Virus record (IMG/VR): IMGVR_UViG_3300032285_002884
Length of the DNA: 64,000 nt
Source of the DNA: a virus
Reading direction: 5' to 3' (one strand)
Part shown: positions 1-64,000 of the stretch, one piece after another
How the letters are laid out: every line of letters starts with the position of its first letter
Numbering within the stretch: position 1 is the first letter of the stretch
Program-made: the position numbers and the translations under genes
The notes under the pieces: generated by a model
Databases searched by the model: none
What the model was told of the DNA's origin: nothing
What the model saw: only the letters and a program-made list of their open reading frames with translations

Positions 1-37
1 CTTCTCAGAGACACCACCTGCAGCAGGTTGGAGATAA

Positions 38-238
38 GTGATGGGTGCAAGAGAGGACATACACGAGCTTCGTGCAGTAATAGCTATGCACGATGTAGTC
101 TATGGCGACAGGATCAAGGAGCTCGAGTCCGTCATCCGTGAGATCCTATCGCAGATCGATCAGGGCGGGTCAGGTGGTAAGGTATTTGCTCGGGATTATT
201 GTATCGAGCGTGCACGTGATGTGATGGAGAAGAAGTGA
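38..238 (+). CDS. hypothetical early protein
   Basis: ORF with upstream GGAG, in a tightly packed + strand run. Confidence 0.6.
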   Translation: MMGAREDIHELRAVIAMHDVVYGDRIKELESVIREILSQIDQGGSGGKVFARDYCIERARDVMEKK

Positions 239-327
239 TGTACACGGTCACTAACACTTATTACGGCACAGGTGAGGGTCTCACGTACATGGTTCTGTTC
301 ACCAAGGGTTACGTGAATTTTAGCTAG
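238..327 (+). CDS. 29-aa small ORF (MYTVTNTYYGTGEGLTYMVLFTKGYVNFS), possibly a deletion remnant
   Basis: TGATG overlap with the previous ORF and GGAG upstream; fills the gap exactly. Confidence 0.4.
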   Translation: MYTVTNTYYGTGEGLTYMVLFTKGYVNFS

Positions 328-334
328 GAGAAGA

Positions 335-604
335 GTGATGAAGTACATCAAGAAGCCCATCCCAGTCGACGCGTGGCAGATCGACACGCTGGAGATCGAG
401 CACCAGGGGAACATCCCTGACTGGGTGCACGAGGCGCTGAAGGCTGATAGAATAATGAGAGGCTACAGGTGTCTTATCATACTCTCACTTGAGGGAATGA
501 TGGCTGCTCATGACGGAGACTACCTCATCAGGGGTCCCAAGGGCGAGTACTGGTTCAACAAGCGAGACATCTTCGAGGAGATGTACGAGCCGGTTGACAA
601 ATAG
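335..604 (+). CDS. conserved phage protein (PGDYG-like: KKPIPVDAWQ...GDYLIRGPKGEYW...IFEEMYE)
   Basis: Recognisable widespread phage family motifs; AGGAG RBS. Confidence 0.75.
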   Translation: MMKYIKKPIPVDAWQIDTLEIEHQGNIPDWVHEALKADRIMRGYRCLIILSLEGMMAAHDGDYLIRGPKGEYWFNKRDIFEEMYEPVDK

Positions 605-622
605 TCTGATGTGGTGTACTAT
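594..622 (+). promoter_or_regulatory. sigma70-type early promoter TTGACA-17-TACTAT
   Basis: Consensus -35 with 17-nt spacer. Confidence 0.7.
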
Positions 623-645
623 GGCTATATTAGCAATGGAGGCGG

Positions 646-891
646 GTGATGAGCGGCGGGCACTTCGACTACAATCAGAATAGGATCCTATACATAATCG
701 AGGACATCGAGCGTCTCTTTGATGGAGATGTAAGGTACAGCCCTGGGACTATGGTGGAGTTCGGTGAGGCCATACGTGCGTTGAAGATTGCTTATGTGTT
801 TGCCCAGCGTATCGACTGGCTGGTGTCTGGCGACGACGGCGAGGACACGTTCCACAAGCGCCTCAAGCAAGAATTATATGAGTTGAAGTGA
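646..891 (+). CDS. conserved phage hypothetical (MSGGHFDY...RIDWLVSGDDGE)
   Basis: GGAGG RBS; motif recurrent in phages. Confidence 0.75.
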   Translation: MMSGGHFDYNQNRILYIIEDIERLFDGDVRYSPGTMVEFGEAIRALKIAYVFAQRIDWLVSGDDGEDTFHKRLKQELYELK

Positions 892-1127
892 TGCACATTG
901 ATGGCTTCGTGATTGTGCCTCCTCTCAATCTTTGGGATGAGAAGGACAGAGAGACAATTATACCACGCATGTCTTATAATACTTTTGCTTTAACAGCAAC
1001 GGAAGCATGGGCTAGACACGCTCAGGTACAACCATACGAAGATGACTACTCCAGGAGAGTTCAAGCTTGGCATGACAATGGATACCGCCTCAGAGAAGCC
1101 ACACTAACTATCAAGGGAGTAGAGTAA
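888..1127 (+). CDS. hypothetical protein
   Basis: Overlap-coupled ORF. Confidence 0.65.
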   Translation: MMHIDGFVIVPPLNLWDEKDRETIIPRMSYNTFALTATEAWARHAQVQPYEDDYSRRVQAWHDNGYRLREATLTIKGVE

Positions 1128-1852
1128 TGATGCACAGCACGTACGACGAACAGAGAATACTAGACTGGATTGCTAAACGGGATGACGGCGAACACTTTAC
1201 GCGGGATACCGTAATCAACCACCTGTCTCCTATCAGCTTTAGTCTCGTCGACTATATCCTTGATCGGGAGGTCGAGAGGGGCAGCATATATCAGAGTGGC
1301 CCGACGGGTAAGTACTACATGAAGAAGGATTCTTATAGGATGGACACTGGAATTGAAGAGGCGCGGCGGGTAGTACACTGGATCGACATGCTGCGAGATG
1401 ATCGGACGTTCACGCGTAAGGACGTCTTTAATGAGTTGAACGGCGACGGCTTGCCCGTTCCGATGTCGGTGATCGACAACGTGCTGGACTGGCAGGTCAT
1501 CAACGGAAAAGTAGAAGTCGTCTCTAGCATGTCTAGCCTGATGCGCACCGTACTGAGGAAGGTCAAGAAAGTGGACAATGAAGTTCGTAGGCAGCTCGAC
1601 GAGATCGAGGCCCTCCTCAAGAAGATCTCCGAAAAGGTAGACGCGCTCCCCGACAAGAAGCCCCGTCTGTGGCGCCCGATGACCCACTCGACAGACCATA
1701 ACAGCCCCGCATTCTTCGCCGTCAACGGCAGTCTCATCGACGTCATGCTCGCGAGCGGCGAGGTGGTGACTAAGATGGAGCGCACTCGAGTCCCCGTGAG
1801 GGACTACCCCGACGACCCCAGGAACGTGATCGCTTGGCGGGAGTCAGAGTGA
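1127..1852 (+). CDS. hypothetical protein with two tandem winged-helix-like repeats and a coiled coil
   Basis: Internal repeat W(I)...FTR.(D)V....VD.(I/V)LD..V..G; RBS GGGAG. Confidence 0.65.
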   Translation: MMHSTYDEQRILDWIAKRDDGEHFTRDTVINHLSPISFSLVDYILDREVERGSIYQSGPTGKYYMKKDSYRMDTGIEEARRVVHWIDMLRDDRTFTRKDVFNELNGDGLPVPMSVIDNVLDWQVINGKVEVVSSMSSLMRTVLRKVKKVDNEVRRQLDEIEALLKKISEKVDALPDKKPRLWRPMTHSTDHNSPAFFAVNGSLIDVMLASGEVVTKMERTRVPVRDYPDDPRNVIAWRESE

Positions 1853-2088
1853 TGAGTGACCATTATGAGGAGCTCCCTCTCAAAGCGGTGGTGTCCATGA
1901 TCTACGAGGACGAGATCGAGAGTCTAAATGCCTTCAAGAAAGTGGTGAGGTTCATCTGCAGCGACAGCATTGAGCTGAGCTACGAGAAGGCCGTGCTGCA
2001 GCGGGACGACTGGAAGAAGCGCTGCGAGCATGCACTCGAAGAGTACCACAGCGCTGGAGGACGATACAGTGTCACAAGAAATGATTGA
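1852..2088 (+). CDS. hypothetical protein
   Basis: Coupled ORF; GGGAG RBS. Confidence 0.6.
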   Translation: MSDHYEELPLKAVVSMIYEDEIESLNAFKKVVRFICSDSIELSYEKAVLQRDDWKKRCEHALEEYHSAGGRYSVTRND

Positions 2089-2218
2089 GAAGTTCGCCAT
2101 CCGACTAGCCCTAGGCAACAACGGCGGCAAGTGGGCAACGCACTACAACGAGGATCAGAAGGAGCACTGGCGACAGTTCGTCCGTGACCTAATCAAGGAG
2201 CTGAGTGATGGACTTTAA
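2069..2218 (+). CDS. hypothetical protein (FAIRLALGNNGGKWATHY)
   Basis: GGAGG RBS before GTG 2069. Confidence 0.6.
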   Translation: MSQEMIEKFAIRLALGNNGGKWATHYNEDQKEHWRQFVRDLIKELSDGL

Positions 2219-2360
2219 GTGGTACTTCATCATGATGACGGTGGTCGCCGCGCTGATCTTCGGTGGGATCGGCGTCTCCGAGTGGCGCAAGATGGACTGT
2301 CGACTCTCGCTTGGTCAGGCAGGGCGTCCCGTAGCCGAGATCACGGAGATCTGCAAGTGA
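2208..2360 (+). CDS. 50-aa membrane protein (not in ORF track)
   Basis: AAGGAG RBS; MDFKWYFIMMTVVAALIFGGIGVSEW is one TM helix. Confidence 0.65.
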   Translation: MDFKWYFIMMTVVAALIFGGIGVSEWRKMDCRLSLGQAGRPVAEITEICK

Positions 2361-2650
2361 ACCGCCGCTCCCTATTTGGAATGTTCGCCCTCTCTCCCCT
2401 GATGGCGGTCTCTGCCTTCGCCAAGGAGGAGGCTTCCGGCGCTCCCCCGAAGCACGCGGTGAACCTCACACTGATGGGTACCGTCAAGGAGAAGAATCAG
2501 AACGACCTCATGTACCTCAGCAACGGTCCCGCCTCTAACCTCAACATGCCTGTCGACCCCAGCAAGTCCGTGGCGATGGCTGTGGGCGACGACGGCAGGC
2601 TCTGGCTCAAGTCTAAGGGCGGTCAGTGGAAGCGAGTGATGACGGAATGA
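2357..2650 (+). CDS. putative Tat-exported small protein
   Basis: GTG start gives MNRRSLFGMFALSPLMAVSAFA|K (twin-arginine motif plus AxA site). Confidence 0.6.
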   Translation: MNRRSLFGMFALSPLMAVSAFAKEEASGAPPKHAVNLTLMGTVKEKNQNDLMYLSNGPASNLNMPVDPSKSVAMAVGDDGRLWLKSKGGQWKRVMTE

Positions 2651-2826
2651 CTGAGGAGTACGTCGACGTTCTGGCACTGAGGGAGGAGGTTGCGGAGCTG
2701 GTCTCTCGTAACAGGTACCTCGAGCGGTCTCTCATGGACCTCAAGCAGACCATCTCCGACAAGGAGGACGAGATCTACCGTCTGACACAGAAGATCAGGG
2801 AGGGCCTCCGTGATGGAGAAGAGTGA
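2647..2826 (+). CDS. hypothetical coiled-coil protein
   Basis: ATGA overlap; heptad pattern. Confidence 0.6.
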   Translation: MTEEYVDVLALREEVAELVSRNRYLERSLMDLKQTISDKEDEIYRLTQKIREGLRDGEE

Positions 2827-3040
2827 GGTCAAGGACATCGCGTATAAGCAGGCGAAGTACGCCGTACTGGACATGCTGGCCGACTTGACTGTCTCTCATC
2901 ATATAGAGAGGGTCTCGATCACGGGGCACGGTAAGAAGCAGGTCTGTCTGGTGACCACGGTGTCGGTCGCCGGAAAGACAGTGAGCGCCGGGGCCATCCC
3001 CATTAGGGACCTCAAGGAAGTCTTGGACTACATGGAGTAA
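2810..3040 (+). CDS. hypothetical protein
   Basis: GGGAGG RBS. Confidence 0.6.
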   Translation: MMEKSEVKDIAYKQAKYAVLDMLADLTVSHHIERVSITGHGKKQVCLVTTVSVAGKTVSAGAIPIRDLKEVLDYME

Positions 3041-3089
3041 GGGCTCCAAAAAATTTCCGCACACCTATGTGGTAACAGAGGAAGAACAG

Positions 3090-3404
3090 ATGGACATTAC
3101 AGATCGACTAGAATCGTGGGCAGAGCAGTGTGAGGGTCCGCTGGACGACGACATCAGAGAGATCGTGAACGAGCTTCGAGTCACTCGAGCCGACCGCGAC
3201 CTCTGGATAAGTAAGACTCAGACGGCAGTCTGGTCTGACTCCGAGTACTGCAAGTTCTTGGAAAGAGAGCACCGTAGACTCTACAGCGTCATGTTCTCCA
3301 TCTCTACGGAAGAACTAGAAGTAGCGCCCGAGATGGTCAAGTTTCAGCGAGACGAGTGGCGTCGTCGAGCCAAGGAAGTAGCCGACGTAAAGATCAACGA
3401 CTAA
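3090..3404 (+). CDS. hypothetical protein
   Basis: GAGGA RBS; C-terminus resembles that of 1852..2088. Confidence 0.65.
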   Translation: MDITDRLESWAEQCEGPLDDDIREIVNELRVTRADRDLWISKTQTAVWSDSEYCKFLEREHRRLYSVMFSISTEELEVAPEMVKFQRDEWRRRAKEVADVKIND

Positions 3405-3419
3405 GTCAGGAGATATACT

Positions 3420-3632
3420 ATGTTTGAAGAAGAATACGAGACCACCGTAACCATGATCGCCACTTCTCGCAGCGACGATCCCGACTTTCCCAGTAACCGC
3501 GTGACCATCACCTTCGACGCCACTGACGCGCACATGAGCGTCATGCTCCGTAAGTTTCAAGACCTGCTCAACGCCATGGGATACGTCACGGACGGTCGTC
3601 ACCTCGAGCTGGTAGACGGCCACGCCATATGA
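3420..3632 (+). CDS. hypothetical protein
   Basis: AGGAG RBS. Confidence 0.7.
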   Translation: MFEEEYETTVTMIATSRSDDPDFPSNRVTITFDATDAHMSVMLRKFQDLLNAMGYVTDGRHLELVDGHAI

Positions 3633-4036
3633 GCGACGAAGTAGACGAGGCGGATCTCAAGCTCGTAGAGGCCTGCGACTACCAGACTAGGCTCGCGGTC
3701 ACCGCTTGGGTGTTCAAGAACGTCGTAGATCAGGCTCGAGAGGGTGGTTCTTTTCGATACTTGATCTACGATCGCCTTGGATTTGAGCCTGATGCCTACG
3801 TTCCTCTCTACATGGCGGGCGGGATGACTATCTCTAACGAGTTCGACCTCACGAGAGACGAAGAAGTCAGAGAAGTCGTGAGAGATAAGCGGATAGAAGA
3901 GCTAAAACCTCTTCTTGGGATGTGTGACGAGCCTGGATGCTTTATGACTGCCTCTAGCGGGTGGCCCGAAACCGCTCCAGAGGGTGAATCTAGGTATCGT
4001 CACACATGTTCCGCTCATTCTAAGCACGATAAATAG
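3629..4036 (+). CDS. hypothetical protein with C-terminal Cys/His motif (CDEPGC...TCSAH)
   Basis: ATGA overlap; possible Zn site. Confidence 0.7.
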   Translation: MSDEVDEADLKLVEACDYQTRLAVTAWVFKNVVDQAREGGSFRYLIYDRLGFEPDAYVPLYMAGGMTISNEFDLTRDEEVREVVRDKRIEELKPLLGMCDEPGCFMTASSGWPETAPEGESRYRHTCSAHSKHDK

Positions 4037-4062
4037 GTAGAAGATGACTTTCTGACGCTTTT

Positions 4063-4122
4063 TAGGATGAAAAGTGCGTGATTTTGCGACAAAAGTCGTG
4101 TTTTCACGCATTTTTTGACCTA
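4063..4122 (+). other. long intergenic inverted repeat/hairpin
   Basis: TAGG..AAAAGTGCGTGA..GCGAC AAAA GTCGT..TCACGCATTTTT..CCTA, downstream of ATAAATA at 4029. Confidence 0.55.
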
Positions 4123-4132
4123 GAGAGGCCGA

Positions 4133-4417
4133 ATGAACGTCGTAAAACACATAATCAAGATAGAGCCATACAGCGCAGCTGGGAAGACGACCATTGTCGT
4201 GCCCTCTAACTCGAAGTTTCTTGAGTTCTCGACAGATCATCACGGAAACATCGTCGCTTGGTTCCTAGAACCCAACTCTCGCGACCAAGAAGAGTGGACG
4301 ATCAAGCTCGCGTACCCCGGACCTAACAGACACGTCGACTACGACGACATATATCTCGGAATGCACGTCGAGGAGAACCTAGTCAGACACTATTTTGCGA
4401 CGATCCGCGACATCTAG
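4133..4417 (+). CDS. hypothetical protein
   Basis: GAGG RBS. Confidence 0.65.
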   Translation: MNVVKHIIKIEPYSAAGKTTIVVPSNSKFLEFSTDHHGNIVAWFLEPNSRDQEEWTIKLAYPGPNRHVDYDDIYLGMHVEENLVRHYFATIRDI

Positions 4418-4419
4418 GG

Positions 4420-4448
4420 TTGACATTTAATTCTCGTTGATATATAAT
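4420..4448 (+). promoter_or_regulatory. sigma70-type promoter TTGACA-17-TATAAT
   Basis: Perfect consensus. Confidence 0.85.
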
Positions 4449-4476
4449 GATAATATGATCAAACGTGGAGGTCAAT

Positions 4477-4671
4477 ATGTCTGGATACAAGTACGCGGTC
4501 AAGTGGGACGTCAAGTTTACTACTCCTAAGCACAGCCTCTATGGAGTCATCGTGACTAAGGAGTGCAAGTTCCCCGACGTATCGTCGGCGACTAAGTTTG
4601 CAATGCGTATTCAGGCTAAAGTCTTGTCTGGAGAACAGCTGATCGGTAAGCCGATCTTGGAGAATTTATAA
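4477..4671 (+). CDS. hypothetical protein
   Basis: GGAGG RBS. Confidence 0.7.
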   Translation: MSGYKYAVKWDVKFTTPKHSLYGVIVTKECKFPDVSSATKFAMRIQAKVLSGEQLIGKPILENL

Positions 4672-5015
4672 TGCAGGCACATTACAAGTATAACATCGGT
4701 ACTACGTTCTTCGTCCCTCGCGTTAAGGAAGACCACGAGCGCTTGACTACGGTAGTCGACGGTCTTGAGTACGAGCACATCAAGACCTCGTATCACCCAC
4801 ACGTTAAGCAGAAGAAGATCGTAGACGTTCAGATCCAGATCACCGAGCGCGACACTGCTGTCACGTACTACGTCGAGAACGTAGAAAAAAATGAGTACGA
4901 GTACGACATGGGCACGTACGTCGACGAGGAAGACTTGAACTGCTTCTCGGAGTACGAGGCCTTCAGGATAGCTGAGGAGTACGCAGCAAACGAAAAGACC
5001 TGCTACGACTACTGA
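4671..5015 (+). CDS. hypothetical protein
   Basis: TAATG coupling; GGAG RBS. Confidence 0.7.
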   Translation: MQAHYKYNIGTTFFVPRVKEDHERLTTVVDGLEYEHIKTSYHPHVKQKKIVDVQIQITERDTAVTYYVENVEKNEYEYDMGTYVDEEDLNCFSEYEAFRIAEEYAANEKTCYDY

Positions 5016-5287
5016 TTGACGGTCTTCTTAGCGCTGTCTATGTAGGTCTTGATCGACTCGATGCTTACCCTGCAGGTTCTGTTGTTTCTCTGCAGCGTGA
5101 CGATGATCCTAGCGACTTCTACGTCGGTCAGGGTCTCTACCTTAGGGTAGCTCGCCATGACTGGGCAGTTATACATGCTAGCTGGCGGCTCGACTACCGT
5201 GAACTTCTGAGTAGTGATTACTTGAGTTCCAGTCGACTGACAGGCAGCCAGTAGCAGGAACGCTGGAATTAAGAAGAGCTTCTTCAT
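5009..5287 (-). CDS. o-spanin (outer-membrane lipoprotein, Rz1-like)
   Basis: Lipobox LLLAAC; Pro/Cys-containing periplasmic part; follows a type II membrane gene. Confidence 0.75.
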   Translation of the reverse strand: MKKLFLIPAFLLLAACQSTGTQVITTQKFTVVEPPASMYNCPVMASYPKVETLTDVEVARIIVTLQRNNRTCRVSIESIKTYIDSAKKTVNQ

Positions 5288-5288
5288 T

Positions 5289-5663
5289 TTATTCTCCAGC
5301 CAGCTTCTTGATAGTCTTCTTAAGGACTTCAGATGCTGGTCTATTAGACTTCTGAGCTTCGGGTGAAGACAAGAACGAGTCGATTGAGTTGAACTTCTTC
5401 GTGATGACTTCGTTCTGTCGAGCTAGACTGTCAGACAGAGACTTCTGAGTATCCTCGATGGTCCTCATCTTGTTCTGAAAGTCTTGCTGGTCTTGGATTA
5501 CCTGTTCCAGCTGTTTCCGGTTATAGTCGGAGAGAGCTGCTGCCTCGATCTGGTGCTTCCAACCGATGTACCCTATCGTGAGCATACCGATCAGAAAAGT
5601 ACCTATGGCTAGATACAGCTGTATCTTACCAAAGTTAATGAAGCCTAATAAGAACTTTAACAT
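5289..5663 (-). CDS. i-spanin (Rz-like)
   Basis: N-terminal TM helix plus coiled coil; GGAGG RBS; late promoter upstream. Confidence 0.75.
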   Translation of the reverse strand: MLKFLLGFINFGKIQLYLAIGTFLIGMLTIGYIGWKHQIEAAALSDYNRKQLEQVIQDQQDFQNKMRTIEDTQKSLSDSLARQNEVITKKFNSIDSFLSSPEAQKSNRPASEVLKKTIKKLAGE

Positions 5664-5686
5664 GATAACCTCCGTGTCAGACCGGA

Positions 5687-5694
5687 TATTTATA
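5687..5694 (-). promoter_or_regulatory. T4-type late promoter TATAAATA for the spanins
   Basis: TATTTATA on the + strand. Confidence 0.7.
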
Positions 5695-5704
5695 GGAGAA
5701 ACAA

Positions 5705-5875
5705 ATGGAAGTAGTTGAGATCATTAAGAACGAAGACGGAAGCGGCGTGTTTCAATTCGACTTCACCGAAGAAGAGATGAAGATCTTTGCCCGCTACGGC
5801 ATCATCTACGCGCTGAAGAAGGCGATCGAGGAAGACGAGTTTAATCCTCAAGAGGAGACGACTGATGAAGGTTGA
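5705..5875 (+). CDS. 56-aa hypothetical (MEVVEIIKNEDGSGVFQFDFTEEE...), not in ORF track
   Basis: AGGAG RBS; open frame. Confidence 0.65.
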   Translation: MEVVEIIKNEDGSGVFQFDFTEEEMKIFARYGIIYALKKAIEEDEFNPQEETTDEG

Positions 5876-6527
5876 TATTGGACCGTACGTCTCTACATGG
5901 AGCACATATCGTGTCTATAGGAAGTGGCTCGAGTGGCGCTACGGCGAACACATCTTGCTGATTGAAGACGAAGACACCGACGCGTATGACTTCATCATCG
6001 AGAAGGTCCTCGACGCTTGGCAGGTCGTCCTAGACGCTACGATCAACAAGTTCATCACTTGGCGCGGTCGTCGTGAGAAGGTCCGCATCGACCCCTATGA
6101 TACTTGGAGCATGGACCACACCCTCGCCCTGATCATCGTGCCGATGCTCAAGCAGCTCAAGGTCACCAACCACGGCTTCCAGTTCACCGATCCCGAAGAC
6201 GCTCCCACTATCGGCAAGGGAGACGAGGTTGACTTCGGTCACTCTGACACTAAGGCGTCGGAGCGCTGGGACTGGGTCATGGACGAGATGATCTGGGCCT
6301 TCTCTCAGATCTCTAGAGAGTGGGACGACGGTGAAGAGACCTACTACGACAAGTACCAGCCAGACGAAGAAGTCAGTCGTGTAAAAGTCGGCGACAAATA
6401 CATCGAGACCGAAGAAGAAGCCCGCGAGCGCGGAAAGTTCAATCCCGATAAATACAAAGAGTACAACGACAGGATCGCCAACGGTCTTCGCTTGTTCGGA
6501 AAGTACTATCGTGGTCTTTGGGACTGA
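5865..6527 (+). CDS. conserved T4-like hypothetical (DPYDTWSMDHTLALII...GLRLFGKYYRGLWD)
   Basis: Motifs typical of T4-supergroup phages. Confidence 0.8.
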   Translation: MKVDIGPYVSTWSTYRVYRKWLEWRYGEHILLIEDEDTDAYDFIIEKVLDAWQVVLDATINKFITWRGRREKVRIDPYDTWSMDHTLALIIVPMLKQLKVTNHGFQFTDPEDAPTIGKGDEVDFGHSDTKASERWDWVMDEMIWAFSQISREWDDGEETYYDKYQPDEEVSRVKVGDKYIETEEEARERGKFNPDKYKEYNDRIANGLRLFGKYYRGLWD

Positions 6528-6531
6528 GGAA

Positions 6532-6741
6532 ATGGTTCGCGTAAGCAACATCCAGATCATCGACGAGGAGATCGTCTTGCAGGCAGCTGAGTTCCTCGGA
6601 GGAAACAGCGCCTTCACTAAGATGCTGGGTGTCGCGGACGAGTACAGGGAGGCAGACATGACTCCTATGTTCCTGCTTGACTTAGACAGCAAGTACGTGT
6701 TCTGCGTCGCCAAGGAAACGTTCAATAAAAAATTGAACTGA
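6532..6741 (+). CDS. hypothetical protein
   Basis: Open frame in the gene run. Confidence 0.6.
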   Translation: MVRVSNIQIIDEEIVLQAAEFLGGNSAFTKMLGVADEYREADMTPMFLLDLDSKYVFCVAKETFNKKLN

Positions 6742-6775
6742 GTCTATTGACTTTTTAGAAAAGATGACTAAATAA

Positions 6776-6838
6776 TATCATGGGTTGCCATTTGGGACCC
6801 ATGATACATCAACCTTGCCTTACAGGAGGTCTAATATG
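6776..6838 (+). promoter_or_regulatory. ROSE-like RNA thermometer in the hsp20 leader
   Basis: 5' hairpin TATCATGGGT/ACCCATGATA, then ACCUUGCCU-UAC-AGGAGGU hairpin masking the SD with a bulge. Confidence 0.6.
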
Positions 6839-7366
6839 AATAAGCTTTTTGATCACACCTTTGCTGAGCTCGACAAGTTCAACAAGTTCTTTGTCGGGAG
6901 TGACAAGTTCACGGAGCGCTGGAACGACGCCGTCAACCAGCTCGCCAACACCGCAGTCAACACTGCATATCCCCCTTTCAATCTCAAGAAGACAGAAGAG
7001 AACACGTACGTTATCGAGATGGCAGTAGCCGGATTCGGTAAGAACGATCTCGAGATGACTCTTGAAGATAACAAGCTCACCGTCAACGGAAAGACTACCA
7101 TCGATAATCTCGTAGCCGACGGTATTGAGCAGACCTTCCTCCACAAGGGCATCTCCGACCGCCCATTCACTCGTACCTTCACCCTCGCTGACAACGTCGT
7201 CATTAACAACGCGGCACTCGTAAATGGCCTGCTTAAGATCTGGCTTGAACACATTATCCCCGAGGATAAGAAGCCTAAGAAGATCGACATCACCGACGAG
7301 GAAACTTCAAACGTGAAGACTCCTCGCGCAAAGCAGCCGTACACAGACGAAGATAAGGTAAGATAA
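6836..7366 (+). CDS. hsp20: small heat-shock protein, Hsp20/IbpA type
   Basis: YPPFNL, YVIEMAVAGF, FLHKGIS.R.F.R.F.LAD and A.L.NGLL.I.LE motifs; start moved to the ATG after AGGAGG. Confidence 0.95.
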   Translation: MNKLFDHTFAELDKFNKFFVGSDKFTERWNDAVNQLANTAVNTAYPPFNLKKTEENTYVIEMAVAGFGKNDLEMTLEDNKLTVNGKTTIDNLVADGIEQTFLHKGISDRPFTRTFTLADNVVINNAALVNGLLKIWLEHIIPEDKKPKKIDITDEETSNVKTPRAKQPYTDEDKVR

Positions 7367-7519
7367 ATGTCAGACATCATAAAGAACGTTCGTTCTTGGC
7401 TTAAGCGCCAGGAGCGAGTACGAAGGACTATCTATGAGCTATCGTCTCTAAACGACAAAGAGCTATCAGACATCGGTGTCAACAGGTCAGACATCTATAG
7501 AATCGCTAGGGAGGTCTAA
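7367..7519 (+). CDS. DUF1127 (YjiS-like) small protein, 50 aa (not in ORF track)
   Basis: RVRRTIYELSSLNDKELSDIGVNRSDIYRIA matches the DUF1127 pattern. Confidence 0.85.
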   Translation: MSDIIKNVRSWLKRQERVRRTIYELSSLNDKELSDIGVNRSDIYRIAREV

Positions 7520-7520
7520 C

Positions 7521-7568
7521 ATGTGGCCATACACGGTAGACGAACTAGTGATAATCAACGGTAAATAA
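7521..7568 (+). CDS. 15-aa micropeptide MWPYTVDELVIINGK
   Basis: GGGAGG SD 6 nt upstream; ends just before the terminator. Confidence 0.45.
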   Translation: MWPYTVDELVIINGK

Positions 7569-7570
7569 TC

Positions 7571-7600
7571 AGAGGGGGGATCTTCCCCCTCTTTTCTTTT
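7571..7600 (+). terminator. Rho-independent terminator
   Basis: AGAGGGGG../..CCCCCTCT stem plus T-tract. Confidence 0.85.
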
Positions 7601-7603
7601 TGG

Positions 7604-7632
7604 TTGACAAATATCTCAAAACATGGTATATT
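7604..7632 (+). promoter_or_regulatory. sigma70 promoter TTGACA-17-TATATT; predicted +1 at the gp43 ATG
   Basis: Consensus spacing; extended -10 TG. Confidence 0.8.
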
Positions 7633-7638
7633 AACACT

Positions 7639-10155
7639 ATGAATTTCTATACACACGTCCATATCATGCGAGACTCGATCTACCTTCGCGGCTACTCTAA
7701 TGGGAAGCGCGTTCTAGAGACGATCGAATATGAGCCGTACCTGTTTGAGGTAACCGGACGCAAGTCCGAGTATTCTACCCTCGACGGAAAGCCCGCCGAG
7801 AAGATCCCATTCAAGTCCATGCGCGAGGCCAAGGAGTACGTCGAGCTATACAAGGACACTATGGGTAAGCGAGTCTATGGACTCACCAACTTCCAGTACG
7901 TCTTTCTCAACGATGAGTATCCGGGCGAGCTTGAGTACGACCCGAGTCAGATCTCGGTAGTAAGCCTCGACATCGAGACCGACTCGAGCGGTGGATTCCC
8001 GAACATCAAGGAAGCCGACAAGGCCATCACTGCGATCTCGATATCTAAGAACGGTAAGAAGATCGTCTTAGGTACTCGCTTCTATAAGTCAAAGTCGAAC
8101 GACGTCGTCTACAGAATGTGTAAAGACGAGAAAGACCTGCTCAATAAGTTCCTCGTCGTTTGGACACATGAGGACTGGGCTCCCGACGTCGTGACCGGCT
8201 GGAACGTCGAGATGTTCGACATCCCTTACATCTACAACCGAATCCGAGTCGTGCTAGGTGAGAAGAGCGCCAAGATGCTGTCGCCTTGGGGTCGAGTACA
8301 CGAACGTGAGATCGTTCGCGGTAAGTCTTCTTCTAATGCCAGCAAAGACCTCGAAGGTAGAGTAGACCATGTGTACGACATGGTCGGCATCGCCGTTCTC
8401 GACTACCTCCAGCTGTACAAGAAGTTCTCGTTTAAGAACCAAGCGTCCTACAAGCTCGACCACATCGCCAACGTCGAGCTCGGTGAGAGGAAGCTAGACT
8501 ACTCAGAGTACGGGTCACTCAACGACCTCTATGAGAAGAACTACGAGCTCTTCATTGACTACAACATCCACGACGTCGTCTTGGTCGATCGACTCGAGGA
8601 GAAGCTTGGTCTTATCAAGCAGGTGTTTGCCATGGCCTACGACGCCAAGGTGAACTACGTCGACGTCTTGACTACGGTGCGCCCTTGGGACGTCATCATC
8701 CACAACTACCTTATGGGCAAGAAGACCGTAATCCCTCAGTTCGAGAAGGGTGACGACGACTTCAACCTCGTCGGCGGTCACGTCAAGGAACCTCAGCTCG
8801 GTATGCATAAGTGGGTCGCGTCTTTCGACTTGAACTCACTCTACCCGCACCTGATCATGCAGTACAACATCTCTCCCGAGACGTTCGTCGAGAAGCTCGA
8901 CTCTTTTCCAAGCATCGACTCTCTGCTCGAGCGGTCGACAGACTATGAGTACAACGAGGAGTGGTCGTACGCCGCAAACGGCTGCGTGTACCGCAGGGAC
9001 AAGCTTGGGTTCCTTCCCGAGCTGATGCAGAAGATGTACGACGATCGCGCCAAGTACAAGAAGATGATGATCGAGGCGAAGAAGAGGTACGAGGAGACTC
9101 ACTCTCGCAAAGACGAGAACGACATTGCTCGATACCACAACCTTCAGCTCGCCAAGAAGATCCAGCTAAACTCGGCTTACGGCGCACTCGGCAACGCGTA
9201 CTTCCGCTGGTTCAACTTCGATCACGCCGAGGCCATCACCACTTCTGGTCAGCTGTCTATTCGCTGGATCGAGAAGCGGATGAACGAGTTCCTAAACAAG
9301 CTGCTCAAGACTGATAACTTCGACTTCGTCATCGCCTCCGACACCGACTCGATCTACGTCAACCTTGAGCCGCTGGTCAACTCGGTATTTCCAGGCGAGA
9401 CCGACAAGCTTAAGATCGTCGACGCCCTCGACAAGTTCATCGAGGTAAAGATCCAGCCGTTCATGGACAAGACGTATCAAGACCTCGCCGACTACATGAA
9501 CGCTCGTCAGCAGAAGATGAAGATGAAGCGTGAGACGATCGCCGACAAGGGGATCTGGATCGCGAAGAAGATGTACATGCTGAACGCTTGGGACATCGAG
9601 GGCGTGCGCTATGAGAAGCCAAAGCTGAAGGTGATGGGTATCGCGTCCGTAAGGTCTTCTACTCCGGCGTCGTGTCGCTCGGCACTCGAGACCGGCATCA
9701 CCAAGATCATGAATGAGGACGAGGAGTCAGTCATCGACTTCATCGCGAAGTTCAGGGAAGAGTTTGAGACTCTCCCGTTTGAGGAGATCGCGTTCCCTCG
9801 CGGTATTAAGAACATGAACAAGTATCGCGACAGCCTGACCATCTATAAGAAGGCTACTCCGATTCAGGTCAAGGGAGCCTTGATATATAATAAGTTCGTC
9901 CAGAAATTCGGCAACAAGTACATGCCGATCTCGGACGGTGACAAGGTAAAGTTCGCATACCTCAAGATCCCAAACATAGTCCATGAGCACGTGATCGCAG
10001 TTCCGGACGAGATGCCCGACGAGTTTGATCTCAACAAGTATCTCGACCGCGACATGCAGTTTGATAAGGGCTTCCTTGAGCCTATAAGGTCTATTCTCGA
10101 GGTTATCGGCTGGTCGACCGAGAAGAAGTCGACTCTTGAAGACTTCTTTGGATAA
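7639..10155 (+). CDS. gp43: family B DNA polymerase
   Basis: Exo DIET, SFDLNSLYPH, KIQLNSAYG and SDTDS motifs; C-terminal clamp-binding TLEDFF. Confidence 0.98.
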   Translation: MNFYTHVHIMRDSIYLRGYSNGKRVLETIEYEPYLFEVTGRKSEYSTLDGKPAEKIPFKSMREAKEYVELYKDTMGKRVYGLTNFQYVFLNDEYPGELEYDPSQISVVSLDIETDSSGGFPNIKEADKAITAISISKNGKKIVLGTRFYKSKSNDVVYRMCKDEKDLLNKFLVVWTHEDWAPDVVTGWNVEMFDIPYIYNRIRVVLGEKSAKMLSPWGRVHEREIVRGKSSSNASKDLEGRVDHVYDMVGIAVLDYLQLYKKFSFKNQASYKLDHIANVELGERKLDYSEYGSLNDLYEKNYELFIDYNIHDVVLVDRLEEKLGLIKQVFAMAYDAKVNYVDVLTTVRPWDVIIHNYLMGKKTVIPQFEKGDDDFNLVGGHVKEPQLGMHKWVASFDLNSLYPHLIMQYNISPETFVEKLDSFPSIDSLLERSTDYEYNEEWSYAANGCVYRRDKLGFLPELMQKMYDDRAKYKKMMIEAKKRYEETHSRKDENDIARYHNLQLAKKIQLNSAYGALGNAYFRWFNFDHAEAITTSGQLSIRWIEKRMNEFLNKLLKTDNFDFVIASDTDSIYVNLEPLVNSVFPGETDKLKIVDALDKFIEVKIQPFMDKTYQDLADYMNARQQKMKMKRETIADKGIWIAKKMYMLNAWDIEGVRYEKPKLKVMGIASVRSSTPASCRSALETGITKIMNEDEESVIDFIAKFREEFETLPFEEIAFPRGIKNMNKYRDSLTIYKKATPIQVKGALIYNKFVQKFGNKYMPISDGDKVKFAYLKIPNIVHEHVIAVPDEMPDEFDLNKYLDRDMQFDKGFLEPIRSILEVIGWSTEKKSTLEDFFG

Positions 10156-10166
10156 GGAAAGACAAG

Positions 10167-10445
10167 ATGAACATTGACGACGACTTTGGATTCTCACTAG
10201 TATCTGAGACTGAACTTAAAGCACACGAAGAGACTCTTAAGAAGAAAGTCGAGGAGCAGTCTCGAGTAGTCGAGAAGACCTCGAAGGAAGCTAAGGATAA
10301 GATCCACACGCTGCGTGACATGATCATGCCTCTTCTCAACAACCTATCAAAGGATCCGTCTAAGGAGTACATCCTCTGGCCGGATCGCGCAGCCAAGATT
10401 CAAGCATTTATCAAGAAGATCAACGACTTCGTGGATGAGAAATGA
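10167..10445 (+). CDS. conserved T4-like hypothetical (DDDFGFS...YILWPDR)
   Basis: AAGGA RBS; conserved motif. Confidence 0.75.
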   Translation: MNIDDDFGFSLVSETELKAHEETLKKKVEEQSRVVEKTSKEAKDKIHTLRDMIMPLLNNLSKDPSKEYILWPDRAAKIQAFIKKINDFVDEK

Positions 10446-11296
10446 TCGACTACATCGCTCTGTCGATAGCCCTCTCGGTGTCAGCTGTCTCGGGATACTA
10501 CTCAATCATCGGGTTGACTACTATCTTCTCGGCTTCTTTCTGGCCAGTTGTGGTCATGGGCTGCGTACTCGAGGCAGGTAAGCTCGTCTCTGCGTCTTGG
10601 CTGTACCGTAACTGGAAGACTGCGCCGCTCTTTCTCAAGTCATACCTTACACTGGCAGTAGTCGTCTTGATGCTCATCACGAGCATGGGTATCTTTGGGT
10701 TCCTATCCAAGGCACACATCGATCAACAGATAAACATAACTACCGGCAACGCCGATAAAGTACTCGTCATCAATAATAAGATCGATGTCGAGACTCAGAC
10801 AATCAAGGACATCGATCTGCAGATATCACAGATCGACAACGCAGTAACTAAGATGACAGACAAGGGGCAGGCCCAGTCGTCTCTGAACGCGGCAGACAGA
10901 CAGAGGAAGCTTCGAGATGATCTCACTAAACAAAAGAACGCACATGTCGATACGCTATCAAAGCTTAAAGAAGAAAAGATACCGCTTGAGTCTAGTCTCA
11001 AGAAGATGGAAGCTGAAGTCGGACCAATCAAGTACATCGCTCAGCTACTATTTACCGATGCTGGCAGCGAAAATCTCGAGAGAGCCATCAGAGGTGTCAT
11101 TCTTCTCTTGGTGATCGTGTTCGACCCTCTCGCGGTAGTCCTTCTCATCGCAGCGAACAGCGGGCTAGCTCGCAATCAAGTCGAAGAAGAAGTGAGACCT
11201 AAAAAGAAGCAGTTGACAAATAAGCCAAAACGTGATAATATATTAAAGATCGATAATAACAACATTACGCAGTTCATAGACAAGGAGAAGCCATGA
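10442..11296 (+). CDS. multi-pass membrane protein with coiled coil
   Basis: 3 N-terminal TMs, coiled coil, C-terminal TM (VFDPLAV). Confidence 0.8.
   Translation: MIDYIALSIALSVSAVSGYYSIIGLTTIFSASFWPVVVMGCVLEAGKLVSASWLYRNWKTAPLFLKSYLTLAVVVLMLITSMGIFGFLSKAHIDQQINITTGNADKVLVINNKIDVETQTIKDIDLQISQIDNAVTKMTDKGQAQSSLNAADRQRKLRDDLTKQKNAHVDTLSKLKEEKIPLESSLKKMEAEVGPIKYIAQLLFTDAGSENLERAIRGVILLLVIVFDPLAVVLLIAANSGLARNQVEEEVRPKKKQLTNKPKRDNILKIDNNNITQFIDKEKP
11213..11241 (+). promoter_or_regulatory. internal sigma70 promoter TTGACA-17-TAATAT for uvsX
   Basis: Consensus with TG extension. Confidence 0.65.
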
Positions 11297-12366
11297 GTAA
11301 TTTCTTTCGTAACTTCGTTGAGCAGATCAAGGACGACGATACCTCGATCATGGCCGACGGCAAGGGCTCAGCCGAGTTCAGCGGAACCATCGACACAGGC
11401 AGCTACATCATGAACGCTGTCTTGTCTGGAAGTCTCTATGGCGGCATCCCAAACAACAAGATCACTGCCTTTGCGGGTGAGTCAGCTACCGGTAAGACGT
11501 TCTTCGTCCTCGGCATCGTTAAGTCGTTCCTTGACCAGAACCCCAATGCCGGTGTAGTCTACTACGACACCGAGGCAGCGGTCACCAAGAACATGATGGA
11601 GGAGCGCGGCATCGACACGCAGCGAGTCGTCATCGCCGAGGTCGACACTGTCCAGAAGTTCCGTCACCACGCTCTCAAGATGATCGACTCCTATGAGAAG
11701 GTCAAGGAGAAGGAGCGTCCGCCTATGATGTTCATCCTTGACTCGCTCGGCCAGCTGTCGTCTACCAAGGAAATGGAAGACACTGCCGAGGGCAAGGAGA
11801 CCCGCGACATGACGAAGGCACAGATCATCAAGGCAGCCTTCCGCGTCTTGACTCTCCGACTCGCCAAGGTCGGCGTCCCTATGCTCGTCACCAACCACGT
11901 CTACGCTGCCATGGGTTCTATGTTCCCGACCAACGAGATGGCCGGCGGCTCTGGTCTCAAGTACTCTGCCTCCACGATCGCCATGCTCTCGAAGCGCAAG
12001 GAGAAGGACGGCAACGAGGTCATCGGCAACATCGTCCACGTCAAGATGTACAAGTCTCGTCTCTCCAAGGAGAACAAGATGGTCGACGTCCTCCTTACCT
12101 ACAAGGACGGTCTCGACCGCTGGTACGGTCTGCTCGAGTTGGCCGAGCGTCATGGCGTGTTCAAGAAGGTCAGCACTCGCTTCGAGATGCCAGACGGCTC
12201 TAAGGTCTTTGGTAAGACGATCAACGACAATCCCGAGAAGTACTTTACCAAGGAAGTGATGGCGATGCTCGAGGCTGCGGCCAACAAGGAGTTCCGCTAC
12301 GGCTCCGGTGACGAGCCGGTCAAGTATGACCCAGAGACCGGAGAGATCAATGAGACTGACGAATGA
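11293..12366 (+). CDS. uvsX: RecA-like recombinase
   Basis: GESATGKT Walker A, DSLG and GGSGLKY motifs. Confidence 0.95.
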   Translation: MSNFFRNFVEQIKDDDTSIMADGKGSAEFSGTIDTGSYIMNAVLSGSLYGGIPNNKITAFAGESATGKTFFVLGIVKSFLDQNPNAGVVYYDTEAAVTKNMMEERGIDTQRVVIAEVDTVQKFRHHALKMIDSYEKVKEKERPPMMFILDSLGQLSSTKEMEDTAEGKETRDMTKAQIIKAAFRVLTLRLAKVGVPMLVTNHVYAAMGSMFPTNEMAGGSGLKYSASTIAMLSKRKEKDGNEVIGNIVHVKMYKSRLSKENKMVDVLLTYKDGLDRWYGLLELAERHGVFKKVSTRFEMPDGSKVFGKTINDNPEKYFTKEVMAMLEAAANKEFRYGSGDEPVKYDPETGEINETDE

Positions 12367-12613
12367 GGTCTTCTACAGTCTAGATAGAAGGCGCAAGGGT
12401 GAGGTCAGAGTAGACGGCGACGTCTACGTCTGCCTCTTCTTTGAAGATGATAAACTGATTGGTGTCCAGCCATGTCCAGACAAGAGCATCTGGTGGGCTC
12501 GCGACGTAGCTGAGAACTTTACACTGGGGATTCTGAATGTCGATAGAGAAGGTGATCTTCGCGAACCTGCTGGCGACGGAGGGGTTCGGACGGAAGGTAA
12601 TCCCGTTCCTTAA
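12350..12613 (+). CDS. hypothetical protein
   Basis: GGAG RBS; KSIWWARDVAENF motif; overlaps the gp41 start. Confidence 0.55.
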   Translation: MRLTNEVFYSLDRRRKGEVRVDGDVYVCLFFEDDKLIGVQPCPDKSIWWARDVAENFTLGILNVDREGDLREPAGDGGVRTEGNPVP

Positions 12614-13940
12614 GTCTGAGTACTTTCTCGATCACGGCGATCGAGTAGTATTCGACGTCATCAACGAGTACGTCAACAAGTACAACGGCTTTCCTTCCAA
12701 GGAAGCGCTGCTCATCGAGCTCTCGAACAGGTCGGGAGTCGGTGAGAACCAATACAAGTCAATCAAGGAGACTGTCGAGTCACTCGATGTCAGAGGCGAG
12801 ACCAACGTCGACTGGCTCGTAGACCAGACCGAGAAGTTCTGCAAAGACAAGGCAGTCTACAACGCGATCATGGCGTCTATCCAGATCATCGACGACAAGA
12901 CGGGTAAGCTGTCGCCGGGGACCATCCCTCAGCTCCTCAGCGACGCACTCGGCGTAAGCTTCGATACGAACATCGGTCACGACTTCATCGAGGACGCCAC
13001 AGAGCGATTTGACTTCTATCACCAGAAACTAAACAGGGTTCCGTTCGATCTCGAGTACTTCAACACGATAACGAACGGAGGGTTGCCGAACAAAACACTT
13101 AACGTTGCTCTAGCCGGTACAGGCGTGGGTAAGTCTTTGTTTATGTGTCACTGTGCCGCCGGCAACCTAACCAAGGGACAGCGAGTGCTCTACATCACTA
13201 TGGAAATGGCTGAGAAGGAGATAGCAAAGCGCGTCGATGCTAACCTTCTCGATGTGACGATGGACGAGCTCTCGCTGCTTCCCAAGGACTTATATGACAA
13301 GAAGGTGGCAAAGGTAAGGGCCAAGACTGTCGGCAAGCTTATCATCAAGGAGTACCCGACTGCCGGTGCCGGCTCTGCCAACTTCAGACACCTTCTCAAC
13401 GAGCTCAAGATCAAGAAGAACTTCACGCCGGACATCATCTATATCGACTACCTGAACATCTGTCTGTCGTCTCGTCTCAAGCTCAGTGCCAACGTCAACT
13501 CCTACACCTACGTAAAGGCAATCGCCGAGGAGCTTCGCGGCCTAGCCGTCGAGTTCAACGTCCCGATCGTCACCGCTACCCAGACTACTCGTTCCGGCTT
13601 TGCCTCGAGTGACGTCGAGCTTACCGACACGTCAGAGTCGTTCGGTCTTCCAGCCACTGCCGACTTCATGTTCGCCCTAGTCTCAAACGAGAAGCTGGCC
13701 GACCTGAGTCAGCTTCTGGTCAAGCAGCTCAAGAACAGGTACAACGACCCTGCTAAGAACCGAAAGTTCGTAGTCGGTATTGACAGGTCAAAGATGAGAC
13801 TCTACGACGTAGAGGACTCAGCGCAGGAAGACTTACTCGACGGTCCAGTCTTCGACTCATCGAAGTTCGGGGATGAAGACAATGAGCGCGGTAAGAAGGG
13901 TAAGAAGTTCGACAAGTCAAAGTTTGAGGGATTCAAATGA
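12537..13940 (+). CDS. gp41: replicative DnaB-like helicase
   Basis: AGTGVGKS, IIKEYPT, YIDYLNI and TSESFGLPATAD motifs. Confidence 0.97.
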   Translation: MSIEKVIFANLLATEGFGRKVIPFLKSEYFLDHGDRVVFDVINEYVNKYNGFPSKEALLIELSNRSGVGENQYKSIKETVESLDVRGETNVDWLVDQTEKFCKDKAVYNAIMASIQIIDDKTGKLSPGTIPQLLSDALGVSFDTNIGHDFIEDATERFDFYHQKLNRVPFDLEYFNTITNGGLPNKTLNVALAGTGVGKSLFMCHCAAGNLTKGQRVLYITMEMAEKEIAKRVDANLLDVTMDELSLLPKDLYDKKVAKVRAKTVGKLIIKEYPTAGAGSANFRHLLNELKIKKNFTPDIIYIDYLNICLSSRLKLSANVNSYTYVKAIAEELRGLAVEFNVPIVTATQTTRSGFASSDVELTDTSESFGLPATADFMFALVSNEKLADLSQLLVKQLKNRYNDPAKNRKFVVGIDRSKMRLYDVEDSAQEDLLDGPVFDSSKFGDEDNERGKKGKKFDKSKFEGFK

Positions 13941-14152
13941 ACTGCGAAGTAGTCAAGTGGAACGACCGAAAGTTCTCAGTAGTCGAGAAGAGGACAGAAT
14001 GCATACTATCTGACTTTCCTAACCACAAAGATGCTAAGAACTACGCTAGGTTCTTAAACATGGGTGGTGGGTTTGACGGGTGGACTCCCTTCTTTATTTT
14101 GAAAAAAATTAATGTAGATGAGCTAGAAAATACGAGAGACTCGTATAAATAA
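13937..14152 (+). CDS. hypothetical protein (GGGFDGWTP)
   Basis: ATGA overlap with gp41. Confidence 0.7.
   Translation: MNCEVVKWNDRKFSVVEKRTECILSDFPNHKDAKNYARFLNMGGGFDGWTPFFILKKINVDELENTRDSYK
14144..14151 (+). promoter_or_regulatory. late promoter TATAAATA
   Basis: Exact T4 late consensus. Confidence 0.8.
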
Positions 14153-14156
14153 CTTC

Positions 14157-14310
14157 ATGATTATATTTTTTGATCATCTCGACGTGTTTGTGTCTGCAGC
14201 ACAAGTGGCAAGCCGTAAGGATTGGAATTGACAGGTCGCCGTCTAGGTAGGTGGGGTTCCTCCTGTCCGCGTTGTTAAAGCAAGGGAAGCTCGAAAGGGC
14301 TTCCCTTTTT
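14157..14310 (+). ncRNA. candidate structured, pseudoknotted ncRNA
   Basis: Own promoter and terminator; helices GACGTG/CGCGTT, TTTGTG/CACAAG, GACAGG/CCTGTC, TCGCC/GGTGG; pseudoknot GGAATT/GGTTCC. Confidence 0.55.
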
Positions 14311-14311
14311 T
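14282..14311 (+). terminator. Rho-independent terminator
   Basis: AAGGGAAGCTC-GAAA-GGGCTTCCCTT plus T-tract. Confidence 0.9.
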
Positions 14312-14356
14312 ATTAGATAAATATCATATCGCGGCTATGAGCTAATAGGATTAAGC

Positions 14357-15304
14357 ATGAAGTCTTTTAAGAGCTTTATCACCGAAGGCATAAGACAGGG
14401 TCTTCCTCACATCACTACTATGGACCATAACCAGATAAGCGATCTGGTTCACGGTGGAAAAGTCAAGATAGATCAGGCGACTGAGAAGACTGACGGATCT
14501 ACCATGATGATGGGCCACGACGAGCATGGATTCTATACACAGAGTTCGGGTTCCGGTGACGAGAGGATGAGGGAGCCCGCCGACTATATCGATAGAGCCA
14601 AGAGACGAGCTGAACAGACTGGTAAGCCTCTCGACCTGACCGCCGCTAACGCGTTCGGCGAGGCACATGCTCAGATGCAGGGCAACAAGAACCTTACCGA
14701 CCATCTTAAGCAGAGGGCTGAAGAGTCCGGCGGTGAGACCAAGGTCCGCGGTGAGCTATTCTCCAAGAGACTCTCCCGACCTTCTGAGACTCCTGGCGAG
14801 ATCAAGTTCGTCGGAACGTCTTACGACCCCAGCCACATGGGCAGCACCGGAAAGTTCGTCATCCATACCAAGCTCCCAGAGAACCAAGGACACGATGTCG
14901 AGAAGTTTAAGAACGAGTTGTCTACTCCCGGACTCAACTTCGACGACGACAACATCAAGGGCTTCAAGCCAAGCGAGATCGATGTCGCCAAGGAAGCCAA
15001 GGACCTCGGCAGCGTGAACAGGGAGCTCCTCTCTTCTAGGACTACCCCTAAGAACAAGGCTGCTAAGGAAGCCGAGAACGAGAAGCTGATGGAGATCAAG
15101 AAGAGGGTCTCCGACAAAGTCGACACACACATCAAGTCTCAAGGATTCTCTCCTAAGTGGGGTTCAGGATCCGAGGGTATCGTAGTCCACCCACCTAAGA
15201 ACTCGACAGCACCAAGATTCAAAGTAACGTCTGACGCATTCAGGGAGTACAAGGCTGACCCTGAGAACGCGAAGAAGTTCAAAGAAAGGACCCCGAAGCA
15301 ATGA
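14357..15304 (+). CDS. RNA-ligase-like covalent nucleotidyltransferase with capsid-targeting N-terminus
   Basis: Motifs I EKTDG, III RGELF, IV EGIVV, V RFKV; N-terminus MKSFKSFITE; ATAAATA at 14317. Confidence 0.75.
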   Translation: MKSFKSFITEGIRQGLPHITTMDHNQISDLVHGGKVKIDQATEKTDGSTMMMGHDEHGFYTQSSGSGDERMREPADYIDRAKRRAEQTGKPLDLTAANAFGEAHAQMQGNKNLTDHLKQRAEESGGETKVRGELFSKRLSRPSETPGEIKFVGTSYDPSHMGSTGKFVIHTKLPENQGHDVEKFKNELSTPGLNFDDDNIKGFKPSEIDVAKEAKDLGSVNRELLSSRTTPKNKAAKEAENEKLMEIKKRVSDKVDTHIKSQGFSPKWGSGSEGIVVHPPKNSTAPRFKVTSDAFREYKADPENAKKFKERTPKQ

Positions 15305-16785
15305 TCACTTTCAAGAACTTCATACTCAAAGAAGGCGGCAACATCAAGGTCAAGACCGTCGACGGCGAGGTAGCTGCGGCTCCGTTCAAGGTCAAGGACA
15401 GGTCAAAGCAGGCAGGCGATATCAAGGACGCTCTCGGAGCCATGCACGACTCCTTTAGTAAGGAGCACGGAGCAGACCTCTTTGGTAAAGGTAAGAAGGC
15501 ACTTAATTCAGGTTCAATGTTTGCTGGCTCGACTCGTCAGTTCATGGACTCCAGTATCCCTGATGATGAGTTCAAGAAGCACAAGCCGATCGTCGGCGAC
15601 ATCGACGCACAGTTCCCAGCTGAGCACAAGGACAAGCTAGTTACACACCTGACTCCTGGACGCAAGTTCGGTAAGTATACTGTAATCGGTACAAGGAAGC
15701 ACGGCACCGAGGTCTCTGCGGTAATCAAGCACGACAACGGCGAGCACCATCAGGTCGACTTTGAGCCAGTTCACTATCATAACGATGAGCCGACTCCAGG
15801 CGAGCAGCTTTTGCACAACTCATCATGGGAAGACACTAAGGCCGGCATAAAGGGTCTCCACCACAAGGTGCTCCTCAACGCAACGGGTCTCGACCACCAT
15901 AAGTTCTCTATCAGCCACGGACTAAGGTCTAGGTCTGATGAGTCAGACATGGGAGTCAAGGAACCTGAGCAGGTCACATCGGGACTGTTCGGCAAGAAAG
16001 CAGATCCGAGCAAGATAACGTCATTCCAGGGCGTAACGCAGCTCATCAAGAAGCACATCCCTAAGGAACAGCATCAGGCCATCTACGAGAAGTTCAGGGA
16101 CAGCGTAAGCAAGATGAAGGGTACCGACCACTCGGCAGCCCTAGCCCACCTCAGACAGCATCTGGACGTCAAGGACGCCGTCAGCGAGGAGAGCATGGGC
16201 GACCAGCACGCCTCGGCCATCCCTATGGTAGGTTTCAGCCCGATCTCTCACATGGGACACGCGCAGGACCTCGGCGGAGCGCTGAAAAAGCTTCCGGGAT
16301 CAAAGCACATCGGCATCTCCTCTAAGGCTGACGCTTTCTCTCCCGAAGAGAGAAAGTCTATCCTTAGCAGACAGTGGGGCGACACCGACAACAATCACGT
16401 CCATATCGTAGGCGGTGCAGGCGAGACTATCAGGAGAGCCCATGACTCGATGACTGGTCCTGGAAGAAAGATCCTACATATTCTCGTAGGTAAGGACAGG
16501 GCATCGTTTGCCGAGGGTCTCAAGAAGTCACTCGAGCAGGGCAAGATAAAGGAGATGGAGGGTCGCAAGTTCGACGAGGTCCACGTTCACTATCCCGAGG
16601 ATACCGAGCGGACCCACGGCATGAGCGGTACTAGGATGAGGGCGGCGGCTAACGAGGACGGCAAGGATGCCGCCGACGAGTTCCACCGCCACTTAGGTTC
16701 GATGTTCAGTCGCGATGAGTCGAACAACATCAAGAGCAAGATCAAGGCAGGAATCCAGTCAGGTAAGATCCCACTTAAGAGGTAA
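15301..16785 (+). CDS. two-domain nucleotidyltransferase (pol-beta-like + HIGH/cytidylyltransferase-like), capsid-targeted
   Basis: AGS...GDID...QVDF; then SHMGH, VGKDR, MSGTRMR; N-terminus MITFKNFILKE. Confidence 0.75.
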   Translation: MITFKNFILKEGGNIKVKTVDGEVAAAPFKVKDRSKQAGDIKDALGAMHDSFSKEHGADLFGKGKKALNSGSMFAGSTRQFMDSSIPDDEFKKHKPIVGDIDAQFPAEHKDKLVTHLTPGRKFGKYTVIGTRKHGTEVSAVIKHDNGEHHQVDFEPVHYHNDEPTPGEQLLHNSSWEDTKAGIKGLHHKVLLNATGLDHHKFSISHGLRSRSDESDMGVKEPEQVTSGLFGKKADPSKITSFQGVTQLIKKHIPKEQHQAIYEKFRDSVSKMKGTDHSAALAHLRQHLDVKDAVSEESMGDQHASAIPMVGFSPISHMGHAQDLGGALKKLPGSKHIGISSKADAFSPEERKSILSRQWGDTDNNHVHIVGGAGETIRRAHDSMTGPGRKILHILVGKDRASFAEGLKKSLEQGKIKEMEGRKFDEVHVHYPEDTERTHGMSGTRMRAAANEDGKDAADEFHRHLGSMFSRDESNNIKSKIKAGIQSGKIPLKR

Positions 16786-16790
16786 GGTAG

Positions 16791-17396
16791 ATGAAGAGCT
16801 TCAGCGAGTACATCATAGAGAACAGCGTACACTTCTTCGACGTCGACAAGACGCTGATGGACACGGGTAGTACTCACGTGCACGTCAAGGACGAGAACGG
16901 CAATACCGTGCAGAAGCTCGACCCGCAGGAGTACAACCATCACAAGCTGCAGCCCGGTCACAGCTACGACTTCCACGAGTTCAAATCATCCGATAAGTTC
17001 GCCAAGTCAGCAAAGCCTATCCGCAAGGTGCTGGCTAAGATGAAGGCTATCAAGAAGAACGGCGGTAGGACTGAGATCTTAACTGCCCGCGCTGACTTCG
17101 ACGACAAGGACAAGTTCGCTAAGAAGTGGAAGTCTTTCGGTGTCGACATCGGTCCAGGTCAGACCCACGTCAGGCGAGCCGGTAACATCAAGCTTCCAAC
17201 TCACGAGGCTAAGGCTAAGATCATATCTGATCAGATCAAGAAGAACGGATATAAGAAAGTTCACCTGTACGACGATCACTTACCTAACATACAATCGATG
17301 ATGGACCTCAAGAAAGATCATCCCGACGTCGAGTTCCACGGATATCACGTAAAGCACGGTCCCGATGGCGTGACCATGGACCACTACAAGGCATAA
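16791..17396 (+). CDS. HAD-family phosphatase (RNA-repair type), capsid-targeted
   Basis: FDVDKTL, LTAR, K and YDD motifs; N-terminus MKSFSEYIIE. Confidence 0.8.
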   Translation: MKSFSEYIIENSVHFFDVDKTLMDTGSTHVHVKDENGNTVQKLDPQEYNHHKLQPGHSYDFHEFKSSDKFAKSAKPIRKVLAKMKAIKKNGGRTEILTARADFDDKDKFAKKWKSFGVDIGPGQTHVRRAGNIKLPTHEAKAKIISDQIKKNGYKKVHLYDDHLPNIQSMMDLKKDHPDVEFHGYHVKHGPDGVTMDHYKA

Positions 17397-17397
17397 G

Positions 17398-18126
17398 ATG
17401 ATAGACGAAGAGAAGCTTCTAAAAAGTTTTGCCAAGGCTCTCGGCGCTGAGAATGTGCTGTCTGCTATGGAAGAGAAGAAGATTAAAGAGAAGAAGCTTC
17501 TCGAGAGTATGGACAGGGCTCTCTATAGAATAAGCAATCCGCCGATTGAGGACTTAGCTCCAGCTGTTAATGTTAAAGAAGAACTCAAAGAAGAAGCCGT
17601 TAGTGAAGAAGTCACTCTGATTACTGAGATCGGCAGGCAACCAGAACCTCAGCTTCCAAAGAACGACATCATCAACGCTACGGTCAAGGCACTCTCTGCA
17701 GCGCCTCAAGAAAAGATCCAGCAGGTAGCAGACGGGATTCCAGACTCATACCGTAAAGAGCTCGACATCATAAAGAAGTCAATAGCCGACTTCCACAGGT
17801 TCGCTCTAAACCATTCACAGCTCGGCGGTGGCGGTGCAGGAGACATGGTCCATCTCGATCACCCTGCAAAGACCGTCTATTCAGACTATACATTTACAAA
17901 CAAAGACTACTATGTCGGAGTCGGAGCTACCCCTGCTACGATAACTTTGCCGGCCAAAGCTAAGAACGGCAGGTATATAATAATCAAAGACGAGGTCGGT
18001 AACTGCTCGTCTAACCCTATTACAGTACTCGGAACTGTCGACAACGACTCAGGCGGGTTCATTCTCGCAGAGAATAACGGCGGCGTTCAAATGATCTATA
18101 ACAATGGAAGTTGGAGAATAGTATGA
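17398..18126 (+). CDS. putative virion protein (GGGGAG hinge plus C-terminal beta domain)
   Basis: ITLP...G..IIIKDE...ITV...YN..W.I fibre-like C-terminus. Confidence 0.65.
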   Translation: MIDEEKLLKSFAKALGAENVLSAMEEKKIKEKKLLESMDRALYRISNPPIEDLAPAVNVKEELKEEAVSEEVTLITEIGRQPEPQLPKNDIINATVKALSAAPQEKIQQVADGIPDSYRKELDIIKKSIADFHRFALNHSQLGGGGAGDMVHLDHPAKTVYSDYTFTNKDYYVGVGATPATITLPAKAKNGRYIIIKDEVGNCSSNPITVLGTVDNDSGGFILAENNGGVQMIYNNGSWRIV

Positions 18127-19559
18127 CGTATCTCTTTAGCAATACCATCGGCGGTAACGTCAGCATCTTCAACAGCAACAGCGTCGCTATCACGGCGACT
18201 AACAGGCTTCCGGTCGATATCGGCAACTCATCAGTTAACTTCCCTGCTACGCAGAACGTTCAGGTACTCTCGAATACTACAAACTACGTCTTCGTACAGC
18301 AAGCCCCTACTTGGTCGGTCGATGCCCTATCAAAGCTTAGGGTGTCTACTATTCAGAATCAAGACTTCTTTACTCCAGTCGTCGACGATGATACCACGTA
18401 CAAGTGGAATCAGGCAACTGTCGGTACTCTAGCAAACTCGTCTTTCCTAGCAAACACGTCTGAGATCTCCATGACATCGGGTAACTCGGCGTCAGGTTCA
18501 GTGATAAGACAGACCTACGTCAAGTACAAGATCATTCCTGGAACTTCACATACCGTCTATACTACAGTCAACTTCAGTGCAAACAGCACCGACAGCGGCG
18601 TGACTCGTCGTACTGGAATGTTTGATACCAATGACGGCATCTTCTGGGAACAGAATGCCAACACTCTCGCAGTCGTTGTTAGGAGAACTCTGGCTAACGG
18701 GTCTATAGTAGAAGATAGGACGTATGCTAACAACTTCAACACAGACAAGCTCGACGGTACCGGACCTTCAGGGTTCAATATATTCTCAAAAGGTCTGAAT
18801 AACTACTATACTTTCTGGTTCGACATGATCGGAGGCAGGACAGGTCGTATTAGATTTGGTATGGGCGGCCCCAACGGTCCTCAGATCTGTCATGTTCAGA
18901 GCTACAGCGGCGTCAACGCGCAGAACACCAACTTTATATCTGCTGCGAGCTTGCCTCTCAGAAGAGAGATCTTCAACAGCACGGTACAGCCGAACATCCC
19001 ATACTTTAACATGTCGGGAATCGCGTATCAGGCAGAAGCCCCGACTAGATACAACTCATCACCGGCTACCGCCTACAACATCAATGGCTTCGTTCCAGGA
19101 AATTCTTTGACTCCGATACTGACCATCGGTCTGAGATCGGGTACACCGTACGACCACTCAGACATATCTCCAGGAGAGTTCACTCTCGTAGAGCAGAACA
19201 ACCAAGGTAAGAACGCGACTGCGGGTACCTTCCTCTACACCGTAGTCTACAACGCAAACGTGAACGGGACTTACGCCTATGCCGGCAACAGCTCAGTCTC
19301 TAACTCGACGATAGGAAGGTCGGCTAGGCAGTGGACTTGGTCGAACACCGCTACGATCTCAGGAGGTCTAACAGTTCTCTCAGGGGTAACTCAGTCGGGC
19401 ATCGGACAGCAGATCTTCGACGGATTGCCGGACACGTTCAACCTCGGTTCGGACATAAACCGCAATCCCGCTACGCTTACCATCTGCATCCAGCAACTGA
19501 CTGCTGGCGGCGGTGCTTCAAACGTAGTCTGTACTTGGAACTTCGTAGAACAGCTCTGA
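18123..19559 (+). CDS. putative virion structural protein (beta-rich, Asn/Ser/Thr-rich)
   Basis: WN.DKLDGTGPSG and GRIRFG motifs seen in phage structural proteins. Confidence 0.65.
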   Translation: MTYLFSNTIGGNVSIFNSNSVAITATNRLPVDIGNSSVNFPATQNVQVLSNTTNYVFVQQAPTWSVDALSKLRVSTIQNQDFFTPVVDDDTTYKWNQATVGTLANSSFLANTSEISMTSGNSASGSVIRQTYVKYKIIPGTSHTVYTTVNFSANSTDSGVTRRTGMFDTNDGIFWEQNANTLAVVVRRTLANGSIVEDRTYANNFNTDKLDGTGPSGFNIFSKGLNNYYTFWFDMIGGRTGRIRFGMGGPNGPQICHVQSYSGVNAQNTNFISAASLPLRREIFNSTVQPNIPYFNMSGIAYQAEAPTRYNSSPATAYNINGFVPGNSLTPILTIGLRSGTPYDHSDISPGEFTLVEQNNQGKNATAGTFLYTVVYNANVNGTYAYAGNSSVSNSTIGRSARQWTWSNTATISGGLTVLSGVTQSGIGQQIFDGLPDTFNLGSDINRNPATLTICIQQLTAGGGASNVVCTWNFVEQL

Positions 19560-19561
19560 TG

Positions 19562-19703
19562 TATAAATAAAAATGCGGTGCAGTAAAAAGGCTACGGCAA
19601 TCCTGCGCGATGTTCATGGATAAGCCCAAGGGAAACTCCAATGCTAAGAAAGAACGATCTCCCTAGTCCTCAGCTAGAATTGGTTGAGCATGGCGCAGGA
19701 GAT
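19562..19703 (+). promoter_or_regulatory. late promoter TATAAATA plus a highly structured leader overlapping the start codon
   Basis: GTGCAG/CTGCGC, C(UACG)G loop, TGGA/TCCA enclosing the SD, ATCTCC/GGAGAT. Confidence 0.5.
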
Positions 19704-20492
19704 GTCGTAGTCCTCACCGACAAGATCAAGCTCTCCCTATACAAGAAGTCTAAATCCAGCGGGTTCGACACGGACACGCTAGAAGAAGTGTACCTTCGTG
19801 GGCTCGAGAGCTTCTATTCACTATACGAGAGCGTCGAGATCACAGAGACGCCAGAACAGTACGCATTCAACAGGGTTAACTCATTTATAGCGGGTGGAGC
19901 TGCAGCAGAGATGGATAAAGATCTACAAGAGAAGCGCGGCCTTTGGGACAACATCCACGCCAAGCGCGAGAGAATCAAGCACGGTTCTGGCGAACACATG
20001 AGAAAGCCTGGATCAAAGGGAGCCCCTACTGCTGATGACTTTAGATCGTCACAGGTCAAGGAAGGCGAGACCCAGTCCAAGGATCAAGACGACCCGAGCT
20101 CAAGGTTCGTCGGCACAGACTCACTGGTCAACATCTACAAGAAAGACACTCCTGGCTACATCGACACCATCAAGAAGACGGTTCGTGAGTCGGTCGAGAG
20201 GTCTGAGTGTGAGAACGGTACCTGCCCATGCATGGTCAATGAGGCCAAGTTTCAGGGCAGAGAGGTACCACTCAACAAGCCTATGAAGGGCGACGTCAAG
20301 AAGTCAAAGGTGTTCGTCAAGGATCCATCGACTGGAAACGTTAAGAAGGTAAACTTCGGCGACAAGACCCTCAGCATCAAGAAGAACCAGCCAGCTCGCA
20401 AGCGCTCCTACTGCGCACGCTCGAGTGGACAGGGTAACCTCACAGACAAGACCAAGGCTAACTACTGGTCACGTCGCGCTTGGGACTGCTGA
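19641..20492 (+). CDS. modular internal head polyprotein (C-terminal DUF6321-like module)
   Basis: Modules separated by (L/V)xE sites: LQE|KRGLWDNIHAKR and VNE|AKFQGREV...ANYWS. Confidence 0.7.
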   Translation: MLRKNDLPSPQLELVEHGAGDVVVLTDKIKLSLYKKSKSSGFDTDTLEEVYLRGLESFYSLYESVEITETPEQYAFNRVNSFIAGGAAAEMDKDLQEKRGLWDNIHAKRERIKHGSGEHMRKPGSKGAPTADDFRSSQVKEGETQSKDQDDPSSRFVGTDSLVNIYKKDTPGYIDTIKKTVRESVERSECENGTCPCMVNEAKFQGREVPLNKPMKGDVKKSKVFVKDPSTGNVKKVNFGDKTLSIKKNQPARKRSYCARSSGQGNLTDKTKANYWSRRAWDC

Positions 20493-20493
20493 A

Positions 20494-20649
20494 ATGAAGA
20501 AGTTTAGAGAATATATAGCTGAGCTGGACGTCAGAGACGCTTCTGGTAAAGTTATACATATAAAGAAGGTACCGATCAGAATGGCTGACGGCACCATCAA
20601 GATGAAAGATCCCGGTAAGAGCGGAAGCTCCGGCGGGGGTGGAAAATAA
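20494..20649 (+). CDS. small internal head protein
   Basis: N-terminus MKKFREYIAE resembles the T4 IP capsid-targeting sequence. Confidence 0.65.
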   Translation: MKKFREYIAELDVRDASGKVIHIKKVPIRMADGTIKMKDPGKSGSSGGGGK

Positions 20650-20664
20650 ACAGGAGAAGTTAAG

Positions 20665-20895
20665 ATGGAATTTATTGTATTCTCACTATTTGGTCTCTTG
20701 ACTCTACTCGGAGTGTGGATCATCTATACTATGATGACTAAGAAAGAGAGTCTCCAGGACGCTATCAGCGACGTTGAAGTTCAAGTAAAAGCCGATGCGG
20801 TTAAGCTTGAGCAGGAAGTCGTTGATGAAGTCAAGACGGTCGTGAAGAAGGTCAGGGCTAAGAAGGCTCCAGCAGCAAATACGGCGGCTCAGTAA
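20665..20895 (+). CDS. small membrane protein
   Basis: N-terminal TM; AGGAG RBS. Confidence 0.7.
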   Translation: MEFIVFSLFGLLTLLGVWIIYTMMTKKESLQDAISDVEVQVKADAVKLEQEVVDEVKTVVKKVRAKKAPAANTAAQ

Positions 20896-20896
20896 G

Positions 20897-21331
20897 ATGA
20901 ATGAACTCATCGAGAAGATGAAGGTACTTCAGGCCAGCGTCTTCTCGCTGTACTTGAAGGCCCACTACTTTCACTGGAACGTTGAGGGACCAAACTTCCC
21001 TCAATATCATGAGTTCCTTGGTAACCTATATGAAGAGATCTTTGGCTCGATCGACACGATAGCCGAGGAGACTAGGACTCTTGGAGCCTATGCTCCAGGA
21101 TCGTTCAAGCGCTTCTCTGAGCTGACCCTCGTCGAGGACGAGCTCAACGTGCCTGATCCTCTGAGGATGATGAAGATCCTTCAGATGGACAACATGATCG
21201 TCATCGGGGAGTTGAAGAAGGCTAGAGAGCTCGCCGACACAAACGGTGCTTTCGGCTTGGTTAACTTTCTCGAAGACAGACTAGACAAGCACTGGAAACA
21301 CAACTGGATGCTGACATCCATTATCAAGTAA
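20897..21331 (+). CDS. dps: Dps/ferritin-like protein
   Basis: HWNVEGPNF..YH....YE....D.IAE ferroxidase signature; C-terminal KHNWML. Confidence 0.92.
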   Translation: MNELIEKMKVLQASVFSLYLKAHYFHWNVEGPNFPQYHEFLGNLYEEIFGSIDTIAEETRTLGAYAPGSFKRFSELTLVEDELNVPDPLRMMKILQMDNMIVIGELKKARELADTNGAFGLVNFLEDRLDKHWKHNWMLTSIIK

Positions 21332-21342
21332 GGCAGGCTTAA

Positions 21343-23520
21343 ATGAAGTACTCGAGCTTAGAATCACAGATCAGACGCGTTATGGAAGCTAAGGCTGACC
21401 GTAACTCTAAAGCGCGTGAGAAGATAGTCAACGTCGCTAGACAAGACGACGCAGCCCCGACTGACCCTAGGTCTAAGCTCGTTAAGCAGGCCGAGATCAA
21501 GACCAAGGTCATCGACGAGAACGAGATCCTCAGCGAGGTCAACCGAGACCCAGACTTTCAGAGCTTCCTAGACCAGAATAAGTGGAAGACTGGAAGCGAG
21601 ACTAAAGTTGGACAGTCTTTCACGTTTGGTGGAAAGTCGGATGCAGTTCGCGCAGGTGAGGGGCCATATCAGGTCTATCAGCGTCTAAGCACGCAGAAAG
21701 AAAAGCCTGCCGTTCCTTCATCTACCCCTTCTGACAACGGTCCAAAGCCTACACCTAAAGACACGACTCCGACAGCGACACCGAGCGCTGCCGACGATTC
21801 AAAGAGCGGCAACAGCCCACTCGCAGCAGGGATCAAGTCGTACGACAGGGACGCGCTCGATAAGATGAACGACAAGATGAGCGCTGATCAGCAGGCACTG
21901 CGCGATCGCTCATACGAGCGTTCCATTCCAAAGCCGCAGGTCGCTGCTTCTGTACCTTCTGACAACGGTCCAAAGCCGTCACCAAAGTCTCCAGAGCCTT
22001 CTCAGTCACGCGACTCTGGCGGATCTCAGTCGGCTCCTGCAAAGTCCCCTGAGCCTTCACAGTCACGCGACTCGGGCGGATCTCAGTCAGCGCCTGATTC
22101 CGGTGACAATGAAAGACTCAAGTCGACTTATGACCTCACCGATAAGTTTGCTGATCGTGGTCGTGAGACAATGTCGCCTCTCACTGGCACGCGTGCAGGT
22201 ACTTCTACCCGTTCATTTGCCGGCGATATGGCCAACATCGGCATCGACGTCAAATCAAAGAAAGACACAGTCAAGGAATCTATTCTTAGAGTAATAAACT
22301 CAAAAGATAATAGAAAACAAAAAGATGAGGAACTCTTGTTCGGAAAAGGTCCTCCGGATAACATGCCCATTCCTCCTTCCAATGTTAACGGCCGTATAGA
22401 TACTTCAATGTCTTCACCAAAGATGCCTCGCATAGATCCTGCAAAGGACGCGGCTCTATTAGGTATAACTAAGACTGCAAAGATGCCTAGCGTATATGAT
22501 TCGTGGCCATTTGCTAAAGCCATATCTGACGAGAAAGTCCCTGCTGTTAAGAAGTCTGTAAAAGAGTCGATCTTAAAAGTTACTGATCCTAAGGCCAACG
22601 ACGCTAGGAAGATCATGGGTGGTCAGACTCAGATCGATCTAAACCCTAAGACCGACGATCGCCCTGAGATCGAGCAGCAGGCTAAGAAGAAGCCGGTCTT
22701 CAAGAGCAACTTCAATGCCCCTATCAAGGAGCAGGACTCACATTATGGCTCTGCAGGTACTAGCCTTCATCAGAAGGAGAGGGAAGCAAAGCGCCGTCGC
22801 GACGATCTAGAAGACAAGAGTCAGACTAGAGCACAGATGAATAAACTTAAGCCAAAGATGGAGGAAGAAGAGATGTCAGACGCAGTATTGACGGAGAAGG
22901 AGCTGGCAGCTCTCGAGGAGATCGCAGCCTCATTCTCTGAAGGTAAGAAGATCAAGGAAGGCAGCAACAAGCCTACCGTCGGCAACCAAGCCGGTGAGAA
23001 GGGCGACCAGAGCGGTGAGAACCCAAAGAACAGCACCGCTCGCTACGACATCAGCGACGAGGTAGTCGTTGAGAAGCTCGTAGGCGGTCAGAAGAACCTT
23101 GACAAGAACCACAACGGTAAGATCGACGCAGAAGACTTCAAGCTTCTAAAGAAGAGCAAGATGAAAGAAGAAGTCGAGATGACTATTCTCTCAGCAGAGC
23201 ATATAGAGCGCTTCAACGCCGTACTCGAGGCAGAGGCAGTCAAGCGCGGTCGCGGTCGTCCTAAGAAGAACCCAGAAGGTGACGAGCCACGTCCAGAAGG
23301 TCGTGACCCACGTCAGCACATCCAGGTCATCGCTGGTCAGGCCGGTGCAGGCCGCGTCATCGACTTCAAGCACGACGACGGCTCGTCGACAAAGATCACA
23401 GCCCCTATGGGCAGGTCAATCGTCGCCCATCTAAACAACCTCAAGCCAAAAGAGCGTCACGACGCCGTCCAGTCTATCCACGGCAGTGCCGGCGGTCTAA
23501 AGAAGACAATGGGAATCTAA
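21343..23520 (+). CDS. large low-complexity internal head polyprotein
   Basis: Many (V/L/I)xE sites; EF-hand-like DKNHNGKIDAEDF; AT-hook KRGRGRPKK; Pro/Ser repeats. Confidence 0.7.
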   Translation: MKYSSLESQIRRVMEAKADRNSKAREKIVNVARQDDAAPTDPRSKLVKQAEIKTKVIDENEILSEVNRDPDFQSFLDQNKWKTGSETKVGQSFTFGGKSDAVRAGEGPYQVYQRLSTQKEKPAVPSSTPSDNGPKPTPKDTTPTATPSAADDSKSGNSPLAAGIKSYDRDALDKMNDKMSADQQALRDRSYERSIPKPQVAASVPSDNGPKPSPKSPEPSQSRDSGGSQSAPAKSPEPSQSRDSGGSQSAPDSGDNERLKSTYDLTDKFADRGRETMSPLTGTRAGTSTRSFAGDMANIGIDVKSKKDTVKESILRVINSKDNRKQKDEELLFGKGPPDNMPIPPSNVNGRIDTSMSSPKMPRIDPAKDAALLGITKTAKMPSVYDSWPFAKAISDEKVPAVKKSVKESILKVTDPKANDARKIMGGQTQIDLNPKTDDRPEIEQQAKKKPVFKSNFNAPIKEQDSHYGSAGTSLHQKEREAKRRRDDLEDKSQTRAQMNKLKPKMEEEEMSDAVLTEKELAALEEIAASFSEGKKIKEGSNKPTVGNQAGEKGDQSGENPKNSTARYDISDEVVVEKLVGGQKNLDKNHNGKIDAEDFKLLKKSKMKEEVEMTILSAEHIERFNAVLEAEAVKRGRGRPKKNPEGDEPRPEGRDPRQHIQVIAGQAGAGRVIDFKHDDGSSTKITAPMGRSIVAHLNNLKPKERHDAVQSIHGSAGGLKKTMGI
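21985..22095 (+). repeat. 2 x 57-nt coding tandem repeat (KSPEPSQSRDSGGSQSAP)
   Basis: Direct repeat with synonymous divergence. Confidence 0.85.
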
Positions 23521-23523
23521 TAC

Positions 23524-23721
23524 ATGACGATTGATGATGAAAGATCGGGGCCGGCTTCAGAGCCGGCTCAAGACTTCGAAGAGCGCGGGGCCATGAGATC
23601 CCCAGCTCCACCAAACACGCATGATGAGAAGCACCACACCCTGATTGTGAACGGTGTGGAGAAGAAGATAAGCAAGAAGTCTCGTTACCTACTCGACATG
23701 TTGACTCTTGATGATGAATAA
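23524..23721 (+). CDS. hypothetical protein
   Basis: ORF fills the gap. Confidence 0.55.
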   Translation: MTIDDERSGPASEPAQDFEERGAMRSPAPPNTHDEKHHTLIVNGVEKKISKKSRYLLDMLTLDDE

Positions 23722-23753
23722 ATAAGCAAAGAAACTCATAAGGAGACACGACT

Positions 23754-24518
23754 ATGGCCCAGTGGGGAAGAAACGATCAGGCGGTTACTGCTAACAGCAC
23801 GACCACTAAGGAATCATCTAACGGCGCGCCGATTGGAACCTACGCCCTCGTCAAGGGTAGCGGCGGCGGTGTCGTTCCAGTAAGCATGAGCGCTAACGCG
23901 CACTTCGGCAACTCATCGGGTGGATCGCGTGCAAACGTCGACGTCGCGATGTTCAACAATACGACTCCAGGCGCGTTCATTTCTGGACAAGCTGTCGGTA
24001 TCTTCGGCGTAAGCGCTACTGAAAAAGCAAACAACACGACCAACAGCTCAAAAGAAGCGCCCGCACATGCTGGTTGGGTAGTCCGCAAAGCTGGAACTGG
24101 TCCAGTAATCAGCGTATCTATCAGCGGTACACCTACAGCGTACAACAACAACGACGTCCTTACAGTAGCTTCACAGCAGGCTGGCGGCAACTCGACCGTG
24201 AACTTCACGACAAACTCGACCGGCGGCAACCTAAGCTTCACCGTCACGACAGCGGGTGCAGGTTTCACCAACTCGACTATCAACAGCTCGATGTCGATCA
24301 TGGCTATCACCAACTCGACCGGTGGAACTGCAGCAGGAAACTCTTCAGTCAACAGCATCACCGTCGCAGTCGGTGGACGTGCAGGGCGAGTACATACTGA
24401 GGTTCTCGTGGCTATGGGTTCTCTTGGTGTCAACAGCACGTCATCGACTGGTGTGGTCGGCGCTGCTGGTACCGTCACCGACGCTTCTACGGATAATACT
24501 CAGTATCCTGGCGTCTAA
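23754..24518 (+). CDS. virion structural protein
   Basis: Late promoter ATAAATA at 23718; AAGGAG RBS; HAGWV and GRV..EVLVAM motifs. Confidence 0.7.
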   Translation: MAQWGRNDQAVTANSTTTKESSNGAPIGTYALVKGSGGGVVPVSMSANAHFGNSSGGSRANVDVAMFNNTTPGAFISGQAVGIFGVSATEKANNTTNSSKEAPAHAGWVVRKAGTGPVISVSISGTPTAYNNNDVLTVASQQAGGNSTVNFTTNSTGGNLSFTVTTAGAGFTNSTINSSMSIMAITNSTGGTAAGNSSVNSITVAVGGRAGRVHTEVLVAMGSLGVNSTSSTGVVGAAGTVTDASTDNTQYPGV

Positions 24519-24536
24519 TAACTAGGATATAATATA

Positions 24537-25355
24537 ATGGCTAATGAGCAGAGAAGACTTTCTGATCTTCCTCAAGCCTCGGCAGTGCAGGGTTCTGATA
24601 GGATAGTTTTCCTTCAGAACTCTGCATCTACCCCGATGGCCAGAACTATAAATGTCACTAACTTCGCTAACTCAATCTCTATCAGCACACTCCGAAACAG
24701 TGGTCAGACGGTAGCCCTGTCCAACAGTGGAACGCTGACTTTTACCAATGGTGGCAAGCTCGGCGCTAACATCGAGGGCGATGCTATAGGGTTTGAACTC
24801 AGCGGGCCCGCTACTCTAGACTATGTCGGCATATCTTACGGCCAAGATCCGGTCAACGGCAACTCTAGCTACTTGTCGTTATATAAAGAAAACTACGGAT
24901 CAAACAGCTCGCATGGTTTCACAATTCAGATGTGGAAAGGTAATTCAGCTGGTAACTTTGCACAGTGGACTTTTAATTCTAATAACACGCTATCGATCCC
25001 AGGACCGATCGCGGGTGCTACAGAGACCCAGACCTACGTTAGCACTACTATCGAGTTAGACCTTAACAAGACGGTCAACAAGCTGACTCCACATGCAGCA
25101 GCGGGTGCCCCACACTACCACCTCAGTAGCGGTACCGAGGGGCAGATCATGTATCTCGTCCCAAATGATAATGGTCCGACAAACGGCTCAGAGTCTACTA
25201 CCATGAGCTTTAGTGCTGCACGATGGGTAGGTAGCGGCTATGTCAGCAGCTACGCTCCGGCTAACGGCTGGAAACCTTTCGGCAACGGTTCTGCAGTAGT
25301 CACTCTACTCTTTTCAGACGGCTATTGGAACCTTCCTCACACAGTCTTCGGCTAA
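24537..25355 (+). CDS. putative fibre/virion protein
   Basis: N-terminal RRLSDLP..A motif common to fibre proteins; beta-rich. Confidence 0.6.
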   Translation: MANEQRRLSDLPQASAVQGSDRIVFLQNSASTPMARTINVTNFANSISISTLRNSGQTVALSNSGTLTFTNGGKLGANIEGDAIGFELSGPATLDYVGISYGQDPVNGNSSYLSLYKENYGSNSSHGFTIQMWKGNSAGNFAQWTFNSNNTLSIPGPIAGATETQTYVSTTIELDLNKTVNKLTPHAAAGAPHYHLSSGTEGQIMYLVPNDNGPTNGSESTTMSFSAARWVGSGYVSSYAPANGWKPFGNGSAVVTLLFSDGYWNLPHTVFG

Positions 25356-25361
25356 TGGTTC

Positions 25362-25748
25362 ATGGACAGACTTGATGATTCTAACTTCTTGATATACTGC
25401 GCGAAGCACTACGATAATCCTCAGTGTCAATCCACCGAGGAGTTCCTTGAAGACCTTAAACGAATAAAGTACATCAAGAAGTTGATTACACGATACATTG
25501 AGACGGGTGAACTTAAAGAGAGGTTGATCTTGAATCACCTCATCGTCCTGAGTAACGTGTTCAGACCTGAGCATCTCTGTAAGATACTGTACTTAAAGGT
25601 AAATAAGCATATGAAGTATGTGAAGCCTTTCATCATACTTCTCAACGTAATGCCGTCCACTATAAAGTACGTTAACGACGAAGTTATCATAAATATGGAT
25701 GAGATCCCCATGGACGAGGGGGTTATAAGAGTACTAAGGAAGATCTGA
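25362..25748 (+). CDS. conserved T4-like hypothetical (KHYDNPQC...ERLILNHLI)
   Basis: Conserved motif, typical position upstream of primase. Confidence 0.8.
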   Translation: MDRLDDSNFLIYCAKHYDNPQCQSTEEFLEDLKRIKYIKKLITRYIETGELKERLILNHLIVLSNVFRPEHLCKILYLKVNKHMKYVKPFIILLNVMPSTIKYVNDEVIINMDEIPMDEGVIRVLRKI

Positions 25749-25936
25749 TGATCAAGGAAGACGCAACATCGACGGTGCCGGCTAACTCAGCTCAGGCTGG
25801 AGGCGGCGGTGTCGCAGGTCTAGGCGGTGCTTCTGGCGAGCCGCCAGGAATACCTGCTTCTAAGAAGAAGCGTAGGCCGCTGAGCGCTATCTTGACACAG
25901 ACTCCTATCAAGCGCAAGCCACCAACGGGAGTCTAA
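25748..25936 (+). CDS. small Gly-rich protein (T4 61.1-like)
   Basis: MIKE|D start, GGGVAGLG, basic tail; synteny. Confidence 0.6.
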   Translation: MIKEDATSTVPANSAQAGGGGVAGLGGASGEPPGIPASKKKRRPLSAILTQTPIKRKPPTGV

Positions 25937-25937
25937 A

Positions 25938-26360
25938 ATGGAACCGTCACTGGGAACTCTAGACATAGTTAATCCACGCCTCGACAGAATGGAGAGCGTA
26001 CTCGAGCGACTCAGTGAAGTCTCTGTAGACATCAAGCAGCTGCTTGCAGTACACGAGCAGCGTCTCGGCCAGCACGAGAAGTTTCATGACTACATCGATA
26101 ACCAGCTTGAGAAGAGAAAAGAAGACCTAGACTCAAAGATCGACGCAGTTTACGTTACAATGAAAAAACAAGACAACAGCGTCTTTGATGAGATCAAGAA
26201 GCTCCGAGAAGAGTCTCTCTCACAATATGATAAGATCAATGATAAGATCTCTCACATGGAGAAGTACATCTGGATCGCGATCGGCGGTACCGGATTCTTA
26301 TCATGGCTGATCGCGTACGGACTTCCTGGACTCTCTAAAATAATTGCCGTCGCACACTAA
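25938..26360 (+). CDS. coiled-coil protein with C-terminal TM
   Basis: LLAVHEQRL coiled coil plus hydrophobic C-terminus. Confidence 0.7.
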   Translation: MEPSLGTLDIVNPRLDRMESVLERLSEVSVDIKQLLAVHEQRLGQHEKFHDYIDNQLEKRKEDLDSKIDAVYVTMKKQDNSVFDEIKKLREESLSQYDKINDKISHMEKYIWIAIGGTGFLSWLIAYGLPGLSKIIAVAH

Positions 26361-26377
26361 ATAATTCACCTTTCCTA

Positions 26378-26405
26378 TTTACAAATATTCTAAACCGTGT
26401 ATAAT
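26378..26405 (+). promoter_or_regulatory. sigma70-type promoter TTTACA-16-TATAAT
   Basis: Near consensus, upstream of primase. Confidence 0.6.
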
Positions 26406-26437
26406 AGCTTTATGCACAGTAAAAAAGGATATTGTCG

Positions 26438-27469
26438 ATGAGTTGGCTTGAAGAGAAGTATATCGGGCTGATGTCCGGAAGGCTTAGGAACTTCAAGCGC
26501 AGGGGTCCAGGTCGGTACTCGTTCTCGTGTCCTATCTGCGGTGATTCTGAGTCTGACAAGCGCAAGGCCAGGGGCAACATCTATACCAAGCAGGGACGAC
26601 TCATGTTCCACTGCTTCAACTGCTCAGCCTCGACCAACGTACCCAACCTCATCAAGTCCATAGACGCGTCCCTCTACTCTGAGTACTCCATCGAGCGACT
26701 CAGGGAGGAGAAGTCACCTCAGCAGGTAGAGCTTGAGGAGTTCGTCATGAAGATGAAGACTCCGGTGTTCATGAGCTCTGGTCCGCTCAGGGGTCTCAAG
26801 AAGGTCAGCCAGCTGTCGCCCGACGACCCTATCAAGAAGTACGTCGACTCGCGCAGGATCCCAAACCCCTACCACGCCAAGATGTTCAAGTGCCCCAACT
26901 TCTTCGCTTGGGTCAACGAGGTCGTGCCTGGAAAGTTCGAGACCTCGGCGCTGACACACGACGAGACTCGACTACTCATCCCCTTCCTAGGTAAGGACAA
27001 GATGATGCACGCCTTTCAGGGCAGGTCACTCAGCGTCAAGAGCCGCACCAAGTACATCACCGTGGTTAACGACGAGACTCAGCCGAAGCTCTACGGCCTC
27101 GACGCGGTCGACCTAAGTAAGACGACGTACGTGATGGAGGGTCCAATTGATTCTATGTTTATCAATAATAGTATTGCTACTGCTGGCGGTGATCTTGTTT
27201 CTAGTCTCAGTCCTCTTAACTCCTCCAAGTCTTCCTTGGTAGTAGTCTACGACAACGAGCCGAGGTCGGTCGAGACGATCAAGAAGATCGACAAGGCCAT
27301 CATGCAGGGCTACAGCGTCTGCATCTGGCCGGACAACCTCGAGCACAAGGACGTCAACGACATGGTGATGGCGGGGTTGACATCTGAGTTCATTCAGTAT
27401 ATAATAGACCAGAACACTGTTCGGGACCTGCAGGCAAAGCTGGCGCTGCAGCGGTGGAGGAGGGCGTGA
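26438..27469 (+). CDS. gp61: DNA primase
   Basis: CPICGDS...HCFNC zinc finger; TOPRIM EGPIDS and DNEPR; KDVND. Confidence 0.96.
   Translation: MSWLEEKYIGLMSGRLRNFKRRGPGRYSFSCPICGDSESDKRKARGNIYTKQGRLMFHCFNCSASTNVPNLIKSIDASLYSEYSIERLREEKSPQQVELEEFVMKMKTPVFMSSGPLRGLKKVSQLSPDDPIKKYVDSRRIPNPYHAKMFKCPNFFAWVNEVVPGKFETSALTHDETRLLIPFLGKDKMMHAFQGRSLSVKSRTKYITVVNDETQPKLYGLDAVDLSKTTYVMEGPIDSMFINNSIATAGGDLVSSLSPLNSSKSSLVVVYDNEPRSVETIKKIDKAIMQGYSVCIWPDNLEHKDVNDMVMAGLTSEFIQYIIDQNTVRDLQAKLALQRWRRA
27377..27405 (+). promoter_or_regulatory. internal sigma70 promoter TTGACA-17-TATAAT
   Basis: Perfect consensus inside the primase 3' end. Confidence 0.75.
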
Positions 27470-27750
27470 TGCTTACTAAGCAAGAGATGGAAAATATATG
27501 GAACTACGAGCGTGTCGACTTCTTAAAGAACCTAGTTAAGAAGAAAAAGAACCACGTTAAGTACAGGGTTACCTTTATGCCTTACGAGCGCGTGTATCAC
27601 GATCCAATCGAAGTCGAGGTGTGGGCTAAAGACAGAGCATATGCGATAGACGAAGCAGTGATGGAAGGTGACATACACAATACTATGCGTGAGAAGTTCG
27701 GCGCAGATAAATGGTATGGATACGATACTAAAGTGGAGCAAGTAAGATGA
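27469..27750 (+). CDS. hypothetical protein
   Basis: GGAGG RBS; TGATG overlap. Confidence 0.7.
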   Translation: MLTKQEMENIWNYERVDFLKNLVKKKKNHVKYRVTFMPYERVYHDPIEVEVWAKDRAYAIDEAVMEGDIHNTMREKFGADKWYGYDTKVEQVR

Positions 27751-28409
27751 ATACAGCAAACATCATTGCAGTGACTAGGCCTACGAGCGGGCTGGACGTC
27801 GATGACTTCATCGCGTACATCGCTCGAGTATCAAACCCTTCTAACCAGAACAATAAAGAGACTGCGCAGAAACTCATTAAGTATCTCATGAAGAACAAGC
27901 ACTGGTCGCCGTTCGAGATGGTGCATGTAGTCATGGAGATCAATACCACTCGTGATATCGCTAGACAGATTCTACGCCACCGTTCATTCTCTTTCCAAGA
28001 GTTTAGCCAGAGATACGCGGATCCAACCCAAGACCTTGGATTCGTCACTCGTGAAGCCCGTCTCCAAGATACAAAGAACAGACAAAACTCAATCGAAGTT
28101 AAAGACGATCCAGAGCTCAAACACATGTGGAATGAGCGTCAAAAGATAGTAATTGAATATGCACAAAAGGAATATGATTGGGCTATTAAAAATGGAATCG
28201 CAAAAGAACAAGCTCGTTCAGTTCTTCCTGAAGGTCTTACTGTCTCTCGTCTTTATATGGCTGGTTCTCTTAGAAGTTGGATACACTACTGCGAGCTACG
28301 TATGGCTAGTGGCACGCAGAAAGAGCATCGAGAGATAGCCCTCGACGCTTGGTACAAGATCACAGAGGTATTTCCCTCGCTTAGGGACACACTAGACATC
28401 GGTAAATAA
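27747..28409 (+). CDS. thyX: flavin-dependent thymidylate synthase
   Basis: RHRSFSFQEFSQRY motif; HWSPFEM. Confidence 0.96.
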   Translation: MNTANIIAVTRPTSGLDVDDFIAYIARVSNPSNQNNKETAQKLIKYLMKNKHWSPFEMVHVVMEINTTRDIARQILRHRSFSFQEFSQRYADPTQDLGFVTREARLQDTKNRQNSIEVKDDPELKHMWNERQKIVIEYAQKEYDWAIKNGIAKEQARSVLPEGLTVSRLYMAGSLRSWIHYCELRMASGTQKEHREIALDAWYKITEVFPSLRDTLDIGK

Positions 28410-28419
28410 AGAGGAATAG

Positions 28420-30708
28420 ATGACAATAACAGTAACCAAGAGGGACGGATCTAAAGAGCCCCTTAACCTAGAGAAGTTTCATCGAGTAGTGAGCTGGGCC
28501 TGCGAGGACCTCAGCGGGGTCTCTGAGTCCGAGATCGAGCTTAGGTCCCAGATCCAATTCTACAGTGGCATCAAGACCTCTGACATCCAAGAGACGCTCA
28601 TCAAGGCAGCGGCTGACCTCATCAGCGACGAGGCACCCAACTACCAGTACGTAGCCGGCGCACTCATCAACTATCACCTGCGCAAGAACGTCTATGACAA
28701 GTATGAGCCGAACAACCTCAAGGACCACATCCGCTACGTGGTGTCCGAGGGCTACTACGACCCCGAGATCTTAGAGTGGTACACCGACGACGAGCTCTCA
28801 AAGCTCAACGACTTCATCGACCACGACCGTGACTTTGACTTGACCTACGCTGCTATGGAGCAGCTTCGCGGCAAGTACCTCGTCAAGAACAGAGTCACCG
28901 GTAAGTACTACGAGACTCCTCAGATGTCGTCGATGCTCATCGCGATGGTCCTGTTTCGTGAGTACCCAAAGGGTACCCGTCTCAAGTGGGTACGTGAGCT
29001 CTATGACTCGGTAAGCAAGTTTGAGATCTCACTACCGACCCCCATCATGGCTGGCCTCCGTACCCCGCAGAAGCAGTTCAGCTCTTGCGTGCTCATCGAG
29101 ACCGACGACTCTCTGGACTCGATCAATGCAACCGCTTCTTCTATCGTCAAGTACGTTTCTCAGAAAGCTGGCATCGGCATCGGTGCAGGTCGCATTCGCG
29201 CTGTTGGTAGTCCTATTCGTAATGGTGATGCGTCTCACACTGGCGTCATTCCGTTCTATAAGCACTTTCAGTCAGCAGTCAAGTCTTGCAGCCAAGGAGG
29301 CGTACGAGGTGGCGCGGCTACTCTGTACTATCCTGTATGGCATCTGGAAGTCGAGGACATCTTAGTACTCAAGAACAACAAGGGCACGGAGGACAATCGT
29401 GTACGACACCTCGACTATGGAGTCCAGTTTAACAAGGTTATGTACGAGCGCCTTCTTTCTGGGCTCAACATCACTCTTTTCAGCCCTAACGATGTACCAG
29501 ATCTATATGACGCCTTTTATATTGACAATGACAAGTTTCGAGAACTCTATGAAAAGTATGAGCGAAACCCAAAGATCAAGAAGAAGGTAATCTCGGCCAT
29601 CGACCTGTTCTCTGCTTTCATGCAGGAACGCAAGGACACCGGCCGTATCTACCTAATGAATGTCGACCACGCAAACGACCACGGCTCGTTCATCAAGGAG
29701 CTCGCACCGATTCGTCAGTCGAACCTCTGCTCAGAGATCGATCTCCCTACCAAGCCGCTCAAGGACCTCAACGATCCCGACGGCGAGATCTCGCTCTGCA
29801 CCCTAGCTGCCATCAACTGGGGCAAGATCCGTGTAGCAGCCGACTTCGAGCGTCCGTGCACCCTAGTCGTCCGCGCACTCGATGAGCTGCTCAGCTACCA
29901 AGACTATCCGGTCCTTGCGGCCAGAAACTCTACTATGGCTCGTCGCCCACTCGGCATCGGCATCATCAACCTCGCGTACTGGCTCGCCAAGAACGACTTC
30001 ACGTATCAGGGCATCAGCCAAGAGGGTCTCGCAAAGATCCATGAGTTCGCCGAGGCCTGGTCCTACTACCTCATCAGCGCGTCGATCGACCTAGCCGAGG
30101 AGAAGGGCGCGCCGAGTAAGTCAAACGAGACGAAGTACTCACAGGGAATCTTCCCGATCGACACCTATAAGCGAGAAGTCGACGAACTTGTAACTCCAGT
30201 TTACAACTTGGACTGGGAAGCCTTAAGAGAGAGGGCAAAGAAGTATGGCATCCGCAATTCCACGCTCATGGCACTCATGCCCGCGGAGACCTCCGCTCAG
30301 ATTTCAAACTCGACCAACGGGATTGAGCCTGCTAGGTCTCTGGTCACGGTTAAACAGAGCAAGGACGGAGTTCTCAAGCAGGTGGTACCCGATATCAGAA
30401 AGCTTAAGAAAAAGTACGATCTACTTTGGGACCAAGTATCCCCTGAGGGTTACCTTAAGATCGTCGCCGTCCTACAAAAGTTTATCGATCAAGGCATCTC
30501 GGTAAACACCTCTTACAACCCTAAGTTCTACGAGGGCGAGCAGATCCCAATGTCGACCATGCTCCAGCACATCTTGATGTTCTACAAGTACGGCGGCAAG
30601 CAGCTCTACTACTTCAACACCAACGACGGCGCCGGCGAGATCGACGTCAAGCCTGAGTTGGCCCTAGGTGAGATGGACGACGAGAACTGTGTGGCATGCG
30701 TGATCTAA
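28420..30708 (+). CDS. nrdA: ribonucleotide reductase class Ia alpha subunit
   Basis: ATP cone VTKRDG; FSSCV; SNLCSE; C-terminal CVAC. Confidence 0.97.
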   Translation: MTITVTKRDGSKEPLNLEKFHRVVSWACEDLSGVSESEIELRSQIQFYSGIKTSDIQETLIKAAADLISDEAPNYQYVAGALINYHLRKNVYDKYEPNNLKDHIRYVVSEGYYDPEILEWYTDDELSKLNDFIDHDRDFDLTYAAMEQLRGKYLVKNRVTGKYYETPQMSSMLIAMVLFREYPKGTRLKWVRELYDSVSKFEISLPTPIMAGLRTPQKQFSSCVLIETDDSLDSINATASSIVKYVSQKAGIGIGAGRIRAVGSPIRNGDASHTGVIPFYKHFQSAVKSCSQGGVRGGAATLYYPVWHLEVEDILVLKNNKGTEDNRVRHLDYGVQFNKVMYERLLSGLNITLFSPNDVPDLYDAFYIDNDKFRELYEKYERNPKIKKKVISAIDLFSAFMQERKDTGRIYLMNVDHANDHGSFIKELAPIRQSNLCSEIDLPTKPLKDLNDPDGEISLCTLAAINWGKIRVAADFERPCTLVVRALDELLSYQDYPVLAARNSTMARRPLGIGIINLAYWLAKNDFTYQGISQEGLAKIHEFAEAWSYYLISASIDLAEEKGAPSKSNETKYSQGIFPIDTYKREVDELVTPVYNLDWEALRERAKKYGIRNSTLMALMPAETSAQISNSTNGIEPARSLVTVKQSKDGVLKQVVPDIRKLKKKYDLLWDQVSPEGYLKIVAVLQKFIDQGISVNTSYNPKFYEGEQIPMSTMLQHILMFYKYGGKQLYYFNTNDGAGEIDVKPELALGEMDDENCVACVI

Positions 30709-30896
30709 CTATCAAGATTGCTAAATACGCAAGGTGGTCTAGTTTTGACTTGGCGATCCAGTTTAATCCAGTCCGTTGGTGGGTGGTTAGCTGGTTCGCT
30801 CAAGGCCCGACCGACATGGATCCGGGTAGTTACTGCTTAAGCATTAGGTTTATCATGTTCAGGTTAAACGTAATCTTAGACGACGGGAGCTACTAA
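30696..30896 (+). CDS. hypothetical protein
   Basis: ORF between nrdA and nrdB. Confidence 0.5.
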   Translation: MRDLTIKIAKYARWSSFDLAIQFNPVRWWVVSWFAQGPTDMDPGSYCLSIRFIMFRLNVILDDGSY

Positions 30897-31102
30897 TGAG
30901 CGATCATAAAGTTCTAGAAGAAGCTAACAACGTAATCTTTAGAAAGATGGAGATAGGAGACTACTGCATCGTGCACCTTAAAGAGTCGATGGAACCAAGG
31001 ATATATGACCAAGACTCTAAGACCCTCTACGTACCGCCAGAGGGATACATGAAGTTCGACAACGACAACTTTCAAAGAAGACGCAGGATCGCAGGGATTT
31101 AA
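30896..31102 (+). CDS. hypothetical protein
   Basis: GGGAG RBS; TAATG coupling. Confidence 0.6.
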   Translation: MSDHKVLEEANNVIFRKMEIGDYCIVHLKESMEPRIYDQDSKTLYVPPEGYMKFDNDNFQRRRRIAGI

Positions 31103-31104
31103 CT

Positions 31105-32190
31105 ATGAGTTTTTCAGTATTCGACGCAACTAACAAGAAGGACTCGACCAAGGTTCGAGCCTTCTTTGACAGCCCTCCAACAATCGCTCGTTATGATAAG
31201 CAGAAGTATCCGTTCCTCGAGAAGTTGACCGAGAAGCAGCTCGGCTTCTTCTGGAGGCCGGAAGAGATCGACGTGTTTCGTGACGGCAAGGACTTTAAGG
31301 CACTGACAGATCATGAGCAGCACATCTTCACTTCTAACCTTAAGCGACAGATCTTACTGGACAGCGTACAGGGTCGCGCTCCTACTGCAGCCTTCGGCCC
31401 AATTTGTAGTCTACCAGAACTAGAGAACTGGATCCTTACATGGGCGTTTAGTGAGTCCATCCACTCGCGCTCCTATACTCACATCATTAGAAACGTATAC
31501 GCTAACCCATCAGTCATCTTCGACGGTATGATGGACATGCAGGAGATCGTCGACTGTGCAGGCGACATCAGCGAGTGCTACGACCAGCTTATCTCCCTCA
31601 ACAACGACGAACTGGTCGGCGGTGGGTACGGACACAAGACAGTCTTGTGGAAGACTCTCATGTCGGTCAACATCCTTGAGGGCGTACGCTTCTACGTCAG
31701 CTTTGCCTGCTCGTGGGCGTTCGCTGAGGTCAAGAAGATGGAGGGCAACGCTAAGATCATCAAGCTGATCGCTCGCGACGAGAATCTCCACCTTGCTGGA
31801 ACCCAGCAGCTGCTCAAGGTACTGCCTACAGACGACCCCGACTTCGCTAAGATCCGCGAGGAGACCAAGGAAGAGTGCATCAATATGTTCATCTCCGCGG
31901 TCGATCAGGAGAAGGCATGGGCTCGCTACCTCTTCAAGGACGGGTCGATGATCGGTCTAAACGAGAAGCTACTGAGTGAATATATAGAGTGGATCGCACA
32001 CAAGAGGATGACCGCCGTGGGACTGCCTTGCCCCTACAAGGTAAATGCCAACCCACTCCCATGGACACAGAAGTGGATCAGCGGATCAGACGTTCAGGTT
32101 GCGCCACAAGAAACTGAGATTACCAGCTACATCGGTGGCGGTGTTAAGAAGGATGTAAACAATGATACTTTCAAGGGCTTTTCTCTATAG
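31105..32190 (+). CDS. nrdB: ribonucleotide reductase class Ia beta subunit
   Basis: FFWRPEE, ESIHSRSY (radical Tyr), RDENLH and APQETE motifs. Confidence 0.97.
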   Translation: MSFSVFDATNKKDSTKVRAFFDSPPTIARYDKQKYPFLEKLTEKQLGFFWRPEEIDVFRDGKDFKALTDHEQHIFTSNLKRQILLDSVQGRAPTAAFGPICSLPELENWILTWAFSESIHSRSYTHIIRNVYANPSVIFDGMMDMQEIVDCAGDISECYDQLISLNNDELVGGGYGHKTVLWKTLMSVNILEGVRFYVSFACSWAFAEVKKMEGNAKIIKLIARDENLHLAGTQQLLKVLPTDDPDFAKIREETKEECINMFISAVDQEKAWARYLFKDGSMIGLNEKLLSEYIEWIAHKRMTAVGLPCPYKVNANPLPWTQKWISGSDVQVAPQETEITSYIGGGVKKDVNNDTFKGFSL

Positions 32191-32638
32191 TCTAGTACTC
32201 GTAGTCGGGGCTATGGGATCTACGGCGTTTGCCGGAGACCTCCCACAGACTCCTGATTCTAAGCTGACTCCGGGCGCAGTAAATCCGGCTGCGACCAAGG
32301 AGATGATCTGCGTTCCTGGATATACTTCCCAGCCGGGGGTTCGCAACGTCCCTGAGTCTCTCAAGAAGCAGGTGTTCGCCGAGTACCGCATCGACTCGAC
32401 GTCCGATAAGTTCGAGATCGACCACCTGATCTCGCTCGAGCTCGGCGGCGCCAACGACATCAAGAACCTATGGCCTCAGTCATACACGACTACTCCGTAC
32501 AATGCACACATCAAGGACGCTTTAGAGAACAAGCTTCACAAGATGATCTGCGACGGTAAGATCGACATCAAGAAAGCTCAGCAGGAGATCGCTAGGGACT
32601 GGGTCGCTGCTTATAAGAAATACGTGGAGGCAAAGTAA
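32162..32638 (+). CDS. secreted His-Me finger (HNH-like) protein
   Basis: Signal peptide ...STAFA|G; EIDHLISLELGGANDIKNLWPQ. Confidence 0.75.
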   Translation: MILSRAFLYSLVLVVGAMGSTAFAGDLPQTPDSKLTPGAVNPAATKEMICVPGYTSQPGVRNVPESLKKQVFAEYRIDSTSDKFEIDHLISLELGGANDIKNLWPQSYTTTPYNAHIKDALENKLHKMICDGKIDIKKAQQEIARDWVAAYKKYVEAK

Positions 32639-32907
32639 TGGGGTGGCATGACAGGTTTCTTATAGACCTAGTAGAGGCTATAAAGTTAAACGTATCTGAA
32701 CACGGCGAGAGACGTCCTCTATACGATGAACTGATCAGCCTTATAAACAACAGCGATATCGATCTAGACTTAAAGTCCGCAAAGAAGATCGACAAAGTCT
32801 ACGACATCGCGTACAGTGAGTCGCTCGATGAGGTAGACGATGACGTCACACCTTATATTGAAGATGAGGACGACGGTTGGGACGATCAGGACCGCGATAG
32901 GTTCTAA
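32638..32907 (+). CDS. acidic hypothetical protein
   Basis: GGAGG RBS; TAATG coupling. Confidence 0.65.
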   Translation: MGWHDRFLIDLVEAIKLNVSEHGERRPLYDELISLINNSDIDLDLKSAKKIDKVYDIAYSESLDEVDDDVTPYIEDEDDGWDDQDRDRF

Positions 32908-32934
32908 TAAATAGTGGGAGGGAGTCCCACTATG
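32906..32934 (+). promoter_or_regulatory. late promoter plus SD/ATG-masking hairpin
   Basis: ATAAATA at 32907; ATAGTGGGA-GGGAG-TCCCACTAT 9-bp stem. Confidence 0.7.
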
Positions 32935-33342
32935 TCTTATGATAACCCATGGCTCTACTTCGGAGCACCGCTGACTACAGAGCTGACCGAGGACTATGTT
33001 GGATTCGTGTACGAGATCACGAACGTAGACTCGGGAAAGAAGTACATCGGAAAGAAGCTCTTCAAGTTCTCGAGATCAAAGCAGGTCAAGGGAAAGAAGA
33101 AGAGGTTCAAGATCGACTCCGACTGGAAAGACTACTACGGCTCGAACAACGAGCTAAAGGAAGACGTCGATAGTCTTGGCACAGATAAGTTCAAGAGAGT
33201 AGTCTTGAAGCTCTGTAAGACCAAGGGCGACTGCAACTACTGGGAAGCGAAGTACCAGTTTGACTACAGAGTCCTAGAGAGTGACCTGTACTATAATTCA
33301 TGGATCTCAGTCAAGGTTCACAAGTCACACGTGAAGATATAG
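32932..33342 (+). CDS. GIY-YIG endonuclease
   Basis: GFVYEIT...KYIGKK...YYGS...E..YQF...YN. Confidence 0.88.
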   Translation: MSYDNPWLYFGAPLTTELTEDYVGFVYEITNVDSGKKYIGKKLFKFSRSKQVKGKKKRFKIDSDWKDYYGSNNELKEDVDSLGTDKFKRVVLKLCKTKGDCNYWEAKYQFDYRVLESDLYYNSWISVKVHKSHVKI

Positions 33343-33353
33343 TTCTTTATGGG

Positions 33354-33382
33354 TTGACAAAAAATAAGATCCATGATAGATT
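33354..33382 (+). promoter_or_regulatory. sigma70 promoter TTGACA-17-TAGATT for the tRNA unit
   Basis: Ends 8 nt before tRNA-Leu. Confidence 0.7.
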
Positions 33383-33390
33383 AGAGATAT

Positions 33391-33467
33391 GCCCACGTAA
33401 CCCAATAGGCAGAGGTACAAGACTTAAAATTTTGGAAGTGTGGGTTCGACCCCCACCGTGGGCACCA
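33391..33467 (+). tRNA. tRNA-Leu(UAA), short variable loop
   Basis: GCCCACG/CGTGGGC acceptor; CAAGA-CTTAAAA-TTTTG; TTCGA loop; encoded CCA. Confidence 0.9.
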
Positions 33468-33484
33468 ACTTTGGAGAGTATACA

Positions 33485-33802
33485 ATGAAAGACTTCTTTA
33501 GTGCGGTCGGAGCGTTCATCGTGTTTGTCGCTGTGATCATGTTATTCAGCCTCCTCAGCTACGAGGGTTATAAGTTCTTTGCTCCTCGCTACGAGCAAGT
33601 CCGCTACGACACCTTCAAGCAGAGTCAGGCATACAACGACGGGATGCTCCGTGACCTCTACGACCTGCAGCGTGAGTACAACTCTGCCGACGCCGAACAC
33701 AAGGGCGCCATGAAGGCACTCATCATTCATCGCTTCGAGATCTTTGACAAGAACCGCTTGCCGGCAGATCTTCAGACCTTCTACTTCTCAGTCGCAAACT
33801 AA
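33485..33802 (+). CDS. single-pass membrane protein
   Basis: GGAG RBS; N-terminal TM. Confidence 0.75.
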   Translation: MKDFFSAVGAFIVFVAVIMLFSLLSYEGYKFFAPRYEQVRYDTFKQSQAYNDGMLRDLYDLQREYNSADAEHKGAMKALIIHRFEIFDKNRLPADLQTFYFSVAN

Positions 33803-33813
33803 CAGGTGAAACT

Positions 33814-34314
33814 ATGAATAAGTATATCATGATCGGCATCATGTCTCTCGGCCTCGCGGGATGTGAGCCTCCAGGTCCATCTTCTGACCAAGTACAGCGT
33901 CAGGCACAGGAAGCACTCTCTCAGCAGAGCAACATGTCGGTGGGAATGCCCGCCATCACGAAGTTCGCCGAGAAGCGTATCCTCAAGGACATCCTCGAGC
34001 TTCGTGACAAGATGCTTCCTACATACACCTACCTTGCGGGTGACATGAACGGAAACATTGGTGAGAAGGTATGCGACAGCCTCGGTTACGGCATCTCGTC
34101 TGCTACTCAGTACACCAACCCACAGAAGATCGTAGACCGCTCTCAAGCTGGCTACGCTATCCTGCCTCAGGCAGATCCAAATGGACTGTTTAGCCCAGCA
34201 TCGGCTGAGGGCACTTGGATCCTCTGCAAGGTTCCTGGATCTGACAAGGTAGAGCCGCAGTACATCGAGCCCCGTATCATCGTGCTGACCTACCCAAAAG
34301 AGGCACGGAAATAA
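33814..34314 (+). CDS. lipoprotein
   Basis: Lipobox LAGC; QADPNGLF motif. Confidence 0.8.
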   Translation: MNKYIMIGIMSLGLAGCEPPGPSSDQVQRQAQEALSQQSNMSVGMPAITKFAEKRILKDILELRDKMLPTYTYLAGDMNGNIGEKVCDSLGYGISSATQYTNPQKIVDRSQAGYAILPQADPNGLFSPASAEGTWILCKVPGSDKVEPQYIEPRIIVLTYPKEARK

Positions 34315-34321
34315 GTAATAG

Positions 34322-34396
34322 GGACCTGTAGCTTAAAGGTGAAGCCGGCCGCTCATAACGGTCTGAGTGTAGGTTCGAGTCCTACTGGGTCCACCA
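34322..34396 (+). tRNA. tRNA(CAU), most likely Ile2 (lysidine substrate)
   Basis: GGACCTG/TGGGTCC acceptor with C4-G69 and C5-G68; GGCCG-CTCATAA-CGGTC; no initiator features. Confidence 0.85.
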
Positions 34397-34411
34397 AACA
34401 AGGAAGATCAG

Positions 34412-34612
34412 ATGTGGTTTGAACAGTTTATCGGCGACTTCTACAACGCTGCAGCGGACAAGCTGCAGCATGAGGCCGGCAAGCGAGGCCTTACCATCAA
34501 TCTGATCTTCGACAACTATCACAGCATCAAGTACGAAGAGGCTGAGAACCATGCCAAGCTCAACGTCTTCATCGACTTCATAACCTATAAGATCTACAGG
34601 ATAGAAGAATGA
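34412..34612 (+). CDS. hypothetical protein
   Basis: AAGGA RBS. Confidence 0.6.
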   Translation: MWFEQFIGDFYNAAADKLQHEAGKRGLTINLIFDNYHSIKYEEAENHAKLNVFIDFITYKIYRIEE

Positions 34613-34812
34613 TTTTCGGAACCTACAGCGATCTTGAGATTCTGGTAATGAGAGACATGGAGGAGCTAGGCTTTGATCCTCACAACAGCTACAGCGTCGA
34701 GATGTATTGGGAATATAAACTAGGAGAATACGAAGATGATAGAGATCTACAGTCGGGATGGGTGTCAGTACTGCAAGATGGCAGCGGAGCTGCTGAAGCA
34801 GAAGAACATTGA
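34609..34812 (+). CDS. hypothetical protein
   Basis: ATGA overlap. Confidence 0.55.
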   Translation: MIFGTYSDLEILVMRDMEELGFDPHNSYSVEMYWEYKLGEYEDDRDLQSGWVSVLQDGSGAAEAEEH

Positions 34813-34993
34813 CTTCCTTGAACATAAGCTCGACGTGAACTTTACTCGCGAATATCTGCTTGAGAAGTTTCCGTCAGCCAAGACTTTTCCGGTCATCGTG
34901 GTCGACGGGTACAACATCGGCGGCTACAGCCAGCTCACCGAGCACCTAAAGAGCACTGAGACTAACCAGCAACTGTTGAACGAAGGAATTTAA
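34736..34993 (+). CDS. nrdC: glutaredoxin
   Basis: CQYC, TFPVI and IGGY motifs. Confidence 0.92.
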   Translation: MIEIYSRDGCQYCKMAAELLKQKNIDFLEHKLDVNFTREYLLEKFPSAKTFPVIVVDGYNIGGYSQLTEHLKSTETNQQLLNEGI

Positions 34994-35271
34994 TGATGGA
35001 AGGATTAACTGCCGAGGGCCGCACCAACCTGCTCGTCGACCTCAAGCGCGGCGTGGTAGAGGTTCACTTTACAAAGGTAGACGGCTCAAATCGCGTAATG
35101 CGATGCACGCTGATGCCAGACTTACTTCCGCCTAACCACAACGTCAACGAGGAGAAAGAGTTCCATACAAAGAACCCGGACGTCCTCGCCGTATGGGATA
35201 CTCAGAAGGGTGGCTGGCGCTCGTTCCGTATCGATACCGTGCAGTATGTTCAGTTCTTGGACAACTACTGA
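34993..35271 (+). CDS. WYL-like/SH3 beta-barrel protein
   Basis: FTKVDGSNRVMRCTL...WD..KGGWRSFR. Confidence 0.8.
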   Translation: MMEGLTAEGRTNLLVDLKRGVVEVHFTKVDGSNRVMRCTLMPDLLPPNHNVNEEKEFHTKNPDVLAVWDTQKGGWRSFRIDTVQYVQFLDNY

Positions 35272-35471
35272 TGTCCTACGATCGTCGTGAAGACGACGAT
35301 GAGTGGAACACGATCAGGGTTACCATGTCCGAGGCCGACAATGACTTTGAATACTATATCCAGTTGGTCGAGCGTGACAAGAAGAAAGTGATCATTACTA
35401 GGGAGGGCAAGGACTTTGCAGTTCTCGTCCCCCATGAGATAAATAAGACGTCAGAAGACAAATCCCCTTAA
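35271..35471 (+). CDS. Phd/YefM antitoxin-like protein
   Basis: VTMSEA..DF......VE....VIITREGK..AVLVP. Confidence 0.65.
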   Translation: MSYDRREDDDEWNTIRVTMSEADNDFEYYIQLVERDKKKVIITREGKDFAVLVPHEINKTSEDKSP

Positions 35472-35489
35472 AATTTGGAGTGAAATATA

Positions 35490-35852
35490 ATGGAAGATGT
35501 TCAGCCTTGGGGCTACCACCTCATCCTTGACTGCTCGGGTGCCGACCATGAGTCGATCACGAGTCATGATAATGTCTACAACTTTACTAAAGAAGTAGTC
35601 GAGAAGATCGACATGGTCGCCTACGGCGAGCCACAGATCGTTAAGTTTGGTTCCGGTAACAAGGCCGGCTTCACGCTCGTCCAGCTCATCGAGACCTCTA
35701 ACATCTGCGCTCACTTCTGTGACGACACAGATACTTTCTACCTAGACGTCTTCTCGTGCAAGACCTTCGACCCTCAGATAGTCCTCGATCTCTGTATCAA
35801 GTACTTCAAGGTCACGGGTCACAAGGCAGCGTTCATTAACAGACAGGCTTGA
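35490..35852 (+). CDS. speD: pyruvoyl-dependent decarboxylase, AdoMetDC/SpeD family
   Basis: GYHLILD, LIETSNICAH and LDVFSCK motifs. Confidence 0.85.
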   Translation: MEDVQPWGYHLILDCSGADHESITSHDNVYNFTKEVVEKIDMVAYGEPQIVKFGSGNKAGFTLVQLIETSNICAHFCDDTDTFYLDVFSCKTFDPQIVLDLCIKYFKVTGHKAAFINRQA

Positions 35853-35855
35853 TCC

Positions 35856-36827
35856 ATGGCGATCGCGATTGATGAAGTCTCAGCCAACGCCATGGGCGGA
35901 ACTGAGTTGATGAAGTTCGGGCTTCAGGATCGCATTGATCCTGAGCTCCTTAAAGAGTTCCAGATCATCGCCTCGCGAGTCCGTGATCTAGACGATACCA
36001 AGGTACGAATCCTCTGGTGTCACGACCTTCCAGGAGATCCAGAATCTGACCACCTCAAGAATGGTGGGTGGAACAAGTTCCACAAGATCGTCTTCGTGTC
36101 TAACTGGCAGATGCAGGCATACATTAACCACTACAATATCCCATGGTCTAAGTGCATCGTCATCCAGAATGCTGTTGACCCTCTACGGATGATGCAGAAG
36201 CCTAGTGATAAGATCAAGCTGATCTATACACCGACTCCTCACCGCGGTCTCGACATCCTCTATCCTGTCTTTGATAAGCTCTGTGAGAAGTACGACAACC
36301 TCGAGCTCGACGTCTTCTCATCGTTCAAGCTCTACGGATGGCCTGACAGGGATAAGCAGTTCGAGCCTCTGTTTGAAGCCCTTAGGAACCATCCTAAGAT
36401 CAACTACCACGGGACACAGCCAAACTCTGTAGTCCGCGAGGCAGTCGAGAACGCCCACATCTTTGCATACCCGTCGACTTGGGTCGAGACCTCGTGTCTA
36501 TGTCTCATCGAGGCGATGTCTGCTGGGCTGGTGTGCGTACATCCTAACCTTGGAGCTCTCTATGAGACCGCTGCGAACTGGACCTTCATGTATCAGTTCA
36601 GTGAGAACAAGAACGAGCATGCCAAGATGTTCTATACGGTCCTCGAGTCAGCAATCGAGGAATACCATCGCAATGAGATGGACGTTCGTCTGGTTAACCA
36701 GAAAGGATATACCGATGCCTTCTATAACTGGCAGAACCGCTCCAGTCAGTGGACGGCTTTGTTAAAGAGCCTGCTGAACGAGCCGAGGGCCCTGCCATCG
36801 CAGACGTTCTCATATAGAACAAATTAA
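35856..36827 (+). CDS. GT-B glycosyltransferase (GT4-like)
   Basis: GGTE, PHRGL and YPSTWVETSCLCLIEAM (EX7E) motifs. Confidence 0.88.
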   Translation: MAIAIDEVSANAMGGTELMKFGLQDRIDPELLKEFQIIASRVRDLDDTKVRILWCHDLPGDPESDHLKNGGWNKFHKIVFVSNWQMQAYINHYNIPWSKCIVIQNAVDPLRMMQKPSDKIKLIYTPTPHRGLDILYPVFDKLCEKYDNLELDVFSSFKLYGWPDRDKQFEPLFEALRNHPKINYHGTQPNSVVREAVENAHIFAYPSTWVETSCLCLIEAMSAGLVCVHPNLGALYETAANWTFMYQFSENKNEHAKMFYTVLESAIEEYHRNEMDVRLVNQKGYTDAFYNWQNRSSQWTALLKSLLNEPRALPSQTFSYRTN

Positions 36828-36843
36828 AAATGCGAGGGCGGGG

Positions 36844-36872
36844 TTGACAAGATCTCGCTCTCGTGTTATATT
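36844..36872 (+). promoter_or_regulatory. sigma70 promoter TTGACA-17-TATATT embedded in a 14-bp hairpin
   Basis: Consensus; GCGAGGGCGGGGTT/GATCTCGCTCTCGT. Confidence 0.75.
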
Positions 36873-36886
36873 GGGATATAACAAAA

Positions 36887-37288
36887 ATGGAATCTAACAA
36901 CGTAATCACGTTTCCCAAGGCATCTAAGGTGTCCCCTCCTATCACGAGGGAACAGATAAGCAATAACATGGATCTAATTCGTCACGTACACGTCTCTGAG
37001 ACTCTATCTACGATAGCACCGATGCTGTTCGAGCAGCTCTCACTAGCCGGCTTTGACTTCACCGAGGACAGCGAAGACTTGAAGTACGGAGCGTTCATCG
37101 TCGAGTCGATTAGGTCGATGCTGATGAGAAGCTATGACATGCCACACCCATTTCAAGAACTGGCTGGGGCTGTGTTTCAAGAAGACGCTGAGACCGGTGG
37201 CCTCAGGATAGTCGAAGAACTTAACATAAAGTTCGCCTCTAAGTTTGAGTTTGATGGACCTGAAGAAGATATTGAAGAAGAGGAATAA
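36887..37288 (+). CDS. conserved hypothetical (NNVITFP...HPFQ)
   Basis: Typical upstream neighbour of rnh. Confidence 0.7.
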   Translation: MESNNVITFPKASKVSPPITREQISNNMDLIRHVHVSETLSTIAPMLFEQLSLAGFDFTEDSEDLKYGAFIVESIRSMLMRSYDMPHPFQELAGAVFQEDAETGGLRIVEELNIKFASKFEFDGPEEDIEEEE

Positions 37289-37291
37289 TAC

Positions 37292-38143
37292 GTGATCATT
37301 CTAGACCTATCACAGGTGATGATTTCTAATCTTATGGTGCAGATAGGCAACCACACCAACACGAAGATCGAGGAGAACATGGTTCGACACATGGTGCTCA
37401 ACTCGATTCGAGCCTACCGCTCAAGGTTCTTCTCTGAGTTCGGCGAGATCGTGATTGCGTGTGACAACAAGAACTACTGGCGTCGTAAGCTGTTCCCCTA
37501 CTACAAGGCAAACCGCAAGAAGAACATCGAGAAGTCGGAACTCGACTGGGCCTCGATCTTTGAGTGCATGAACAAGATCCGCGCAGAGCTCAAGGAGTTC
37601 TTTCCCTACAAGGTGATCGACGTCGAGACAGCCGAGGCTGACGACATCATCGCGACCTTGACTAAGATGGTCATCGGTACCGGCGAGAAAGTACTGATCT
37701 TGTCTGGTGACAAGGACTTTATCCAGCTACATAAGTATCCTCACGTCACTCAGTACGATCCAGTGCGTAAGAAGAACATCACGAACGACAACCCAGAGCG
37801 CTACCTTGAAGAGCACATTCTCAAGGGTGACTCAGGCGACGGCATCCCAAACATCCTGTCATCAGATAACTGCTTCGTAGTCGGTGAGCGTCAGAAGCCC
37901 ATGACCCAGAAGAAGATCGACGCGTTCATTGAGCTGGGAATAATTGGTAAGTTCGACCACCCTAACTTCCGCAACTACGTCCGCAACGACACTCTCATCA
38001 ACCTCGATAGGATTCCTGAAGAAGTCTCAGTGAAGATCCAGGAATCATATATAGACCAGAAAGATAAAGATAGATCAAAGCTGTTTGACTACTTTATGAC
38101 TAATAAACTGAAGCTGCTTACAGAACACTTAGGGGAGTTCTAA
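37292..38143 (+). CDS. rnh: RNase H / 5'-3' exonuclease
   Basis: YYKANR, EADDII, SGDKDF and GDSGDGIPN motifs. Confidence 0.95.
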   Translation: MIILDLSQVMISNLMVQIGNHTNTKIEENMVRHMVLNSIRAYRSRFFSEFGEIVIACDNKNYWRRKLFPYYKANRKKNIEKSELDWASIFECMNKIRAELKEFFPYKVIDVETAEADDIIATLTKMVIGTGEKVLILSGDKDFIQLHKYPHVTQYDPVRKKNITNDNPERYLEEHILKGDSGDGIPNILSSDNCFVVGERQKPMTQKKIDAFIELGIIGKFDHPNFRNYVRNDTLINLDRIPEEVSVKIQESYIDQKDKDRSKLFDYFMTNKLKLLTEHLGEF

Positions 38144-38571
38144 TGAAACTAGGCATAGCCGAGATCTTACAGAAGATCGCAGGACTGAAGAATAAAGACG
38201 AGAAGATCAACGCTCTTAGACAGGTCGACTCGTTCGCTATCAGGACCGTCTTACAAGGAGCCTTTGATCCGCGAATCAAGTGGCTCTTACCTCCAGGCGA
38301 GGTACCTTATAAGAAGAGCGATCTTCCCGACCTTCAAAGTGCTCTCTACAATGAGATCAGGAAGCTGTACCTCTTCGTCGAAGGCGGCAACTCTAACCTC
38401 AAGCAGCTGAGACGAGAGACCCTCTTCATTCAACTTCTCGAGTCTGTATCTCCTGAAGACGCTGAGCTCCTTGCTGCTATCAAGGACAAGAAGCTTCCCT
38501 ACAAGGGAATCACTTCGGCAATCGTGAAAGAAGCATATCCTGGGCTTATCGATGAGCAAGACAAAGCATAA
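38143..38571 (+). CDS. conserved T4-like hypothetical (DUF6433-like)
   Basis: LPPGEVPY...RRETLFIQLLE. Confidence 0.8.
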   Translation: MKLGIAEILQKIAGLKNKDEKINALRQVDSFAIRTVLQGAFDPRIKWLLPPGEVPYKKSDLPDLQSALYNEIRKLYLFVEGGNSNLKQLRRETLFIQLLESVSPEDAELLAAIKDKKLPYKGITSAIVKEAYPGLIDEQDKA

Positions 38572-38743
38572 CTATTCTCTACGCCAGAACGACTTCCGCC
38601 TCGACAACGAAGACTTCCTGTTCGCACAGGCAGTCAAGGAAGACCGTAGAAAGAAGAAGATGAAGAGACTTCAGAACGCAGCTAAGACAAAAAATGTTGA
38701 CAAGCTGGATGAATATGACGAATATGACCGAGAGTATGACTGA
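38552..38743 (+). CDS. hypothetical protein
   Basis: Coupled ORF. Confidence 0.55.
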   Translation: MSKTKHNYSLRQNDFRLDNEDFLFAQAVKEDRRKKKMKRLQNAAKTKNVDKLDEYDEYDREYD

Positions 38744-38994
38744 TGCCAACTTATCTTTTCCTAAATAATGAGACGGGTGAAGAATTCACCGAGTTCATGA
38801 TGATATCACAGTTGGATGACTACCTCAAGGAAAATCCAAACTTAACGCAACAGGTATATGGAGCGCCTATGATTGGTACAAACATTCTCGTCGGCAGGTC
38901 TAGCAAGCCCGAGAATGGATTTCGAGACGTCTTGAGGGAGATCAAGAAGAAAAACTCAAGGGGTCTGACGAGGTCTACCGTTAATACTTTCTAA
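38743..38994 (+). CDS. FmdB-like small protein
   Basis: MPTY.F....TGE; usual position before phoH. Confidence 0.75.
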   Translation: MPTYLFLNNETGEEFTEFMMISQLDDYLKENPNLTQQVYGAPMIGTNILVGRSSKPENGFRDVLREIKKKNSRGLTRSTVNTF

Positions 38995-39025
38995 GGCGCT
39001 CTTCAATAATAAGAAAGAGCATTTA

Positions 39026-39820
39026 ATGCCACTAACCGCCGGTCAGAGACTAACGAAAAAGCAGAGAAGGCAGCTACGACAGGAAGGAGTACTAGGCACT
39101 CAGGAGAATACATTTAAGTCCAATTTTCAAATCAAGCATTTTAGTCCTCTTACTGAGAATCAAAGAAAGACTTATGAAGCGTTTGAAGATGGGCAGAACC
39201 TCCTGCTCCATGGAATTGCCGGTACCGGTAAGACTTTTCTATCTCTGTATCTCTCAACCAGAGAAGTCTTAAAGAGTGAATCACCTTATAAGAAAGTAAT
39301 CATCGTTAGGTCTGCGGTCCCGACGCGTGACATGGGTTTCCTTCCAGGAAACAATGCCGAGAAGGCAAAGGTCTACGAGGCCCCATACATGGCAATCGCC
39401 ACCGAGCTCTTCGGTCGAGGCGACGCATACGACGTTCTAAAGAACAAGAACATGGTCGAGTTCATCTCGACGTCCTACGTCAGAGGTATCACCCTCTCAG
39501 ACTGCATCATCATAGTCGACGAAGTACAGAACATGACTTATCATGAGATCGACTCGATCATTACCCGCGTCGGCGAGAACTGCCGAATCATATTCTCAGG
39601 CGACTTTAGACAGACCGACTTTACAAGAGAGCAGGAGAAGTCCGGTCTCAGGGACTTCATTAAGATCATTAAGTCCATGGAATCGTTTGAGTTCATTGAG
39701 TTTGAGATACAAGACATCGTAAGATCACGAATGGTGAAGGAATATATCATTGCTAAGGACAGACACGAGCGCAACAAGGATCGAAGGGAAGATCTTCGAC
39801 CACAGGTTCTTGCCGAGTGA
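39026..39820 (+). CDS. phoH: PhoH-like ATPase
   Basis: GIAGTGKT, GFLPG, RGITL, DEVQN and GDFRQ motifs. Confidence 0.95.
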   Translation: MPLTAGQRLTKKQRRQLRQEGVLGTQENTFKSNFQIKHFSPLTENQRKTYEAFEDGQNLLLHGIAGTGKTFLSLYLSTREVLKSESPYKKVIIVRSAVPTRDMGFLPGNNAEKAKVYEAPYMAIATELFGRGDAYDVLKNKNMVEFISTSYVRGITLSDCIIIVDEVQNMTYHEIDSIITRVGENCRIIFSGDFRQTDFTREQEKSGLRDFIKIIKSMESFEFIEFEIQDIVRSRMVKEYIIAKDRHERNKDRREDLRPQVLAE

Positions 39821-40436
39821 GAAGCTCGAGAGAGTCGAGATAGAGGGTAAGCGACACTACATCACACCAGAGGGTGCCGCTTATAAGTCAGTCACTACCA
39901 TCCTAGGTGAAAAGCTCAACAAGGATGGTCTTGAGAAGTGGAAGAAGCGGGTAGGCGAGGAAGAGGCCAAGAAGGTCTCACTCCTCGCCGCTCGTCGTGG
40001 CACGGCGGTCCATGACATCGCTGAGAAGTACCTCTTAAACGAGGAAGGTTGGTCTAGAGGCGCGATGCCCGCCAACGTCGAGACTTTTAAGATGGCCAAG
40101 AAGGTACTCGACGAGCACGTCGACGTAGTCTACGGCATCGAGCTATTCTTGTACTCAGACGAGCTGATGACAGCCGGGGCCACCGACGTGGTCGCCGAGT
40201 ACGACGGCATCAAGTCCATCATCGACTTCAAGACGTCTAAGAACGTCAAGACCGAGGCCATGATCGAGAGCTACTTCTTACAGGCTACCTGCTACGCCCT
40301 CATGGCCGAGGAGAGGTACGGGATCGAGGTACCCCAGATCGTCATCATCATCATGGTGGACGACGCCCCAGAGCCCCTGGTCTTCCGTAAAGACAAGTCC
40401 CAGTACGTGGACAGGGTAAGAGAGATATTCAGCTAA
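39750..40436 (+). CDS. PD-(D/E)xK exonuclease
   Basis: SVTTIL, RGTAVH, IIDFKTS and YFLQ..CY motifs. Confidence 0.9.
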   Translation: MLRTDTSATRIEGKIFDHRFLPSEKLERVEIEGKRHYITPEGAAYKSVTTILGEKLNKDGLEKWKKRVGEEEAKKVSLLAARRGTAVHDIAEKYLLNEEGWSRGAMPANVETFKMAKKVLDEHVDVVYGIELFLYSDELMTAGATDVVAEYDGIKSIIDFKTSKNVKTEAMIESYFLQATCYALMAEERYGIEVPQIVIIIMVDDAPEPLVFRKDKSQYVDRVREIFS

Positions 40437-40465
40437 ATAGCCTTATAATTATCATAAAATAGGGG

Positions 40466-40494
40466 TTGACAATAATTGATCCCTGTGGTATAAT
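40466..40494 (+). promoter_or_regulatory. sigma70 promoter TTGACA-17-TATAAT
   Basis: Perfect consensus with TG. Confidence 0.85.
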
Positions 40495-40520
40495 AATCTT
40501 ATGATAGGAAAGGAAGCCGA

Positions 40521-41000
40521 ATGTCAGTCGTAGTCCGAGGTTCTAGAACAGGTAGCGCTACACCTTCCGAGATTCGGAAGGCTACAGAGTTCTTTGCCAA
40601 GAAGCTTCTCGGCGAGCGACTCAGCCGAAACGTATGCATCGACGTCATCGTCAAGCGCAAGCTTGCACGTAAGACCGGTGCCCTAGGTTGGTGCGACTTC
40701 GTCGACAGCCAGTCTCGCCCTCGTTTCTTTGAGATCGAGCTGGACGACGAGCAGGGTCCTATCCGCCTCATCCGTACCCTAGCACACGAGATGGTCCACG
40801 TCAAGCAGTGGGCAAAGGGTGACCTCAAAGAATATTCCCGCAAGCCAGACAAGTGGTGTGGCAAGTCCGTCGACCGTGACATGCCCTACCGCGACCGCCC
40901 GTGGGAGATCGAAGCGTACGAACTCGAGAAGACCCTCTCGAAAGAGTTCTTCTCTTGGAGACGTGATCAAAAAAAGTTAGCCCGAAGGGTTGACAAATAA
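40521..41000 (+). CDS. zinc metallopeptidase-like (HEXXH)
   Basis: TLAHEMVHVKQ...PWEIEAY. Confidence 0.85.
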   Translation: MSVVVRGSRTGSATPSEIRKATEFFAKKLLGERLSRNVCIDVIVKRKLARKTGALGWCDFVDSQSRPRFFEIELDDEQGPIRLIRTLAHEMVHVKQWAKGDLKEYSRKPDKWCGKSVDRDMPYRDRPWEIEAYELEKTLSKEFFSWRRDQKKLARRVDK

Positions 41001-41017
41001 GTAGAATATGTTATTAT
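40990..41017 (+). promoter_or_regulatory. sigma70-type promoter TTGACA-16-TATTAT
   Basis: AT-rich intergenic position. Confidence 0.65.
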
Positions 41018-41073
41018 AAGAATATAAGCTGAATACGACAAAGACCCAACCAACCTAAGGAGGAACCTACACT

Positions 41074-42063
41074 ATGGCACACATGATTGAAGAGATCAAC
41101 GGCAAGGCTCAGATGGCGTACGCTGGCGAGAAGCCTTGGCACGGACTCGGTACTCAGGTACCAGCCGACCTCACACCTGCACAGATGCTCGAGGCTGCTG
41201 GCCTCAACTGGACCGTCACTAAGGTCCCTGCCTACGCCGAGATCAATGGCAAGAAGATCGCCGTCGGTAAGTCGGCCCTCGTCCGCTCTTTCGATGACTC
41301 GATGCTCGACGTCGTGTCCGATGACTGGAACCCTATCCAGAACGACGAGGCCTTTGAGTTCTTCAATGACTTCGTGATGGCCGGTGACATGGCTATGGAG
41401 ACTGCCGGTTCGCTCCGTGACGGCCAGATCGTCTGGGGCTTGGCGAAGGTCAAGGAGTCCTTTGAGCTCTTCAACGGCAAGGACGTCGTCGACTCTTACC
41501 TCCTCTTCACCAACTTCCACCGCTTCGGCTTCGCCACCGACGTCCGGTTCTCCCCTATCCGCGTCGTGTGCAACAACACCTTGACCGCCTCGCTCAATGC
41601 CAAGGTCCAGAACATGGTGAAGATCTCTCACCGCAAGAAGTTCGACCCTGAGAACGTCAAGGTAATGCTCGGCGTGGCACACGAGAAGATGGCTAAGTAC
41701 AAGGAGATGGCTCAGTACCTCTCGACCAAGCGCTACAACGGCGAGAACATCGTCGAGTATTTCAAGCGTGTCTTCCCTGCCGGCAGCGCCAAGACCGCTG
41801 AGTCGTCAGTCGACGGCGTGATCGTCGGAGCTACCGAGCTGTCGCGCAACGCAAAGCAGGCACTCAACGTCATGTACACACAGCCGGGTGCAGAGCTCGG
41901 TGAGGGTACTTGGTGGCAGGCCTTCAACACGGTCACCTACATGACCGACCACACCCTCGGTCGCTCGGCCGATACCCGACTCCAGTCGGCATGGTACGGC
42001 GCCAGCAAGAACATGAAGATCAAGGCTCTGGAGACGGCGATTGAGTTCGCCGACGCCGCATGA
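41074..42063 (+). CDS. DUF932 family protein
   Basis: PWHGLG, ETAGSL, PIRVVCNNTL and GTWWQAFN motifs. Confidence 0.9.
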   Translation: MAHMIEEINGKAQMAYAGEKPWHGLGTQVPADLTPAQMLEAAGLNWTVTKVPAYAEINGKKIAVGKSALVRSFDDSMLDVVSDDWNPIQNDEAFEFFNDFVMAGDMAMETAGSLRDGQIVWGLAKVKESFELFNGKDVVDSYLLFTNFHRFGFATDVRFSPIRVVCNNTLTASLNAKVQNMVKISHRKKFDPENVKVMLGVAHEKMAKYKEMAQYLSTKRYNGENIVEYFKRVFPAGSAKTAESSVDGVIVGATELSRNAKQALNVMYTQPGAELGEGTWWQAFNTVTYMTDHTLGRSADTRLQSAWYGASKNMKIKALETAIEFADAA

Positions 42064-42191
42064 AGGAGTTCTTGGAAGACGCCTACGCCTTCGTGATGCT
42101 TCGAATCCTCGTAGTCCTCATGGGACTCATCATCATCACGAGTGGTCTCATCGCCCCTGAATGGACGTTCACTAATCTGATCAAGGACTAA
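42060..42191 (+). CDS. 43-aa membrane peptide (not in ORF track)
   Basis: ATGA overlap; one TM helix. Confidence 0.5.
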   Translation: MKEFLEDAYAFVMLRILVVLMGLIIITSGLIAPEWTFTNLIKD

Positions 42192-42196
42192 TTGAA

Positions 42197-43303
42197 ATGG
42201 CAAAGAGTCTCCTCTCCGTACGTACTAAGAAGAAGCCCAAGGTCACTCGCTCAGAGGCCTACTTGGTCAACGTCAAGTACCTAGGAGAGGAGCCTGACGT
42301 CAACAAGTTCAAGACTAAAGCCGACTACATCAGGGCACTGAGCTGGTACGGCTCAATGTGCGACACCAAGGATGCTCGCGAGTATCTCAAGGACTACCTG
42401 ACTCACAACAAAGAGTTCGAGAAGGCAAAGCGCGTCGACAAGATCCCGGACAACTGGGTACCTCTGACGGCAGCGTGGCAGGTTCGCATCTTGATGAACC
42501 AGAAAGCTAAGTTTGATCTTGAGCCATACGTGAAGTTCATGGCGACTCTCGACGAGGCCTTCACACACATCAAGGAAGAGAAGTCAGAAGAAAAGAAGTC
42601 TGACAAGCCTTCTATCCAAGACCGTATCAAGGACCGTCTCAGCGACATCATCGGCGACATCGAGGAGATGATCGACTCGGGTGTCCCGTTCTCCCTGTAT
42701 GACTGGCTCAAGAAGAACGAGATCCCAGTCATGTACGCCACGAAGATCGGCGACTACTATGGTCCGATCTGGAACGAGATGGTGCAGGCACATGCCGGCA
42801 AGCTCGACGGCTATGAGAAGTGGACCAAGGCCCAGCTCAAGGCCCGCGTCGAGTTCTACAACTCTCTCGTGACGGACGCCGAGCGATACGGCAGCGTCGC
42901 CAAGAAGACTCGGGCAGTCCGCAAGCCTCGTCCGGTCTCAGTCGAGAAGCAGCTCAAGGGACTCAAGTACCAGAAGGAGTCGGCTGAGTACAAGCTGGCA
43001 TCCATCGATCCACAGAAGATCATCGGCGCTCAGGAGCTCTGGACCTTCAATACCAAGTACGGCAACATCACTATCTTCCGCGCGCTCGACCGTGGAGGCC
43101 TCAAGGTAAAGGGTACTTCCATTACCGGCTTCGACGAGAAGCAGTCCTTCAGTTACAAGACGGGACGTAAGACCGGCGACGTGGTAGATCGCTTCAGCAA
43201 GGCAACCAAGGCCGGTGTCAAGAAGGCAGTCGAGATACTCAAGCCTCACGCATTCAACGCTCGCATCAACGAGAACACGATCCTAATCAAGGTGCTCCCA
43301 TGA
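42197..43303 (+). CDS. conserved T4-like hypothetical (SIDPQKIIGAQELWTFNTKY)
   Basis: Long ORF; AAGGA RBS. Confidence 0.8.
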   Translation: MAKSLLSVRTKKKPKVTRSEAYLVNVKYLGEEPDVNKFKTKADYIRALSWYGSMCDTKDAREYLKDYLTHNKEFEKAKRVDKIPDNWVPLTAAWQVRILMNQKAKFDLEPYVKFMATLDEAFTHIKEEKSEEKKSDKPSIQDRIKDRLSDIIGDIEEMIDSGVPFSLYDWLKKNEIPVMYATKIGDYYGPIWNEMVQAHAGKLDGYEKWTKAQLKARVEFYNSLVTDAERYGSVAKKTRAVRKPRPVSVEKQLKGLKYQKESAEYKLASIDPQKIIGAQELWTFNTKYGNITIFRALDRGGLKVKGTSITGFDEKQSFSYKTGRKTGDVVDRFSKATKAGVKKAVEILKPHAFNARINENTILIKVLP

Positions 43304-43731
43304 TCAAGAACGAGTCTATCCTCTTCTCTGAAGATACCATCTCACGTCTCGAAGAGGTATACAGAGCCGTGTACGTCTGCGACTCCCAGCTCAAGACAAA
43401 GAACGGTTGGTCCGAGAACCCCGTCGCTGTCTTCTATACGGTCCATCCCCATCCCGAAGGCTCCAACTACTTCGGCATCTTCGTACGCGACAAGGTCCCG
43501 ATGATCTGCAACGCAGAGACAGCTCTAGAACCCTTCACTGGCGCGGTCAAGAAGAACGGCGACATCGTCTACAGCCGCTTCAGACACGACTACGTCGAGT
43601 TCGACGGGGCTTACTCCATCGACGGCGGTCGCGACTACGTCCGTCTAGGCGGGCCAGAGATGCCACAGACAGTTAAACTCAAGATAGAAGGTCCTATCGT
43701 CACGGTGGTCGAAGCACAGGAAGCAGCATGA
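43300..43731 (+). CDS. hypothetical (HPEGSNYFG...IDGGRDY)
   Basis: ATGA overlap. Confidence 0.75.
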   Translation: MIKNESILFSEDTISRLEEVYRAVYVCDSQLKTKNGWSENPVAVFYTVHPHPEGSNYFGIFVRDKVPMICNAETALEPFTGAVKKNGDIVYSRFRHDYVEFDGAYSIDGGRDYVRLGGPEMPQTVKLKIEGPIVTVVEAQEAA

Positions 43732-44219
43732 AAGACAACTACTTTAGATTCCACTTTCCACACATCCACCTTCAGAGCCCCTTCGGCGACGACGGCTTTG
43801 CCATCATGGCCGAGAGGTTCGCCCGTTTCTTCGGCACCCCGATCTTCTTGATAATCCAGACAGCCTTAGTGCTTATCTGGATGGGACTCAACGTCTTTGG
43901 ATACACTGCCTTCGACGTCTATCCATTCATTCTTCTCAACCTAGCCTTCTCGACTCAGGCAGCATACGCTGCACCCCTGATCCTCTTGGCACAGACTCGA
44001 CAGGCTGACCGAGACAAGGCCCACGCCGAGGCAGACGCCCAGCACCGTGAAGACCTAGCCATGGCAGCTGCACAGCGGCAGCAGATCGCAGCAGAGCAGA
44101 CGGCCATCCTTCTCGAGATGCTTCACGAGAACAACAAGCTAGTCAAGAAGATCGAGAAGCTGACTAAAGAGATCCACACGATCACGACAAAGGGTGTTGA
44201 CAAAAATAGCAAGTCGTGA
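43728..44219 (+). CDS. DUF1003 membrane protein
   Basis: FD.YPFILLNLAFSTQAAYAAPLILLAQ.RQ..RD. Confidence 0.9.
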   Translation: MKDNYFRFHFPHIHLQSPFGDDGFAIMAERFARFFGTPIFLIIQTALVLIWMGLNVFGYTAFDVYPFILLNLAFSTQAAYAAPLILLAQTRQADRDKAHAEADAQHREDLAMAAAQRQQIAAEQTAILLEMLHENNKLVKKIEKLTKEIHTITTKGVDKNSKS

Positions 44220-44227
44220 TATAAATA
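44197..44227 (+). promoter_or_regulatory. dual early/late promoter TTGACA-17-TATAAATA for tmRNA
   Basis: The -10 element doubles as the T4 late consensus. Confidence 0.75.
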
Positions 44228-44231
44228 GTAT

Positions 44232-44522
44232 ATGCTGATGTCGATGACGAAAGCGAAATAGACATGCTGGACGCGGGGGCGGTACCCGCCGCCTCCACCA
44301 CAGATACATCGGTCGCCATAGTCGGAACAAATATGGTGTAATAGGTTTCTCCGAACATCCGATGTATCTTTGATGGGGGCGAAATAGGATCGACAGGTGT
44401 GTTAAAGGCGGACCGAGACAGAAGCATAAATAAGTTATCTGCAAACGATAATTCACTTCTTGAGATGCGCCTAGCGGCTTAATCTCTTGGGTATGGGTTC
44501 CACCTCGAAACAGAACGGGCCC
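44232..44522 (+). ncRNA. ssrA: two-piece (circularly permuted) tmRNA, alphaproteobacterial type; tag ANDNSLLEMRLAA
   Basis: Acceptor piece ends CGCCTCCACCA at 44300 with a GGCGGTA T-loop; coding piece starts GGGGGCGAAATAGGATCGAC at 44375; G3-U70; tag at 44441-44482. Confidence 0.93.
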
Positions 44523-44550
44523 ACTTCACACATCACACAGGAGAACTAAA

Positions 44551-44754
44551 ATGACTAAGACACCTTACGAGATCCGTCTCGACGTTCTGAACTTCGCACA
44601 GAATCAGCTGCAGGGAGAATACTTTGCTCAGATGGAGCGTATTCGCATGCAGAAAGATCTCAACTTACCCGTCGAATCAATTCCTAGCTATCCGACCAAG
44701 GATGACATCATCTTTCTAGCTGAAAGCCTTAAGAACTTCGTCGACACGAAGTAA
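44551..44754 (+). CDS. conserved hypothetical (TPYEIRLDVL)
   Basis: AGGAG RBS. Confidence 0.75.
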   Translation: MTKTPYEIRLDVLNFAQNQLQGEYFAQMERIRMQKDLNLPVESIPSYPTKDDIIFLAESLKNFVDTK

Positions 44755-44762
44755 GCTATAAC

Positions 44763-44839
44763 GGTCTCATAGCTCAGCTGTATAGAGCAGCCGCCTTCTA
44801 AGCGGCAGGTCGTTGGTTAGAGTCCAACTGAGATCACCA
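44763..44839 (+). tRNA. tRNA-Arg(UCU)
   Basis: GGTCTCA/TGAGATC acceptor; GCCGC-CTTCTAA-GCGGC; A20; CCA. Confidence 0.9.
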
Positions 44840-44861
44840 ATCAAGGAGTGGGCTATTGGAT

Positions 44862-45047
44862 ATGAAGATCGTACCCGTTTGGGTTGTCTACCTCGTAGCG
44901 GTCGTAGTTCTGATAGCTCACGACTTCCTTATCAAAGACTACATCTTTGGATTCTTGGCTTTCATGGCTTTTGCCGGAGCCTTAGTTATGAAGAACACCT
45001 ATCAGTTGGTGTTTATGGATAAGACGGAAGATGATGCTGACCAATGA
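44862..45047 (+). CDS. small 2-TM membrane protein
   Basis: Two hydrophobic segments. Confidence 0.6.
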   Translation: MKIVPVWVVYLVAVVVLIAHDFLIKDYIFGFLAFMAFAGALVMKNTYQLVFMDKTEDDADQ

Positions 45048-45280
45048 ATATTTTTGGAATCGTTAACTCAAACTCGACCTTCTCGAGTGAGATTGAAAAG
45101 CTAGTAAGCACTAAGAACATCGACTACATCGACGCCATCGTTCTCTGGTGCGAGCGCAACAACCTAGAAGTCGAGTACGCCGCGGGCATGATCAAGAAGG
45201 ATCCCGTGCTCAAGTCTAAGGTTCAGGTCGAGGCCGAGAACATCAACGTCTTGAAGAAGGGCGCGAGACTGCCGATATGA
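45044..45280 (+). CDS. gp33: late transcription co-activator
   Basis: FS.EIEK...YIDAI...LKSK...EA; synteny with gp59 and gp32. Confidence 0.85.
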   Translation: MNIFGIVNSNSTFSSEIEKLVSTKNIDYIDAIVLWCERNNLEVEYAAGMIKKDPVLKSKVQVEAENINVLKKGARLPI

Positions 45281-45870
45281 TGGTGAGGAAGAGCGTGTCA
45301 CCCTTTGAATGCTACCAAGACTACCTTGCACTAAAGCAGCACTTCAGCCGCCCAGACTACGACTACGTAAAGTACAACGGCAAGGTCAACGCCAGACTAT
45401 CAAGCTTCGAGGGACGGCGAGACAAGATCTTCTTTGCCAAGCTCTCAAAGCATCCAGATCCTCACAACTTCCTCCTGTCCAATATGGTCAAGAACCCCAA
45501 GGTCTGGATCAAGGACATCGCGTACAACGAGTCAGCCCATCGTGTATACGAGGACTGGATGAAGAAGAACCAGTCCCTCACGTACCTCTTTAAGAACGAG
45601 GTCGGTAAGCTCAGGGACGACTTCGACAGCAACTTTAAGGTGCTCGACAACGAGCATCCCTACGCCCTCAAGCTGTACATGCAGGGTGAGATATCTCTTG
45701 AGACACTCGTCATCTTAGTAAACTTGACTAAGTGCCTAAAGCACTGGAGCAAGAAGATGGCTGACGATCCGGTCTGGGAAGAGATCAAGCTTCTAATCGT
45801 CAAGTATAATGCGTTCTTGAAATATGACGAGGAGAAGATGAAGAACATCGTAGTTGACAAGTATCAATGA
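45277..45870 (+). CDS. gp59: helicase loader
   Basis: YLALKQHF...YDY.KY.GK...F..RRDK.FF.KL; ISLETL. Confidence 0.9.
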   Translation: MMVRKSVSPFECYQDYLALKQHFSRPDYDYVKYNGKVNARLSSFEGRRDKIFFAKLSKHPDPHNFLLSNMVKNPKVWIKDIAYNESAHRVYEDWMKKNQSLTYLFKNEVGKLRDDFDSNFKVLDNEHPYALKLYMQGEISLETLVILVNLTKCLKHWSKKMADDPVWEEIKLLIVKYNAFLKYDEEKMKNIVVDKYQ

Positions 45871-45882
45871 AAGTGTTATTAT
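45854..45882 (+). promoter_or_regulatory. sigma70 promoter TTGACA-17-TATTAT for gp32
   Basis: Consensus with TG. Confidence 0.7.
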
Positions 45883-45951
45883 ATATAGTATGGGCGAATC
45901 ATCCAGCCCAATACGATATACATCGCAATATTAAACATACGGAGAATACAC

Positions 45952-46875
45952 ATGGACTTTTCACAGCTTAAGAAGCAGTCGGGTAAATCATCTCTTGAGA
46001 AGATCGCGTCAGATCTCAGCAAGATGAATTCCAATCAACAGGAGCGTAAGTCCGACGACCGCTTCTGGTCCCCTACGGTTGACAAGGCCGGCAACGGCTA
46101 CGCAGTCATCCGCTTCCTCCCATCGCCTGCTGGCGAGGACATGCCGTTCGTCCGAGTATGGGACCACGGCTTCCAGGGCCCAACCGGTACTTGGTACATC
46201 GAGAACTCCCTCACGACAATCGGCAAGAACGATCCGGTCTCCGAGCACAACTCGAAGCTCTGGAACTCCGGCCTTGAGTCTGACAAGGAGATCGCCCGTA
46301 AGCAGAAGCGTCGCCTTCACTTCGTGAGCAACGTCTACATCGTCAACGATCCGGGTAACCCCGAGAACGAGGGCAAGGTGTTCCTCTACAAGTACGGCAA
46401 GAAGATCTTTGACAAGCTCAACGAGCTCATGAACCCACAGTTCCAGGACGAAGAGGCGATCAACCCATTCGACTTCTGGGCCGGTGCCAACTTCAAGTTG
46501 AAGATCCGTCAGGTCGAAGGCTACCGCAACTACGACAAGTCTGAGTTCGCAAAGCCTAGCCCTCTGCTGGACGACGACAAGGAACTTGAGAACGTATGGA
46601 AGAAGGAGCACTCTCTTCAGGAGTTCCTCTCACCTTCCAACTTCAAGACCTACGAGGAGCTCTCTGCGAAGCTCGCCAAGGTACTCGGCACTGACGGCTC
46701 GTCTTCGGGCGCCCGTGCAAACGCTAAGGCTAAGGCAGCCGACGAGGACGACGCTCCATGGGCCGAGGAGACCGAGGCACCTAAGGCTCGCTCGACTCCA
46801 GCTCCGCGTCAGGCTGCTACCGACGATGACGAGGACGATGGACTCGACTTCTTTAAGAGTCTTGCAAATCGCTAA
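45952..46875 (+). CDS. gp32: single-stranded DNA-binding protein
   Basis: GNGYAVIRFLP, YKYGKKIF and NYDKSEF motifs; acidic tail. Confidence 0.96.
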   Translation: MDFSQLKKQSGKSSLEKIASDLSKMNSNQQERKSDDRFWSPTVDKAGNGYAVIRFLPSPAGEDMPFVRVWDHGFQGPTGTWYIENSLTTIGKNDPVSEHNSKLWNSGLESDKEIARKQKRRLHFVSNVYIVNDPGNPENEGKVFLYKYGKKIFDKLNELMNPQFQDEEAINPFDFWAGANFKLKIRQVEGYRNYDKSEFAKPSPLLDDDKELENVWKKEHSLQEFLSPSNFKTYEELSAKLAKVLGTDGSSSGARANAKAKAADEDDAPWAEETEAPKARSTPAPRQAATDDDEDDGLDFFKSLANR

Positions 46876-46878
46876 AAT

Positions 46879-46905
46879 AAAAAAGGGGGCTTCGGCCCCC
46901 TTTCT
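46879..46905. terminator. bidirectional terminator between convergent gp32 and the tail module
   Basis: AAAAAAGGGGGC-TTCG-GCCCCCTTT. Confidence 0.9.
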
Positions 46906-46906
46906 C

Positions 46907-49900
46907 TTATGCCGCGAAGGCCCTCGAGTCGAACATCTTAGCGATGACTTGGTCAGATGGCCTGACTGATGGGACCTCTTTGTTGTCCATGAGGTTGGTA
47001 CCGCCGCTGCTTCCGCCGCCTGAAGATGCGCTCGGCGAGGCAGTCCCTGAGCTCGACGCGGAAGGAGTCTTGATGTCGGGTGCTGATGTCTCTTGTGACT
47101 TGCTCATGAGAGTAGATCCAGTAGTCGGTTGAGCCATGGCCATCGTAGCCCCGCCCTGACCGCTCTTGTCTGCGAGCTTGTCTCCGGTCTTTGCAGAGTC
47201 ACCTCCACCGGTCGCAGTCACCGCACTCCCTGTCGCCTCGCCCGCTTCGATCTGACCATTTCTTGGTATGTTGACCGAGCCGTACTCTTCTTTTGCTATC
47301 GAGAAGTGCATCGGGTCTGGAGTCTTCTTGAAGTTCATTCCCCAACCTAGGCCATACTTAGCAGCGATGGCTCCGATGTTTGAAGGAAGATCGGTCTTTC
47401 TTGAGTTGTTAGGGTTGGTGTCGTCGTTGATGTCGATCGCCGCTCCTGAGGCGTGATAGCTCTTTACCTTTGGATTGTTTACGTTTGCCCTGTCTGCGTA
47501 CCCGCCGAGTCTCCTGATGTTGTAGCCCGTAGCTTCCAACTCGTCGATGAATCCTTGGAAGTTCTTAGCATAGGCCCCAGCGACCTCGACTGACTTTCCA
47601 CTCTTAGTCTTGATCCTAGTCAGGTTAGGCTTTGTAGGAGTCTTTTTTCCTCCAGGAGTAGTAGGACCGCCGGGAGCTGCAGGCGTCGCACCTGCTGGAG
47701 CAGAGCCGCTAGGAGTCGAGGTAGACGGTGCAGATCCAGGTGTAGCCGGTGAGGGGCCGGTCGCGGGAGATGTACTCACCGAGGGAGCAGTTCCTCCTTG
47801 ACGATCACGATCTTGCTTTGCATCGTATGGCGCTACGTCTCCAGGAGTAACTGATCCACCACCGCTAGCTGAAGGACCAGCGGCTGTTCCAGGAGTAGCT
47901 GCCGTCGCCGCTGTCTGTTCAAACGTTATCTTCTCTGCTGAGAACTTAATCTCTTTAGACGTAAACGATAGTGTATCCGCGTTTATGAGTTTGTCGCTTA
48001 CTCCAGCGACTCCCGATGCACTCTGAAGTCGATTGAGATCGCCTGAAGACTCAGTAGTATCCGTATCTTCCGGATTGTCGTATGACTCTTCGGCCATAGC
48101 ATCGGTCGGAAGAGTTGGTCTCACTCCATTTACTGCAGTCTCTTTAGATAGAGATGAAGCCGAAGACTGCTGGTCTCGATCTTCTCTTCCACCACCTCTG
48201 TTCTTCTTTGGATCCTGTACGTTAGAAGGTACGTTTAGAGTCTTTTCTATTACCTTATTGTATAGAGCTGTGATGGCTCCAGGATTAAACGAGTACTCAC
48301 CGATCTTGAGAGACGAGTCTTTGTTAGCCCCTCCCCCGAGTTTCTGAAGTTCGTCTATGGTGTAGCCCGCATTGATGAGGGCCTCGACCATCTGTATGGA
48401 GTCTTCTAGCTCAGTACCAAAAGAAGCTGCGCTTCTATCCATGCCATAGTTGTCTTTGCCGAGCTTGTCCTTGCCGGTAGCGCCCCTGATTCTAGCCTTG
48501 TTGTAGATATCAGTCTTCTTAGATCTAGCCTCGTACTCTGCAGCTTGAAGTTCTTTGTACTTCTTTTGAGTCTCAGGGTCGCTGTATGTCTTGATCTTAG
48601 CATAAGAGTAGTCGTCTTCTTGCTCGGTGAATTTAGACCCGCTCTTTGTCTGCTCTTCTTCGAATGCCTTTAGGCTATCTTCAGCCGAAGACTGGTCTTT
48701 AGTACTCTGCTGATACTCGGATCTAAGATCAGACAGACCAGTTGTCTTATTGGTCTGCTGGTCTCTGTCTTCTCTTCCTTTTTTCTGAGCGATAGCTGGA
48801 GTCTGTCCTGGAGGAGCGGCTGGACTCTTGCTCTCAGGCTTTGAGCCGCTGATGTAGCTCATGACGTATTCTTTAACTTGACTGTATACCTCAGACATCC
48901 TCTCACCTGACTGAGGGTCGTCTTCAGGGAATACGCCGTACACGGCTTGGTATACGTCTCTTGCTAAAAGACCGATGTCGATTCCAATAGACGCCGCAGT
49001 TCCAGCTCCTGGCAAAGTACTGGCCGCGCCGCCGGCTACCTCTGCAGTCGCGCCTTTCCAGTCACCATCGGCGAACAGCCTCCACGCGCCGAAAGCTACT
49101 CCCGCTGCTAGACCTACTAGAGGTATCTTTGAAGCTACAGACTTTGCAATCTTTGGACTTATTACTTTCGCGATCGCTTCCTTGATCGCTACTTTTCCAC
49201 CCTTCTTAGCCGCAGCCTCGACGCTTTCTTTTGCGGCGAGTGCACCCTCTTTTACTTCAGGCTTAGCTCCAGAGCCGAGGCCTCTCGCGTCTGCGGCTAC
49301 TGCGGCGGCGTTCTTTCCGACTGTAGTCTCAGCCTTGACTACACCCTCAGCCCCGATCTTGGCAGCTGAAGCTGCGGCTTTTCTCTCTCCGCTCTTAGCG
49401 AGTCTGTTGGCTATCGACTTAGCTCCGCCGACGGCCGTTGCTCCTCCAACGTATAGGCCAAGACCTTCGAGAAGATTCTTTAGTAGACCTCCGCCTTCAC
49501 CGCCTCCTCCGCCGCCACCTGCTTCACTACCTCGCGGACCTCCCCTACCTCCCTTGAGACTGGAGTTGGCTTCATTTCTAGCTAGGTTCTCGATACCGTA
49601 CTTGATGTCGCCGAGTACGTCGATCGCTTCTCCGAGCTTTGTTACCTGCTGACGCGATACCTGTAAGTTCTGTCTAGACACTCTGTTGGTGTCTAGTAAG
49701 ATCTCTCTTATCCCGGCGTTTACGGGAGGGTTTCCTACGCCGCTGGTAGTAGTCCCGGAGCCGCCGACCGGTGCAGACCTTACTCTCTGTGAACCTTCGC
49801 CACCGCCTTCATTGGACATACTCTTATAGATGCCCTGAGCTTTCGAGACGTTGTCTCCGCCAAAGATGTACTTAGCAGCCTCTAGCGCAGCAAACTCGCC

Positions 49901-49948
49901 TGCCACTCTGCCTCCAGCCTTAAAGAGTCCGCCTGGTAATTTTGCCAT
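46907..49948 (-). CDS. tape-measure/baseplate-hub (gp29-like) protein with C-terminal M15 peptidase domain
   Basis: Ala/Gly-rich KIPLVG...GDWKGA region; R...SYHASGAAIDIN...DPMHFS; synteny. Confidence 0.7.
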   Translation of the reverse strand: MAKLPGGLFKAGGRVAGEFAALEAAKYIFGGDNVSKAQGIYKSMSNEGGGEGSQRVRSAPVGGSGTTTSGVGNPPVNAGIREILLDTNRVSRQNLQVSRQQVTKLGEAIDVLGDIKYGIENLARNEANSSLKGGRGGPRGSEAGGGGGGGEGGGLLKNLLEGLGLYVGGATAVGGAKSIANRLAKSGERKAAASAAKIGAEGVVKAETTVGKNAAAVAADARGLGSGAKPEVKEGALAAKESVEAAAKKGGKVAIKEAIAKVISPKIAKSVASKIPLVGLAAGVAFGAWRLFADGDWKGATAEVAGGAASTLPGAGTAASIGIDIGLLARDVYQAVYGVFPEDDPQSGERMSEVYSQVKEYVMSYISGSKPESKSPAAPPGQTPAIAQKKGREDRDQQTNKTTGLSDLRSEYQQSTKDQSSAEDSLKAFEEEQTKSGSKFTEQEDDYSYAKIKTYSDPETQKKYKELQAAEYEARSKKTDIYNKARIRGATGKDKLGKDNYGMDRSAASFGTELEDSIQMVEALINAGYTIDELQKLGGGANKDSSLKIGEYSFNPGAITALYNKVIEKTLNVPSNVQDPKKNRGGGREDRDQQSSASSLSKETAVNGVRPTLPTDAMAEESYDNPEDTDTTESSGDLNRLQSASGVAGVSDKLINADTLSFTSKEIKFSAEKITFEQTAATAATPGTAAGPSASGGGSVTPGDVAPYDAKQDRDRQGGTAPSVSTSPATGPSPATPGSAPSTSTPSGSAPAGATPAAPGGPTTPGGKKTPTKPNLTRIKTKSGKSVEVAGAYAKNFQGFIDELEATGYNIRRLGGYADRANVNNPKVKSYHASGAAIDINDDTNPNNSRKTDLPSNIGAIAAKYGLGWGMNFKKTPDPMHFSIAKEEYGSVNIPRNGQIEAGEATGSAVTATGGGDSAKTGDKLADKSGQGGATMAMAQPTTGSTLMSKSQETSAPDIKTPSASSSGTASPSASSGGGSSGGTNLMDNKEVPSVRPSDQVIAKMFDSRAFAA

Positions 49949-49950
49949 CT

Positions 49951-50424
49951 TTAGTTATTCCCTAACGCTGCTATCTTTTCCTGTCCGCGGGTCCAAGCAG
50001 AGATGCCTAGGATGCCGCCGAAGGCGAGGTGGATGAGACCGCCGTTTGAGAGTGTAAGTGGGACCCATGGCGTATAGCCTATGGAGATTCCGAAACTCTT
50101 CTCTATCACGGGAAGAAACATTGTGAGGGCGGGAAATATTATGAAGTCGAACGCACATATGGCCATGTACAAGAAAGCCATCGATGGGCGCCAGTAAGAC
50201 TTCATCCAAGGTTCTTCTTGGGTCTTCAGCTGAGTGTCGACGATCTTACTCTCGACCGCGACCTGCGACAGACCGACCGACGCTTGGGCCTTGGCGGTCG
50301 TAGCCATGCTCTCAGCTAATATGTTTGGATTAGCAGCTACGACAACCGGTGTGACTACCTGCTGAGAAGCTGTAGACAGAATCTTTGCAGGAGTATCATC
50401 CCAGTTGTCGTTGAACTTAGCCAT
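49951..50424 (-). CDS. putative holin (GTA 3TM-like)
   Basis: WRPSMAFLYM..C.FDF; GILGISAWTRGQEK; ATAAATA upstream at 50532-50538. Confidence 0.65.
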   Translation of the reverse strand: MAKFNDNWDDTPAKILSTASQQVVTPVVVAANPNILAESMATTAKAQASVGLSQVAVESKIVDTQLKTQEEPWMKSYWRPSMAFLYMAICAFDFIIFPALTMFLPVIEKSFGISIGYTPWVPLTLSNGGLIHLAFGGILGISAWTRGQEKIAALGNN

Positions 50425-50611
50425 TTGCCAGTAGTCTCTGCTTTTCTTCTAGTTCTTTCAAGTGTTGTATCAGCATCTCCACGTAGATGTCTCGCTCGAA
50501 GACGATCAAATTCTCAACTTCACTGATAGGATATTTATGGTACTGAGTCAGAGAGAATACAGTCTTATAGTAGTTCTCTAGGGTGTTGTGACTCAGACAA
50601 ACGTAAAAAAA
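50417..50611 (-). CDS. gp51-like C-terminal extension reached by -1 frameshift (no start codon of its own; not in ORF track)
   Basis: Frame opens right after TGA at a T7 slippery run: FFYVCLSHNTLENYYKTVFSLTQYHKYPISEVENLIVFERDIYVEML... Confidence 0.75.
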   Translation of the reverse strand, partial: FFYVCLSHNTLENYYKTVFSLTQYHKYPISEVENLIVFERDIYVEMLIQHLKELEEKQRLLANG

Positions 50612-51306
50612 TCAGTTAACGTTGTCAGGTTGATGGTCTTCTCTGTGCCGAGCTTGTTCTTATATGTGATGACGTGCTTGATGTAAGGCGTGGTCGATAA
50701 GAACTCCTTAATCTTCTCGAACGTCTTGATGTCTAGAGACTGGACAAACTCGACGAGCTCTTCCTTGGTCGACAGGGCAGCGTCGGTAGCCTCGTCGCCG
50801 TCGTATACCTTGTCAATGCAGCCGGCTACTAGGTCTTCAAAGTTAGCGGCCTCGTTGCCGAATACTTTCTCGTCATCGTAGACTCGACCGGTCGGATAGT
50901 TCAGGGTGAAGCCGATCTGATCGTTTACCTTGATGACGTTGGAAGGGGCGTCCTCGGGAAACTCTACCTGAATAGTATCGAGTGGGATGTCGAAGTCGTA
51001 GACCTCATTGTCGTCTAGATCCCTATATGAGACCTTAGATACGTTGTTGATCGATGCGGCCCTGATCTTGATGAACAGATACTCGATGTCGAAGATAGGC
51101 GTCTTGTCGATGTTGAAGTCCTTGGTGATCACGCAGTTGTTGACCACTTGCTTGATAGCCTTAAAGATGTCAGCCTGTGACTCGGCCTGCTTGGCCATGA
51201 GAAGGATCTTCTCATCTTTTACCAGCATCTGTCTGAACTCGATCTTCCTCTTGGTCGAGGGGACGACGCAGTCCATAATAGGGTATTCAATCTTAGGCAA
51301 TGCCAT
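50593..51306 (-). CDS. gp26: baseplate hub assembly protein (gp26-like)
   Basis: MALPKI..P; FR..LVK.EKILLMA; FDIEYLF.KIRA.S; ends TDFF. Confidence 0.88.
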   Translation of the reverse strand: MALPKIEYPIMDCVVPSTKRKIEFRQMLVKDEKILLMAKQAESQADIFKAIKQVVNNCVITKDFNIDKTPIFDIEYLFIKIRAASINNVSKVSYRDLDDNEVYDFDIPLDTIQVEFPEDAPSNVIKVNDQIGFTLNYPTGRVYDDEKVFGNEAANFEDLVAGCIDKVYDGDEATDAALSTKEELVEFVQSLDIKTFEKIKEFLSTTPYIKHVITYKNKLGTEKTINLTTLTDFFTFV

Positions 51307-51327
51307 TATATCACTCCACGGTTGTTA

Positions 51328-52020
51328 TTAAATTCTACCAGCAGGTCCATTGTTGTTCGTGACAATGTCTGGGATGTCTTTCGGCTTTGTTGTATAGTTA
51401 CTCTTGTCTATGTATAGCTCGTCTACGTACCAGTTCTTATAAGCGAACGTGACCGGTATTCTCATGATGGTGTTGTTGTCGGCCCAGCTCAGGTTGAGGT
51501 CGTTGACGAAGATCGGATAGCAGTCTATGAGGAACACCTTGTGAGTCAATAGACCTGCTTGGTTGTAGACTTCAATGTTCATGTCGACGGCGTAGTCGTT
51601 CTTGTATCCGAGCTCATAGGGACCCTGCGATGGAAGCAGACCCGTCGCGTCGAATAGGTTTCCCGTTCTATTATCATAGTTCATTATGATCTTCATCCAA
51701 GCTTGGAAGAATCTCAAGATCACTCCCTCTGCGTCGGAGTGTACCGACGTAGTCAAGTCTGCGAACGCTAGACCGTAGGGTCTCTTCTGAACGATACCAT
51801 AGCCGTACCTGAAGACGTCGCTCGTGCTTAGCTGGATTCCAGGAAGGTTAGATGACTCGATAAAGAACTGCAGCCCGCTCGTCAGCTCTGAGAACTCATT
51901 TACTGCGACCGAGTTGTTCATTCCTGCTGGAAGCTTTGGTACATTGACGAGGAACCTGTTATTGGTCAGGTAGCCCTTATCATTGATCTTTGCCCTGAAG
52001 TTATTAAGTGCTATTGCCAT
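51328..52020 (-). CDS. tail tube initiator (gp54-like, tube-protein fold)
   Basis: NRF.V, S.LPG...Y, YP...L.W...IPVTFAY..W; start at ATG 52020 (TAATG coupling). Confidence 0.7.
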   Translation of the reverse strand: MAIALNNFRAKINDKGYLTNNRFLVNVPKLPAGMNNSVAVNEFSELTSGLQFFIESSNLPGIQLSTSDVFRYGYGIVQKRPYGLAFADLTTSVHSDAEGVILRFFQAWMKIIMNYDNRTGNLFDATGLLPSQGPYELGYKNDYAVDMNIEVYNQAGLLTHKVFLIDCYPIFVNDLNLSWADNNTIMRIPVTFAYKNWYVDELYIDKSNYTTKPKDIPDIVTNNNGPAGRI

Positions 52021-52625
52021 TATCGTCCAACCATCTTTGATGACGCTCCATGTGCGGTCGACTTTGGTGAACCGACGAATCTCTCGGTAGGAAGCATGAG
52101 AGCCATGTCCCACTCCTTTGGGCTTATGTACATAAACTTAGACCTTACTTGACTGTTTAGATATCTCTTGACACAGGGCTCGAAGAGCTTGAACCTGCTC
52201 GACCCCTTTAGGATCTTATAAGATGCTATGAGGCGAGTAGTCTCATCACCCTTGTTGTTATTGACGAGGGAGTACAGAGAGTCCATCAGCCTAGCCCTGA
52301 GAAGAGGCGGGAGATAGTGGAGGTTGATCCCGAGAAACCCGTCGCCGTAGATCTCGATCGGAAATATAAGCGGGTACCTGTCCCAGTATGGGAGGGTAGC
52401 CTTACCCTTGGCGTCGTAGAAGAACGAGTACATCCTGCCTATAGACCTAGCGTTGATGCTGGATTCTAGACGAAAAGGCTGGTCTGACTGTAGCCTGTTG
52501 ACGTTGACGCTCGTAACGTTCTGGGCTACGTCTCTGAACCACCCTCTGGCGTCTAAGATGTTCTTTGAGACATCGATGCCGTTCAAGGATGCCTGCTTTG
52601 CCAGTGTCTGAAAGATGTAGGCCAT
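52020..52625 (-). CDS. gp2: DNA end protector protein
   Basis: YDAK.K.TLPYWD.YPL; GINLHYL; CVKRYL; LPTERF. Confidence 0.92.
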   Translation of the reverse strand: MAYIFQTLAKQASLNGIDVSKNILDARGWFRDVAQNVTSVNVNRLQSDQPFRLESSINARSIGRMYSFFYDAKGKATLPYWDRYPLIFPIEIYGDGFLGINLHYLPPLLRARLMDSLYSLVNNNKGDETTRLIASYKILKGSSRFKLFEPCVKRYLNSQVRSKFMYISPKEWDMALMLPTERFVGSPKSTAHGASSKMVGR

Positions 52626-52640
52626 TAGTCGTCCTAGAAG

Positions 52641-53075
52641 TTAAATGTTGAGCTCGCGCTCTGTGAATATCTTAAACTTCCAGCCTCGGTCTTCGCAGTA
52701 GTCTTCCGCGGCCTTCCACTTCGAACTATTTATTCCCCAAGTCATAACCTCGTTTAGGTACTTCTTGGTTACTTTAGACTGCTTCTTTGGCTCTTTAGTC
52801 TGCGCTGCGGGCTTGACCTCGATTATCAGGGTCTCGACTTTTCCATCAGCCCCTCGCCTCTTTACATAGAAGTCTGGGAAGTATCTATGGACTCGACCGT
52901 CGATAGGACTCCTGTAAGGGATGAAGAACTCTTCTGAACCCCACTCAATCACGTCTCTGTGTTGATCAAGCCACATCATTAGCTTGAGCTCCCAGCTTGA
53001 CCTATAAATAATGTTAGATGGATCTCCGCGGTACTTCGACGGATTCCTTGGTTTGAAGTATCCCCTGTAGGCCAT
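52641..53075 (-). CDS. gp4: head completion nuclease (TnsA-like)
   Basis: NPSKY.GD...YRSSWE...RYFPDF...IEVKP. Confidence 0.92.
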   Translation of the reverse strand: MAYRGYFKPRNPSKYRGDPSNIIYRSSWELKLMMWLDQHRDVIEWGSEEFFIPYRSPIDGRVHRYFPDFYVKRRGADGKVETLIIEVKPAAQTKEPKKQSKVTKKYLNEVMTWGINSSKWKAAEDYCEDRGWKFKIFTERELNI

Positions 53076-53087
53076 AACCCTATTTAT
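53003..53087. promoter_or_regulatory. divergent late promoters (TATAAATA on + at 53003; ATAAATA on - at 53081-53087)
   Basis: Flank the gp4/gp48 divergence point. Confidence 0.65.
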
Positions 53088-53098
53088 CCGAGAGACGC

Positions 53099-54100
53099 AT
53101 GCCCGATCAAGAAAAGCTGAATCAAGCAGCAAACAACATCGCTAGTCCAGTAGACCCTGTGATCGCAGCTAGACAGAATGCGCGTAATCAAGGACCTAAC
53201 TACACCTCGGCTCGCTCGGTTCTCTCATCAAAGAATCCAGATATCATTATCAACGGAAACAAGAACCCAACTTCGTCAGTCCTTAGATATCCGACTGACC
53301 TCGGTAAGTACTACATCACGTTTACGTTCAGTAAGTATCAGAGACCGAGTCAGTTTGCCCCTCTCAAGTTCTTACCAGCTGGCGCTACCCTCGCTCTTCC
53401 GGTTCCCGCAAATCTAGTCGACAGCTACAACCTCACTTACTCGACACAGGCTAGCGGACCTGCAGCCGATGCTGCTACCGCTGCTGCTAGAGGTACAATT
53501 TCACAAGATCAAGCTTCACAGACAGCTGGCGGAACAGATGTACTCTCACTCGCTTCTGATGTCTTTGGCGCAAAACTTGCAGGACTGCTTGGTGGTACGG
53601 GTGGACAAGCCGCTCTTCAATATCAAGGACTTGCATCTAACCCGTTCCTCACCGTCCTCTTCCAGCAAGTCGAGTTTAAGACCCACTCGTTCAAGTGGAA
53701 GTTCATGCCTGAGACTTTTCAAGAATCAATTGCCCTTAAAGAGATCATTGACCAGTTTAGAAAGTCAAGTCTCCCAGGATTCACAGGATCTCTATTCACC
53801 GTTCCTGACATCGTCATCCCTAAGCTCTATCCAAACGACGCGTATCTATATGAGTTCAAGCCATGTGTAGTAAAGAGCATCTCTTTCAACTATGCGCCAA
53901 ACACCCCGTCATTCTTTGCTTCATCGAACGCTCCTACTGGAATTGAGTTCTCGGTCGAGCTTCAAGAGATTGAGATCTGGACTCAAGACAACATCACAAG
54001 CTCAACTGCTGTCAATGCGACCAATGCGGCGTATAATAAAAAGTCACCTGCACCTGCTTTTGAAGAGATTCCACCTACTTACACTACTCAGGGATCGTAA
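53099..54100 (+). CDS. gp48: baseplate tail-tube cap
   Basis: LRYP, NP...LFQ...F..HSF.WKF.P and CV.....NYAP...L.E motifs. Confidence 0.85.
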   Translation: MPDQEKLNQAANNIASPVDPVIAARQNARNQGPNYTSARSVLSSKNPDIIINGNKNPTSSVLRYPTDLGKYYITFTFSKYQRPSQFAPLKFLPAGATLALPVPANLVDSYNLTYSTQASGPAADAATAAARGTISQDQASQTAGGTDVLSLASDVFGAKLAGLLGGTGGQAALQYQGLASNPFLTVLFQQVEFKTHSFKWKFMPETFQESIALKEIIDQFRKSSLPGFTGSLFTVPDIVIPKLYPNDAYLYEFKPCVVKSISFNYAPNTPSFFASSNAPTGIEFSVELQEIEIWTQDNITSSTAVNATNAAYNKKSPAPAFEEIPPTYTTQGS

Positions 54101-54997
54101 ATGACCGAGAGATACTTCGAGAAGTTTCAGACTATTAACTACAACGGTTTCAGGGCTCTCAACCTCCTGAGTCGAGTTGTCGTCTCTAGGAACACGACGA
54201 ACAACCCGTACAACTACTACGACTACGAGGTGCAAAACGGTCAGCGCGCCGACTACATCGCGTACAAGTACTACGACGATACGTTTGCTAGCTGGATCAT
54301 CTATCTAGGAAACAACATTATCGACCCATACTATGGGTGGAAGCTTGACTGGGACTCGTTTAATAAGTTCATTGTCGACGCGTATGGAAGCATAAGCGCG
54401 GCTACCAGCAAGATAGCTTTCTATAGAGTGAACTGGTACACTGACGAGTCAGTCATCTCGACAGCAGCGTTCAATAACCTAGCTTGTTCCAGCAACGCCA
54501 ACACCGCGCTAAACGTCGATCTCAAGAAGTACTGGATGCCGATATTTGACGGCAACGGTATCACACAGTACTACGTACGAAAGCCGATAGACTGGACCGT
54601 CGAGACGAACTCTATAGTAAACATGAAGACTGCCAACAGCACAGTCTTTACCTATGGCGAGGTCGTTAAGTTCTATTCGGACCAGAGACTCGGAAACCTA
54701 ATAGGTTCTTCTGAGGTCACTCACTCGAACACTTCATTTACGGTCCTTAAGAACAACCAAGGGTTCGCTAACTCGACGACGTACGCCGTCGGCACTACTT
54801 CAAACTTAGTCGACACCGTGACCACATACACCTACGTAGCTAACTCGATCCCAAACAACGGTGAGCAGGTCTACTGGTCTCCGGTCTCATGCTACGACTA
54901 TGAACTCGAGAAGAACTCTAATCTAACGAACATCAAGATCATCAATTCAGGTCTCTACAACCAAGCCGTAAACATGCTGAAGACGGAGCTGGCATAA
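54101..54997 (+). CDS. gp53: baseplate wedge subunit
   Basis: YFEKF, RAD.IA.KYY, N.IIDPY..W and YDYE...N motifs. Confidence 0.88.
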   Translation: MTERYFEKFQTINYNGFRALNLLSRVVVSRNTTNNPYNYYDYEVQNGQRADYIAYKYYDDTFASWIIYLGNNIIDPYYGWKLDWDSFNKFIVDAYGSISAATSKIAFYRVNWYTDESVISTAAFNNLACSSNANTALNVDLKKYWMPIFDGNGITQYYVRKPIDWTVETNSIVNMKTANSTVFTYGEVVKFYSDQRLGNLIGSSEVTHSNTSFTVLKNNQGFANSTTYAVGTTSNLVDTVTTYTYVANSIPNNGEQVYWSPVSCYDYELEKNSNLTNIKIINSGLYNQAVNMLKTELA

Positions 54998-54998
54998 T

Positions 54999-56228
54999 AT
55001 GGCAGCAGTCAATCCGGGCGAAGTAGAGATCAAGACGATAAGCCTTCATACTCCAAAGGGTACGCTCAACGCGACGGAGTTGACTCTCAGCTTCGACGTC
55101 TACGAGAGCGTCTTTATGCCCGGAATCATCGCTGAGCTTATTATCAGGGATGACGGGTCACTGGCAAACTACCTTCCACTGGTCGGAGAAGAGAAAGTAA
55201 ACATTGAGTTTGCTACTCCTGGAAGGGGCACGGCTAAGTATGAGCTTATCGTAGTAGAGCTGAAAGACGGTGAGACCGAGAAGAACCTCAGGACAAAGAA
55301 CTACATCCTCAGGTGCACCTCACCGGAAGTCTACGTTCACAAGACGTCCATCATACAGAAGTCATACAACACCAACATCTCTGACATGATCAAGGACATC
55401 TGTACAAAGTATCTCAAGACCAAGAAGAGCGTCGACGTAGAGGACACCAAGGGGATTCAGCCGATCATCGTACCGAGCCTGAAGCCCTACGAGGCGATCG
55501 ACATGCTTAGACGCAGGAGCGTTTCTGACAGTAATAAGTCGTCGACCTACTTGTTCTTTGAGAACCAGAAAGGCTTGAACTTCAAGACAATCGAGAAGAT
55601 GTTCTCGGAAGGCGACGTCGGCGACAGGGTGTTCACCAACGATCACACTCCAAAGACCGACTATACTCAGACTGGATACAGAAACGTCTTGTCTTTCAAC
55701 CAGCCAAAGCAGTATGACAGCGCGTCTAAGCTAGGTGGAGGCGGGCTCAATGTTCAGACTAAGGTCCTCGACTTTAAAGACCTAAGCTACAAGAAGAACG
55801 ACAACAAAAACACTGACAACGCTAAGTTCAAGAGCGCAGACGGTAAGTTTAACCCGACAAACAGCAGTGAGTTCAACGATCAGTTCTCAAAGACTGCGGG
55901 ACTCCACACCATGATGCCGACCGACGGCTCAAAGCCAAAGACCTTTATTCCAGACTCTACAGCTGACCAGAAGTCTTTCGTGTCTCAGCTCGCACAGGGC
56001 GCACTTCACCTACAGGTCATGGGCGACTCCGAGATCACTGCTGGAATACTGATCCAGAGCAACTTGACCGGACCCTCTTCAGCTAATCAGCCAGGGGAAG
56101 ACACGCTGTTAGCCGGTAAGTACCTCGTAGCCTCAGTGAGACACATCATCGGCGTCGAAGGTAAGAAGCCTAGATATACTTGTGCGATCGAAGCGCTCAA
56201 GGGTGGATATAAGGAGAGTCCAGTATGA
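54999..56228 (+). CDS. baseplate hub subunit (gp27-like)
   Basis: YES.F, LPLVGEE, YLFFEN and GKYLV...RH motifs; lies between gp53 and gp5. Confidence 0.65.
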   Translation: MAAVNPGEVEIKTISLHTPKGTLNATELTLSFDVYESVFMPGIIAELIIRDDGSLANYLPLVGEEKVNIEFATPGRGTAKYELIVVELKDGETEKNLRTKNYILRCTSPEVYVHKTSIIQKSYNTNISDMIKDICTKYLKTKKSVDVEDTKGIQPIIVPSLKPYEAIDMLRRRSVSDSNKSSTYLFFENQKGLNFKTIEKMFSEGDVGDRVFTNDHTPKTDYTQTGYRNVLSFNQPKQYDSASKLGGGGLNVQTKVLDFKDLSYKKNDNKNTDNAKFKSADGKFNPTNSSEFNDQFSKTAGLHTMMPTDGSKPKTFIPDSTADQKSFVSQLAQGALHLQVMGDSEITAGILIQSNLTGPSSANQPGEDTLLAGKYLVASVRHIIGVEGKKPRYTCAIEALKGGYKESPV

Positions 56229-56575
56229 CCGAAAGAGATATGGGAAGTAACTTCCAATGGTTCTTTGGTAAAGTCGTGAATAGAAAAGATGATCCCTCTA
56301 AGTCTGGAAAAGTTCAAGTCAGGATCTACGGTATCCACGACAACGAGTCAGACATCCCGGACACGGACCTTCCTTGGGCATACCCTATGATGCCCATCAC
56401 CAGTGCTAGCTTCGAGCACGTCGGACAGAGCCCGACCGGAGTCACTGAGGGTGCTACTGTTTTTGGGTTCTTTGTTGATCATGAGAAACAGATCCCAGTA
56501 GTGATGGGAACTATTCACAGGTCAGCGCTTCCCGATAAGAACGATGAGTCTACAGGAACTACAGTAAACCCATAA
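56225..56575 (+). CDS. gp5 N-terminal OB-fold domain as a stand-alone ORF
   Basis: WF.G.V....DP...G.VQVRI.G.H...LPWA...G..V.GFF.D...Q.P.VMG. Confidence 0.88.
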   Translation: MTERDMGSNFQWFFGKVVNRKDDPSKSGKVQVRIYGIHDNESDIPDTDLPWAYPMMPITSASFEHVGQSPTGVTEGATVFGFFVDHEKQIPVVMGTIHRSALPDKNDESTGTTVNP

Positions 56576-56585
56576 GGTAAGTATA

Positions 56586-58130
56586 ATGGATCTAGTCAAC
56601 GACATCAGTTTTATAGCTCGTGAAACCGATAAGATAAAGAACTTCAATAGAAGCATTATCGAGGTAGCGGGCGAAGGCATCAAGTCTGGACACCTTCCGA
56701 CCGTCGGCAACGTCCCGTTTAACAGTGGCGAGAAGCTGCTGAGCCTTATGCAGAGGATCGACCCGTGTAACTCTTCTGGAGCCATCTCTGCTGCTCTCAA
56801 TGCGATGCACTCGATTCAGAGTCTAATGCAGGCCCTGACTTCCGTAGCGTCTATGGCATCTATCCAGAACTTCCTATCTTCGGGAATAGCCGACGCACTG
56901 AATGGAATAGCTGGAGGACTCTTAGGCGGAGCCGCGTCTGTTCTATCTTCACTTCAGAACGCAGCATCTTTGTTGTCTGGTATCCAGTCAGTTCTCTCTG
57001 ACGCTGCAGGGTCGGTAGCCGGCCTAGTAAACGACCTCTCTACTTCTATTGGGTCAATATCTGGTCTATTGAACGGGCTAGCGCAGGCTGCAGAGTCAGC
57101 ACTTTTCGCGGCCATCTGCTCTTCGCCGTGCGGTGACTCTATGGGCAGAGGAGGTGTACTCTCTCCTCTAGCAGCGCTCGCACAGCTGGCAGGCATGTCT
57201 CTCACCGAGCTCTCTGGAATAACTGAGATACCTCTTCTCATAGAGGAGATAGCTAACACAGCAGCCTACATTCGTACCAATGGTCAGCACAATGGATTCT
57301 CACAAGAGTGTCTGAGAAGACTTCTCGATAGACTCATGGGTAATAACAATCCCTGTGGTCTTCTCGGAGCCCTCATCGGCGCAATCACGGCTATACTGGG
57401 ACAAGAATCTTTCGTTGGCGATCCAAATAAACCAGACGGCATCAAGATGCCTTCGGGAACCGGATCGTTCAGCTTCATGATGACTATCATGAATATGATA
57501 AAGAAGATCAGATCAGTCCTGAGCAACGTTCTAGGTACTCTCGACGCTTTGGCCGCTCTCGACGAGGCACTCTCCTGTTCAGGATACACTCCCTATGTCC
57601 AGCGTGACTATACTCCTCCAGTCTATCTCAGCAACAACTACGTCCCTAAAGGTGTCAACGGAGGTCCCGGAGGCTCAGGCGGAGACGTCGGGGGTGGTGG
57701 AGGCTTTGATGGCGTCATCTCTAATAACTTTATAGCCAATACTGCTAGAACAATAGCCAATACTGCTAGAATAAATGGATCAGTATTAAGTCCATATAGT
57801 ACCAATATTTCTACGAATAACCTAGCAAACAACGTTCCTAGAAACATGGAAGTCGTAGTCAAATTAAACTCGGCGGCGACTCCTCTAGATACAACACAAT
57901 TTGGAGTCGGTGGAACAGGTACTGGATCAGGTGGTGGAACAATTGGAACTGGTACTGGAACAGGTACTGGATCTGGTGGTGGAACAATTGGAACTGGTAC
58001 TGGATCAGGTGGTAGAATAACTGGAACAGGGATGCCAGTTCAAGTTACTTCCAGTAGAGTTGAAATAGTAGATACTATTCAGTTTGGATCAAACATCCTC
58101 TTTACCAACATTCCGAGGAAGAATAGATAA
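56586..58130 (+). CDS. Gly/Ala/Ser-rich protein between the gp5 N- and C-domains
   Basis: 514-aa ORF, helical amphipathic region plus Gly/Thr repeats; no lysozyme motif. Confidence 0.7.
   Translation: MDLVNDISFIARETDKIKNFNRSIIEVAGEGIKSGHLPTVGNVPFNSGEKLLSLMQRIDPCNSSGAISAALNAMHSIQSLMQALTSVASMASIQNFLSSGIADALNGIAGGLLGGAASVLSSLQNAASLLSGIQSVLSDAAGSVAGLVNDLSTSIGSISGLLNGLAQAAESALFAAICSSPCGDSMGRGGVLSPLAALAQLAGMSLTELSGITEIPLLIEEIANTAAYIRTNGQHNGFSQECLRRLLDRLMGNNNPCGLLGALIGAITAILGQESFVGDPNKPDGIKMPSGTGSFSFMMTIMNMIKKIRSVLSNVLGTLDALAALDEALSCSGYTPYVQRDYTPPVYLSNNYVPKGVNGGPGGSGGDVGGGGGFDGVISNNFIANTARTIANTARINGSVLSPYSTNISTNNLANNVPRNMEVVVKLNSAATPLDTTQFGVGGTGTGSGGGTIGTGTGTGTGSGGGTIGTGTGSGGRITGTGMPVQVTSSRVEIVDTIQFGSNILFTNIPRKNR
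57912..58013 (+). repeat. ~2.3 x 45-nt tandem repeat (GTGTGSGGGTIGTGT)
   Basis: Direct repeat, period 45. Confidence 0.85.
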
Positions 58131-58891
58131 TGGCCGACACTAGACACCCTAAGACGACTTATAATGCGCAGTATCCCTACAATAAGACATTCACGACTGA
58201 GAGCGGTCACTCGACAGAGTACGACGATACTCCTGGACATGAGAGGATAAGACACTCTCACAAGTCAGGCACTTACTGGGAAGTATCTTCCGACGGCAAG
58301 AAAGTCGAGCTAATCAGGGGCGACAGCTATGAGTACGTTAAAGGCGGCTTAACTATCTCGGTCGACAACAACGGCGATATCAAGATCTCTGGACATACCA
58401 GAATATCAATCGGAGGAGACGCCCACATCGAAGTAAAGGGTGACGTCTCAGCTGCAATCGGCGGTAACTTGTTCTCGGACGTCAATGGAAACATGGTCTC
58501 CTCGATCGCAAAAGACGTCTACCAGTCAGTCGATGGAAACTCATTCTCGTTGGTCTCTGGAAACATGAACGCCCTAGTAAACGGCGACATGGCATCGACC
58601 ATCAAGGGCACTCTCAGATCTTACGTCGGCGGTGACTCTATCACTCAGGTGAACGGCAAGACGAACATCAGGTCTAAGGGTGAGGTAAACCTACTCGCCG
58701 AGAGTAACGTCAGTGCTAGGATCTTAGGAAACCTCTCGGCTAAAGTCAACGGCAGCGCAAACGTTCAGGTGTTAGGCACTACCAGCGTCTACAGCAAGGG
58801 TAACATGAACATCAGCACCGATGGTGCCATGAACATAACTTCTAAGGGTGCAATGGTTCTAAAAGGTCAGACCATCAATCTGAACCCATAA
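58130..58891 (+). CDS. gp5 C-terminal beta-helix spike domain as a stand-alone ORF
   Basis: YPYN...TESGH..EYDDTPG.ERI...H.SGT..E; 8-residue VxG repeats. Confidence 0.9.
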   Translation: MADTRHPKTTYNAQYPYNKTFTTESGHSTEYDDTPGHERIRHSHKSGTYWEVSSDGKKVELIRGDSYEYVKGGLTISVDNNGDIKISGHTRISIGGDAHIEVKGDVSAAIGGNLFSDVNGNMVSSIAKDVYQSVDGNSFSLVSGNMNALVNGDMASTIKGTLRSYVGGDSITQVNGKTNIRSKGEVNLLAESNVSARILGNLSAKVNGSANVQVLGTTSVYSKGNMNISTDGAMNITSKGAMVLKGQTINLNP

Positions 58892-58916
58892 ATACTTTGA
58901 TAGTGAGGGGGGAGAT

Positions 58917-59261
58917 ATGGCACAGGCGGTGGCTAGAAAAAACAATACGGATACCGTGTTCTCTCCTGACGGAACGGTGAGTGGAGAGTGCTCTCCTGGC
59001 GTTCCACAGTGTGATGCCCCAAGTATCCAGAGCACTCTAGAAGGTTCTAGTAATGTGTTCATAAACGGAATAGGTGCAGTGAGAATCGGTGATGCTATGA
59101 AAACACATACTCATGGCTGTGGGTGCGTGAATCACAGCCCTACTTTATCTACGAGCTCCTCCACCGTATTCGTTAACGGCAAAGGATTAGGAAGACTTGG
59201 TGATGCCTACGACGGAAACCATAGAATCTCTTCAGGCTCGTCAAACGTATTAGCAGGTTAG
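58917..59261 (+). CDS. gp5.4: PAAR-like spike tip protein
   Basis: GSSNVFING....RIGD...H.H; VFVNGK...RLGD; SGSSNV. Confidence 0.88.
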   Translation: MAQAVARKNNTDTVFSPDGTVSGECSPGVPQCDAPSIQSTLEGSSNVFINGIGAVRIGDAMKTHTHGCGCVNHSPTLSTSSSTVFVNGKGLGRLGDAYDGNHRISSGSSNVLAG

Positions 59262-59265
59262 TTAG

Positions 59266-59694
59266 ATGTCGATACTTACAAGAGCGGATAGAAATACATC
59301 GGTATCAAAGAGAGAAGTCAGGTACTCAGACTTCCTTACTAACTTTGATCTCAACCCTATCACGGACGAGCTATCTCGAGCCACCAACGAAGAAGCGGTA
59401 AAGCAGTCTATAAGGAACTTAATCCTTACTGCTCCAGGAGAAAGACCTTATCAGCCCGATATCGGATCTGGAATCAAGAACATCTTATTTGAGCCGATGG
59501 ATGAGATTACATCTATAGCTCTGACAAATGAGATAAAGAATACTATCAATAACCACGAACCGAGAGCAAACCTTGAAGACGTCTCGATCATCGCAAACGA
59601 GATCGATCAGTCATACTATGTGAATATCTTGTTCTCCATGATAAATAGCACGCAAGTCTCACAGATGAGCTTCGTTCTCAACAAAGTAAGATAA
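59266..59694 (+). CDS. gp25: baseplate wedge subunit / sheath initiator
   Basis: AVKQSIRNLILT..GERPYQP.IGS; HEPR. Confidence 0.92.
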   Translation: MSILTRADRNTSVSKREVRYSDFLTNFDLNPITDELSRATNEEAVKQSIRNLILTAPGERPYQPDIGSGIKNILFEPMDEITSIALTNEIKNTINNHEPRANLEDVSIIANEIDQSYYVNILFSMINSTQVSQMSFVLNKVR

Positions 59695-59695
59695 A

Positions 59696-61498
59696 ATGGC
59701 AGCAAACTCATCAATAGATCTTACCTCGCTAGATACCGATCTTATCGCGAGTAGTCTCAAGACTTACTTCAATAATCAGGTCGCGTTTAAGGACTACAAC
59801 TTCGACGGTTCAAACCTCGGCGTCTTGATCAACCTGCTGTCATATAACACGTTCCTCAACTCTTTCTATCTCAACATGATAGCGTCTGAGTCATTTCTCG
59901 ACACGGCACAGCTCGACACCAGCACCTACTCACACGCTAAAGCACTAAACTATACTCCAAAGAGCGCGACCTCCTCTAAGGCTACCGTTACCCTTAAGTT
60001 CTCTACTTCTCCGGTAAGCAACGTCTCGACTATCATCCTGCCAAAGGGAACCGGCTTTACCGCCAAGGTCGGCACGAACAGCTACAGCTTCTATACAGAC
60101 GCTACTCAGGTATTCCATTCAAGTAACAATACTTGGACTATCCCGAACATCGACATATATGAAGGCTCATACGTCACTGACACGTTCATTATGAACTACT
60201 CTGACACCAATCAGAGATTTATCCTTACAAACGACACAGTCGATATCTCGACCATAGCAGTCACGCTGATCGAAGACGGATCGACTTATCTCTCATATCT
60301 CAAGAAGCAGACCCTTCTCGACGTCACAGATCAGTCCAAAGTATTCTTCGTACAGGGCTCTGAGAACGGGATGTTTGAAGTAGTCTTTGGCGACGGGATC
60401 TCGGGCCGTCGCCCTAAAGACGGCGCCATCATCTCGATCAACTATAGAATCTCGAGTGGCACTGGTCCAAACGGAGCTTCTAAGTTTACTCTGAACTCAG
60501 ACATCACCGGCGGCGCTCTTCTAGGCTCGGCCACGGTCACTACTCAGTCCTCAGCTATCGGAGGAAGCATTAAAGAGACCGCCAGCTCGGTCAAGTTCAA
60601 CGCGCCTAGATACTTCCAGACTCAAGAGCGCGCAGTCACGCCGACCGACTATGAGACTCTAATAAAGATCCAGTTTCCCGAGATCAAGAACATCGCGATC
60701 TACGGCGGTGAGACGGTCAACCCTCCTAGATACGGCAAGGTGTTCGTCTCAGTAGATATCTCAAACGTGCAAGGCTTTCCGGACTCTAAGAAGACTCTGT
60801 ACTATAACTTCTTAAAGCCTAAGATGCCGCTCACACACGAGCCTATATTCGTATCGCCTACATATATCTATTATAGCATCAACTCTCTAGTGAGATACAA
60901 CGTTAACTTGACTAACATGACTCCGACAGAGGTCGCCACCATCGTCAAGAACTCAGTTGTAAACTTTGATTCTACGTATCTTGGAAAGTTTAACTCGATC
61001 TTGAGATACAGCCAGCTTACCAAAGCCATCGACGCATCAGATACTTCTATTATTGGCAACGAGACCGAAGTATACGCTTACAAGAAGATCTATCCAAAGC
61101 TGAACACTTCTCAGAATATCAAGATCAACTTTAACCTACCTATCCTCGATACTCTCTTCCCTATTGGAAAAGTTCATCCGATCGCCGACCTTCATGCGAT
61201 CTACTCTTCCGAGATTTTCTACAATGGCGAGGCCTGCTACCTCGAAGACGACGCTAACGGCATCATCAGGATAGTTAAGTCGTCAGGCAATAACCACATT
61301 GTAGTCAAAGAAGTTGGAACCATTGACTATGCATCTGGAGTCGTTAATCTAGTGAACTTTAGCATCGACTACTACAGTGGCCCAGAGCTCAAGATATACG
61401 CGATCACAGCAGAGAAAGACATCTATGCTGGGCAGAACGATATTCTACAGCTAGAGCCGAGTGAGATCAACTTAACAATTCAAGCTATAAGGGAGTAA
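59696..61498 (+). CDS. gp6: baseplate wedge subunit
   Basis: FKDYNFDGS, ESFLDTAQ, FGDG..G and Q.RAVT..DY motifs. Confidence 0.93.
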   Translation: MAANSSIDLTSLDTDLIASSLKTYFNNQVAFKDYNFDGSNLGVLINLLSYNTFLNSFYLNMIASESFLDTAQLDTSTYSHAKALNYTPKSATSSKATVTLKFSTSPVSNVSTIILPKGTGFTAKVGTNSYSFYTDATQVFHSSNNTWTIPNIDIYEGSYVTDTFIMNYSDTNQRFILTNDTVDISTIAVTLIEDGSTYLSYLKKQTLLDVTDQSKVFFVQGSENGMFEVVFGDGISGRRPKDGAIISINYRISSGTGPNGASKFTLNSDITGGALLGSATVTTQSSAIGGSIKETASSVKFNAPRYFQTQERAVTPTDYETLIKIQFPEIKNIAIYGGETVNPPRYGKVFVSVDISNVQGFPDSKKTLYYNFLKPKMPLTHEPIFVSPTYIYYSINSLVRYNVNLTNMTPTEVATIVKNSVVNFDSTYLGKFNSILRYSQLTKAIDASDTSIIGNETEVYAYKKIYPKLNTSQNIKINFNLPILDTLFPIGKVHPIADLHAIYSSEIFYNGEACYLEDDANGIIRIVKSSGNNHIVVKEVGTIDYASGVVNLVNFSIDYYSGPELKIYAITAEKDIYAGQNDILQLEPSEINLTIQAIRE

Positions 61499-61501
61499 GA
61501 C

Positions 61502-64000
61502 ATGGCTGCTCCCAACAGCTACCCTCTGATCTCGACCCTCATCCCTTCTCAGTTCCCAGCTGTCTATAGGGAAGACGGACCGCTCTTTGTTGAGTTCGTC
61601 AAGCAGTACTATGAGTGGATGGAGTCTCAGGGGCCAGTCTACTATTCTAGAAAACTTCAGAACTTTCAAGACATCGACACGACCGAAGAATCGTTCTTAG
61701 TTCACTTCAAAGAGAAGTACCTCAAGAACATCCAGTTCCAGACCGCTACCAACACGCGACTCCTCGTCAAGCACAGTCTAGACCTGTATAGATCAAAGGG
61801 TACCGAGAGGGCCATCAACTTATTCTTCAGACTCGTGTTCGGTGAAGACGCTCAGGTCTACTATCCTGGACTCGACGTCATGAGGTCTTCTGATGCCAAG
61901 TGGTACAGCCCGACTTATCTCGAGGTAACGCAGAACGATGGTAACAGGTTCTTTGTAAACAAAGAGATCATCGGACTAAACTCAGGAGCTACCGCGTTCG
62001 TCGACGGCGTGGTTACCAGAAGGTTTCAGGGAAAGTACATCGACGTATTCTACATCTCGGGAATAACCAAGGACTTCATCACCGGTGAGACGATTACCCT
62101 TGCAACTGCAGACTCTACAGTCAGCTACGTTAACCCGATCGTTGTCGGCTCGCTTACTTCGGCTATCATATCCGATGGCGGCGCTGGATTTAGTATAGGT
62201 GAGATTGTAAACATCTATAGCAGCAGCGGAAGAGGAAAGCAGGGACTTGGACGAGTATCTTCTCTAGCCTCGATCTCAGGCGCAGCGCAGATCACACTGC
62301 TGGACGGCGGATGGGGATACAGCACCAACTCATCGTATAACCTAGTCTCCTCTAACGTGCTGAGACTTGGTAACGTCAACATCGTTCCAATCGATCTCAA
62401 TACTTTTACTTTTACCGTCGGCAAAGTAATTCAGCCACTAGCTAATATCCAGATGAGCTATGGCAAGTACGTATCAAACTCAGCTTCTGCTATGTTTGCC
62501 GTAGGCGACATAATCAGCACTTATTCAGGCGGAGTCGTCAACTCGACCGGTCGCGTCATCTCGATCTCGCTTTCTGGTACGCCAAACTCAGCCTACATCC
62601 TAGCTTCTATACTTACAGGTAACCTTCAATCTAACAGCGTATACTATAATCAGAGTAACTCGATAACCGCTAACTCTGCGTCATACGTCGACGTCTCTGC
62701 TACGGGTACTGGCGTCGGCTTATCTTCCAACGGTTACGTTAACTACAGCGGGATTGGTGGGTCTTTCTCGATTGCCGACCAGATATATCAGGTCAACCCA
62801 CTTGGCGTAGAGACAGCCAACGCTATAGTAAAGTCGGTAGTCGCTAACGGTCTAATTGGAAACCTATACGTCACCAACAGCATCGGACTCTTTATCAGCG
62901 GATACTCTATCTATAATAGATCAAACACAGCTATCGCTACAGTAAACTCAATAGCCATCGACGTCGGCATAATCCAGACCAGTAACAGCGGATTTGTAAG
63001 CTTTCCTGGCAACTTCGTCTATGAACCGAAGTACGGATCAAACGGTCAGGTATATAGCGTGTCTTCGGGTTCAGGAGCTAACTTCAACGTCGCTACTATC
63101 TCGTATACCGACGACGTCTATCTAGCTGACTTGATACTTCCGTTCAAGTCAGTAAGTCTCAACTCAGCGACTTACGTTGGTACCGGCGGAGTAACTTTCA
63201 AGCTAGCTTCTGCTAATCATGCCACAAAGCTGAGCGACGCTCTAAACAATACTGCAATTACAGTCGGTACTATCTCGACTATAACGGCAGTGAATCCAGG
63301 AATAAACTACACGTATGCTCCGTTCATCACAACGATCGAGCCGAGAATCTATAACTTCAGAAAGAGAGACTTCATCTTTACTCTCTCGAATACTAACGGA
63401 AGCTTTATTCCAGGCGAGATAGTGACGCAGGATACGACGAACGGCAGAGGTATCGTCCAGACCTCGAACAGCACCACGCTGTATGTAAGAAGGACTACCT
63501 TCTATGATAAGTTCGTGCAGGCAAACAGCACGGTAGACTATAAGATCAGAGGGACGACCTCACTCGCAAACTCAAGTCTCTTTACACTGCAGCCTCAGGC
63601 AAGTGCTTTTGCTGGATTCAACGACGTCGTTCAGACCAAGGCTGTCAGCGCTACCGGCTCAGTAGCTTCCATGGACATCGTCGACTCAGGATTTGGATAC
63701 ATCGATGGCGATACAGTCAACTTCTCTTCACTCGACGGCACGAGAACTGGAACGATCAAAGTAAGCCTTGGAAAGCAAGGCAGAGGCTCAGGTAAGTACT
63801 TGACTCAGAGTGGCTTCTTGAGCGCTGATAAATACTTATTCGATGGCGACTACTATCAAGACTTCTCGTACGTGATCAACACCGCGGTCTCTTCAGAGAA
63901 GTATTCTGACATGATAGACAAGGTCCTTCACTTGTCCGGTACTAAGCACTTCTATGGTATCTCAAAGAAGGCTTTCTCAAATACTCAGATGGTAGTGGCA
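61502..64000 (+). CDS. gp7: baseplate wedge initiator (partial, runs off the window)
   Basis: IPSQFP..YREDGP.FV.F...YYEW, LYRSKGT and DYYQDFSYVI...LH..G motifs; follows gp6. Confidence 0.85.
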   Translation, partial: MAAPNSYPLISTLIPSQFPAVYREDGPLFVEFVKQYYEWMESQGPVYYSRKLQNFQDIDTTEESFLVHFKEKYLKNIQFQTATNTRLLVKHSLDLYRSKGTERAINLFFRLVFGEDAQVYYPGLDVMRSSDAKWYSPTYLEVTQNDGNRFFVNKEIIGLNSGATAFVDGVVTRRFQGKYIDVFYISGITKDFITGETITLATADSTVSYVNPIVVGSLTSAIISDGGAGFSIGEIVNIYSSSGRGKQGLGRVSSLASISGAAQITLLDGGWGYSTNSSYNLVSSNVLRLGNVNIVPIDLNTFTFTVGKVIQPLANIQMSYGKYVSNSASAMFAVGDIISTYSGGVVNSTGRVISISLSGTPNSAYILASILTGNLQSNSVYYNQSNSITANSASYVDVSATGTGVGLSSNGYVNYSGIGGSFSIADQIYQVNPLGVETANAIVKSVVANGLIGNLYVTNSIGLFISGYSIYNRSNTAIATVNSIAIDVGIIQTSNSGFVSFPGNFVYEPKYGSNGQVYSVSSGSGANFNVATISYTDDVYLADLILPFKSVSLNSATYVGTGGVTFKLASANHATKLSDALNNTAITVGTISTITAVNPGINYTYAPFITTIEPRIYNFRKRDFIFTLSNTNGSFIPGEIVTQDTTNGRGIVQTSNSTTLYVRRTTFYDKFVQANSTVDYKIRGTTSLANSSLFTLQPQASAFAGFNDVVQTKAVSATGSVASMDIVDSGFGYIDGDTVNFSSLDGTRTGTIKVSLGKQGRGSGKYLTQSGFLSADKYLFDGDYYQDFSYVINTAVSSEKYSDMIDKVLHLSGTKHFYGISKKAFSNTQMVVA

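Follow-up and report, generated by a model that had tools for sequence, protein, structure and literature searches.

Phage T4 encodes two small stable non-coding RNAs of unknown function, species C and D, whose genes are part of the tRNA cluster and which arise by processing of longer transcripts. The pRNA of phi29-like podoviruses is a phage-encoded, trans-acting, multi-helix RNA of ~120-170 nt that forms part of a protein machine, whereas for T4-type packaging we know of no RNA requirement. 6S RNA and the bacterial Y RNAs are products of stand-alone small RNA genes, in which a conserved fold, and not pairing to a target, is the active principle. To our knowledge, few phages encode a structured RNA as a separate gene, and a role is known for only a small number of such RNAs. 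The manA and wcaG motifs are structured RNAs of T4-like cyanophages, for which a cis-regulatory role has been suggested in view of their location in 5' UTRs (Weinberg et al. 2010, PMC2864571).

Here, we analyzed a predicted RNA gene at positions 14144-14311 (+ strand) of a 64,000-nt stretch of DNA (hereafter, the window) from the IMG/VR record IMGVR_UViG_3300032285_002884. Like manA and wcaG, which are carried by marine T4-like phages and known mostly from metagenomes, this is a structured RNA found by comparative analysis; however, those motifs are in Rfam and gave no match here, and the RNA described here is flanked by a promoter and a terminator and has no fixed downstream gene. It differs from T4 species C and D in its location after gp41 and in having its own late promoter. 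With phi29 pRNA it shares the features of a phage-encoded multi-helix RNA of comparable length, but none of the curated phage families in the Rfam library reached an E value of 10 here. Neither sequence nor structure matched 6S or Y RNA, and the architecture is a different one, with four helices meeting in a junction and a 7-nt loop that never varies.

The source record is a single contig of 150.6 kb with 50.7% G+C and represents a T4-like phage. Upstream of the RNA unit are the genes for UvsX (11293-12366) and the gp41 helicase (12537-13940), the latter having its nearest cultured relatives, at ~60% identity, in Stenotrophomonas phage DLP_6, Methylophilales phage Melnitz and cyanophages. Just after gp41 follows a 71-aa ORF (13937-14152, + strand), whose TAA stop codon is overlapped by a predicted T4-type late promoter, an exact TATAAATA (14144-14151, + strand). 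Promoters of this type consist of a -10 element without a -35 element and lie ~6 nt upstream of the start, and from the promoter position the transcript is predicted to begin at ~14157. The next ~125 nt hold no convincing gene and are followed by an intrinsic terminator (14282-14311, + strand), whose 11-bp GC-rich stem carries a GAAA loop and precedes a run of U. Beyond it, a second late-promoter-like word, ATAAATA (14317-14323, + strand), is positioned for the next gene (ATG at 14357). In the entire window, TATAAATA occurs five times against 0.59 expected, four of them on the + (coding) strand. The exact TATAAATA, the strong terminator and the roughly 150 nt without a gene that had been noted in the preliminary description were all confirmed, and no conserved ORF was found between promoter and terminator.

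The folding energy of the + strand was -50.4 kcal/mol (z -2.2, compared with -1.4 for the - strand). By itself, this fold is only mildly better than shuffled sequences and is weak evidence; it is the homologues that carry the evidential weight. A search with the covariance model described below found a single copy of the RNA in the phage genome, which is in keeping with an independent gene.

In local blastn searches against 80 gp41 loci, short stretches of conserved sequence appeared 200-500 nt beyond gp41. On reading these regions, we found a common layout consisting of the small ORF, TATAAATA, a core of ~100-120 nt, a terminator and often another TATAAATA, with GAGGCA(A/C)G, GGAAUAG and GGUGGGGUUCC as recurring words in the core. 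Viral contigs were then scanned with a pattern composed of GGAA.AG....G, a gap of 3-30 and GGTGGGGTTCC, and at least 120 stretches matched. Among the matches listed, 103 distinct sequences were retained after removal of duplicates and five false matches, and all 103 had an [ACGT]TAAATA word upstream. A covariance model of 95 positions and 21 pairs was built from a 27-sequence subset, and it aligned 94 homologues (93 distinct) among the matches listed. Since GGAA and GGUGGGGUUCC were fixed by the collecting pattern, their invariance is partly by construction. In a small sample of hits found independently of the pattern, through gp41 synteny, the apical hairpin varied at stem positions only and its loop was unchanged.

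With at least 120 stretches in the pattern scan, the RNA is widespread across a large uncultured branch of T4-like phages. Sufficient downstream sequence was available for 69 gp41 loci, of which 21 contained both the small ORF and the RNA, 15 the ORF only, one the RNA only and 32 neither. In the 15 ORF-only loci, a late promoter at the end of the ORF would drive the next gene directly. Relatives of the gene downstream of the unit in the window were present in 26 viral contigs, and only two nearly identical contigs among them had the unit upstream, so the unit does not travel with this gene; it travels with gp41 instead. The covariance model found no match in the complete genomes of Melnitz-3 (a Methylophilales phage), DLP_6 (a Stenotrophomonas phage) or DSL-LC02 (a Synechococcus phage), and blastn searches of 50,697 GenBank phage records with the unit of the window and the best-scoring homologue gave none or chance matches. 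When bacterial and archaeal genomes were scanned with the pattern, the 80 loci tested among the matches listed were chance hits except for one (L296), a real match located on a 1.7-kb contig that had been binned into a metagenome-assembled genome and is probably phage DNA. In the collections examined, the RNA thus occurs in uncultured T4-like phages only.

Four loci that lack the RNA (L078:5062-5320, L093:3246-3500, L075:5028-5200 and L085:3699-3800) have a long GC-rich hairpin after the small ORF, together with repeated ATCAAT(C/G)ACTTAGCC words. These features may represent another regulatory or promoter element.

The homologues support a common architecture, in which four helices (P1-P4) form a four-way junction and P4 is capped, beyond a bulge, by an apical hairpin. 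In the alignment of 94 sequences produced by the covariance model (A3), 95.2% of cells pair and double changes occur in 20 of the 21 pairs. The covariation score of 0.79 compares with 0.23 for shuffled alignments (none of 500 reached the observed value) and with at most 0.145 when partners were slid. Fitting the alignment to the model biases it in favour of the model, which is why the results of two structure-blind MAFFT alignments matter. The alignment of all 103 sequences (A1) yielded P4 and the closing pair around GGUGGGGUUCC, which was CG in 52, AU in 34, UA in 15 and GC in two sequences and broken in none. The alignment of the 27-sequence subset (A2) supported P1 and P2, with 89% of cells pairing and a covariation score of 0.53 (0.22 shuffled, at most 0.13 slid). 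The pairs of the model also ranked on top by mutual information, and a mutual-information search for additional or long-range pairings found none beyond the given helices. Compensatory changes in these homologues from downstream of gp41 and from the pattern scan were above the controls.

P1 (14181-86 with 14268-73, + strand) shows double changes at all six pairs, and 94.8% of its cells pair. P2 (14187/88-14193 with 14199-14204/05, + strand) is a hairpin with the loop CUGCA in the window; double changes were again observed at six of six pairs, with 88.5% of cells pairing. It is followed by the junction strand J2/3 (14205-14212, + strand), whose conserved columns form the near-unchanging G.GGCA(A/C)G, and by P3 (14213-14220, + strand), a short variable hairpin with the sequence CC-GUAA-GG in the window. 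A P3 hairpin of -2 kcal/mol or better could be formed in 58 of 94 members and is absent in one subgroup; only one partial covariation signal (CG 32, GC 12, UA 11) was seen in it. The second junction strand, J3/4 (14221-14229, + strand), also consists of conserved columns and contains the unchanging GGAA, subject to the collecting pattern as stated above.

P4 (14230-35 with 14262-67, + strand) pairs in 100% of cells and shows double changes at all six pairs, four of them in 24-30 sequences each and two in a single sequence. The 5'-side bulge that follows (14236-14248, + strand) is variable in length, with a 3-bp mini-hairpin (14238-40/14246-48) in the window and a longer P5 hairpin at this position in one subgroup. 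The apical hairpin, A-GG[UGGGGUU]CC-U (14249-14261, + strand), has a 3-bp stem (14249-51/14259-61) and a 7-nt loop (14252-14258), UGGGGUU, that is unchanging throughout the family. Its closing pair (CG 48, AU 27, UA 15 and GC 2 in the family) had the top mutual-information score. Between the 3' strands of P4 (14262-67) and P1 (14268-73), which together span 14262-14273 on the + strand, there is no nucleotide, and because these strands abut, P1 and P4 probably stack end to end. Overall, ~24 unchanging nucleotides are concentrated in the junction strands and one loop, the stems covary freely, and variable insertions occur at P3 and the bulge.

Much of the fold proposed in the preliminary description agrees with the family consensus: its P1, P2, CC-GTAA-GG GNRA hairpin and P4 are all present and covary. 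Its statement that G-U pairs favour structure on the + strand also holds, in that such pairs are frequent on the transcribed strand (for example, 16 at the first pair of P4) and the + strand folds better than its complement. On the other hand, two of its helices were not supported. The proposed P5 (14236-40/14250-54) uses the unchanging GGUGG, which is the 5' arm and part of the loop of the apical hairpin. Both sides of the proposed crossing helix, GGAAUU/GGUUCC, are unchanged in nearly all members, and the two informative loci found through gp41 synteny compensate within the apical stem while keeping the loop, one with C-AG...CU-G (L067) and the other with C-CG...CG-G (L079). The CG..CG variant would break the pseudoknot, and L067 has AG..CU. 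The description of the RNA as pseudoknotted is thus unsupported.

To compare the RNA with known families, we used Rfam 15, which contains 4227 covariance models including riboswitches, self-cleaving ribozymes, 6S, SRP, Y RNA and curated phage RNAs. The region 14144-14311 had no gathering-level hit, and nothing recurred at E values up to 10 among the window, 12 homologue loci and three stretches of 111-131 nt. The rows obtained at this permissive threshold were one-off and unrelated (DdR6, the terminator-driven BjrC1505, GibS, PhrS, STnc390 and Yar_2). Neither ARAGORN nor Rfam detected a tRNA or tmRNA at 14144-14311. Full-text searches of a literature library, including a search for the 11-mer GGUGGGGUUCC itself, gave no description of this RNA. 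The family is considered new in the sense that membership in any known family could not be shown; the idea of a phage small RNA gene is itself not new.

Some look-alikes were considered and rejected. The window contains GGCAA.CC and GGUAGGU.G.GGGGUU.CC, short words that resemble parts of the c-di-GMP-I (GEMM-I) aptamer. GEMM-I was absent from every cmscan even at E values up to 10, the helix count and junction differ, and the GGUAGGU part falls into the bulge, which is variable, and other family members do not conserve it. SAM-I, another look-alike, reached E 10 in no scan. We also observed that GGUGGGGUUCC (14250-14260) has the same sequence as the first 11 nucleotides (1-11) of the E. coli tRNA-Tyr given in PMC13416341; this identity is probably due to chance, since the phage RNA folds the 11-mer as a hairpin and not as an acceptor strand.

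The organization of the transcription unit is retained in the family. In addition to the exact TATAAATA in the window, an (A/C)TAAATA word of predicted late-promoter activity is present upstream in 94 of 94 homologues (ATAAATA in 69 and CTAAATA in 25). It ends 5-27 nt (mode 9 nt) before the model start, a spacing that would place the 5' end of the RNA a few nucleotides before P1. Most members proceed from promoter to P1 within 9-12 nt, and some carry additional unrelated hairpins there, such as the lineage-specific one outside the family core at 14157-14177 (+ strand), common to the window and L002 only, and a different one in L039 (4665-4680), so the 5' end accepts lineage-specific additions. 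By a crude test, a hairpin followed by a T run was found downstream of the core in 76 of 94 homologues.

In one subgroup, characterized by an additional P5 hairpin, promoter, RNA and terminator are all located on the strand opposite to gp41, so the unit is mobile as a whole. These inverted units converge on the small ORF, or on gp41 itself in L067, and no gene is located downstream of them, which argues strongly against a leader, a riboswitch or a 3'-UTR element and for a trans-acting RNA. Considering the compensatory changes in about 90 distinct homologues, their late-type promoters and, in most cases, their terminators, the core proposal of the preliminary description, a stand-alone and previously undescribed phage non-coding RNA, stands. 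From these comparisons, we are highly confident that this is a real, separately transcribed structured RNA.

The best overall explanation, to which we assign a probability of about 0.55, is that the unit constitutes a separate gene, expressed late, whose product is a small structured non-coding RNA that acts in trans through its fold and recognizes a protein. The late transcription machinery would start at TATAAATA, near 14157, and the transcript would fold into the four-way junction P1-P4 with P1 and P4 stacked, P3 being flanked by the conserved single strands G.GGCA(A/C)G and GGAA.AG and P4 being capped, past the variable bulge, by the hairpin with the loop UGGGGUU. The intrinsic terminator would end the RNA at ~150 nt here and at 120-150 nt in its relatives. 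Acting in trans, the RNA could present its unchanging junction strands and loop as a recognition surface, most likely for a protein, and could serve late in infection as the RNA part of an RNA-protein particle or as a decoy. A protein-binding platform or decoy in this specific sense is proposed tentatively from the conservation pattern, at somewhat less than even odds. With its wide distribution, late promoter, aptamer-grade conservation and lack of a curated family, the RNA is a candidate for a new RNA function. It could be investigated in vitro without a cultured host, as a covariance model, an alignment and a candidate partner protein family are at hand.

For such a protein-recognizing RNA, the first candidate partner would be the adjacent small protein. 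The 71-aa ORF in the window belongs to a family of proteins of 57-118 aa with the motif LNxGGGFDGWTPxF, whose members are always located just after gp41 (e.g. L041:4431-4664). The family comprises more than 1000 sequence clusters, none of which has a name. It adjoins the RNA in 21 of the 22 RNA-bearing gp41 loci and is still adjacent, and convergent, when the RNA unit is inverted. The exception is L067, in which the RNA is present and the small protein absent; conversely, 15 loci have the ORF without the RNA. The pairing may therefore reflect only shared gene order. An AlphaFold model of the small protein (pLDDT 80) shows three strands and a helix followed by a GGGFDGWTP loop. A tblastn search against cultured phages found no homolog, and searches of Pfam, PDB sequences and folds gave no convincing match and no clear RNA-binding fold. 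The best fold rows were YaiA (Z 5.3) and proteins resembling AP2 and the lambda Int DNA-binding domain (Z 3-4), together with a few sub-threshold SPOR hits.

The ~24 unchanging junction and loop nucleotides, however, fit a ligand-binding or catalytic RNA equally well. Unchanging junctions and loop, covarying stems and variable insertions are the typical pattern of aptamers and small ribozymes, and the protein partner named above is only a candidate. We place second the explanation that the RNA is a trans-acting aptamer, sequestering a metabolite or signalling nucleotide late in infection, or a ribozyme, for example a self-cleaving one. This explanation appears rather unlikely, as no Rfam aptamer or ribozyme matched even at permissive thresholds, an expression platform was not evident by eye in the window and several homologues, and neither a ligand nor a cleavage site can be named from the sequence. 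Its more specific form, in which the phage makes a free-standing, riboswitch-grade aptamer or ribozyme as a late transcript of its own that binds or sequesters a small molecule, for instance a signalling nucleotide of the host, or performs catalysis, is a somewhat bolder and correspondingly more doubtful idea. If true, a free-standing aptamer would be the RNA counterpart of the protein 'sponges' with which phages counter host defences.

A base-pairing regulatory small RNA, with the loop UGGGGUU or a junction strand as the seed and host or phage mRNAs as targets, has a still smaller chance of being correct. Its own promoter and terminator are indeed those of a stand-alone unit as in bacterial small RNAs, and the loop is single-stranded and conserved. 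However, the phage genome shows no enrichment of the complement of the loop, AACCCCA (seven sites on both strands of the 150.6 kb, none at start codons), and four covarying helices with conserved junction strands exceed the structural need of a seed-type RNA. For these two reasons, a seed-type small RNA is less likely than either a platform or decoy or a free-standing aptamer or ribozyme.

The order of promoter, structured domain, terminator and gene resembles that of a transcriptional riboswitch, and a related enzyme cassette is located 0.1-1.6 kb downstream in 43 of 71 loci. These features would suit a cis-acting leader, either a riboswitch or an attenuator, which decides whether transcription passes the terminator and reaches the late genes behind it. 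Nevertheless, this function is very unlikely. A second late-type word occurs within 140 nt after the terminator in 67 of 94 homologues (in others, a promoter of sigma-70-like type or immediately a gene follows), the downstream genes vary among loci without a conserved association, and inverted units point towards the 3' end of the small ORF or of gp41, so that a same-strand gene to regulate is missing. In the window and a few homologues inspected by eye, no complementarity of the core to the 5' arm of the terminator was seen, and the linker between core and terminator is 8-25 nt long and not conserved.

The recurring cassette consists of DUF6267, a cytidylyltransferase-like HxGH domain and a HAD/PNK-like phosphatase; examples are located at 14357-17396 in the window and at L172:3460-5523, L192:5248-6012 and L231:5035-6282. 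Several of its proteins open with a common N-terminus of the M.SFK.F type. The 43 of 71 loci have a DUF6267 plus cytidylyltransferase-like protein, and the phosphatase was found in another 24; the 494-aa and 201-aa ORFs of the window match the same PHROG families. A link between the RNA and this cassette was considered and rejected: Melnitz carries a DUF6267 gene after gp41 and lacks the RNA, so their adjacency reflects the gene order of this phage group and not a need for the RNA.

The unit keeps a constant position behind the small ORF and gp41, where the replication module borders on the next one, and this could also suggest a feature that acts at the DNA level, for example an origin of replication, a recombination cassette or a spacer between terminator and promoter. 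We regard this as highly improbable, considering that compensatory changes keep RNA helices, that the many G-U pairs would be C-A mismatches on the other strand, and that the orientation of promoter and terminator relative to the fold is kept even when the unit is inverted. Finally, a 24-aa leaderless peptide, MIIFFDHLDVFVSAAQVASRKDWN, raised as an alternative in the preliminary description on account of an ORF (14157-14231) with its ATG at the predicted +1, can be dismissed with near certainty: the window shares the ORF only with the near-identical L002 and L003, neither frame nor start is conserved (ATG near +1 in 15 of 94; longest ORF inside the unit with a median of 14 aa), and a frame common to the family is disrupted by indels in the bulge and in P2 and P3.

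Other RNA genes were also observed in the window. ARAGORN and Rfam identified three tRNAs, for Leu, Met and Arg (33391-33467, 34322-34396 and 44763-44839), and the phage encodes a permuted, two-piece tmRNA of the alphaproteobacterial type (44193-44573; Rfam score 113.6 bits). One of the TATAAATA occurrences, at 44220, falls within the tmRNA gene. The type of this tmRNA may hint at the host group.

Follow-up and report, generated by a model that had tools for sequence, protein, structure and literature searches.

In bacteriophage T4, the capsid-targeting sequence (CTS) of proteins destined for the head reads MKTYQEFIAE (PMC8442874), and genetic analysis has assigned its positions 4 and 7, which are hydrophobic or aromatic residues in propeptides of 10-20 residues, to targeting and its positions 8 and 10 to processing (PMC9026906). 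[quoted passage not shown] The internal proteins are basic, are expressed from late genes, and come from a locus that varies in content and encodes many cargoes unrelated to one another. The precedent for an enzyme as cargo is Alt, which is an ADP-ribosyltransferase and is cut at ITE-6 and LTE-619 (PMC5694885). Studies of CTS-directed packaging have dealt almost only with T4 and close relatives of it, whose cargo consists of small inhibitors and Alt.

Other described systems resemble the locus reported here in their enzymes or in their proposed delivery. RNA healing and sealing systems (T4 Pnkp with Rnl1/Rnl2, bacterial Pnkp/Hen1, fungal Trl1) combine an RNA-ligase-type domain with a HAD (DxDxT) phosphatase, and are not known to be packaged. 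A 3'-phosphatase, Pol-β-fold nucleotide addition and a ligase act together in PNKP/Pol β/ligase III, in bacterial LigD and in the ASFV Pol X and ligase set. Polyvalent proteins and MuF- or portal-fused effectors of phages (Iyer et al. 2017; PMC5512222, PMC9503650) are multi-domain proteins predicted to ride in the virion and act at entry. Here we describe a three-gene cassette of an uncultured T4-like phage that probably belongs to an internal-protein locus comparable to the T4 IP genes.

Results

The cassette lies in a 64,000-nucleotide stretch of DNA (the window) from IMG/VR record IMGVR_UViG_3300032285_002884, within a 150-kb, 91%-complete phage genome. The lineage is far from T4, its gp41 being ~60% identical to that of cyanophage-type T4-likes. 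Three + strand genes, A (14357-15304, 315 aa), B (15301-16785, 494 residues) and C (16791-17396, 201 aa), begin with MKSFKSFITE, MITFKNFILKE and MKSFSEYIIE, exactly as an earlier reading of the letters (the sequence-only reading) had reported. No cultured phage with A or C was found in a collection of 50,697 records. All family matches by sequence of the window's own proteins fall under curated cut-offs, and neither sequence nor profile comparison gave a match to them in the PDB.

Upstream of A, a strong intrinsic terminator (14282-14307 within 14282..14312, + strand; 11-bp stem containing 6 G-C pairs and followed by a T-tract) closes an upstream late ncRNA unit and sets the cassette's own promoter apart. 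Directly 3' of it lies an intergenic late-promoter motif, GATAAATA (14316..14323, + strand), of the T4-like NATAAATA type and 40 nt 5' of the ATG of A, where the late promoter ATAAATA had already been placed (at 14317). ATAAATA is enriched on the + strand, with 37 copies where ~9 would be expected, and in 12 of 32 related loci A is likewise preceded by the motif, at a distance of 26-50 nt. Downstream of C, two abutting genes of 242 and 482 aa follow (17398..19559, + strand); no + strand terminator was found between 14357 and 19559, and the next TATAAATA is at 19563. The 482-aa product matches phrog_1645 (5.3e-39), a virion structural protein, and both genes probably share the late transcript of A, B and C. 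A late transcript common to the cassette and virion genes would agree with the promoter motif and its enrichment, with the terminator and with the operon layout. All three cassette proteins have a pI near 9. They had also been described as His-rich. The genome median is 1.9% His, and B (7.1%) and C (8.0%) bear the description out, but A, with only 3.8%, does not.

The leaders of A (14357..14386, + strand) and B (15301..15333, + strand) are predicted propeptides, cut after E10 in A and after E11, before GGN, in B, with pLDDT values of 38 and 41; C opens with a leader of its own (16791-16820, + strand). All three have F4, followed by F7 or Y7, and end in ITE, LKE and IIE. The leader Glu is invariant or nearly so in the family alignments (E10 of A nearly invariant; E11-G12-G13-N14 of B invariant). 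Among ~360 metagenomic homologues from three unrelated families, position 4 is F in >90%, position 7 is F or Y in >95% and P3 is I or L in ~95%, with I/L-x-E at 8-10. At the level of sequence, the leader of A, B and C agrees with the T4 CTS at the genetically mapped positions 4, 7, 8 and 10. When the whole genome was scanned in six frames with M-[KRIT]-[ST]-[FYL]-x-x-[FYW]-[ILV]-x(1,2)-E, only A, B and C matched among ORFs of at least 60 aa, and a looser pattern gave just four extra matches, weak and unrelated. A fourth leader-bearing ORF (MKKFREYIAE; 20494-20649, + strand) encodes a 51-aa basic protein conserved in the sister contig L004 and is a candidate small internal protein; related loci hold at least 15 more, unrelated families of leader-bearing ORFs. 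The homologue of the B N-domain in Vibrio phage Va1 begins M-GGN, with stop codons upstream, many apparently leaderless homologues of A begin M-(S)IRQG, and the leaders of A and B are disordered in the structure models. The leader is therefore a separable module.

A gp21-type prohead protease is encoded at 129521-130189 of the genome (G000; PF03420, 4.2e-33, above the cut-off), and its own N-terminus bears LTE and ITE sites. The VSE|E linker noted in B falls in a segment predicted to be disordered (residues 294-299; 16180..16197, + strand; pLDDT <50), with the predicted cut between V294-S295-E296 and E297. E296 is nearly invariant, and in five loci B is split at this very point into two genes, the second of which, encoding the C-terminal half, has a leader of its own. 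Where A and B are fused, all 22 junctions keep [ILVM]-x-E ahead of GG[NS], while the aromatic targeting positions are kept in only 4/22 and 6/22. Leaders or cleavage sites mark every boundary of the fused or split cargo genes, and natural fusions and fissions coincide exactly with the predicted cleavage sites. The fused relatives are polyproteins of 805-2,202 aa, with domain orders A-BN-BC, BN-A-BC, BC-A and A-BC, and this variety suggests that the A and B domains are functionally coupled. Some of these giant polyproteins contain an HExxH-like segment.

Gene 1-56 of Campylobacter phage IBB_35 encodes a homologue of the B N-domain (BLASTP 4e-16) with the leader MKLSELMFILE before GGN. Its product is among 38 proteins detected by mass spectrometry in purified virions, with 17% coverage (PMC3322345 Table S2). 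Late expression, a T4-type leader cut after Glu, release of the two halves of B, and packaged and injected enzymes had all been proposed by the sequence-only reading, and they draw strong support from the comparative evidence together with this one published virion proteome. On these grounds, we infer that A, B and C are quite likely packaged and processed. If the leader had nothing to do with packaging, its bearers A, B and C would be ordinary cytoplasmic late enzymes sharing a motif that serves, for example, translation or folding. The IBB_35 proteome came without a report of N-terminal processing, which leaves some room for this; but the motif matches the T4 CTS at functionally mapped positions, is common to many unrelated proteins and disordered in models, is missing in leaderless homologues, and survives at internal fusion junctions only as a cleavage site; moreover, the IBB_35 homologue is part of the virion. 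We regard a cytoplasmic role of this kind as very improbable.

Fold or profile evidence upholds all four domain assignments made from the letters (ligase-type, pol-β-fold, HIGH-type and HAD). A is predicted from its model (pLDDT 89) to be an RNA-ligase-like covalent nucleotidyltransferase without an OB domain. The nucleotidyltransferase domain covers residues 10-300 of 315, with motifs I, III, IV and V as K44-x-D46-G47 (EKTDG), G132-E133, E273-G274 and F288-K289, invariant in 51 sequences; with R287 included, the catalytic motifs listed earlier are present and invariant or nearly so. Ligases or ligase-type adenylyltransferase domains are 17 of the 18 top structural matches (5cot Z 9.5, rmsd 3.7, 187 aligned; REL1 9.0; T4 Rnl1 8.8; Rnl2 8.6), although Z 8-9, here and for the B N-domain, is only moderately above background. 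Ligases are also the top matches in Foldseek. By sequence, RNA_ligase PF09414 reaches 14.7 bits with A of the window, below the gathering cut-off of 27, and matches 11 of 51 relatives (E up to 0.05, best 3.3e-4). No OB-fold domain follows the nucleotidyltransferase domain of A: in the model, motif V and two short helices form the end of the chain.

The product of C is a HAD phosphatase in which D17, D19 and T21 (DxDxT) and the acidic pair of motif IV (D161, D162) are present and invariant in the family alignment. The C protein of the window has no Pfam match; it matches phrog_415, a polynucleotide kinase family, at 1.1e-5, and of 46 family members 25 match PF03767 and a single one HAD_PNKP.

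The sequence-only reading saw in these enzymes a packaged kit for RNA repair or for nucleotide-metabolite counter-defence. An RNA repair kit would have as its targets tRNAs of host or phage that anticodon nucleases or other RNases of defence systems have cut; their ends would be healed and sealed, the Pol-β-fold domain restoring missing 3' nucleotides. The best sequence and fold matches of A are indeed RNA ligases (Rnl5, REL1, Rnl1, Rnl2 and Trl1, Z 8.4-9.5, besides the PF09414 matches), C matches the PHROG polynucleotide-kinase family, and the polyprotein of relatives gains a P-loop kinase (Zeta_toxin/AAA_33), which would complete the kinase-phosphatase-ligase trio. However, no 5'-kinase was found in this phage genome, so classical repair of RNA breaks with 5'-OH and 2',3'-cyclic-phosphate ends would be incomplete, and no CCA-adding enzyme is among the top 50 structural matches of the B N-domain. 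In T4 itself, Pnkp and Rnl1 are products of early expression and are not known to be packaged. The survey of packaged polyvalent proteins reports no RNA ligase as a partner of their 2H domains (PMC5512222). RNA repair by these enzymes is possible, but we consider it doubtful.

The B N-domain (residues 12-296; 15334..16188, + strand) belongs to the Pol-β superfamily and is nearest to the palm and thumb of Pol X, its structural matches being Tth PolX (Z 8.5), pol β (8.4), pol λ (8.3) and ASFV PolX (7.9) over 160-180 residues. Foldseek likewise matches PolX and pol λ, and phrog_19290 is matched at 3.7e-13. In 54 sequences G76, D100, D102 and D153 are invariant and S77 nearly so (90% or more), in line with the motifs reported for B. 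The domain has no Pfam match and reaches no Pfam polymerase model, and it contains no region corresponding to the fingers and 8-kDa domains of canonical Pol X; in related Atlas clusters, DNA_pol_B_palm or DNA_pol_B_thumb is found in 13-19% of members.

Given the likeness to Pol X DNA polymerases and the missing 5'-kinase, DNA-break repair appears at least as plausible as RNA repair. Of the earlier interpretation, the packaging core and the domain assignments stand, with RNA repair as one candidate function among several. A packaged DNA repair kit would pair the 3'-phosphatase with Pol X-like gap filling and nick sealing by the ligase, acting on the phage genome just after its injection, where breaks could stem from host nucleases or, while still in the particle, from sunlight or oxidative damage. 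It would resemble single-strand-break repair by PNKP, Pol β and ligase, bacterial LigD, or the Pol X and ligase pair of African swine fever virus. The Pol X alignment and the Atlas clusters favour such a kit, as do the basic character of all three proteins and the fact that no other DNA ligase was found in the 91%-complete genome; for DNA breaks with 3'-P and 5'-P ends, a 3'-phosphatase without kinase is enough. It is weakened by the closeness of A to RNA ligases and its lack of the OB domain of DNA ligases, by the absence from the B N-domain of the 8-kDa and fingers domains and of any match to a Pfam polymerase model, and by the NMNAT-like domain, which it leaves unexplained. We hold this kit, too, to be possible rather than likely.

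The B C-domain (residues 297-494; 16189..16785, + strand) is a HIGH-type, NMNAT/PPAT-like adenylyltransferase. As noted from the letters, it contains HxGH (H317-M-G319-H320) and SGTxxR (S442-G443-T444-x-x-R447), both invariant. It matches phrog_395 at 5.5e-4, and a distant fused relative passes PF01467. Its structural matches are NadM (2qjt, Z 11.9), PPAT (11.6), archaeal NMNAT (11.3) and NadR (10.0). The cassette might accordingly serve nucleotide or NAD counter-defence, in which the NMNAT-like domain would rebuild NAD+, perhaps partnered by the HAD nucleotidase and, in relatives, by a NadR-like kinase fusion, or the enzymes, once in the cell, would modify nucleotides of immune signalling; in that case small molecules or proteins would be the substrates of the ligase-like and Pol-β-fold domains. 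The NMN adenylyltransferase matches agree with this, as does locus L036, where the B C-domain is fused to a P-loop kinase as in NadR; the family of C matches class-B acid phosphatases, whose substrates are nucleotides, and the packaging of NAD/ADPr enzymes is predicted to be widespread among myoviruses (PMC9503650). But PPAT matches almost as well as NadM, so the substrate is not fixed by these matches, a separate CTP_transf_like gene exists elsewhere in the phage genome, and a lysine-nucleotidyltransferase with all ligase motifs intact would have no role. We judge NAD or nucleotide counter-defence improbable.

Discussion

The explanation that best accommodates the whole, and towards which we lean, is an internal-protein locus with packaged enzymes for healing, filling and sealing. 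A, B and C would be transcribed late, alongside virion genes, and a T4-type CTS would dock each product onto the prohead scaffolding core. A gp21-type protease would then cut each leader after the Glu of [I/L]-x-E, and probably also the B linker at V-S-E296, so that the filled head would hold four free basic enzymes: RNA-ligase-type, Pol X-like, NMNAT/PPAT-like and HAD phosphatase. Ejected with the DNA, they could be active ahead of all phage gene expression. Chemically, it would be most economical for them to heal, fill and seal broken nucleic-acid ends, the phosphatase taking off 3'-phosphates, the Pol-β-fold enzyme adding nucleotides and the ligase sealing. How the NMNAT/PPAT-like domain would fit into this scheme is not obvious. 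More tentatively, the head may contain a complete break-repair machine, in which 3'-phosphatase, Pol X-like polymerase, RNA-ligase-type enzyme and a transferase supplying NAD or adenylate mend the incoming genome or host RNAs before expression. That its parts are made as CTS-tagged proteins or polyproteins, separated by the prohead protease and injected with the DNA, is an equally tentative proposal.

The cassette departs from each of its closest counterparts. Unlike the T4 internal proteins, its cargo consists of nucleotidyl-transferring enzymes and a phosphatase, a set for which no precedent as head cargo is known, encoded in relatives as fused polyproteins or split genes and, here, in a lineage distant from T4; no description of a head-packaged ligase was found in the literature searched. 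Compared with RNA healing and sealing systems, which its relatives with an added P-loop kinase also resemble, it lacks the kinase, has Pol X-like and NMNAT-like domains in addition, and shows similarity below family thresholds. It shares with ASFV Pol X the minimal palm-plus-thumb layout of the B N-domain, but differs from Pol X-based sets in its RNA-ligase-like ligase without OB domain, in having no lyase or fingers domain, and in the absence of sequence-detectable homology. Delivery would depend on protease sites and a short CTS rather than, as in polyvalent and MuF effectors, on fusion to MuF or portal, neither of which was seen as a domain here. The window has three separate genes rather than one giant polypeptide, only some relatives being fused, and a repertoire of ligase, Pol X-like, NMNAT-like and HAD domains was not found in the searched passages of the polyvalent-protein surveys (PMC5512222, PMC9503650).

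The pattern suggests a sequence rule for ejected proteins in metagenomic T4-like phages, namely an N-terminal F-x-x-F/Y-[IL]-x-E together with gp21 in the genome. It also supplies evidence from natural variants that the determinants of targeting and those of cleavage are separable, which may be useful in engineering T4-type protein delivery, and biochemists would find in the cassette ligase and Pol X-like enzymes that are both compact and divergent. The locus suggests that the delivery route of T4 extends far beyond the T-even group and carries a different class of cargo there, of ligase, polymerase-like, adenylyltransferase and phosphatase enzymes. If this is true, the first seconds of infection would include, beyond the blocking of restriction, the repair or rewiring of nucleic acids and cofactors; and under the more tentative reading of a complete break-repair machine, a phage would for the first time be seen to bring its own repair enzymes as virion cargo.

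Results

The three open reading frames that the sequence-only reading had placed in the window are present as it described them, all on the + strand. Gene A (14357-15304, 315 aa) encodes an RNA-ligase-like covalent nucleotidyltransferase, gene B (15301-16785, 494 aa) a predicted Pol β-fold N-domain followed by an NMNAT/PPAT-like C-domain, and gene C (16791-17396, 201 aa) a predicted HAD phosphatase. A and B overlap by an ATGA, 5 nt separate B from C, and the next gene begins 1 nt after C; two further genes lie downstream, the second of which matches the virion structural protein family phrog_1645 (5e-39). The virus record from which the window was taken (bases 32001-96000) is 150,648 bp long, has a G+C content of 50.7% and an estimated completeness of 91%, and comes from a T4-like phage. 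Homologues of UvsX and gp41 lie immediately upstream; the gp41 shares ~60% identity with its counterparts in cyanophage-type phages and in other distant T4-likes. The cassette DNA had no match in 50,697 phage records (blastn), nor did tblastn against phage records return a match for A or for C.

A strong + strand terminator (14282-14307) precedes the cassette and is followed by GATAAATA at 14316, 40 nt upstream of the ATG of A. The + strand has 37 copies of ATAAATA where ~9 would be expected, most of them 20–60 nt ahead of a gene start. In 12 of 32 related loci it is found 26–50 nt upstream of A, and in the remaining loci another gene abuts A. Given the promoter motif, its enrichment, and the fact that no + strand terminator was found between A and 19559, the cassette likely shares a late operon with virion genes.

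The N-termini of A (MKSFKSFITE), B (MITFKNFILKE) and C (MKSFSEYIIE) all fit the pattern M-x-x-F-x-x-[FY]-I-x(1,2)-E, which no further ORF of at least 60 aa carried when all six frames of the entire genome were scanned. The capsid-targeting sequence (CTS) of T4 is MKTYQEFIAE (PMC8442874), and T4 genetics assigns targeting to its residues 4 and 7 and processing to residues 8 and 10 (PMC9026906); these are the positions conserved in the cassette leaders. We collected statistics on 120 clusters per family, where the leader was carried by 112 of 118 homologues of A, 95 of 110 of B and 105 of 110 of C. Of the other B homologues, most have an extended leader with [LI]-x-E at its end. F occupies position 4 in >90% of homologues, position 7 is F or Y in >95% and P3 is I or L in ~95%. 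Since the residues in between vary freely, the constraint acts at the protein level.

Across 47 related loci from IMG/VR, the same leader is also carried by proteins of at least 15 further, unrelated families of ORFs, including small basic proteins, a 330–400 aa family and a GP88-family protein, so that the region downstream of gp41 resembles the variable loci in which T-even phages encode internal proteins. In the sister phage L004, 94% identical in A, an extra 72-aa ORF with a leader (MKTFREYVMSE...) sits between B and C (9879-10097), which shows that cargo genes have recently been gained or lost inside the cassette. Within the window, a 51-aa basic ORF on the + strand (20494-20649) begins with MKKFREYIAE, very close to the T4 CTS, and is a candidate small internal protein; it is located directly 3' of a 283-aa ORF and is conserved in L004. 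This 283-aa protein (19641-20492) and a 725-aa one (21343-23520), both low-complexity, basic/charged and encoded on the + strand behind TATAAATA at 19563, may be further head-internal proteins. The 283-aa protein shares the GLWDNIHAKRERIK segment (phrog_16028), which in related loci comes directly after a leader (MLSFSEFITE before KNGLWDN...).

Five observations, drawn from sequences and predicted models, point the same way, namely that the leader is a module ending at a predicted cleavage site. The leaders have a pLDDT of ~40 in the models, compared with 89–92 for the domains. Next, leaderless homologues begin where the mature protein is predicted to begin: that of the B N-domain in Vibrio phage Va1 begins M-GGNVSV, with stop codons immediately upstream, those in Campylobacter phages read MKLSELMFILE and then GGN, and many distant, seemingly leaderless A homologues begin M-(S)IRQG. 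A viral-contig scan for leaderless A homologues brought back only leader-bearing T4-like loci, and a metagenome-contig scan for their relatives found none. Third, many genomes have A fused to B, and [ILVM]-x-E precedes GG[NS] in 22 of 22 junctions, whereas at the two targeting positions just 4 and 6 of these junctions keep the aromatic residue, as would be expected of an internal copy that has only to be cut. Fourth, B is split into two genes in five loci, the first ending in ...LGVKD and the second carrying its own full leader directly ahead of a conserved HH-x-S-V-I-P segment; in the fused B, the split point corresponds to D-A-V-S-E296|E297, within residues 294-299, the one stretch that the model leaves disordered. 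Finally, polyproteins of up to 2,202 aa in some relatives combine A with the two halves of B and additional domains. The longest (7998-14606 of related locus L021) adds a HELVHH (zincin-like) segment, a P-loop kinase (Zeta_toxin/AAA_33) and a C-terminal DUF6321. Given the conservation of the leader and this pattern of fusion and fission, we reject chance as its origin.

Outside the window, the genome encodes a gp21-type prohead protease (contig C1, 129521-130189; PF03420, 4e-33). Its N-terminus, MKLITELTE-QVEYITE, contains two [LI]-T-E sites (LTE and ITE), as proposed for the autoprocessing of T4 gp21.

Evidence from virions comes from Campylobacter phage vB_CcoM-IBB_35, whose gene 1-56 is a homologue of the B N-domain (BLASTP 4e-16) with conserved catalytic motifs. 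Annotated as having 'no homologs', it is among the 38 proteins found in purified virions by ESI-MS/MS, with 17% coverage (PMC3322345, Table S2). This shows that, of the four enzyme families, that of the B N-domain forms part of the virion in another T4-like phage, a result that concerns virion presence alone.

For the model of A (pLDDT 89), ligases or ligase-type adenylyltransferase domains made up 17 of the best 18 structural matches, RNA ligases coming first with moderate Z scores (Naegleria Rnl5 9.5, REL1 9.0, T4 Rnl1 8.8, Rnl2 8.6, Trl1 8.4; DNA ligases ≤7.2). Motifs I, III, IV and V are invariant, and Pfam RNA_ligase matches 11 of 51 A relatives, the A of the window falling below the cut-off. 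The model has no OB domain. We rejected a role for A as replicative DNA ligase because of this absence together with the late promoter, the leader and the RNA-ligase affinities. Neither ATP-dependent (PF01068) nor NAD-dependent (PF01653) DNA ligase families were detected in the 91%-complete genome, of which A is the sole ligase-like gene; to our knowledge, T4-like cyanophages generally lack a ligase too.

Invariant residues in the N-domain of B are G76, D100, D102 and D153, and S77 is almost invariant (≥90%). Structurally, the domain is closest to the palm and thumb of Pol X, with moderate Z scores of 7.9–8.5 over 160–180 residues, and in a language-model atlas it is linked to viral clusters in which a minority of members have NTP_transf_2 or DNA_pol_B_palm/thumb. 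No Pfam model was reached, and distant homologues searched against Pfam at E up to 5 hit no polymerase or nucleotidyltransferase model. The leaderless Va1 homologue (locus L001, 1-1059) lies a few genes downstream of an annotated tRNA nucleotidyltransferase, and the family is thus probably not simply a CCA-adding enzyme.

The C-domain of B has invariant HxGH and SGTxxR and best matches NMN adenylyltransferases and PPAT (Z 11–12). A second, canonical CTP_transf_like gene of ~150 aa lies outside the window on the − strand (contig C1, 21928-22308; PF01467, 4.7e-11). In C, DxDxT and a DD pair are invariant; the protein matches a polynucleotide-kinase family of PHROG at 1e-5, and 25 of its 46 relatives match HAD class IIIB. 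Searches of all three proteins against PDB sequences (phmmer and profiles) and NCBIfam gave no match. All three are basic, and the proposal that they are rich in histidine holds for B and C (7–8% against a genome median of 1.9%) but less so for A. Many A homologues are also strikingly His-rich, with HHxVH and HxHxH runs in relatives. Metal binding and pH-dependent charge inside the head are possible reasons.

Discussion

The cassette domains are coupled in function: wherever the contig extends past A, A and the B N-domain adjoin (~40 of 47 loci in a first scan and most in a second), and relatives have the domains fused in several orders. The position of C varies in related loci, or C is absent from the fetched stretch. 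Since a phosphatase, a Pol β-fold enzyme and a ligase together provide the chemistry to heal, fill and seal ends, we commit to the cassette as a putative break-repair kit. RNA as the substrate is favoured by the RNA-ligase affinities that A shows and by the P-loop kinase of some relatives, while the Pol X-like fold of the B N-domain, the lack of a kinase in this phage and of any other ligase in its genome favour DNA. A weak AAA_33 match in the genome was rejected as a polynucleotide kinase, being the clamp-loader gene. An NAD-centred role is kept alive by the NMNAT-like domain, which in one relative (L036, 6342-8198) is joined, behind its own leader, to a P-loop kinase (FITGGPGSGKD), recalling the NMNAT plus ribosylnicotinamide kinase architecture of NadR.

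Virion-borne effectors are, as an idea, covered in passages of the polyvalent-protein literature (PMC5512222, PMC9503650), passages that do not report ligases as cargo. Searches for literature on CTS outside T-even phages or on packaged RNA ligases found nothing further. We rate the delivery route as known, and the cargo class and the phage lineage as new. The gene fusions and fissions offer an informative natural dissection of targeting versus cleavage signals.
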